From contig NC_006624.1 in assembly GCF_000009965.1 (NCBI RefSeq), positions 720,001 to 752,000 on the forward strand: 32,000 nucleotides of DNA, given 5' to 3'. A program made the translations under genes and the position numbers. Positions 1-32,000 of the stretch are shown one piece after another. This DNA is from Thermococcus kodakarensis KOD1. GTDB lineage: Archaea > Methanobacteriota_B > Thermococci > Thermococcales > Thermococcaceae. Below the pieces are notes generated by a model that made no database searches, was not told the origin of the DNA, and was given only the letters and a program-made list of their open reading frames with translations. Each line of letters begins with the position of its first letter. Positions within the stretch are counted from its first letter, which is position 1.

Positions 1-600
1 GTTGTAGTGCCTCCAGGTCATCTCCCTTCCGTTCAGGTAGGCGGTGTTTCCATCCTCGCTCACGACCACGACGAGGTGATACCACCTTCCGGGCTTGAGG
101 TTGAAGCCGCTGTCGAAGCAGAGGGCAGGCTTATCTCCCTCCGGAATCCAGGTGACGTAGAGCCTCCTGTTGTTCTCACCGTTGTGCCCTATCTCAATTA
201 TGAAGAGGCTCTTTCCTTCCCTGTCGCCAAAGTAGAGGATTGGGAGGACATTCTGGTCGGTTTCCTCGTAGCGGAAGACGAGTGAAATAGCTCCAACCTT
301 CATGTCCGATATTTCTCCGATGGCATTGCTGAGGTCAACGTAGCCGTTCCCATCAAAATGGAGCACTCTTCCATATGCAGTGACGTTGCCGATTAAGGTT
401 CCATTGATGCTCTTGATGGGCCCAGTTGGAGTGGTGTAGAGTTTGAGCACCCCTTCTATGGGAGTCCCATCAATTGAGACTTCCTCCGATGTCTTCTTTG
501 AGTTCTCTTGATAGATGGCACTTGCAACGACTCCAATCGCTATGAGGTCTATAACTATGGCAATGAGGAGTATCCTCGCCCTGTCCATGCCACCACCCAT
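1..600 (-). CDS. LamG/concanavalin-A-like domain protein with N-terminal membrane anchor; 3' end lies beyond the window edge
   Basis: Absent from the ORF track because it is open at the window edge. Own translation from ATG at 600 (alt ATG 588) gives MGGGMDRARILLIAIVIDLIAIGVVASAIY (TM helix), then ...GNVTAYGRVLHFDGNGYVDLSN...LKPGRWYHLVVVVSEDGNTAYLNGREM, a typical LamG jelly-roll signature. No stop in 200 codons. A/T box about 27 nt upstream of the ATG. Confidence 0.6.
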   Translation of the reverse strand, partial: MGGGMDRARILLIAIVIDLIAIGVVASAIYQENSKKTSEEVSIDGTPIEGVLKLYTTPTGPIKSINGTLIGNVTAYGRVLHFDGNGYVDLSNAIGEISDMKVGAISLVFRYEETDQNVLPILYFGDREGKSLFIIEIGHNGENNRRLYVTWIPEGDKPALCFDSGFNLKPGRWYHLVVVVSEDGNTAYLNGREMTWRHYN

Positions 601-695
601 TAGGACTAGAGAGGATGTCGATATTAGGGACTCGGTGAAACCTGCCTGGTTCGATATGTTCTACATGTTCCAAATCGTTTCTTTAGCAAGAATAG

Positions 696-1777
696 TCACT
701 TTGATACTGTGGGCTTCAATTTTTTGGGAGCAGAAACGCCAATTCCGAGAACGGAGCGAAGCAGTTCTAATTCCCTCCTGTCCCAAGCATCTTCCTCGAG
801 GAGAATTATGAGCGCACCGTTTTCGACCACGAGGATATCGTGTATTGTTGCCAGGGCCTTGAGGAGAGCCTTAAAATCGTTGTACATCGCGAGTAATTCA
901 AGGCCCTCTACAAGAACCACCGGGGTTACACCCTTGTTCTTTGCCTCTGCAACGTATCTTGCCACCATGTCCACGATTTTATGGAGCTCGGTCGGGTATA
1001 TGCTCGTCTCGTCCCTTCCAGCAGCTGTTATCCAGTAGGTTTTCCATCCTGGAACGGAGATGCGCTTTCTCATGAAGGCCAGCACGGGATAGCCCTTCAG
1101 ACTTCTCTCCTCTATCTTCCGTGCTATGGTGACTCCAGACTTTATATTGATCTCTTCTGGAGTCTCCTCGATCATCCCTCCATGTAGAACAAGAAGGGAA
1201 TACGTTAACGTCACTATAATGGGAGCTGTTAAAACTACCCAATCGTTTGGATTGACAATTGGAACGCCCCGATTTCCAATCATAACAGCGGTACTGGTTG
1301 CTCCAACCCCGAGGAGAACTATGCTGGCCCCAAAGAGGTAGGCCCTCCAGCCGTACCGCTTTCCGAGGAACTCGATTATTAGAAAGCCCGCTAGGGCAAG
1401 GGTTATACCCGTGATCACATAAGGATAGCTCACGGCCCCAGTTGGGCGCCCAACTCCCAGTTCAAGAACAAGTGCTCCGAGAACCGAAGAGCCTATGGGA
1501 AGGAGGTAGAGGCCGTTTTCATTGTGAGTGGCATCATAGTGTCTATGTTCTCCTCATCGAGGAGAAGATTAAGGGCCGTGATTATAGTCGTACCCACAAC
1601 ACCGACTATAAGGCCAAAAAGAGTAGGATCACCAATATAGGCAGCGTAATCTACAGCACCACTCAATAAAAGCGCGATTCCAAGGAATAGGGCCGATTTT
1701 CTCTTTGTTCGAAGATGGATGTAAGCGAAAACGAGGAGAAGGACTGTCCTTAGTGATGTACCCAAAAGTATGTTCAT
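696..1777 (-). pseudogene. DUF835-type polytopic membrane protein with one frame break (ORFs 1493-1777 and 696-1553); real decay or a 1-nt sequencing error
   Basis: The C-terminal part (GVTPVVLVEGLELLAMYNDFKALLKALATIHDILVVENGALIILLEED) resembles the DUF835 cytoplasmic domain. The N-terminal ORF from ATG 1777 (MNILLGTSLRTVLLLVFAYIHL...GLIVGVVGTTIITALNLLL) is TM-helix-like. So is the upstream extension of the 696-1433 ORF (NGLYLLPIGSSVLGALVLELGV). The two overlap in different frames at 1493-1556. Total length is 1082 nt = 3n+2. Confidence 0.55.
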
Positions 1778-1808
1778 AAGCTTCCCTCTTTGGGGGTGGG
1801 GAAAGTGC

Positions 1809-1815
1809 TTTATAA
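1809..1815. promoter_or_regulatory. Palindromic A/T box TTTATAA shared by divergent genes (GTG 1838 on +, ATG 1777 on -)
   Basis: It is the only A/T box in the 60-bp divergent spacer. Its centre lies 26 nt from GTG 1838 and 35 nt from ATG 1777. Confidence 0.4.
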
Positions 1816-1837
1816 CGCTTTTGCCAAATTCTTGGGG

Positions 1838-2311
1838 GTGAGCGCATTGGCTAGTGATGAAAAGAAGAGGATAGGGATAAATGAAGTTAGAGCCATGGCA
1901 ATACGCTCCGAAATAGGCGCCGCCAGAGTGTATGAAGCACTTGCGGAACTTACCGAAAATGAAGAGATGAAGAAACTCTTCCTTACTCTGGCGAGGGAGG
2001 AGTGGGGCCACAAGGAGGTTGTGGAGAGGCTGATAAACGAGAAAACCCTTAGTCCTGTGGTAGAACTGCCAGAGGAGATAGTAACGGAGTTCGCCGTTCT
2101 CTATGAGAACGCTGAGAGGCTGCTCTCCCCTGAGACAACTGCTAAGGACGTTGTAGATGTGGCCCTTCGGGCAGAGCTGGCGAGCGAGAAGTTCTACGCG
2201 CACCTAATAGATTACGCAAAAGATGAGAAGGCAAGAAGCGCCCTCCAGATGTTGGCAAACATGGAAAGAGATCACTACTCAAGGCTGATGACGTGGAGGC
2301 TCCTGCTCTGA
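1838..2311 (+). CDS. Rubrerythrin/ferritin-like diiron four-helix-bundle protein (paralogue 1)
   Basis: Track ORF 1790-2311. It aligns by eye to the 2599-3123 protein: RSEIGAARVYEALA / NSEIRAKEAYEKLA, LAREEWGHKE / LAKEEDKHRE (ExxH), RAELASEKFY / QAELVSEKLY, MERDHY / MERNHY (ExxH). Start moved to GTG 1838, 26 nt downstream of the A/T box; start uncertain. Confidence 0.75.
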   Translation: MSALASDEKKRIGINEVRAMAIRSEIGAARVYEALAELTENEEMKKLFLTLAREEWGHKEVVERLINEKTLSPVVELPEEIVTEFAVLYENAERLLSPETTAKDVVDVALRAELASEKFYAHLIDYAKDEKARSALQMLANMERDHYSRLMTWRLLL

Positions 2312-2312
2312 A

Positions 2313-2488
2313 TCACTCGGCCTGGGCGTAGTAGCACCTCTTCGGCGAGACTATCTTCCCTTCTTCTTGAGCTTCTTTATCGCCCTGCCAACCTCCTTCT
2401 TATCGAGACCAGCTAACTCGGCTATTTCAGCAGACTTGAGCGGTCTGCCAGCTTCTTTGAGAACCTTGAACACCAGCTCGACACTCAT
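2313..2488 (-). CDS. Very small winged-helix DNA-binding protein; C-terminal tail is out of frame (in-frame stop at 2351-2353, homologous-looking tail continues to 2313)
   Basis: Below the track size cut-off. Own translation from ATG 2488: MSVELVFKVLKEAGRPLKSAEIAELAGLDKKEVGRAIKKLKKKGR*. The -1 frame continues EEGKIVSPKRCYYAQAE* and ends at 2313-2315. The 2313-2488 span is 176 nt (3n+2). Confidence 0.5.
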
Positions 2489-2598
2489 CTTCTTCCCCTC
2501 CTAGGTTCGCATTTTGAAGTTTCGAGGTTCGAACTTACGGGTTTAACGGCCGAAAGGGTTAATAGGGACGGTGTTCAATATGGTATTGGTGATTCTGC

Positions 2599-3123
2599 AT
2601 GGAAGTTACTGAGAAGGAAATCTTTGAGATTGCCGTAAACTCCGAGATCAGAGCCAAGGAGGCCTACGAAAAGCTCGCTTCTATGACCAAGAGCGACATT
2701 ATAAGAGATGAGCTTCTCTTCTTGGCCAAGGAAGAGGACAAGCACAGGGAGATAATAGAGAAGATGGCCGAGCGCTTTGCGGCCGAAGGTGGCGAGTCGA
2801 AGAAGATAGAGATGGAGGTCATGGGAGAGTTCAAGGTCATAGCCGAGAAGATGGCCGAGGCCATCAAGAAGCCTGATATCAACCTCGACGAGATATACGA
2901 GATAGCGATGCAGGCAGAGCTGGTGAGCGAGAAGCTCTACAAGGAGCTCGCCAAGTACGCGAGCAACGAGAAGACCAAGCTCCTCCTTGAGATGCTCGCG
3001 GACATGGAGAGGAACCACTACAACATCCTCAAGAAGCAGTACGACTACATAATGCGCTATCCAGAGCTCTACAAGGAAGAGCTCTACGACCAGCTCATGA
3101 AGGACATAAACTTCAACTTCTGA
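2599..3123 (+). CDS. Rubrerythrin/ferritin-like diiron four-helix-bundle protein (paralogue 2)
   Basis: Track ORF. Two E...ExxH pairs (EAYEKLA...EEDKHRE and AELVSEKLY...MERNHY). Confidence 0.8.
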   Translation: MEVTEKEIFEIAVNSEIRAKEAYEKLASMTKSDIIRDELLFLAKEEDKHREIIEKMAERFAAEGGESKKIEMEVMGEFKVIAEKMAEAIKKPDINLDEIYEIAMQAELVSEKLYKELAKYASNEKTKLLLEMLADMERNHYNILKKQYDYIMRYPELYKEELYDQLMKDINFNF

Positions 3124-3148
3124 GGCCTTTTGCCTTTCCTATTCTCTT

Positions 3149-4321
3149 TCAGGCCCTGTTGTACCTCGCAAAGAAGCCGTAGAATATCAGCGTTGCCACC
3201 ACGTACAGCGTGGCAGTCGCGTAGAACGGGTAGCTGAGCGAGATTGAGAAGAGCACTCCGCCGATGTAGTTCCCAGCGCCGCGCATGAATGTCGAGAAGG
3301 CCCTCCTTATCCCGGCGGCGGTGGCTTTCTCCTCTGTCGTGAAGAAGCCCATCATGAAGGAGTCGTTTATCGGCCAGACGATGTTCATGAGAATGGAACG
3401 AACGATGTAGAGGAAGGCCGCCAGAAGGAAGACGTCAATTAGCGGGAAGGTAGCGAAGAGCAGGGCCGCGACGAGCTGGAAGGACGTTATGACGTTCACG
3501 GGCCCTATCTTCTCCACCAGCTTTGGAAGGCCGAAGGAGCCGAGACCCATGACAAGCTGCTGGAAGAAGAAGACACCGCTTATTGCCGCCAAAGTCTGGC
3601 CAAAGCGGATGTTGAAGTATAGGCTCATGTAGGGAATCGTTATACCAGCCCCAAGCCCGATGAGGGCGCTTGGCAGGGAGAACTTAAGGATTTTGATTAC
3701 CAGCTCCCGGTTCCAGTTTATCCTCGGGTTCTTCACGGGGACATCGTGGATAACAAGCAGTGCTGGAATCACCAGGGCGAACTGGAGAAGCGCGAGCGAG
3801 ATGACCAGACGGTAGGCTATTTCGGGGATAAGCCCGAAGGTCTCGGTCAGAAAATCTGGAGCAAAGCCCGCTATGAGGACTCCGATTGCGTTGAATATCG
3901 TCCCGAGGCCGAAGCTGATCGAGAAGGCGTGGTGTCTGAGCTTTTCTCCAACCTCTTCGCTTAACAGTGCAGAGAAATTGGGCTGTCTGATGCCCATATT
4001 AACACCAACGAGGAAAAATCCGAGGAGTAGGAAGTACTTGTTTAGCGCCAGAACCTGGAAAAGCCTCCCCAAAAGGCCTAAGACTGCTCCCATGAGAAGG
4101 GTCTTCCTATAGCCAAGCCTGAGGGAAATCTGGCCAGCTATGAGGAAGAACAGCCCGCCGATGAAGGTCTGGACGGAGAAGAAGAGCCCCATTGAATCCA
4201 TGCCGTAGCCGAGGGCGCGGAGATAGAATGGCATTATGAATATCGAGAACTGGAGGAACAGTTGACCCACTGCATTGGCCGCTATGAGTATCTTCGCGTC
4301 CCTTCCGTAACCGCTGAGCAT
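3149..4321 (-). CDS. MFS-type transporter
   Basis: 390-aa track ORF with about 12 hydrophobic segments and an MFS-like loop (GQISLRLGYRKT). A/T box TTATAAAC about 25 nt upstream of ATG 4321. Confidence 0.75.
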   Translation of the reverse strand: MLSGYGRDAKILIAANAVGQLFLQFSIFIMPFYLRALGYGMDSMGLFFSVQTFIGGLFFLIAGQISLRLGYRKTLLMGAVLGLLGRLFQVLALNKYFLLLGFFLVGVNMGIRQPNFSALLSEEVGEKLRHHAFSISFGLGTIFNAIGVLIAGFAPDFLTETFGLIPEIAYRLVISLALLQFALVIPALLVIHDVPVKNPRINWNRELVIKILKFSLPSALIGLGAGITIPYMSLYFNIRFGQTLAAISGVFFFQQLVMGLGSFGLPKLVEKIGPVNVITSFQLVAALLFATFPLIDVFLLAAFLYIVRSILMNIVWPINDSFMMGFFTTEEKATAAGIRRAFSTFMRGAGNYIGGVLFSISLSYPFYATATLYVVATLIFYGFFARYNRA

Positions 4322-4425
4322 GGTTGAAGTTCCTGTTGGTGCGTTTATAAGGTTATCGAAACGCTTCTCCCAAGCTGTTGCTGAATGGAGTGCTGAATCT
4401 TAGAAGGGGCAAAAAGTTGGAATCC

Positions 4426-5511
4426 TCAAGCCCCGTAAAGCTCTTTTTTCAGCTCTTTCTCTATGGAAAATGCCTTTCTAATGTCTCCAATAACCACAGC
4501 TCCGACCAGTTTTCCGTCCTGGAAGAATGCCTTGGTGTGCTCGTCGAGCCACTCGCCCTCTCCCCTCGTCTTTCCAATGATGGCTATCGGCAGGTCGCCG
4601 AACTTGAAGACTGAGGAGCGGAGTTCGAAGGGATAGCGGTCTTCTTTTCCCCTCAAGAGGTTTGCCAGAACCTTCGCGTGGCCGGCGGCGGCCTTTGCAG
4701 TGCCGCAGATGATCCCGCTGTACTCTGCGCAGTCTCCGATGGCATAGACATCCTTAGCGGATGTCCTGAAGTGGTCGTCTATCAGAATCCCTCTTCCTGT
4801 GTGTATGCCGCTCCTCCTCGCTATCTCGACGTTTGGAGTGATTCCTATAGCGCAGATTTTTACTTTCCCTTCAATGTAGCCCCTTGTTGTTAGAAGGCCG
4901 TTCTCATCGGCCTTCAGGAGTTCCGCGCCGAGATGGAACTCAACTCCTGATTCCTCCAGCTTTTCCCTTATCAGGCTACTGAGTTCTTCATCGAGGCCGA
5001 GAAAAGTATCCCTCCGGTGGATCAGCTTGACGCCGTAGCCGGCCTTTGCGAGGTTCCCGGCCAGTTCGAGGCCGATGAAACCTCCGCCGATTATCACAGC
5101 CTCCCCGTGCTCCTCAAGCAGGGCCTTTATCCCCTCCGCGTCCTCAATGCTTCTGAGTGTGAGGAGGTGCTCCTTGCCATCGACGGTAGGCTCCCTCGCT
5201 CTCGCTCCAGTGGCTATAACGAGGATATCATAAGGGTATTCGCCTTTATCCGTGACGAGAACCTTCCTCACCCTGTCTATCAGTTTAGCCTCTTCGCCAA
5301 GCTTCAGGTTTATTCCTTTCCTCTCGTACCAATCAAGGGGGTATATGAAGAGCTTTTCCTTCTCAATCAGACCCGCTATGTAGTGGCTCAGCATGGGCTT
5401 TGAGTAGAATGGGACTTCTTCTCTCTCAAAGATGAGTACTTCGTGCTCTCCGGACAGTTCTTTGGCAAGCTCAACGCCGCCGGGGCCGTTTCCAATGATA
5501 ACGATTTCCAT
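4426..5511 (-). CDS. FAD/NAD(P)H pyridine-nucleotide-disulfide-family oxidoreductase, NAD(P)H:rubredoxin oxidoreductase (NROR)-like
   Basis: Start trimmed to [12 protein letters not shown] (first Rossmann GxGxxG). A second Rossmann motif is present ([15 protein letters not shown]), plus AIGDCA near the C-terminus. At 361 aa it is similar in size to the Pyrococcus NROR as I recall it. Confidence 0.75.
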
Positions 5512-5710
5512 AATCTTTGCACCGACAGAATTTCTCCGCGGTGTATTTAAGGAGTTCGAGAACTCTAGGTTTACAACCACAAGAGACAACAATGTCTCAA
5601 TCCCCTCACGCAAAAATATACCTCCATTGCTCAATTATAATCCTGTGAACTGTACTCTCGGCACTGGTAATCCTTATCTGGTGAATACCCTGCTATCATA
5701 GGGGATCTGC

Positions 5711-6256
5711 ATGGATGTGCTCAAAGTCCTTAAATGGTCCGGCTTAACGGGCGGCATCGTCTACTGGCTCTTCGTCGCGTGGAGCATAAGTAGAAATGGG
5801 TGGTTCTCCTTCTTCCACAACGCCCTCAGCGACCTCGGCGACCCGTCAAAGGCGTCATCGCCGTGGATATACAACTACGGTCTGATAGCGACGAGCATCT
5901 TCGTCCTCGCCTTTGCCATCTACCTCATTCTGAGTGCCAAAAACAAGCTTCAAACGGTTGGAGGGGCTTACATCAGTATCTCGGCGATATTTCTGGCTCT
6001 CATAGGGATCTTCCACGGCGGAACGAGGCCCCACGTCTTTGTCTCGACGTACTTCTTCGTTCAGTTCTTCCTCGGAGCGCTGGTTTACGGTGCTGGGAGC
6101 GAGAAGAGGGAGGTCAAGTACGGCTCCATCCTGATCTTCCTGCTTGCTCTCTTCGGGACTTTCGTCCACTGGCCTTCCTTGGCGCTCGAGGAGACATACG
6201 AGATAGCGCTGGTGATGGCTTTCACGCTCCTAGTGGCGCTGAAAAGTGGAAGTTAA
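5711..6256 (+). CDS. Small polytopic membrane protein (DUF998-like)
   Basis: 181-aa track ORF with about 6 TM segments. It contains NALSDLGD, as I remember for DUF998. The overlapping +2-frame ORF 5800-6279 is Arg/Pro-rich shadow. Confidence 0.55.
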   Translation: MDVLKVLKWSGLTGGIVYWLFVAWSISRNGWFSFFHNALSDLGDPSKASSPWIYNYGLIATSIFVLAFAIYLILSAKNKLQTVGGAYISISAIFLALIGIFHGGTRPHVFVSTYFFVQFFLGALVYGAGSEKREVKYGSILIFLLALFGTFVHWPSLALEETYEIALVMAFTLLVALKSGS

Positions 6257-6464
6257 AACACTCGATCTTTACAATTTGATACTTTTGATTAATGAGCATC
6301 CTCTTCGTTAACTTCCTCCAGGGGTATCCAACTCGATATACTGAGGTTACGAGAACGAAGTTTGAACTTTCTATTCGTTTTATCTTAGGATAATAAGAAT
6401 TCTTACGCCCTCATAGAAAGCCTTATATCCAAGTTCGAACCTATGTATGAAGTGGAGGGATAAT

Positions 6465-6650
6465 ATGGCCGTGAAAATGGGCATCAAGTTCTTTGACGAG
6501 AACATTCTGAAAGACGGGTTCCCGGAGGGCTTCACTGTCCTCGTGGCGGGAGAACCCGGTGCTGGAAAGACCATCCTCGGCTCCACGTTCCTATACAACG
6601 GCATGGAGCAGTTCGGGGAGAATGAGTCCAGATGCACGACCTCAGCATAG
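6465..6650 (+). pseudogene. N-terminal fragment (~55 aa) of a KaiC/RecA-superfamily ATPase
   Basis: MAVKMGIKFFDENILKDGFPEGFTVLVAGEPGAGKTILGSTFLYNGMEQFGEN carries a Walker A (GEPGAGKT), then loses similarity and stops. SD GGAGGGA and an A/T box lie upstream. Confidence 0.6.
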
Positions 6651-6790
6651 GAAGGAGCGCCAAGGAAATCCTGAGAAGGCTCAAGGCTTCCAAGTACGTC
6701 CGCGAGCATCCTGGTAAGGTCTGCCCCGCGAGCTGGGAGCCAGGGAAGGAAGCCCTGGATGTCAGTCTTGAGCTGGTGGGGAAGCTTTGA
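6626..6790 (+). pseudogene. C-terminal fragment (~54 aa) of a typical 2-Cys peroxiredoxin (AhpC/Prx1-like)
   Basis: Own translation in frame +2: VQMHDLSIGRSAKEILRRLKASKYVREHPGKVCPASWEPGKEALDVSLELVGKL*. This matches the Prx tail pattern ...NDLPVGRS..E.LR...A.Q....HGEVCPA.W.PG. It retains the resolving-Cys VCP motif, but the peroxidatic-Cys region is absent. Confidence 0.65.
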
Positions 6791-6883
6791 GTTATTCTCT
6801 TTTTACCTCTCAACCGCCTTATCGCACACCACCCTTTTTGTGCCTTCAAAAAAAGTTTTATTCCCTGAGTCCGAGCTCCCGCC

Positions 6884-7798
6884 ATGAACGCGATAAAGAG
6901 ACTCCTCGCGGCCCTCTCGCTCGGCTACGTCCTCTACTTCTACTCCGAGCTCGCCTTCTGGGGCAGGTGGAAGGCTGACGATACCATCATCGGGGCCATT
7001 ATGACGTGGCTAATCTACTCAGTTTTGGCGTTCTTCGTCCTCCTGATGGCGGAGCGCCTCAAGGCTGATTCCCCCTACTCCGTCTTTCTGGTGGGAGCGG
7101 TCTTCGGCTGGCTCGTTGAGGGTGTTATCGTCCAAGAAGCATACAAGGCCTTTCCCTTCCAGCTTGTATGGACGCCTTTAGCTTGGCACGCCCTGATTTC
7201 CATGCTCCTGGGGGCTTATCTCGCGAGAAGGGCCATTGGTGAGTGGAGCCTCCCTCGAGCGGCGGTCCTTTTTGCCGGCCTCGGCGTTTTCTTCGGCCTC
7301 TGGGCGACCTACTGGAAGCTTGAGGACGGCTACGCGGTGAGCGTTGGACACTTCGCGGCCTACACGTTAATTTCGACGGTCTTTCTCGTGGTCGCGTACT
7401 TTACCTTCGACTTGACCGTTCCCGAGGAGTTTATCCCGACCAGGTGGGAGATTGGGGCGTTCGGCACGGTGGTGGCGTTCTTCGCCCTCTTCACGTTTAT
7501 AGCGGTGCCCTTTTCACCCCTTGTGCTTCTCCCTCTGCTTGCCCTGACGCTGTACGCACTCAAAGGGCTGAAGGGTGAGAAGAACTTCCTCAGGGGTTCG
7601 AGGGCTCCCGCCTACAGGTACCTACCTCCCCTCATTATTCCCCTCTTCGCCGTGCCCACATATGCCGCACTGAAGGATGTCCGGTTTGAGGTGAACGTCC
7701 CGGTGGCACTCGTAACGTCGGGAGTGGGGCTGTTCCTATACGTTAAAGGCATCTACCGCGGGCTGAAGGCCCGGCGTTCTGGAAAAATTTGGGATTAA
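6884..7798 (+). CDS. Polytopic membrane protein of unknown function
   Basis: 304-aa track ORF with about 8-9 hydrophobic segments. A/T box about 25 nt upstream of ATG 6884. I recognise no family motif. Confidence 0.6.
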   Translation: MNAIKRLLAALSLGYVLYFYSELAFWGRWKADDTIIGAIMTWLIYSVLAFFVLLMAERLKADSPYSVFLVGAVFGWLVEGVIVQEAYKAFPFQLVWTPLAWHALISMLLGAYLARRAIGEWSLPRAAVLFAGLGVFFGLWATYWKLEDGYAVSVGHFAAYTLISTVFLVVAYFTFDLTVPEEFIPTRWEIGAFGTVVAFFALFTFIAVPFSPLVLLPLLALTLYALKGLKGEKNFLRGSRAPAYRYLPPLIIPLFAVPTYAALKDVRFEVNVPVALVTSGVGLFLYVKGIYRGLKARRSGKIWD

Positions 7799-7892
7799 TG
7801 ATCGTTGGTTAGGGATATGCGTGTGTAGATAATATCCCGCTACTAACTGGCCCATATTAAAGCAGGTATTCAACGGCCACAACCGAAAAAGC

Positions 7893-9032
7893 CTAAGTTT
7901 TGGACACTTTTCTCCCAAAGCTCAACTGGAGAGCGTAGCCTAATACCAGCATAAAGAGCGAAGTGGTTATAAGCCCCATCATTATTCCAACGCAGTTGAA
8001 GAGAAGCCCAAGAAGAACGTTCAGAACTCCACTTGTTATTGCTGCCGTGAGGGAGTAAAGAGAGCCCAACGTTGCCCTTTTCTCGTCTGGAATAGCAGCT
8101 TGGAACCGTCCCTGCCACTCCTTAAAGCTCTGGGTAAAAACGAATGTGCCAAGAATCATCGTAAGAAAGCCAAACCACTCATTGAGACCTGCAAAAAACA
8201 GAAGGATGGGTAAAATAGCGCCAGCTTTATCGTAGATCCATTTCCTATATTTCCCGGTGTCTATGTACCATGAAGCACTGTTAATTACGGCTTGAAGGGC
8301 CATGACCATAGAGACTCCAAGGACAGAGGAGAGGACATCGTAAAAGTAGAGCTGCATAAAGGAGGTAAAAGCGGCGAAGGAAAGCCCGATGAAGTTCGCA
8401 TATACGATGAGCCACGCCACAACGGAAGAGCTTCGAACGAAATCTATGCTCTCAAAAATGTGGGACATGTAAGATGTCCTGCTTTTTACCGTGTCCGCAG
8501 GAATTGTTGCCGTGAGCACCAGCGACAGCAGGAAGAACGGTGCGCTCATTAGGACGGCGAACCTCATTCCAAAAGTCTCCGCCAGCATGCCACCAGTGAT
8601 CATCCCCACGAGCCCACCAGCCAGTTCAAAAGCCCTTAGCCTGCCGTATACCCTGGGATAGTCGTTAGCCCTGCCGTCCCTGCTGAGCAGTTCGTAAACC
8701 CAGGCGGTTTCTGCACCAGTTCTAAATGCCGTGGCCAGCGCGGCAATTATCATGGAAGCGAGAACCATGGGAAAAGAGCTTGCCAGATATAGAACTGTCA
8801 CGTAGAGGACGGAGAGGCCCTCAGAGAGAAGGACGCTCAGCTTCTTTGAGACTCTGTCGGCAACCACGCCCGTTGGCACCTCAAGGAGGGCGACTAAAAT
8901 TAAAGAGAGACCCATCAGGAAGCCGATCTGGGCCTTTGAAAGCCCAATCTCCTGGAGGTAAACCAGAAAGAAACCAGAGTAAAAGGCTATCCTGAGGAAT
9001 CCAGATAGGTAAAAGCGGGTTGTGTAGTCCAA
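7893..9032 (-). CDS. MFS-type transporter, immediately downstream of copR on the same strand
   Basis: Track ORF 7893-9242 overlaps the copR 3' end, so the start is trimmed to in-frame TTG 9032 (LDYTTRFYLSGFLRIAFYSGF...); start uncertain. MFS loop motif EVPTGVVADRVSKK. Confidence 0.65.
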   Translation of the reverse strand: MDYTTRFYLSGFLRIAFYSGFFLVYLQEIGLSKAQIGFLMGLSLILVALLEVPTGVVADRVSKKLSVLLSEGLSVLYVTVLYLASSFPMVLASMIIAALATAFRTGAETAWVYELLSRDGRANDYPRVYGRLRAFELAGGLVGMITGGMLAETFGMRFAVLMSAPFFLLSLVLTATIPADTVKSRTSYMSHIFESIDFVRSSSVVAWLIVYANFIGLSFAAFTSFMQLYFYDVLSSVLGVSMVMALQAVINSASWYIDTGKYRKWIYDKAGAILPILLFFAGLNEWFGFLTMILGTFVFTQSFKEWQGRFQAAIPDEKRATLGSLYSLTAAITSGVLNVLLGLLFNCVGIMMGLITTSLFMLVLGYALQLSFGRKVSKT

Positions 9033-9088
9033 GTCTAACCCCCCATATCGAGGGACTAATCCTACATCACCTATGCTCGTGAGATTCT

Positions 9089-9667
9089 CTATTCTTTCTC
9101 TTCTCCTGCCATGGCTTTCTCTAAGTTCTCCCTCGTCTTCTTGAACTCCCTCAAACACGTCGGACAGCAAAAGAAGTAGACCTTGTTTCTGTACTTGTAG
9201 ACTATCGGCTCGCCAACTATCTCCTTCCCGCAGTAGTCGCACTTGTAAGAGACTTTTATTTTTGGTCTGGGTGGTTTCTCTTTGCTCTCAAGGATCGGCA
9301 TTATCTCAATGACTTCAACGCCGGTGCCCTCGATTACCCGCTTGAGGTCTTCCATGTTCTCAACTGCCACCTTTATGAGGTACTTCGTGCTCGTGAAGCG
9401 GTTTACCTCGATTATCTCCTCGAACCCGTCCATCTTCTCCGGGTTCTCCGTTTTGACAACAAGAGCGACAACGTTGTGAGCCCTCTGGAGCTCCGGGTTG
9501 AGCTTTATCGTGTAGCCCTGGATTACCCCCTCTTTTTCGAGCTTCTCCAGCCTCGCTCTCACCGTCGGCCTGCTGACGCCGAGCCTCTCAGCGAGTTCAG
9601 AAATGCTCAGCCTCGCATCGTCCATTAACAGATATATGAGCTTCAGATCAAGGTCGTCTATTTTCAT
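9089..9667 (-). CDS. copR: Copper-responsive regulator CopR type: Lrp/AsnC HTH + RAM-like domain + C-terminal TRASH metal-binding domain
   Basis: Start trimmed to MKIDDLDLKLIYLLMDDARLSISELAERLGVSRPTVRARLEKLEKEGVI (Lrp/AsnC HTH). C-terminus CDYCGKEIVGEPIVYKYRNKVYFFCCPTC is a TRASH-type Cys pattern. copA lies 1.9 kb away. Confidence 0.8.
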   Translation of the reverse strand: MKIDDLDLKLIYLLMDDARLSISELAERLGVSRPTVRARLEKLEKEGVIQGYTIKLNPELQRAHNVVALVVKTENPEKMDGFEEIIEVNRFTSTKYLIKVAVENMEDLKRVIEGTGVEVIEIMPILESKEKPPRPKIKVSYKCDYCGKEIVGEPIVYKYRNKVYFFCCPTCLREFKKTRENLEKAMAGEEKE

Positions 9668-9786
9668 AAAACCACCGATGGGTGTTCTCGCACACTCATA
9701 AAAATACTTTCCCTTCACTCTTTCCACTGTGGTCAAAAACTGGCGCTCAAATTTTATGCTGTGCAAACTTACGCCGCGACACTTTT

Positions 9787-9804
9787 TTAGCATAAAAATG
9801 CTAA
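9787..9804. promoter_or_regulatory. Perfect dyad TTAGCAT-AAAA-ATGCTAA in the copR/purK divergent spacer
   Basis: Read directly: 7-bp arms, 4-bp spacer. It lies upstream of the purK A/T box (TTTATAAA, ~9819-9827). Confidence 0.45.
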
Positions 9805-9828
9805 TTTTTTCCAAAAAAATTTATAAAC

Positions 9829-9846
9829 TTAGCATTTTTTAGTTAA
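9829..9846. promoter_or_regulatory. Second, imperfect copy TTAGCAT-TTTT-TAGTTAA between the purK A/T box and purK ATG 9851
   Basis: It shares the TTAGCAT half-site and the 18-bp architecture with 9787-9804. It covers the expected purK transcription start. Confidence 0.35.
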
Positions 9847-9850
9847 AAAC

Positions 9851-10996
9851 ATGAGGGACGGCTTTAGAATTGGAATCCTCGGCGGCGGACAGCTGGCCAA
9901 GATGAGCGCGCAGGAAGCGAGAAGGATGGGGTTTGATGTCTTAGTTCTGGATCCAACCCCGGGATGTCCCGCCAGTATGGTGGCTGAGCAAATAGTTGGG
10001 AGCTTCCAGGACGGGGAGATGGTAATCGAGCTCGCCGAAAGGGCTGACGTCGTAACTTACGACATAGAGAGCGTCAACGTTGAGGCGCTCAAAAAGGTGG
10101 CGAAGGAGAAGCCGGTCATTCCAGAGCCGCACGTCTTGGAGGTAATCCGCGACAAGTACGTCCAGAAGAAGGTGTTGAGGAGGGCAGGAGTCCCAGTTCC
10201 GTGGTTTCGGGAGCTGAAGAGTTTAGATGAGCTTGAAAACCTGATCCCCGTTGTCCAGAAAGCCCGGAGCGGTGGCTACGATGGGAGGGGTGTTGTGGTC
10301 ATTAGAGACGAAAAAGACCTTCAAAAGGCTCTGAACGTTCCCTCGTACGTTGAGGAGCTCGTGCCGATCGAAAAGGAGCTTTCCGTCATAGTGGTTCGCA
10401 ACGATGACGAGACGCTGGCTTATCCAACCACCGAGATGGTCTTCAACAATGAGGGGAACATTCTGGACTTCCTCGTGGCCCCCGGGCGGGTCGAAAAGGA
10501 CGTCGAGAAGGAGGCAGAGGAGATAGCCATTAGAGCCGTTGAAGCCCTCGATGGGCGCGGGGTTTTTGGGGTCGAGATGTTCCTTGCCAGGGACGGGAGG
10601 GTGCTCGTGAACGAGATCGCCCCGAGGCCCCACAACTCAGGGCACTGGACGATAGAAGCGGCCGTATCGAGCCAGTTCGAGCAGCACGTTAGGGTAGTGG
10701 CCGACCTGCCCCTCGGGAGCACCGAGGTAGTTTTAAACGCCGCCATGGTGAACCTTCTAGGAGAAAAAGGCTATTACGGAAAGCCCGTCTATGATGGGGT
10801 TAGTGAAGCGCTCAGGATTCCTGGGGTTTTCGTCCACGTATACGGGAAGAGGGAGGTGTTCCCCTTCAGGAAGATGGGGCACGTTACCGCAGTTGATAGA
10901 ACCCTCCCAGGCGCCATCGAGAAGGCCCTGAGGGCGAAGGCACTGATAAGGGTAAGGGGTGAGGTGAATGCCCAAAGTGGGAATAATAATGGGTAG
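9851..10996 (+). CDS. purK: N5-carboxyaminoimidazole ribonucleotide synthase (ATP-grasp)
   Basis: 381-aa track ORF. N-terminal [15 protein letters not shown]-grasp core, [14 protein letters not shown] motif. Directly followed by purE. Confidence 0.9.
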
Positions 10997-11492
10997 CGAC
11001 TCCGACCTCCCGGTCATGAAGGCCGCGGCCGAGGTGCTCGAGGAGTTCGGTGTTGACTACGAGATAACCATAGTTTCAGCCCACAGAACCCCCGAGAGGA
11101 TGTTCGAGTACGCCAAAACGGCAGAAGAAAGGGGGATAGAGGTAATAATAGCCGGAGCTGGAGGTGCCGCCCACCTTCCGGGCATGACGGCATCCATAAC
11201 CACGCTCCCTGTGATAGGAGTCCCCGTAAAGACATCCACGCTGAACGGGCTTGACTCGCTCCTCTCCATAGTCCAGATGCCGAGGGGAGTGCCCGTTGCA
11301 ACCGTCGCCATAAACAACGCCAAGAACGCGGCCCTGCTGGCCCTCTCAATCCTCGGGGTGAAGTACCCGGAGATAAGGGAGAAGCTCAAGGAGTACAGGA
11401 GGAGGATGAGGGAAGAAGTGGAGGAGAAGGCGGAGAGGCTTGAGGAGATGGGCTACGAGGAGTACCTCCAAGTGACAGGGCAAGGAAAGTGA
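10968..11492 (+). CDS. purE: N5-CAIR mutase (class I PurE)
   Basis: [17 protein letters not shown]...SAHRTPE...[10 protein letters not shown]. Overlaps the purK 3' end by 29 nt. Confidence 0.9.
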
Positions 11493-11499
11493 TGCAGAC

Positions 11500-11514
11500 T
11501 TCCCAATATGGAAA
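11500..11514. promoter_or_regulatory. Candidate CopR box 1 upstream of copA: TTCCCAATATGGAAA
   Basis: It fits TTNNCAWWWTGNNAA at all specified positions. That is the motif I recall being reported for Pyrococcus furiosus CopR; it is recalled, not verified here. Confidence 0.45.
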
Positions 11515-11530
11515 AATTTTCCGGCTCTTC

Positions 11531-11545
11531 TTTCCAATTTGTCAC
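11531..11545. promoter_or_regulatory. Candidate CopR box 2 upstream of copA: TTTCCAATTTGTCAC
   Basis: Same motif with one mismatch (final AA is AC). It starts 31 bp after box 1, about three helical turns. The A/T box TAATAAA at 11568-11574 follows. Confidence 0.4.
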
Positions 11546-11592
11546 GAATAAGCCCCATAAGCCCTTCTAATAAACTTCATTCAGGTGAGAGC

Positions 11593-13992
11593 ATGAAGAC
11601 CACTCTGAAAGTCAACGGCATGACGTGTGCCATGTGCGTTAAAACCATAGAGATGGCCCTAGCTGGGCTGGAGGGGGTTAAAGCTGCAAAGGCCAACCTG
11701 AACAGCGAGACGGTCTTCGTGGACTTTGACGAATCAAAGGTGAGCATAAACCAAATCATCAGGGCGATAGAGGATGTTGGCTACGAGGTTATCAGGGAGC
11801 GCAGGGACGCCGTGATAAAGATAGGCGGTATGACGTGCGCGATGTGCGTTAAGACCGTTGAAAACGCAATAAGAGAGCTCCCAGGAGTTCTCGACGTGAG
11901 CGTGAACCTCGCGACCGAGAGCGCGAGGGTCTCCTACAATCCGGCTCTTGTAACTATTGAGGACATCAAAGGGGCCGTTGAGGGCGTCGGCTACGAGTTT
12001 TTGGGCGTGGAGGGGGAGGAAAGCCACGACATAGAGAAAGAGGTCAGAGAGAGGCACATAAAGGAAATGAAGAGAAGCCTCCTGGTGGCATGGGGTATCG
12101 GGATACCGCTCTTCCTCTCAATGCAGTTGAAGAGGTTAGGGATAGAGGTTGAAAACCTAATTTACGTCCAGTTCCTCCTCGCGACGGTAGCCATAGCTTA
12201 CGCCGGCAGAGGGATCTTCAAGAAGGCCTACTCGTCGCTCAGGCACATGACGCTCAACATGGAGGTCATGTACGCTATGGGCATAGGCTCCGCCTATCTG
12301 ACGAGCGTCCTCGCTACGTTGGGCGTAATTCCGAGGGAGTTCAACTTTTATGAAGCAAGCGTTCTTCTTATGGCATTTCTTCTTTTAGGTCGTTACCTTG
12401 AAGCCAGGGCCAAGGGAAGAACGAGCGAGGCGATAAAGAAGCTCATGGGCCTTCAGGCAAAGAAAGCCACCGTTGTTAGGGATGGGAAGGAGATCGAGGT
12501 TCCGATTAGCGAGGTTAAGGTTGGCGATATAGTTGTAGTCAGGCCCGGAGAGAGGATTCCAGTGGATGGTACTGTTATCGAGGGTGAGAGCTACGTTGAC
12601 GAGTCCATGATCACGGGCGAGCCTATTCCGGTCCTCAAAAAGAGCGGGGAGAAGGTAATAGGTGGGACGATAAACAGGAACTCCGTCCTCAAGGTGCGAG
12701 CTGAGAAGGTCGGAAGGGACACGCTCCTTGCCCAGATAATAAAACTTGTCGAAGAAGCCCAGAACACCAAACCACCTGTGCAGAGGCTTGCTGACACGGT
12801 CGTGACGTACTTCATCCCGGCCGTTCTCACGATAGCCCTCCTCTCCTTCACCTACTGGTACTTCATAGCGGGCAAACCTCTGGTCTTTGCCTTTACCGCC
12901 TTCCTTAGCGTTCTGGTCATAGCGTGCCCCTGTGCCTTCGGCTTGGCAACTCCAACGGCTTTAACTGTGGGAGTAGGTAAGGGGGCCGAGCTCGGGATAC
13001 TCATCAAGAACGGTGAGGCCCTTGAGATAGCGAGGAAGGCAACGGTAGTGCTCTTCGACAAGACAGGGACGCTGACAAAGGGGAAGCCCGAGGTTACCGA
13101 TGTTATAACCTTCGATGTGGACGAGGGAGAGTTTTTGGAACTTGTCGCTTCAGCCGAAAAGCGCTCCGAGCATCCCTTGGGTGAAGCAATCGTGAGAAAG
13201 GCGGAAGAGCTTGGAATCGAAGTGGAAGAGCCCGAGGAATTCGAGGCGGTAACAGGCAAGGGCGTTAGAGCCAAAGTCCGCGGGAAGGAAGTCCTTGCTG
13301 GAAACAGGAGGCTCATGGTCGAGAACGGTATAGACCTTGAGAGCGTTGAGGAGACCCTCCAGAGGCTTGAGAGCGAGGGGAAGACGGCCATAGTGGTGGC
13401 GATGGACGGGAAGATCGTGGGAATCATTGCCATAGCGGACACGATAAAGAAAGGGGCCAGAGAGGCCATCGAGGATCTCCACAGGATGGGCAAGAAAGTG
13501 GGCATGATAACGGGTGACAACAGAAGGACGGCTGAGGCGATAGGGAAGGCCCTCGGAGTGGACTACATCTTAGCCGAGGTGCTTCCGGGGGATAAGGCAA
13601 ACGAGGTAAAGAAGCTCCAAGAAAAGGGGAAGGTGGTGGTCTTCGTTGGCGATGGAATTAACGACGCCCCGGCCATGGCCCAGGCTGATGTTGGAATAGC
13701 GGTTGGGAACGCCACGGACATAGTGATGGAGAGCGGTGAGGTAGTGCTGGTCAGAAACGACCCGAGGGATGTTGTGAGGGCCATAAAGCTCAGCCAGAAG
13801 ACGATATCAAAGATAAAGCAGAACATCTTCTGGGCGATGTTCTACAACACCATACTGATTCCCTTCGCGGCGGGGCTCGCGTACGTGCTCTTCGGGGTTA
13901 CGTTCAGGCCCGAGTGGGCCGCTGGAGCGATGAGCCTCAGCAGCGTTAGTGTCGTCACGAACTCCCTCATGCTCAAGCGCGTTAGGGTTTGA
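11593..13992 (+). CDS. copA: Copper-translocating P1B-type ATPase with two N-terminal HMA domains
   Basis: Start trimmed to [15 protein letters not shown]. Second HMA domain [12 protein letters not shown] in the TM region ([13 protein letters not shown]), [15 protein letters not shown]. Confidence 0.92.
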
Positions 13993-14022
13993 CAACCCTT
14001 TTATCTTTTGAAAACAAAAATA

Positions 14023-14343
14023 ATGGCTGGTGTCGGTATGATAGTGGAGTACGATGAGAATGTTGACTTTACCAAGGGGAAGGCCGTGCTTTGGTTTTCA
14101 ATTCCTGGCTGTCCCCCGTGCAGGCTCGTGGAGGCCTTTATGAAGGAGCTGAGCGAAGAATTTGGGGAAATAGCCATTGTCCACGTAAATGCTGAGAAGT
14201 GGAGCGGGCTGGTTGAGGGGTTCAGAATTTTAAACGTCCCAACGCTCGTCTACCTCAAAGATGGGAAAGAGGTCGCGCGGCAGAACCTCATAAGGGGAAA
14301 GGGTGAGGTTCTCATCAAGTTCGAAGAGCCCCGGGAACTTTAG
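14023..14343 (+). CDS. Thioredoxin-fold protein with CPPC active site
   Basis: AVLWFSIPGCPPCRLVEAFM...LNVPTLVYLKDGKEV (Trx fold with cis-Pro region). Start set at ATG 14023, about 25 nt after the A/T box; ATG 14038 is also possible. Confidence 0.7.
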   Translation: MAGVGMIVEYDENVDFTKGKAVLWFSIPGCPPCRLVEAFMKELSEEFGEIAIVHVNAEKWSGLVEGFRILNVPTLVYLKDGKEVARQNLIRGKGEVLIKFEEPREL

Positions 14344-14355
14344 CGCCTCCCAGGT

Positions 14356-14946
14356 TCACACCTGCGGGACTCCGACCGGGAAGATGTAGAGCGGCTCTCC
14401 GGGAACGCCCATTAATTTTTTGACTTCCTCATCAATGAATGCTCCAACGGCAACGGTTCCAAGCCCTAAAGCGGTCGCCTGAAGGTAGATGTTCTGACCC
14501 ATGTGGCCAGCATCTATGTGCACGTACCTGTAACCCCTCTCACCATACCTCCTCGTCGTCCTCTCGTAGTGGGCGACTATGATGATGTTTATCGGCGCGG
14601 TCTCCACATGCCTCTGACCCAAACAGGCCTTCGCAAGGGGTTTGTTTATGTCGCCTTCTCTCACGAGCTCAAGGGCGTGTGCTTCCCCGTCGTAGTGGTA
14701 GAGGCCTGGATTTAGGCCTTTCACCTTCGAAACCGCCACGTAGACCTCGAAGGGGTAGCAGGCACCCGCACTTGGAGAAGTCCTCTTGCCCCAGGCGTTC
14801 ATCCCGTAGGCCGCCCAGAGGAGCTGGGAGACCTGCTCAAGTGTCAGCGGCGCATCTTTGTACTTCCTCACACTCCTTCTCAGGTTTATCGCTTCCTCGA
14901 CGCTCATTTCTCCCTTAAGCCTTGGGGCGGGGAGTTCAATCCGCAT
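14356..14946 (-). CDS. SagB-type dehydrogenase / nitroreductase-family flavoprotein (soluble paralogue)
   Basis: RRSVRKY, SPSAGACYPFEVYV, GLYHYDGEAHAL, ERGYRYVHIDAGHMGQNIYLQATALGLGTVAVGAF. I recognise this pattern as the stand-alone SagB-type nitroreductase domain. Confidence 0.8.
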   Translation of the reverse strand: MRIELPAPRLKGEMSVEEAINLRRSVRKYKDAPLTLEQVSQLLWAAYGMNAWGKRTSPSAGACYPFEVYVAVSKVKGLNPGLYHYDGEAHALELVREGDINKPLAKACLGQRHVETAPINIIIVAHYERTTRRYGERGYRYVHIDAGHMGQNIYLQATALGLGTVAVGAFIDEEVKKLMGVPGEPLYIFPVGVPQV

Positions 14947-14961
14947 GGTACATCCCGAATT

Positions 14962-14979
14962 AATGAAGGTATTTTCATT
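14962..14979. promoter_or_regulatory. Dyad AATGAA-GGTATT-TTCATT straddling the predicted A/T box of the 14356-14946 gene
   Basis: Read directly: 6-bp arms, 6-bp spacer. It lies 16-33 nt upstream of ATG 14946. The same ATGAA-N6-TTCAT core recurs at 17137-17154. Confidence 0.4.
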
Positions 14980-15071
14980 GATTAGGGTTTTGGCCTCGAA
15001 CAGCCTTGGGGTGTATCTTTCGAGTGGTCTCGTTCAAAACTCTAAAATATCATGACGACGTAACGGCAAAC

Positions 15072-15767
15072 ATGGACTATCGGAGAGCGGCCGTACTCGT
15101 TGTAGTCTTCGTGATGGTGTCATCTCTCGCGTTATTCCTGAAGCCATACATTCCCGGGGAAAGCAGGACTCAGTACTCTGGGGAGAAAATTCTCCTGCCC
15201 CCACCAAGGTTGGAAGGCAGCATGAGCGTTGAAGAAGCCATCGCAAAGCGGAGAAGCATCAGGGAGTATAAAGACGAACCCCTAAGCCGGGAGGAGCTTG
15301 GCCAGCTCCTGTGGGCCTGCCAGGGAATAACCCACGAGGAGATGAGGGCAGCCCCAAGCGCAGGAGCCACGTATCCCTTCGAAATCTTTGTTGTCGTGGG
15401 CAGAGTTGATGGATTAAAGCCCGGAATCTACCACTACGACCCCTTTGAGCACAGTCTGACTTTGGTTAAGGAAGGTGACTTCAGGAGGGAGCTCCAGGAG
15501 GCGGCGCTGAACCAGGAGTGGGTTGGGAAGGCTGCAATGGACATCGTGCTCGTGGCCTTTTATGAGAGGACTACCAAGTACTACGGGGAGAGAGGCATCA
15601 GGTACGTCCATATGGAGGCAGGCCACATCGGACAGAATATATATCTCCAGGCCACGGCTTTGGGACTTGGAACTGTAGCTGTGGGAGCGTTTGATGATGA
15701 GCGAGTTGCCGAGATACTGGGCACGAAGGGGGCTCCGCTCTATATATTCCCCGTTGGGAGGGCCTAA
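15072..15767 (+). CDS. SagB-type dehydrogenase / nitroreductase-family flavoprotein with N-terminal hydrophobic anchor (paralogue 2)
   Basis: Start trimmed to MDYRRAAVLVVVFVMVSSLALFL (TM/signal anchor). The rest aligns colinearly with the 14356-14946 protein at roughly 55% identity by eye, including GQNIYLQATALGLGTVAVGAF. A/T box TAAAATAT lies 25 nt upstream. Confidence 0.8.
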   Translation: MDYRRAAVLVVVFVMVSSLALFLKPYIPGESRTQYSGEKILLPPPRLEGSMSVEEAIAKRRSIREYKDEPLSREELGQLLWACQGITHEEMRAAPSAGATYPFEIFVVVGRVDGLKPGIYHYDPFEHSLTLVKEGDFRRELQEAALNQEWVGKAAMDIVLVAFYERTTKYYGERGIRYVHMEAGHIGQNIYLQATALGLGTVAVGAFDDERVAEILGTKGAPLYIFPVGRA

Positions 15768-15768
15768 C

Positions 15769-15948
15769 ATGGTGGTTTTAGACCACGGGACTCTCGGATA
15801 CATAACCTTCGGCCTTATGAGCTTCTCAATGCTCAGCGGCGCCTTCATATTCCTCTCCAAAAAGAGGCAGTTCTGGATAAAGGTGCACCTGCTGGTGAGC
15901 ATTCTGGCCTATATCTTCATGGTCTGGACGATATGGGTCGTGGGGTGA
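15769..15948 (+). CDS. 59-aa two-TM membrane microprotein coupled to the preceding gene
   Basis: ATG 15769 lies 1 nt after the TAA of the upstream gene. MVVLDHGTLGYITFGLMSFSMLSGAFIFLSKKRQFWIKVHLLVSILAYIFMVWTIWVVG has two clear hydrophobic helices separated by KKRQ. Confidence 0.5.
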   Translation: MVVLDHGTLGYITFGLMSFSMLSGAFIFLSKKRQFWIKVHLLVSILAYIFMVWTIWVVG

Positions 15949-15971
15949 AGGGGAGAAAAAAAGTAAAACCT

Positions 15972-17069
15972 TCACTCCTCTGCAAGCGTTGGAACCGCGT
16001 TTCCTGCCTCGAACTTGGCAGTGAAGAGTCCCCTTGTCTTGTTGGCTATCCAAACGAGGCTCAGCATTATCGGGACTTCCTCAAGGACGCCAACCACAGT
16101 TGCCAGAGCGGCACCGCTCTCCAGTCCGAATAGGGCTATGGCAACAGCCACAGCCAGCTCAAAGAAGTTGCTCGCGCCTATGAAAGAGGCTGGAGCGGCA
16201 ACCTTGTGCGGGAGCTTCCAGAGCCACGCCCACCCGTAGGCAATCGCGAAGATAAAGTACGTCTGTATCGTCAGCGGGATCGCAATGAGGGCAATGTGCA
16301 GCGGGTTTTCGAGGATTATCTTCCCCTGGAAGGAGAATAGGAGTATCAGCGTGAGGAGGAGGCCAGCTATTGAAACGGTGCTCAGCTTCGGAAGGAACTG
16401 GCGCTCGAACCACACCGGCCCCTTGGTCTTCAGGATGTGTCTCCTTGAGATGTAGCCGGCAGTAAGCGGGATGACGACGAAGAGGACAACCGAAAGTAGG
16501 AGCGTGTCGTATGGGACGGGTACCTCGTTGAGGCCCATGAGGAAGCCGACTATCGGGGCGAAGGCGAAGAGAATTATGAGGTCGTTGGTGGCCACCTGGA
16601 CGAGCGTGTAAAGCGGGTCGCCATCGGCCAAATAGCTCCACACGAAGACCATGGCAGTACAGGGTGCAGCCCCGAGGAGTATTGCCCCCGCTATGTACTC
16701 CTTGGCAAGTGAGGGCTCGATGATGCCGAGCTTGATGGAAAATAGCGTCCCTATGAAGAAGGAGCTTATGAGGAACATGCTGAAGGGCTTTATGAGCCAG
16801 TTGGTTACCCAAGTGACGGTTAACCCCTTAAGCATCTGGCCCTTGTGCACTCTCTTTATCGCCGAAAAGTCCACCTTGACCATCATGGGGTATATCATCG
16901 CCCATATCAAGACCGCTATCGGCATGTTGACGTTCTCTATCGTGAGCTTTGAGAGCGCCTCGGGCACCGACGGTATGAGCTTTCCGAGCGCTATGCCCGC
17001 TATTATACAGAGGGCTACCCACACCGAGAGGTACTTTTCGAAGAAGCTTAACCCCTTTTTCTCGCCCAT
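15972..17069 (-). CDS. acr3: ACR3-family arsenite efflux permease
   Basis: Start trimmed to MGEKKGLSFFEKYLSVWVALCI. GAAPCTAMVFVW and VATNDL motifs are typical of ACR3. 365 aa, about 10 TM. Confidence 0.85.
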   Translation of the reverse strand: MGEKKGLSFFEKYLSVWVALCIIAGIALGKLIPSVPEALSKLTIENVNMPIAVLIWAMIYPMMVKVDFSAIKRVHKGQMLKGLTVTWVTNWLIKPFSMFLISSFFIGTLFSIKLGIIEPSLAKEYIAGAILLGAAPCTAMVFVWSYLADGDPLYTLVQVATNDLIILFAFAPIVGFLMGLNEVPVPYDTLLLSVVLFVVIPLTAGYISRRHILKTKGPVWFERQFLPKLSTVSIAGLLLTLILLFSFQGKIILENPLHIALIAIPLTIQTYFIFAIAYGWAWLWKLPHKVAAPASFIGASNFFELAVAVAIALFGLESGAALATVVGVLEEVPIMLSLVWIANKTRGLFTAKFEAGNAVPTLAEE

Positions 17070-17136
17070 TTCCACACCCGTTGGATTGAATGAGGCTTCA
17101 AATAAAAGGGTTTTTAAAACCAAAGGTGGAAATGTT

Positions 17137-17154
17137 GATGAAATGCTCTTCATC
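17137..17154. promoter_or_regulatory. Dyad GATGAA-ATGCTC-TTCATC in the acr3/arsC divergent spacer
   Basis: Read directly: 6-bp arms, 6-bp spacer. Its right arm abuts the TCTATAT A/T-rich box. It shares the ATGAA-N6-TTCAT core with 14962-14979. Confidence 0.4.
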
Positions 17155-17225
17155 TATATGGCACTCTATAGACTACTGCGGCAACGCCTTTAAACCTCTT
17201 CTCCGAGCTCTTCCTGGTGGAAAAA

Positions 17226-17690
17226 ATGGAGGAAAAGCTCATCCTCTTCGTCTGCGTCAAGAACTCCGCAAGGAGCCAGATGGCGGAAGCGTTCTTCAAC
17301 CATTTTAACGATGATCCAAGGTTCAGGGCCATGAGCGCCGGGACGGAGCCTGCCGAAGAGATAGATCCGCTCGCGAGAAAGGCCATGGAGGAAATTGGAA
17401 TTTCCCTTGAGGGCCAGTATCCGAAGCTTTACACCGAGGAGATGGCCGATAAAGCGTACATCGTCATCACGATGGGCTGTCTCGACAAGTGCCCCTACGC
17501 TCCGCCTGAAAAAACGTGGGACTGGGGGCTCGATGACCCCTACGGCCAGCCAATAGAGAAGTACCGCGAAGTAAGGGACGAGATAAAGCGCCGCGTTTTG
17601 AAGCTAATCGATGACTTAAAGGCTGGAAAGAGCAGGGAAGAGATAATCGGGAAGAAATCGGCGTTTTCAATTTCAATTAGTGCTAAATGA
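17226..17690 (+). CDS. arsC: Arsenate reductase, LMW-PTP (thioredoxin-coupled) type
   Basis: Start at ATG 17226 after GGTGG. LILFVCVKNSARSQMAE is the CX5R(S/T) P-loop. Downstream Cys pair in GCLDKCPYAP. Divergent from acr3. Confidence 0.85.
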   Translation: MEEKLILFVCVKNSARSQMAEAFFNHFNDDPRFRAMSAGTEPAEEIDPLARKAMEEIGISLEGQYPKLYTEEMADKAYIVITMGCLDKCPYAPPEKTWDWGLDDPYGQPIEKYREVRDEIKRRVLKLIDDLKAGKSREEIIGKKSAFSISISAK

Positions 17691-17828
17691 GGGTATTGGT
17701 TAGGTTCTGCTGTTTCGTTTCAAATATTTTGCCGCTAGTTCTTTCTTTTTCAAAAGACGAAGGGGAGAAAATAAGCACCTTGCAACAATGAAGAAAAGAG
17801 AAAAATTTGGGATTTGGGTATCATGGGC

Positions 17829-19694
17829 TCACTGTCCGCTAAACTCCATCCTCTTCTTTACTACATCAATCGCCCTCGCTGCGTCCTCCTTGAACTCCGG
17901 AAGGCCGAGCTTCTCCATCGTCTCCGGCAGTGGGACGCCGAGCTCCTCGTGCCAGCCCCTCAGCCTGTAGAACTCCCTTCTCGCTTCGAGGAAGTCGTTG
18001 TAGTCTATGAAGGCCGCGTTGCCCTTCGCCGGTCCGTCCGGCTCGGGCTCCCACCAGCGAGGAGGAATGGTGTCGTCGAGCGGCGGTGTTACCCAGTCGA
18101 GGGCGTCGTGTATTCTCGCTATGCTTTCAACTCCCCATGCCCTCTTTCTGAGTTCTTCTACTGTCCACTCTTCCCCGGTAGCTACAGAGTAGAGCTTGGC
18201 CAGGTCTTCCATCTTGTAGGGCACAAACTTGCACGTTCCGAGCATGTCCGTGATGTAACTCTCGTCTCTACCCTCGATGAGAGAAGGTACAAGCTCCTTC
18301 GCCGGCCCCTGATTGGGGAGCTGGTGAGGCCTCGGCCAGCCGCGGAGGTGTGAAGCGCCAACGTCAGCGGTGGCGTAGCTAAGTCCGTATGTCCTCCTGC
18401 CGCGCGGGTCCCAGGCCGGGCTTTCCATGCCCTTGACGTGAACGGCGAACTCGCAGCCCCTTCCAAGCCTCTCGCAGGCTCTCTTGACTCCATCGGCGAG
18501 GATTGCTCCGATGCCCTTCCTCTCGGCCATCAGCTTTATGAGCCTCTCCTCAGCTTCAGCATCGCCGAAGCCCTTCACGGGAAAACCTATCTCGTCCTCG
18601 CTAATCAGTCCCCTCTCAACCATCTCGAAGAGCCAGCCGATTGTCGCTCCTGTCGCTATGCTGTCCATTCCGTAGTCGTTGACGAGGTGTATGAAATATG
18701 CCACGGCAGGGAAGTCAAAAACGCCAGTAGCTGCTCCGAGCATGGCTATGCTCTCATATTCAGGCTTGACGCGGATCTTCTTGCCCTTGTACTCGACCTC
18801 AACGTAGCGGGCGCACTTTATCGGGCAGCTCTTTCCATGGACGAACCACTCCGGCTCGACCTCGTACTTCTTGACCTCATCTCCACCGAGTTTGGAAGCA
18901 AGCTCGTCCGGGATGTAGGGCCTTGAGAAGTTGTAGGCCGGGCTCATTCCGAGTGAAGCGGCGCTCCTTAGGGCGTCGGTCGTTCCGTAGGTTCTCGTGT
19001 GCTCGTACTTGGGGTTTGTGGCGAACTCGTTGTAGTATTCCTGCCAGAGCCTCTGGAACTCCTCTGGCTCCGCGACCTTAGGTTTCTCGCCGGGCTCGAC
19101 GACCACGGCCTTTACCCTCTTGCTTCCAAGGACTGCACCAAGACCACCCCTTCCGCTGGCCCTCTCGGTGTCGTAAATTATGTCCGCTATCCTGCTGAGC
19201 CTTTCACCAGCCGGGCCGACCATTGCCATGCTCGCCGTCGGATACTCCTTCCAGAGCTCCTTGGCAACCTCGTAGTTGCCCTTGCCCCAGAGGTGGCTCG
19301 CGTCCTTAATCTCGACCTTTCCGTCGTGGATGTAGAGGTAAACGGGCTCCTCGCTCTTCCCTTCGATTATCAGTGCGTCGAAGTGTCCCCTGAGCTTCGG
19401 GCCAAAAGCGTCGCCACCGCTCGAATCGCTGATGAGCCTCGTTTCGGGGCTCTTGCTGATGGCGATTACCTTGCTCGAACCCGGAACGAGGCCAGTCAAT
19501 CCACCAGCCGCGAAGACGAACTTGTTCGCTGGGCTGAGCGGGTCGGTTCCAGGCGGGACTTCCCTGTAGATGATGTAGTAGCCGAGCCCCTTTCCACCGA
19601 TGAACTTCCTTATCACCTCATCAGGAAGCTCTTCGTAGGTTACCTTTCCAGTTGTCAGGTTTACACGGGCTATCTTGTTCTGGTAGCCATACAT
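17829..19694 (-). CDS. Tungstopterin aldehyde:ferredoxin oxidoreductase family enzyme (AOR/FOR/WOR paralogue, possibly WOR4-like)
   Basis: MYGYQNKIARVNLTTGKV..., GGRGLG-like N-domain, KPEYESIAMLGA, GMDSIATG, DPRG..YGLSYATADVGASH. 621 aa. Start trimmed to ATG 19694. Confidence 0.85.
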   Translation of the reverse strand: MYGYQNKIARVNLTTGKVTYEELPDEVIRKFIGGKGLGYYIIYREVPPGTDPLSPANKFVFAAGGLTGLVPGSSKVIAISKSPETRLISDSSGGDAFGPKLRGHFDALIIEGKSEEPVYLYIHDGKVEIKDASHLWGKGNYEVAKELWKEYPTASMAMVGPAGERLSRIADIIYDTERASGRGGLGAVLGSKRVKAVVVEPGEKPKVAEPEEFQRLWQEYYNEFATNPKYEHTRTYGTTDALRSAASLGMSPAYNFSRPYIPDELASKLGGDEVKKYEVEPEWFVHGKSCPIKCARYVEVEYKGKKIRVKPEYESIAMLGAATGVFDFPAVAYFIHLVNDYGMDSIATGATIGWLFEMVERGLISEDEIGFPVKGFGDAEAEERLIKLMAERKGIGAILADGVKRACERLGRGCEFAVHVKGMESPAWDPRGRRTYGLSYATADVGASHLRGWPRPHQLPNQGPAKELVPSLIEGRDESYITDMLGTCKFVPYKMEDLAKLYSVATGEEWTVEELRKRAWGVESIARIHDALDWVTPPLDDTIPPRWWEPEPDGPAKGNAAFIDYNDFLEARREFYRLRGWHEELGVPLPETMEKLGLPEFKEDAARAIDVVKKRMEFSGQ

Positions 19695-20530
19695 CAGACA
19701 CACCCCCTTGCGTTCTCTCTATCCTCCTTTGAGAGTCTCCATCCCATAGCACCGAAGTTCTCCTCTAGGTGAGCCTTGTTTCCAGCCTTTGGGATGGCTA
19801 TGACGTTCTCCTCCCAGATGAGGTAGTTGAGCGCAACCTGAGCGGCTGTCTTACCGTATTTCTTCCCGATCTCGGCCAAACATTCGTTTCTCGCGAGGGT
19901 TCCCTTTTCAAGCGGCGTGTAGGCTATCAGCGCAATCCCCTCACGCTTCATGTAGTCGAGCAGACCTGTAGTTTCTGGCCAGCGGTCTTTGAGGGAGTAC
20001 TTGACCTCGTTGGCGACTATCTCGTACTTCTTCATCGCCTCCTGGCTTCTCTTGAGAAGCTCGAGGTCGAAGTTGCTGACGCCGATGTACCTGATCAGCC
20101 CCTCGTCGACGAGCTCCTCTAGCGCGTGGAGCGTCTCCTTGATCTTCTCCCAACTGTCGCCAGGCCAGTGGAGGAGATAAAGGTCAATATAAGTGCCTAG
20201 TCTCTTTGCGCTCGCTCTTGCGGCCCTCTTTGCTTCCTCGTAGCCGAAGTGTGTCGGCCACACTTTGCTGATGATGAAAATATCATCGCGCTCGAACTCC
20301 TTTATGGCCTCTCCTACGAGCTCCTCCGAGTGTCCTGCCCCGTAGAACTCAGCGGTGTCTATGAGGTTTATTCCGAGCTCGAGGCCATGCCTTAGAACCT
20401 CAACGCTCTCATTATCCTTTGAATAGTCTGGACTCTCGTAGCCGCCTATTCCCCACGTGCCCATGCCTATGGCCGTAACTTTGTCGTCACCTATCCACTT
20501 AAGGTCGTTAAAAATCCTAACCTTCTTCAT
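19694..20530 (-). CDS. Aldo/keto reductase
   Basis: GMGTWGIGG, LIDTAEFYG, LHWP, IGVSNF, IPKAGN motifs. The stop TGA overlaps the AOR-family ATG (TGATG). Confidence 0.85.
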   Translation of the reverse strand: MKKVRIFNDLKWIGDDKVTAIGMGTWGIGGYESPDYSKDNESVEVLRHGLELGINLIDTAEFYGAGHSEELVGEAIKEFERDDIFIISKVWPTHFGYEEAKRAARASAKRLGTYIDLYLLHWPGDSWEKIKETLHALEELVDEGLIRYIGVSNFDLELLKRSQEAMKKYEIVANEVKYSLKDRWPETTGLLDYMKREGIALIAYTPLEKGTLARNECLAEIGKKYGKTAAQVALNYLIWEENVIAIPKAGNKAHLEENFGAMGWRLSKEDRENARGCV

Positions 20531-20561
20531 CTTTCACACCAAAACGATTTGGAACTCGACC

Positions 20562-20569
20562 TTAATTAA
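20562..20569. promoter_or_regulatory. Palindromic A/T box TTAATTAA shared by the divergent AKR (ATG 20530) and cbiZ (ATG 20591) genes
   Basis: It is the only A/T box in the 60-bp spacer. It lies about 25 nt from ATG 20591 and about 35 nt from ATG 20530, which has GGTG as SD. Confidence 0.4.
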
Positions 20570-20590
20570 GGTTTCTCTCTGAACGATAAA

Positions 20591-21301
20591 ATGGAAGAAG
20601 AAATGATGGGTCGTGGCCAACTCTGGAAACTGAGTTTTGGCCAAAACGGTTGGGGACATTCTGAGAGCGCTACCATGAACGGCAGTTTTATTAACAACGA
20701 TAGATTCACGCCCAATATGAGACACTTTATTCGACCCTTTAATGAACCAATGTTCTCACTCAGCAACGCACCTCACAACGGGGGCCTCTTTAAGGCAAAC
20801 GGCTTCTTCTTCATGATGGTTCACAAGAACTATTCTGGCGACTATAAGGCCGATTGTCTGAAGTTCGAACAGGAAAACGGCCTAAATAACTTCGTCGGCT
20901 TCATGACGGCGGCTAACATTGAGAAAGTCCTGGCCGTCTCAAGGAGCGGAAGCGTTACAGCCTACATAACTGCAGGGGTAACCAACCCCGCGATAGCCGG
21001 AGAAGTCCCACCGCCTTGGAAGCCCGGGACGATAAATATGGCGCTCGTTATTGAAGACGGCCTGACGGTCGGGGCAATGGCCAACGCAATAATGACGGCT
21101 ACCGAGGCGAAGACATACACCCTGCTGAGACTTGGCTACAACGCGACGGGAACGACGAGCGATGGGATAGGAGTTTTCGCCTTCGAGGGAGAAAAAGAAT
21201 GGGCCGGGACGGCGACGGAGCTCGGAATAAACATAGGCCGAGCCGTTAGGAAGGCGCTGGAGGAGAGTTTGGGGAAGTGGAAATCATCGAGAAAGGGTTA
21301 A
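20591..21301 (+). CDS. cbiZ: Adenosylcobinamide amidohydrolase
   Basis: LSNAPHNGGL, FMTAANIEK, AGVTNPAIAG, GTINMALVIEDGL, MTATEAKTYTL, ATGTTSDGIGV. This pattern is as I recall for archaeal CbiZ. The start is uncertain. Confidence 0.7.
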   Translation: MEEEMMGRGQLWKLSFGQNGWGHSESATMNGSFINNDRFTPNMRHFIRPFNEPMFSLSNAPHNGGLFKANGFFFMMVHKNYSGDYKADCLKFEQENGLNNFVGFMTAANIEKVLAVSRSGSVTAYITAGVTNPAIAGEVPPPWKPGTINMALVIEDGLTVGAMANAIMTATEAKTYTLLRLGYNATGTTSDGIGVFAFEGEKEWAGTATELGINIGRAVRKALEESLGKWKSSRKG

Positions 21302-21335
21302 ATACACGTTCGTCAAAATTCACCTCGGTGAGAGA

Positions 21336-21548
21336 ATGGAAGATATGGAGAGCCAGGTTGAGAGACTTTTCCTGTACGCCCAGAACCTCCTCTTGAAGCT
21401 TCGGCTGAAGGAACTTCAAAAGGATCACGTTACACTTGAAGACATTGAGAGAATTGTTCAGGAGGAGTTAACTGTTGACGAGGATGTTGAAGACATAACA
21501 GAGATAATTCGTCAGATGAGGGAGAGAGATTATGAGTTTGAGTACTGA
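21336..21548 (+). CDS. Acidic 70-aa protein overlapping the start of the PIN gene; putative cognate antitoxin
   Basis: Position only: it sits directly upstream of and overlaps vapC by 17 nt, with small size and an acidic C-terminus. I recognise no fold motif. Confidence 0.4.
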   Translation: MEDMESQVERLFLYAQNLLLKLRLKELQKDHVTLEDIERIVQEELTVDEDVEDITEIIRQMRERDYEFEY

Positions 21549-21807
21549 CGTGGTACTGGATACCAGCGTTCTCGTTAAGGGTATTTTGCCCCCTCTGCGT
21601 AGGAAACGTGATGATGTTTATTATAGACAGCTCTCCCTTCATTTGAAGGCCAAGGAACTTTTGAATAACGTTCAGGACGGAATATTCTCGCTTCACGAAC
21701 CCGTTGTAGCCCTTATTGAAACTTCAACCGTGCTGTGGAGACTTTCGAAAAGTGAACGAATAGTCAATGTTGGGATAGAGTTTTTGGAGGCACATTCCCT
21801 CTTTTAC
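21532..21807 (+). pseudogene. vapC: PIN-domain (VapC-type) toxin gene, 5' part, interrupted by the IS element
   Basis: MSLSTDVVLDTSVLVKG (first acidic residue) ...VVALIETSTVLWRL (second). The reading frame then runs into IS left-end sequence and stops at 21850-21852. Confidence 0.75.
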
Positions 21808-21823
21808 TTTTTTCTTCTGAAAG

Positions 21824-21844
21824 CCTCGCCCTTTAGGGCGGGGA
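21824..21844 (+). repeat. Left subterminal hairpin CCTCGCCCTTTAGGGCGGGGA
   Basis: Stem CGCCC/GGGCG with TTTA loop. Identical 21-mer at 23395-23415. Confidence 0.85.
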
Positions 21845-21890
21845 TGCAGTAATCAAAAGACCAGCCTGAAAGCGAGAAAGCACTTCACCA

Positions 21891-21925
21891 AAATACTTAA
21901 ATACTAAACCATACTACTAAATACT
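21891..21925 (+). promoter_or_regulatory. Four phased ATACT pentamers (three as AAATACT) upstream of the RHH gene: promoter/operator candidate
   Basis: ATACT begins at 21893, 21901, 21911 and 21921 (spacing 8, 10, 10). TAAATACT occurs twice (21898-21905, 21918-21925). Confidence 0.45.
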
Positions 21926-21935
21926 GGTGAGTGGA

Positions 21936-22091
21936 GTGGGAGTAATCACAATCTCCGTTGATGATGAAGTCGAAAAGAAATTCAGAGAACTCGTGGAGAA
22001 AAAATACGGGAAAATCAGAGGGGCTTTAGGTGTTGCGGTAACCGAAGCAATTAAACTCTGGATTAAAAAAGTCGAAAGCGAGGAAAAATGA
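21936..22091 (+). CDS. Ribbon-helix-helix (CopG/Arc/MetJ-like) small protein, translationally coupled to tnpB
   Basis: Below the track cut-off. Own translation: (M)GVITISVDDEVEKKFRELVEKKYGKIRGALGVAVTEAIKLWIKKVESEEK*, a beta-strand followed by two helices. GGTGA lies 5 nt upstream of GTG 21936 (alt GTG 21927). The stop TGA overlaps the tnpB ATG (ATGA at 22088-22091). Confidence 0.55.
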   Translation: MGVITISVDDEVEKKFRELVEKKYGKIRGALGVAVTEAIKLWIKKVESEEK

Positions 22092-23383
22092 AGCGAACAG
22101 TAACAGTAAAACTACAACCCTCAAAAGCCCAAGAGAAAGCTCTTTCCGAGTTAGCTCTTATTAGCTCCAAAGTTTGGAACAAGGTGAACTACCTAAGAAG
22201 AAAAGAATTCTTCGAGGGCAAACCAATAGACTTTAACAAAACCGAGAAAATAGTCTATGAAGAGTTTAAATCCGAGATAGGCTCGGCAACAGTCCAGCAA
22301 ATAGCGAGAAAGAACGCCGAAAGCTGGAGAAGTTTCTTCTCACTCCTTCGGAACAAGCGGAACGGAGAACTACCAAAATGGTTCAAGCCAAAACCCCCGA
22401 ACTACATCAAGGAAGGAGGCTTAATAATCCTCAGAAACGACCAATACAAAATTGAGGGAAACAAGCTAATCCTCAAAGGCCTCGGAAAATTCAGAAGACT
22501 GGAAGTCCAGTTCAAAGGGAGAATCCACCTTAAAGGCAAGCAAGGTCGCTTAGAGATAACTTTCGACCCTGTAAAGCGAAAATGGTATGCTCATATTTCA
22601 TACACGGTGGAGGAGAAACTAATTAACGGTAAGTGGGTTAAGCTTCCAAGAGAACCCTTAGGCAACCTTTCAGCAGGCATAGACTTGGGAGTGAACAACC
22701 TAATGGCCGTTTACGTTGAGAATGGAGAGAGTTTCTTGGTGAACGGTAGGCCATTAAAAAGTATTGATTTTTACTGGCAGAAGAGGATTGCAGAGTATCA
22801 GTCCAAACTTAACAAAAGCGGAGCTAAAAAGAGTAAGAAACTCTCCAGAATGCACCAGAAGGCCAAGCTTCAGGCGAAACACTACATTAACACGATGGTG
22901 AGACAAACCGTTGAGAAGCTTTATCATCTCGGAGTTTCGAGAATAATAGTCGGTTATCCGAAGGGGATAGCAAGAAACTCCGACAGAGGTAGGAAGCAGA
23001 ATTATCTCCTCTCCCACGTCTGGCGGTTTAACACGGTGATAAAACGGCTCAAGGAAGTCGCCGAAGAGTATGGTATTCAGGTTTTGGTTGTGAATGAGGC
23101 TTTCACTTCAAAAACGTGCCCCGTCTGCGGGAAGCCCCACGATGGGGCGAGATTTGTTCGGGGTTTGTTTAAGTGTCCCGCAACGGGGCTTATCTTCAAT
23201 GCAGACCTCGTTGGAGCGTTTAACATTTTGAGAAAGGCTGTAAAAACGATAACCCCGAGCCTCTCTGCTTTGTCAGGAGGTAGGGGTAATTGGCCGGAGA
23301 CCCGGCCAGAGGGGTCGAAGACCCGCTTTAAATTGGGTCTGAATGAGACTCCTCAAACCTCTCCGCCAATGGTGAGGGGTTAA
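22088..23383 (+). CDS. tnpB: TnpB (OrfB) RNA-guided RuvC nuclease of IS200/IS605 family
   Basis: 431 aa. RuvC-I GIDLGVNNLMAV, RuvC-II VVNEAFTSKTCPVCG, RuvC-III FNADLVGAFNILRKA. Zn-finger region CPVCG...KCPATG. Confidence 0.9.
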   Translation: MKRTVTVKLQPSKAQEKALSELALISSKVWNKVNYLRRKEFFEGKPIDFNKTEKIVYEEFKSEIGSATVQQIARKNAESWRSFFSLLRNKRNGELPKWFKPKPPNYIKEGGLIILRNDQYKIEGNKLILKGLGKFRRLEVQFKGRIHLKGKQGRLEITFDPVKRKWYAHISYTVEEKLINGKWVKLPREPLGNLSAGIDLGVNNLMAVYVENGESFLVNGRPLKSIDFYWQKRIAEYQSKLNKSGAKKSKKLSRMHQKAKLQAKHYINTMVRQTVEKLYHLGVSRIIVGYPKGIARNSDRGRKQNYLLSHVWRFNTVIKRLKEVAEEYGIQVLVVNEAFTSKTCPVCGKPHDGARFVRGLFKCPATGLIFNADLVGAFNILRKAVKTITPSLSALSGGRGNWPETRPEGSKTRFKLGLNETPQTSPPMVRG

Positions 23384-23394
23384 TTCGTTGGAAC

Positions 23395-23415
23395 CCTCGC
23401 CCTTTAGGGCGGGGA
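23395..23415 (+). repeat. Right subterminal hairpin CCTCGCCCTTTAGGGCGGGGA
   Basis: Identical to 21824-21844. It lies 12 nt after the tnpB stop and 9 nt before the inferred right end. Confidence 0.85.
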
Positions 23416-23424
23416 GGAGGTCAG

Positions 23425-23616
23425 TCGGATGTGTACCTAATGGATGAGGCTATGAAACTAGGTAAGAAAACTGGGGCCAGCGGCTTTGATGTTCTTTTCC
23501 TGGCCTGTGCAAAGGTCTGTGGAGCAGTCCTCATCACAGATGATCTAAAGATGTATGAAAAGGCGAGAGAAATAGGAATAATGAGCCAGCTTCTCAGGGA
23601 GATTTCATCCCCATGA
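23425..23616 (+). pseudogene. vapC: PIN-domain (VapC-type) toxin gene, 3' part
   Basis: SDVYLMDEAMKLGKKTGASGFDVLFLACAKVCGAVLITDDLKMYEKA carries the third and fourth PIN acidic residues. It is in the same frame (mod 3) as 21532-21807. Confidence 0.75.
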
Positions 23617-24601
23617 GCCTCCTGTAAAGCTCCTCAACCTTCGCTGAGACCTCCTCGGGTGAAAAGCCTGCCTTGATGGCAAGCCAGGTTGCTCCTCCCG
23701 CTCCCACGCCCTCCTTGACGTAGCCGTTCTCGTAGTCCCTCAATCCTTTGAACTCACTCTTCGAGAAGTCGAGGTCGGCCGCATAGGTGATTATTCCTAT
23801 CTCCTTCGCCGTCTCTATGAAGGTTGCGCTCTTATCGCGGACTACCCACTTTGTCGTAGCTATCATGAACCTGCTCATGTCCTCTTCGAGGGCCTTCAGG
23901 AGGGCAGATACTGCCAGCATCTGCGTTCCTCCTGCTAAAACTACATTTTTCCTGAAACCGAGCGCCAGACCCACGACGGTTGCCATCATAGGGTCACCAA
24001 ACTGCCTGAGCGCTTCGAGCGGATTGTCTTTCAGCTGGCCCCTCTCGATCCCCGCTCTCTGGAATCCCTCAGCAATAACTTGCTCCTTGAGGCTCTGGGG
24101 GTTCTCAGGTGAAGCTGAGCTCGTCCTCGCATCGTAGCCCATAGCCCAGAGAACGGCCTGGGCAGTGGTAGTTCCGCCGGGGGTTGACTCGCCGATAACC
24201 AGCTCTTCTATCTCCGTCCTATTGAGCTCCTCGCCGAGGAGCTTTGCCATCCTGACAATCTCGCCGAATTCGGGGAGTGCTGGCTCTCTCCTGAAGTCCC
24301 TCCCAACGGCTGAGCTTATGTGAACGTGGGGTACGAGGGGGGCGAGGTATGTTCCGCCCCTGACCACGAGTATCGGAAAGTTCGCAAGTTCCCTAGCGGC
24401 CTTGGTGATTATAGCCGGTGTCGGGTGTCCTTCGGGGGTTACGGGGATAGCGTCTATTATCCTCGGCTTTTCATAGAAGAGGTATTCGGCGTCGGCGGGC
24501 GGAGTCAGCTTTGTCAATTCGGGAGTCGCTCCAGCAACGCTTATCCCTGGTATCAGGCTGACCTCAGTGTTTCCCAGAACCAGAATGAAGATGCTCTTCA
24601 C
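23594..24601 (-). CDS. cobT: Archaeal CobT-type phosphoribosyltransferase (UPF0284/CblS family; lower-ligand activation)
   Basis: (M)[29 protein letters not shown]...[11 protein letters not shown] recall this family as the archaeal CobT analogue. Start set at GTG 24601 by N-terminal pattern; uncertain. Confidence 0.7.
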
Positions 24602-24656
24602 TTCAACCACCGTGGACTTTTTATCCAGAGCCAATTTAAACTTGTTGGGTGTGGGA

Positions 24657-25379
24657 ATGACGAGGATTTACCACGCGGTCAGGTTCAAGGGCGGAACCGC
24701 CTACGTGTTATTCGACGGCTGTAACTGGAACTGCTCTTTCTGCGTATGGAGGAAGGTAACGCGATGGAGCCTCTGCTTGCCGTTGGAAACGCGCAGAAAG
24801 CTCGACTACATGTGGAGGACGGGTAGAGTTAGGTACCTCTCCGTTAATGAAGTCGTGGACCTCCTGAAAAAAGCAAGGGTAACAACGGCCTTCCTCGGCG
24901 GAGGAGAACCAACCTTGGACCCCGAGCTCAAGGCTCTAATGCGGGCCCTTAGACGCGAGGGGATAAAACCCTGGCTCGTCACCAACGGCGAGAACCTCGA
25001 CGACGAGATGGTGGAGCTCGCCGAGGGGGCGACCTTCAGCATAAAGGCCCTCGACGATGAACTCCACCGCAGAATAACGGGAGCCCCAAACGGAAAGGCT
25101 ATTAAGAACTTCAGGCGCTACGCGGGAACAGGAAAGCTTGTCGCGGAGACGGTCTTTGTGCCCGGCCTCGTGGAGTGCGGGGAAATAGAGAGAATAGCAC
25201 GCTTCATAGCGTCCATCAGCCCAGAAATGAGGCTCAGAATAGACCCACTCGTCCAGGGGGTCGACATTGAGAAGGTGGACGAATGCATAGAGCGCGTGAG
25301 GGAAATTCTGCCGAAAGCGGATAGGATACGCGTTAAGGGAAGCGTTGAGCCCCCCGAAGTCCTCTACCCGGAGGTGTGA
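24657..25379 (+). CDS. Small radical-SAM enzyme of unknown function
   Basis: Start trimmed to [23 protein letters not shown] is a CxxxCxxC cluster motif. [12 protein letters not shown] is the SAM-binding GGEP motif. 240 aa. The cobQ SD and start lie within and just after its last codons. Confidence 0.8.
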
Positions 25380-25381
25380 AG

Positions 25382-26833
25382 ATGGGAAAGGCGCTGATGG
25401 TTCAGGGAACTATGTCTGGGGCCGGAAAGTCCCTCCTCGTTGCTGCCCTCTGCAGGATATTCACGAACCTCGGCTACGATGTGGTTCCCTTCAAGAGCCA
25501 GAACATGAGTCTCAACTCGGCTCCAAGCATCGAGGGGGGAGAGATAAGCCGCGCCCAGTACCTCCAGGCGCTCGCGTGCAGAAAAAAGCCGAGCGTGAAG
25601 TTCAATCCCATCCTCCTCAAGCCCGAGGGCAACATGAGAAGCCAGGTCGTCTTCATGGGCAGGCCGATTGGGAGCGTCTCGGCAAGGGACTACATGCTCT
25701 CAAAGAAGGCTGAGCTTTTTGAAAAGGCCATCGAGGTTTTGAAGGAGCTAATGAGAGAGCACGACCTCGTTATAATCGAGGGCGCTGGCTCTCCCGTTGA
25801 GATAAACCTGAAGGACTACGACATAGCCAACATGCGCGTGGCAAAAGCCGTTAATGCCCCCGTCATCTTGGTGGCCGACATAGACAGGGGCGGGAGCTTC
25901 GCCCAGATAGTCGGGACTATGGAGCTTTTAAGTGAGGAAGAGCGGGAGCTCGTTATGGGCTTCATATTCAACAAGTTCCGGGGCGACGCTTCCCTCCTGA
26001 AGCCCGGCTTCGAGTTCCTCGAAAAGCGCTGCGGAAAGCCCGTTCTCGGTGTTGTTCCGTACATCGAGCATCGCCTGCCCGAGGAGGACTCGCTCGCCGA
26101 GTTCCCGAAGGTTAGGGGCGACCTCCACATTCAGATAATCAAGCTCCCCCACATAAGCAACTTCACTGACTTTGAACCCCTCCACTGGGCTAACGGCGTG
26201 GACTACGTAACGAGGGCCGAGGAAATAAAGGGCGACCTCATAATAGTCCCCGGGAGCAAGAACACGGTAGAGGATCTGCTCTGGATGAGGGAGAACGGAA
26301 TCGAGGACGCGATAATCGAGGCTCACCGCGAAGGTTCCTTCGTCGTTGGCATATGCGGCGGCTTCCAAATGCTTGGAAAGGAGATAATCGATGAGGTCGA
26401 GTCGAAGAGGGGAAGAGTAGAAGGCATCGGCCTTCTGCCAGCCAAAACTGTCTTTACAGGGGAGAAGAGAACCAACCATCTAAAGGCTGAAGTGCTTTGG
26501 GAACCCGCAAGGGGTATGTGGGTTGAGGGCTACGAGATAAGAATGGGGCGCTCAACTTCTGAAAAGCCTTTCTCGGTAATAACCTCAATAAACGGGGCCA
26601 GAGCCTTCGAGCCTGAGGGAGCGATAGGCAAGAGGGCCTTCGGCACATACCTCCACGGAATCTTCCACAACTTCGCCTTCACGGAGAGATTTCTCAACAT
26701 GCTGAGAGCCGAGAAGGGCCTTGAGCCTGTTAAGGTCGAGGAGTGGAGCATCGAAGAGGAGATAGAGAAGTTTACCCGGGTTGTGAGGGAGAGCGTTGAT
26801 GTCGAGTACATAATCCAGAGACTTGGGCTTTAG
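25382..26833 (+). CDS. cobQ: Cobyric acid synthase
   Basis: [25 protein letters not shown]..., EGAGSP.EINL, C-terminal GATase1 domain ([15 protein letters not shown]). Confidence 0.9.
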
Positions 26834-27768
26834 CGACACCGATGGAGAATTTTCTTCGTAGCTTTTTCCAGTTTTTTCATCTCAGATGCCATTCTTTCTG
26901 CTAGGGCTTCCCTTTCTTTTTCGCTCATCTCGAATAGGGACTTCGTGAGGGGGTAGTAGATGCACAACCTCTTTGATCCTCTAGTAGTTCCGTATGGTTC
27001 CTCCCACTTGATCTCTTCGATTGGTACATTCATTGCCCTTGCTATTTCGTCAATACGTTCCTGAAGACATTCCTGTATCCGTTCGTTCTCCTCGGGAGAG
27101 GGCTTTCCTATATAGACTCCAATTGAAAATTTGTATTCCCATATACGCCACTCGTAGGGAACATCAGAGACGCCACTACCAAACACGAATCTGTATCTTG
27201 GCCGTGGCCTAAGGTTTTTGCCGTATCTCTCCAGGACTCTTCTCCAGATATCTAGATAAGTCTCTTCCCTGGGTCCCAATCGTTCAATGGCACTCTTACT
27301 GATTTTCCTCCACTGATTGGGCATTACGACGATATCGAAGTCAACCGCATAGGGGGAGTCTCCGATTTTCACAGCCTTCACTTCAATTCCAAAGAATCCG
27401 ATATCCTGGCCAGTGTTCTCGTTAAGCCAGTTTAGTGCCTGTTTATGCTCTTCTGAAAACTTCTCGGCTATCCACACTATGATTTTTGCATCTAATCCCG
27501 ATGCATAAGTGAGTATTTTTCCGAGGTGATCATGATTGGTTTTTTCGAACTGATTCTCTATGATTACCATTCCCTCGCTATTGGCATCCCTCGCAACTAT
27601 ATCCGCAAAATAGCTTCCAATCTGGTATTCCCTCTCAATGTCTTCGAGTTCTACTCCTATTTTTTCTTCGAGAATTTTAATGTTCTCAACAAGCCAGTTA
27701 CTGAACTCCTCTTCCCTGGAAAACACTTTCCGAATAGGGAAGACACCTAAACGGGCAATCTCTACCAT
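26830..27768 (-). CDS. PD-(D/E)xK-like nuclease-fold N-domain + DUF4268-like C-domain protein
   Basis: [17 protein letters not shown]...[45 protein letters not shown] has a D...E.Q/K nuclease-like core. The C-terminal half resembles DUF4268 as I remember it. Sampled 60-nt lines give 38-50% GC versus about 60% in neighbouring cob genes. Confidence 0.55.
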
Positions 27769-27772
27769 ACCA

Positions 27773-28348
27773 TCACCGTCCCGTTGTTAGGTCTTCCCAC
27801 CCAAATATAACTTTTCTCACAAGCCTCGCTATCCTCTCCGCGAGCTTTAAATCCTCCGGCGTGTTGACGTTCAGGGCCAAAAGCGGGTTCTCAAGCTCAA
27901 AGAATCCCTCCCCCTCGAAGCCAACCGCGTTGAGGCCCACTATTGCGTAGCCCCGATAAACGAGTGGCTTAAGGTCTTTTGGGACTTTCTGTATAGGCAA
28001 AACTCCGGTCAGGCTCGTTTTCCCGTTGAAGGCCTTTTTAACGGCATAGAAATCGCTCGGCTTTACGAAGGGAATATCCGATGAGGAGCTTATAAACGGT
28101 CCGAACTCATTTAAAAGCCACTGAACGTCCTCGACATAGCCTTTCCCAGGGGTCTCCATGAAGGGGATCCCCTCGCGAAGGCACAGCTCCCTTGTCTTCG
28201 GCGTGTTTTTTGAGAGGGCCACAATGGTCTCATCAACCCGGGAAGCGGAAGCGTAAACCCAGAGGAGCATCTCTTTGCCGGCTATTTTCAGAACGGGCTT
28301 TTCCTTGCCCATGCGTGTGGACTTGCCTCCCGCGAGGATGATTATCAC
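27773..28348 (-). CDS. cobY: Adenosylcobinamide-phosphate guanylyltransferase (archaeal CobY type)
   Basis: (M)[13 protein letters not shown]...[12 protein letters not shown] is an NTP-transferase G-loop. Located directly after cobS. GTG 28348 overlaps the cobS stop (GTGA); alt GTG 28360. Confidence 0.75.
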
Positions 28349-29040
28349 AGATACCACCACACCAGCGCCATAACCACGAGTGTTCCAGCGCGCGTTATCT
28401 CCGCAGTAGCCCCGAGGCAGTCCCCGTTCAAACCGTCGAAGTTCTTCAGAGAGATCCTAATGATATGGACTCCAAAGAGGAGCCCGAGGATTCCGGCTAG
28501 GGCTCTCGGCTCAAACAGGACAACTGAAAGGCCCAACAAAACATAGAGGAGCGTCCCGAGTGCCAGCTGTCTTCCGTTCATCCCCTCCATGAAGTACGCA
28601 CCCAATCCTTTTCCAAGGGGCCGTTTAGTTGCTAGAGCCAACAACATTGCGTATTTGGAATTCAGCTCCGCCAGAAAGAGCGCGTAGAACGGGAGAAGCT
28701 GGAGGGAATAAACTTGAAGGAGGAGGACTATCACGACCGCAAAAAGCCCCGCTATACCCGTGTTCACGTCCTTCATAACCTCAATTTTCCTCTCCCTGTC
28801 GCCTTTGGCCATTATTCCGTCGGCCCAGTCTGCCAAACCATCAAGGTGGAGGAGACCGATCGTCCAGTAGAGGGCGAGAACCGCAAGCAAATTAGAGAGA
28901 GGAAGTCCGAGATACAGGATAAGGGTTGGAAGGGCCGAGCTAACCAGTGCCACGAGTGGGAAGGCCCAAAGCTCGTTTCGGGCCTTTTCAAAATCTCCTT
29001 TGACAGGGATTCTCGTGAGAAAGGGCAGGATGTTCCTCAT
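28345..29040 (-). CDS. cobS: Adenosylcobinamide-GDP ribazoletransferase (cobalamin synthase)
   Basis: [23 protein letters not shown]. Polytopic, 231 aa. Confidence 0.9.
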
Positions 29041-29450
29041 AATTCTCCCTCGAACAGCTTTGTCATGCAGCCAGCTATAAACCCGCCGATGGCATCATCG
29101 AGGAACGGTGGAAGTTCAGCCAGAATTCCGGGCTTCCTCGTGTCGTAGTAGAAGAAGTTGAAGAGCGCCATCTTTCCGCCGATGTACTCCGCTAGGTTTA
29201 TCCCGATGAGTTCATCAGCCACGAGGTTCACGGGGTCGCCCTCAACTTTGAAACCTTCTTCGAGAAGCAGGGCGGCCATCAAAAGGGCCTGGACGTTGAT
29301 ATCGTTTAAGTAACGGAGCATCAAACCTCTGAGCTTTTCTCTGGCGGCTTCTTTTTCCTCTCCGATGTAGAGCTCCATGGCCGTGTCGAGCATCGCCTCC
29401 AGGGTTACTCCTTTGGATTCGAGCTTTTGGAGGAGTTCTTGAGCGTTCAT
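29037..29450 (-). CDS. Conserved cob-cluster protein; weak candidate for the archaeal alpha-ribazole-phosphate phosphatase (CobZ/PgpA-like C-terminal motif)
   Basis: Evidence is mainly context: ATGA overlaps with the PIN gene upstream and cobS downstream. [14 protein letters not shown] resembles the PgpA C-terminal motif, but I do not see the N-terminal PgpA motif. Confidence 0.3.
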
Positions 29451-29884
29451 AGCTCAGACCTGCCTTCGAGGAAGTTCAAAACTTCTCTGGGAGTGTAAAC
29501 CTTGATATATCCGCCAACAGATTTCGCAAGCTTCTTGTCTCCCGTGAGAAGCGGGACGTTGAGTGCCAGAGCGAGGGCTACATATGGGATGTCTTTTGGA
29601 TCAGGACAAATTTCCCTGGCCTTTTCCATCCCTTGAAGGACTATGTTTTCGGGAATTACGACAGTCTGTCTCCGTATAATCGAAAGCACGTAGGCAACTT
29701 CGTCTTCACTCAAATGCGTGAGCCTCGATATTCTTTCGCGCTTGGAGTCAAGCTCTTCCCATAAATAGGCTGGAATCAAGAATCGGAACCTCTCAAGGAC
29801 GTGGTTCTCCATAAAAATCCTGTAGGCAACGCCTCTTCCGTGGAGTGCCGAGAAGATGACGTTGAAATCGAGCACAAGCTCCAT
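29447..29884 (-). CDS. PIN-domain nuclease (VapC-like toxin)
   Basis: MELVLDFNVIFSAL (first Asp), YLWEELDSK, DIPYVALALALNVPLLTGDKKL (distal acidic residues). 145 aa. Preceded by a small gene with no gap. Confidence 0.75.
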   Translation of the reverse strand: MELVLDFNVIFSALHGRGVAYRIFMENHVLERFRFLIPAYLWEELDSKRERISRLTHLSEDEVAYVLSIIRRQTVVIPENIVLQGMEKAREICPDPKDIPYVALALALNVPLLTGDKKLAKSVGGYIKVYTPREVLNFLEGRSEL

Positions 29885-30118
29885 TCATACCGCCCCGTAT
29901 CTCCGGGCTATTGACTCTTTTATCTCCTCTTCGAGCTTTTTGAGTCCTTCTTCATCTGGTTGAGCTTTTTTCAGGATCTCCTCAAACTTTCTTGCCTCCT
30001 CAATCCTCCGCTGTATCTCCTGGGAGACCTCAAGGATCACCTTTTCCCTAATGGCCTCGGACATCCCCTCCCACTCGGGAGGTACCTTGATCCGTATGAC
30101 GATCTCGGACGCCCCCAT
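29885..30118 (-). CDS. Small putative antitoxin of the adjacent PIN gene
   Basis: 77 aa, Glu/Lys-rich helical. TGA|ATG junction with the PIN gene. GAGGTGA lies 5 nt upstream of ATG 30118. Confidence 0.45.
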   Translation of the reverse strand: MGASEIVIRIKVPPEWEGMSEAIREKVILEVSQEIQRRIEEARKFEEILKKAQPDEEGLKKLEEEIKESIARRYGAV

Positions 30119-30155
30119 AATCCTCACCTCAATACGCCTAACACCTATAACGTTA

Positions 30156-30796
30156 TTATGTCTTTCTCAACCCAAACCTCGCCCACAGGTACCGCTCGCT
30201 CTCTTCAACGAACTTCACTTCGATGCCGAACCTTTCTTCAAAGAGGGGAGCTTCCAAAACGACCGTGTGAAACTCCCCTGCTTCCCCGACGGGGTCACAC
30301 TGGGGTTCGCTTCCAGGAACTTCTCCAAATCCTCAACCGAGCGGAAGATGTAGCCTAACCACTCCCTCCCGAGCTTTTCTTTGTTCACGGCTATTATAGC
30401 CCACTTAAAGCCCGCTTCCAGCATCTCCTCAGCGAGTTCTCTAGTGTTCCTCCCCCAGAGGGGTTCGAGCGGTTTTATGCCCGCTTTCTCGGCAAGAAGC
30501 TTTACCCACCTCAGGTGGTCTTCGAGGTAAACGTCTCCAGCTATGAGGTAGTCAACTCCAATGGAGCCTATGAACTCTGCCAGGGCATCGCTCCCCTCTT
30601 TCATGTCAAAAGTGAGCATCTCCTTTCCCATGGCAGTTGCCAGCGTCTTTAGCGCCTCTAGATTTTCCCAGTGAGGGGAGAGGCCTATCGTGGTTTTGAG
30701 CGTGAGGAGGTAGGGCACCACTATTCCTTTTTTCTCAGCTAAGTGGAGGGCATAAAGCCCGTCCTTGCCACCCGAGAAGAACGCGACTCCCCTCAA
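30156..30796 (-). pseudogene. PP-loop ATPase of the MJ0570/diphthine-ammonia-ligase family with a 1-nt frame break near the 3' end (decay or sequencing error)
   Basis: N-terminus VAFFSGGKDG is a PP-loop. The track ORF ends ...EANPSVTPSGKQGSFTRSFW*. Another frame reads QCDPVGEAGEFHTVVLEAPLFEERFGIEVKF...* ending at 30156, which is the family GE.GEFHT motif. 641 nt = 3n+2. Confidence 0.65.
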
Positions 30797-31041
30797 AGCC
30801 TCCCCTCCAGTTTAACCCTCTCATATTCCTCTCGTATTTTCTGGAGCTCCTTTTCATCTACGTAGGGAATCACGGCCCCACAATCAAGGCAGAGCCAAGG
30901 ATATGCGTGAGTAGGGCCTTTTATGGCATCTCTAAGGCCGTGCTTCCAGGGCGCCTCCCAGAAGTATCGAGCGTATCCGGCTTGGTAGTTTTTGCCCTTT
31001 ACCATCGTTCCACCGCACATGGGACACCTTTTGGTTTCCAT
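30793..31041 (-). CDS. Zinc-ribbon small protein
   Basis: Start trimmed to METKRCPMCGG...WLCLDCG (CxxC...CxxC). It overlaps the TTG start of the next gene by 4 nt. Confidence 0.5.
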   Translation of the reverse strand: METKRCPMCGGTMVKGKNYQAGYARYFWEAPWKHGLRDAIKGPTHAYPWLCLDCGAVIPYVDEKELQKIREEYERVKLEGRL

Positions 31042-31136
31042 GGTCACCACCAAAGCTATAAACCCCATGGAGTTTTTATCCATTGCGCCCATGAGCAAAA
31101 ACTGTGTAGCAGTAACCAACGGGAGGAGTCCTCAGG

Positions 31137-32000
31137 ATGCACGCTTTAGTTCCCTTTCTCCTGGCACTCGCGTGGGACTTAACCCTTGGTGAACCTCCTG
31201 CAAAGCTCCATCCCGTAGTCTGGTTCGGGAGGATAGCTGGCTTTATCGACTCCCGCTACAAAAGGCGCTCTCCAGTCCTTGATTTCACTGCCGGCCTTCT
31301 CACTGCACTGGTTGTAATCACCTTCGCGTTTCTGCTCTCGATCGTGCCGTTTTACGCGCCCTTTCCCTTAAACTATTTCCTAGCGGCGTATCTCCTCAAG
31401 AGTTCCTTTGCCATAAAAAGCCTCCACGAGCACGTTTCGAGGACGATAACGGATGATATCGAGGAAAAGAGAAGGGCAGTCTCAATGATAGTGAGCAGGA
31501 ACACAAAAGTCCTCGACGAGGCCCATCTAAACTCCGCCGCCATAGAGAGCCTCGCGGAGAATCTGAACGACTCCGTTGTGGCTCCTCTCTTCTACTTCCT
31601 CCTTTTTGGACTTCAGGGAGCGGTGATTTACCGAGCCGTAAACACTCTCGACGCTATGCTCGGCTACCGGAACGAGCGCTACGAGTTTTTCGGCAAGTTC
31701 TCAGCGAGGCTCGACGATGCTTTGAACTTCATTCCTGCCCGGCTGACCGTTCTTCTCTACCTTCCCCTCGGCGGGAGGAAAGTTCCTGAGTACTACAGGC
31801 TGGCAAGGTTCAAGATAAACTCCGACAAGCCAATGGCGGCGATGAGCGCGGTCCTTGGCGTTTGGCTCGAAAAGCCCGGAGTTTACCGCTTTCCAGGGAA
31901 AGAGCCGAAAAACGAGGACATAAAACGAGCTTTGAGAATTTACTGGCTGGTTGTAACTGGGTGGGTTATAGTTGTGGTATTACTGCTCGCAACGGGGGTA
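31137..32000 (+). CDS. cbiB: Adenosylcobinamide-phosphate synthase; 3' end beyond window edge
   Basis: Absent from the track because it is open at the edge. Own translation: [31 protein letters not shown]...[22 protein letters not shown]...[16 protein letters not shown]. No stop in 288 codons. GGGAGGAG lies upstream. Confidence 0.85.

Follow-up and report, generated by a model that had tools for sequence, protein, structure and literature searches.

A VapB-related ribbon-helix-helix gene in the tnpA slot of a Thermococcus kodakarensis IS200/IS605-type element is a candidate repressor of the element promoter

Architecture of the element and its insertion site

The stretch of DNA analysed here (the window, 32,000 nucleotides, whose numbering is used unless noted) comes from Thermococcus kodakarensis KOD1 and contains an IS200/IS605-type element that carries TK0849, encoding a small protein with predicted ribbon-helix-helix (RHH) topology, followed by the tnpB gene TK0850 (Table 1). 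Assignment to the IS200/IS605 family rests on a subterminal hairpin at each end and on insertion 3' of a tetranucleotide with no duplication of the target. Copy alignment places the left boundary immediately after TTAC at this locus and after TGAC or TTAC at others, while divergence among about 60 copies starts immediately 3' of GGTCAG. When 21807 is joined to 23425 in silico, as on excision, a 155-aa PIN open reading frame reappears. A 20-mer, CTCGCCCTTTAGGGCGGGGA, occurs at 21825 and 23396 only. Copies of the element occupy differing genomic contexts, with several per genome in T. litoralis and T. sibiricus; the genome-contig scan for relatives covered MAGs only and no cultured Thermococcus, the cultured copies being added through exact-protein look-ups.

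Table 1. Features of the element and its surroundings (window positions)
Feature	Position	Strand	Description
IS200/IS605-type element	21808-23424		1617 bp; carries the predicted RHH gene and tnpB; inserted after TTAC into a PIN/vapC gene
TK0848, 5' part of split host PIN/vapC gene	21532..21807	+	Outside the element; weak Pfam PIN match
TTAC target/TAM	21804..21807	+	Directly 5' of the left end
Left end (LE)	21808..21935	+	T-rich start, hairpin, conserved 'gagaaagca', BRE/TATA, transcription start site (TSS), 10-nt leader after the TSS holding GGTGA
LE subterminal hairpin	21824-21843		CCTCGCCC/GGGCGGGG; supported by DNA fold
LE BRE/TATA	about 21890-21903	+
Four ATACT copies	21893, 21901, 21911, 21921 (21893..21925)	+	-33..-1 of the TSS; candidate operator
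Predicted RHH gene TK0849	21936..22091	+	51 aa from GTG 21936; alternative GTG 21927 gives 54 aa
tnpB TK0850	22088..23383	+	431 aa; NCBIfam guided_TnpB 2.4e-54; Pfam OrfB_IS605, Cas12f1-like_TNB
omega/reRNA 'HgcC3'	23246..23440 (3' end approximate)	+	Starts inside tnpB, crosses the right end into the flanking guide
Right end (RE)	23385..23424	+	Hairpin 23394-23414; invariant terminal GGAGGAGGTCAG at 23413-23424
TK0851, 3' part of split PIN/vapC gene	23425..23616	+	Pfam PIN C-terminal half, E 0.014

TK0850 retains the active-site residues D199 and D373, while the canonical RuvC-II Glu is replaced by Gly289 and Glu337 is invariant. This motif conservation holds in 66/66 relatives, and D373, within NADLVGAFNI, is likewise invariant in 66/66. 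The omega RNA HgcC3 is transcribed from within TK0850, from an internal TSS at genome position 743246 (Jaeger 2014, PMC4247193). Two Rfam models match this region, both below gathering, namely HgcC at 23289-23437 (44.2 bits, E 3.4e-8) and sot0042 at 23247-23415 (E 5.5e-8). The predicted guide/target consists of the first bases of the TK0851 part, TCGGATGTGTACC... In these respects the element resembles the IS1341-type tnpB-only elements with HgcC/sot RNAs (Gomes-Filho 2015, PMC4615843; Jaeger 2014, PMC4247193), which share the subterminal hairpins, a TTAC target without duplication, and tnpB with an omega RNA from an internal TSS; it differs from them in the extra RHH gene between the left-end promoter and tnpB.

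TK0849 is a constrained gene with ribbon-helix-helix topology

The preliminary description had proposed a 51-54 codon open reading frame whose stop overlaps the tnpB start as ATGA, and both features are present: the frame ends at 22091, and its TGA (22089-22091) overlaps the tnpB ATG at 22088. The true start is most likely GTG 21936, because most homologues begin MGV at this position, the KOD1 annotation sets TK0849 at 741936..742091, and the primary TSS lies at genome position 741926. No publication on TK0849 was found in the literature.

TK0849 is a real, strongly constrained gene. The synonymous-biased substitution expected of a functional gene is present across copies, with family dN/dS values of 0.01-0.12 at near-saturated synonymous sites. 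Specifically, variable columns at codon positions 1/2/3 number 17/14/45 in subtype A and 13/12/42 in subtype B, and RHH identity exceeds TnpB identity in 37/39 pairs (85% vs 75%). These observations bear on the reading in which the frame serves only to couple tnpB translation from upstream, or is a decaying remnant, its protein being functionless. The ATGA overlap would fit such a role, as would the low TK0849 read counts in dRNA-seq (Jaeger 2014, PMC4247193); moreover, copies lacking the RHH gene probably have a leaderless tnpB, so that the frame would alter its mode of translation. The overlap is, in part, intrinsic to tnpB, since RHH-less copies likewise start ATG-A(AR). Strong purifying selection across three subtypes, conservation better than that of TnpB and a fold predicted with high confidence all argue against a functionless frame, which is strongly disfavoured and extremely improbable.

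The AlphaFold monomer (pLDDT 93.2) comprises an extended segment at residues 1-9 followed by helices at residues 10-24 and 30-50, so that TK0849 is predicted to have the strand-helix-helix RHH topology, as originally claimed from the sequence. The strand G-V-I-T-I-S-V displays alternating I/I/V hydrophobics, and the inter-helix turn follows the pattern Y-G-x-x-R/K-G-x-L-G, in which G29 is invariant in element-borne and VapB-like members. Foldseek returns RHH antitoxins as top matches, PrpA (TM 0.66) and ParD, with E-values >1. In addition, there is a profile match to PDB 2k6l (E 0.075), a chain titled only 'Putative uncharacterized protein', which we take to be XACb0070; UniProt names TK0849 'XACb0070 ribbon-helix-helix domain-containing protein'. 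A profile search, suggested earlier as a check, comes out in two parts: Pfam RHH_6 matches 12/46 relatives (best 5.9e-5, below gathering), whereas Pfam and NCBIfam scans of the TK0849 protein itself give no RHH match. No curated RHH family in Pfam or NCBIfam exceeds its threshold for TK0849 or its relatives. Because the direct scans are negative, the assignment rests on structure prediction and on the relatives; curated-family support is weak but consistent with it.

Relationship to VapB antitoxins

By sequence, TK0849 is homologous to the N-terminal domains of VapB antitoxins. Its nearest relatives outside elements are 77-84 aa long, align without gaps at 44-61% identity over residues 1-47, and immediately precede PIN genes (Pfam PIN 7e-16 to 2.5e-8); most of the best 150 of 1112 library representatives are 75-90 aa. 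Residues D10, F16, R17, G29, A34, A38 and W42 are invariant in TK0849 and the VapB-like relatives. RHH-type VapB antitoxins of archaeal VapBC systems thus carry an N-terminal RHH domain of the same sequence family, but they extend into a C-terminal tail of about 30 aa and precede a PIN gene, whereas TK0849 stops at residue 51, where the toxin-binding tail of the relatives begins, and precedes tnpB. The surrounding PIN gene is the insertion target and not a cognate partner. The local antitoxin-like gene TK0847 was considered as an RHH relative and rejected, as it has no similarity by eye and no family match.

Membership in an antitoxin family whose relatives lie upstream of PIN toxins, together with the tight coupling to tnpB through the ATGA overlap, raises a toxin-antitoxin-like pairing in which the RHH protein would bind TnpB as the toxin and block guide/target binding. 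Such a function is ascribed to the archaeal RHH/MazE-TnpB pairs described, in the accessible part of the paper, by Altae-Tran et al. (2023, PNAS, PMC10691335) as putative toxin-antitoxin systems with an AlphaFold co-fold. In that account, the pairs resemble TK0849-TnpB in being archaeal, in the small gene just ahead of tnpB (RHH or AbrB in that clade), and in combining a non-canonical catalytic site with a guide-RNA region at the 3' end. The two nevertheless differ: the clade is there described as immobile, with the RuvC-III Asp changed to His (RIIIr-4), whereas TK0850 keeps RuvC-III Asp373, has Gly for the RuvC-II Glu with Glu337 invariant, and thereby resembles the RIIr-5 description, and its element is an insertion with left and right ends intact that splits a PIN gene restored on excision. 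Membership in the RIIIr-4 RHH/MazE clade, compared by its description in the accessible text, is rejected on the RuvC-III residue.

Two further properties weigh against a toxin-antitoxin pairing, which is unlikely. TK0849 ends exactly where the VapB toxin-binding tail begins, and about 55% of the sister tnpB genes stand without a partner, including two from the same genome that are 87-90% identical and share the catalytic residues, which indicates that TnpB needs no antidote. The addiction-type partner offered as an alternative in the preliminary description is accordingly weak, since the toxin-binding tail is missing and more than half of the sister tnpB genes are partnerless.

An alternating slot between the left-end promoter and tnpB

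Comparison of sister elements reveals that the slot between the left-end promoter and tnpB alternates between cassettes: some copies have a Y1 tnpA there, others an RHH gene of one of three subtypes, and others are empty. The position of TK0849 was initially described as that of tnpA, and sisters with the same left end indeed carry Y1 tnpA there (Pfam Y1_Tnp 8e-42; TnpB 75-83% identical); a survey of tnpB loci likewise recovers the conserved upstream RHH frame in its three subtypes. The same left end is found in RHH-less and in tnpA-bearing copies, and the slot does not hold RHH and tnpA together. This alternation with tnpA also argues against a toxin-antitoxin pairing. Y1 (HUH) TnpA is absent from the TK0849 copy; as it is present in the same slot of sisters, the copy is non-autonomous.

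That the RHH gene sits in the left end of an element that is non-autonomous, and excludes tnpA from the slot, would suit an accessory in transposition or homing, in which RHH protein bound to left-end DNA modulates excision or integration by TnpA acting in trans, or protects the donor site, without acting on transcription. RHH proteins are accessory DNA-binding factors in other mobile elements. IS200/IS605 transposition, however, works on hairpins of single-stranded DNA, whereas the ligand of RHH proteins is duplex DNA; moreover, the repeats at the left end coincide with the mapped core promoter and not with the hairpin, and such a factor is not known from the IS200/IS605 family. An accessory role is therefore very unlikely.

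Repeats over the core promoter

The mapping of transcription starts, suggested at the outset, is available from published dRNA-seq, which places the primary TSS at genome position 741926, window 21926 (Jaeger 2014 Table S2, PMC4247193). With this TSS, the ATACT repeats cover the core promoter, overlapping the BRE, the 3' half of the TATA box, the -15..-11 region and initiator-proximal bases. All four copies lie on the + strand at the positions originally noted, three of them reading AAATACT; the claimed helical phasing, at spacings of 8, 10 and 10 bp, stands for three copies in 10-bp phase and fails for the fourth.

Four ATACT copies within 33 bp are unusual. The motif is not enriched window-wide (31 matches vs 31.7 expected), and a fourfold occurrence of any complex 5-mer in a shuffled 56-nt stretch arises in 117/20000 dinucleotide and 7/20000 mononucleotide shuffles. 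No second cluster occurs within the 32-kb window, and both the promoter of the omega RNA and the rest of the element lack one. An alternative parsing of the array gives two TAAATACT units at a distance of 20 bp (21898, 21918). This unit was rejected as a specific site, being TATA-like and present at the TATA position of TK0847: TAAATAC resembles a TATA box, and the nearby TK0847 promoter has TAAATACA at -28..-21.

The proposal of ATACT as a conserved operator is not borne out by a comparison of 19 RHH-bearing with 20 RHH-less promoters, in which the motif occurs 0-2 times in the remaining RHH-bearing copies and likewise 0-2 times where the RHH gene is missing. Among the closest copies conservation is partial: T. 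litoralis L120 carries two exact and two one-mismatch copies and L050 two exact ones; the motif is not conserved in other RHH subtypes. Furthermore, a ccATAC site is common to all cassette types, and another ATACT site belongs to the TATA box. Since ATAC(T/C) repeats stand at the same place in RHH-less copies, part of the 'repeat' is shared promoter sequence.

A periodic signal is nonetheless associated with the RHH cassette. Over the 44 nt that precede the start of the RHH gene, self-similarity at a 10-bp shift is positive in 19/19 RHH-bearing loci (mean z +1.3), a statistic that is exploratory, as the loci are related and amount to about five independent groups, with subtype C weak. The signal is absent in RHH-less (-0.31) and tnpA copies (-0.86). 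Each of the five subgroups compared (A1-A3, B, C) shows it, the sequences differing between subgroups; in a subtype B example, ACACYATA occurs twice, 10 bp apart. Shifts of 8 and 7 bp score nearly equal to 10 bp (0.36 and 0.35 vs 0.38). In subtype B, the upstream 45 nt are 78-93% identical, compared with 42-76% for third codon positions. The predicted DNA-facing strand residues also vary by subtype (V/T/S, V/N/S, R/D/Y, K/T/V); those of subtype A (Val, Thr, Ser) would allow few base-specific contacts, a point that weighs against autorepression. Together, the 10-bp-shift signal and the repeats over the promoter are suggestive of an RHH operator.

Another reading has the protein acting mainly in trans, on promoters of sister elements such as TK0298 and TK0495 (a family-wide copy-number control) or on operators of host vapBC loci akin to its ancestor. 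The left ends are nearly identical across cassette types, and KOD1 copy L038, which has no RHH gene, shows ATACTATACT in the interval from its TATA box to the ATG of tnpB; derivation from VapB DNA-binding domains would suit a host target, and bacterial Arc proteins show weaker off-target peaks (10.64898/2026.09.24.754181). Yet the sequence downstream of the TATA box differs between RHH-bearing and RHH-less copies, the window holds no second motif cluster, and the vapBC locus interrupted here has an unrelated upstream gene, TK0847. A predominantly trans-acting regulator is thus improbable.

Relation to bacterial Arc repressors

The preliminary description regarded an RHH-TnpB module as new. This does not hold, as such pairs were described from bioinformatics in 2023 in Altae-Tran et al. 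(PMC10691335) and in Zedaveinyte et al. (bioRxiv 10.1101/2023.11.20.567912), where Arc-like RHH proteins of IS605 elements were first noted, and they were characterised in 2026. In that study (Moon, Zedaveinyte, Wiegand & Sternberg, bioRxiv 10.64898/2026.09.24.754181), Arc proteins of bacterial IS605 elements were found by ChIP-seq, reporter assays and mutants to bind and repress the element promoter, and elements with only arc and tnpB are included among those repressed. Arc and TK0849 are both proteins of about 50 aa with an RHH fold, predicted in the case of TK0849, and both are encoded inside an IS200/IS605-family element adjoining tnpB; the Arc binding motif overlaps the element's own promoter, where TK0849 has its candidate repeats. 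They differ in promoter type, which is -35/-10 in bacteria and BRE/TATA in the archaeal host, and in gene order. Many bacterial elements have arc with tnpA, divergent from tnpB, whereas TK0849 is co-oriented with tnpB, overlapping that gene and occupying the tnpA slot.

Similarity to P22 Arc is not significant: hhalign against P22 Arc (approximate sequence) gives a probability of 0.3%, and there is no Pfam Arc match. The nearest relatives of TK0849 are VapB-type antitoxins, not Arc, which suggests recruitment independent of bacterial Arc. TK0849-TnpB is probably an undescribed archaeal variant of a known RHH-TnpB pairing, apparently recruited independently.

Proposed role of TK0849

Autorepression of the element promoter is probably the best reading of TK0849. 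It is supported by purifying selection, the predicted RHH fold and homology to autoregulatory antitoxins, and also by the promoter geometry, the 10-bp-shift signal and the bacterial Arc precedent. In this model, TK0849 and tnpB would form a two-gene operon driven by the left-end promoter of a non-autonomous IS200/IS605-family element. TK0849, dimeric or as dimers of dimers, would occupy short repeats with a phasing of about 10 bp in the interval from the TATA box to the transcription start. The bound protein would exclude TBP, TFB and RNA polymerase, thereby repressing production both of itself and of the TnpB nuclease, whose translation is coupled to its own, and this negative feedback would cap nuclease expression at any copy number. 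The protein itself would be an RHH-type VapB antitoxin reduced to its DNA-binding half by loss of the toxin-binding tail. Dimerisation, the binding site and repression are features that we infer. To the reading as a whole, an RHH protein of VapB origin encoded by the first gene of an RHH-tnpB operon, repressing its own left-end promoter from a swappable slot, we assign a probability of about 55%.

A broader proposal is more tentative and rather doubtful. Here, the Thermococcales slot would be a recombining cassette holding Y1 tnpA, at least three RHH subtypes, or none; the RHH gene would encode a tail-less VapB domain recruited independently of bacterial Arc and would, in polyploid archaea, repress an RNA-guided homing nuclease by sensing copy number, through subtype-specific, co-evolved, 10-bp-phased operators. 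With an operator co-evolved for each subtype, co-resident element lineages would be regulated independently.

If autorepression by TK0849 is correct, archaeal and bacterial TnpB insertion sequences have converged on a tiny RHH repressor at the element promoter, starting from different RHH lineages and acting on different transcription machineries. That a single insertion-sequence slot can switch among a transposase gene, a regulator gene and an empty state also bears on how non-autonomous TnpB elements persist. Native-host studies are the next step named by the 2026 Arc study (10.64898/2026.09.24.754181), and the host of TK0849 is a genetically tractable hyperthermophile with in-vitro transcription and TSS maps, which makes the repression model directly testable natively.

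A ribbon-helix-helix gene coupled to tnpB

The small open reading frame of the preliminary description, its stop overlapping the tnpB ATG and four ATACT repeats lying ahead of it, is present as claimed (Table). Subtracting 720,000 from KOD1 coordinates gives window coordinates. With TK0849 entered at 741936..742091 and TK0850 at 742088..743383 in the Table S2 published by Jaeger et al. 2014 (PMC4247193), the ORF is the annotated gene TK0849 (BAD85038.1); its product matches a T. kodakarensis protein at 100% identity. The overlapping 431-aa gene encodes TnpB (NCBIfam guided_TnpB 2.4e-54; also Pfam OrfB_IS605 and Cas12f1-like_TNB). In TnpB (residues 199, 289, 337, 344-366 and 373), the zinc finger has three cysteines only (CPVC...KCPATG), Gly289 occupies the canonical RuvC-II Glu position, and Glu337, within D/N-E-A-F-T-S, is invariant (66 of 66 relatives).

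Table. Coordinates of the element, its genes and transcription starts
Feature	Window position	Strand	Basis or remark
Region of interrupted PIN/vapC gene (TK0848 + TK0851) with upstream partner TK0847	21336-21852 and 23425-23616		
TTAC, directly before left boundary	21804-21807		Comparison with other copies
Element	21808-23424		
20-mer CTCGCCCTTTAGGGCGGGGA, two identical copies	21825 and 23396		Only sites within the window
ATACT starts	21893, 21901, 21911, 21921		-33..-29, -25..-21, -15..-11, -5..-1 from TSS
TATA box CTTAAATA	21896-21903		A-rich BRE just before, given TSS 21926
Primary TSS	21926 (741926)		Jaeger et al. 2014, Table S2 (PMC4247193)
TK0849	GTG 21927 or GTG 21936 to TGA 22089-22091		
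Antisense TSS in RHH gene	22023	-	Published dRNA-seq, Table S2 (PMC4247193)
TTTAAT	22050-22055	-	~27-32 nt upstream of antisense TSS
tnpB (TK0850)	ATG 22088; 22088-23383		
Internal TSS	23246		Jaeger et al. 2014, Table S2 (PMC4247193)
HgcC and sot0042 matches	23247-23437		Rfam
Primary TSS, assigned to TK0851	23394	+	Table S2 (PMC4247193)
Invariant GGAGGAGGTCAG, directly before right boundary	23413-23424		

Selection across 19 distinct RHH-bearing copies, gathered from MAGs, metagenomes and genomes, indicates that the small ORF is a real gene. For the RHH subtype of the window, pairwise dN/dS values of 0.01-0.12 were obtained, with synonymous sites at or near saturation, and variable columns at codon positions 1/2/3 number 17/14/45 in this subtype and 13/12/42 in a second. 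The RHH protein is also more conserved than its accompanying TnpB (mean identity 85% versus 75%; higher in 37 of 39 pairs). The conservation test set out in the preliminary description, in which an absent synonymous bias would count against the ORF, therefore leaves it standing, and the selection pattern speaks strongly against an ORF that serves translation alone. The gene's end varies among copies: in the closest relative, from T. litoralis (L120:2655-2690, CP006670.1), an A-run one base shorter removes the ATGA stop and extends the RHH ORF by 8 codons to 60 aa, with a 23-nt overlap with tnpB, and in another locus, L109, the stop falls one codon earlier (TAA ATG). Transcription from the antisense start within the gene would yield an RNA spanning the promoter as well as the 5' end of the RHH gene.

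The RHH fold is regarded as established on the basis of structure prediction and of relatives. The AlphaFold model (46-sequence alignment; pLDDT 93.2) comprises an extended segment (1-9), a helix (10-24), a glycine turn and a second helix (30-50), bearing out the strand-helix-helix layout first read from the sequence; scans of Pfam and NCBIfam gave the window protein itself no curated-family match. In Foldseek, antitoxin PrpA (through its RHH domain, TM 0.66) and ParD antitoxins rank highest, at E > 1 for a very small model. A profile search of PDB sequences returned 2k6l as sole match (E 0.075; chain titled 'Putative uncharacterized protein'), presumably the XACb0070 RHH protein, in agreement with the UniProt name of TK0849, 'XACb0070 ribbon-helix-helix domain-containing protein'. 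The only family matched repeatedly by relatives is Pfam RHH_6 (12 of 46, best 5.9e-5, below gathering), and the protein is regarded as 'RHH_6/XACb0070-like'.

Derivation from a VapB-type antitoxin

More distant RHH relatives, at 44-61% identity, come from Methanoregula, Methanolinea, Altiarchaeota and DPANN archaea and are proteins of 77-84 aa whose genes are followed by an overlapping PIN-domain gene (Pfam PIN 7e-16 to 2.5e-8). They align without gaps to residues 1-47 of the element protein and then continue for ~30 more residues; TK0849 thus corresponds to a VapB-type antitoxin reduced to its DNA-binding half, with the toxin-binding tail missing. An exhaustive profile search gave 1112 cluster representatives, and the short form accounts for ~10 among the best 150.

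Element boundaries and guide RNA

Both CTCGCCCTTTAGGGCGGGGA copies fold as DNA hairpins. In-silico excision between the boundaries joins the PIN-domain fragments TK0848 and TK0851 into a single 155-aa ORF. The boundaries and restored ORF therefore define a 1617-bp IS200/IS605-type element inserted in a vapC-like gene without target duplication. Curiously, the element brings a VapB-derived gene into vapC, which is probably coincidental and due to the TTAC target; TK0847, the 70-aa upstream partner of the interrupted gene, gave no family match.

The guide RNA is encoded at the element 3' end, where 'HgcC3' is transcribed from the internal TSS in TK0850 (Jaeger et al., PMC4247193). Rfam HgcC (RF00062) and sot0042 (RF02656) match here at E ~1e-8, both below gathering scores, and the curated models therefore fall short in detecting the omega RNA of these Thermococcales. 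The TSS assigned to TK0851 falls exactly where the right-end hairpin begins and could be an omega RNA processing site rather than a promoter.

A slot with exchangeable cassettes

Eighty metagenome loci with close relatives of the window TnpB were fetched, ~71 with sufficient upstream sequence. The RHH gene with the same ATGA overlap is found in 16 of these, and a Y1 transposase gene (Pfam Y1_Tnp 8e-42) fills exactly that slot in ~15, which confirms the proposed tnpA position; the remaining loci pass from promoter directly to the tnpB ATG, as do two further KOD1 copies with empty slots (TnpB 87% and 90% identical). Loci with tnpA share the hairpin, the 'caggaaagc' block and a TATA box ahead of the Y1 gene. 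Three RHH subtypes are distinguished, A 'GVITISVDDEVEKKF', B 'KRLDVYLPDELDKKF' and C 'GKITVVVDDDIEREF', B and C being 52-59% identical to the window protein.

A neighbour-joining tree built from 66 distinct TnpBs, drawn without bootstrap values, shows the four slot states interleaved, which suggests that the cassette was repeatedly lost or exchanged. Several RHH-bearing copies each are present in T. litoralis and T. sibiricus; this form therefore spreads as a unit, presumably mobilised in trans by TnpA from sister elements with near-identical ends.

All tnpA-bearing copies (L041:1470-1530, L044, L064 and L081 among these loci) have ACG rather than ATG at the codon equivalent to the tnpB start, with an in-frame TGA three codons upstream, so that tnpB lacks a canonical start there. 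The last 8 tnpA codons overlap tnpB across GAGTTAAAACGAAGAGG, and tnpB may be expressed by non-AUG initiation or by a -1 frameshift yielding a TnpA-TnpB fusion.

Promoter repeats

The four ATACT copies tile the core promoter. Such an array within 33 bp is unusual given the local composition (matched by 117 of 20000 dinucleotide and 7 of 20000 mononucleotide shuffles), and the window as a whole has 31 ATACT against 31.7 expected, with no enrichment. The repeats are conserved in part: at the same positions the closest relative, L120, reads ACACT, ATACT, ATACT and ATACA, and a further locus, L050, retains two exact ATACT. In the other RHH-bearing copies 0-2 are found, and likewise in RHH-less copies, which carry, for example, ATACTATACT (locus L038) and CATACCATAC (many others). 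All cassette types share a ccATAC site, another site forms the TATA box's 3' half, and TAAATAC recurs as TATA box in the promoter of the neighbouring TK0847. ATACT by itself is thus no operator specific to the RHH, contrary to the original proposal.

Short repeats particular to each RHH subtype nevertheless lie between TATA box and start codon, in many cases with a 10-bp spacing. Subtype B carries two ACACYATA units in each of its five copies, subtype A has pairs of TACTAA, GTRTTTAAT or GGATTA, and of the two subtype C copies L098 has inverted CCATATATA/TGTATATGG, which is degenerate in L101. When the 44 nt upstream are compared with themselves at a 10-bp shift, the similarity is positive for every RHH-bearing locus (19 of 19; mean z +1.3), and the signal is absent from RHH-less (-0.31) and tnpA-bearing copies (-0.86). 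The measure is exploratory, the loci being related and shifts of neighbouring length reaching almost the same scores. Helical phasing, proposed for ATACT, thus finds weak support at family level in subtype-specific candidate sites. Predicted DNA-facing residues likewise vary by subtype (V/T/S, V/N/S, R/D/Y, K/T/V), and the non-coding upstream 45 nt are conserved far above synonymous sites.

Proposed autorepression and relation to known systems

The best-supported model is that TK0849, an RHH protein derived from an autoregulatory antitoxin domain and encoded 3' of a mapped TSS in coupling with tnpB, acts as an autorepressor. Dimers of the protein would occupy the repeats across the BRE/TATA-to-TSS interval and block pre-initiation complex assembly, which would limit synthesis of RHH itself and of the translationally coupled TnpB. 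A direct precedent is provided by the bacterial IS605 'Arc' RHH proteins, which bind and repress the element's promoter according to ChIP-seq, reporter assays and mutagenesis, arc+tnpB-only elements included (Moon et al., bioRxiv, 28 Sep 2026, 10.64898/2026.09.24.754181). A toxin-antitoxin reading of RHH-TnpB pairs has been offered (Altae-Tran et al. 2023, PMC10691335); against it stand the missing toxin-binding tail, the abundance of partner-less tnpB copies with identical catalytic residues, and the alternation of the slot with tnpA. Besides autorepression, it is possible that TK0849 regulates other targets or has a role in transposition.

The novelty claimed for an RHH-TnpB module does not hold, the general idea being already published and demonstrated in bacteria; the underlying observation is confirmed and its interpretation only partly supported. 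TK0849 resembles the Arc repressors in its putative working mode, autorepression of the element promoter, but is not demonstrably a member of their clade: no sequence similarity to Arc was found, its nearest relatives are archaeal VapB proteins, and it lies in the same direction as tnpB, overlapping it, and takes the place of tnpA instead of standing beside it. Similarity also exists to the RHH/MazE-TnpB pairs that Altae-Tran et al. (PMC10691335) describe from archaea, but two stated clade features fail, since TK0850 has an invariant Asp373 in place of the RuvC-III His and the TK0849 locus is a bona fide insertion. No earlier description was found of this family in Thermococcales, of its descent from VapB or of the three-way slot, the supplementary tables of Altae-Tran et al. 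aside. Gly289 together with Glu337 matches the RIIr-5 rearrangement described in the same study (PMC10691335).
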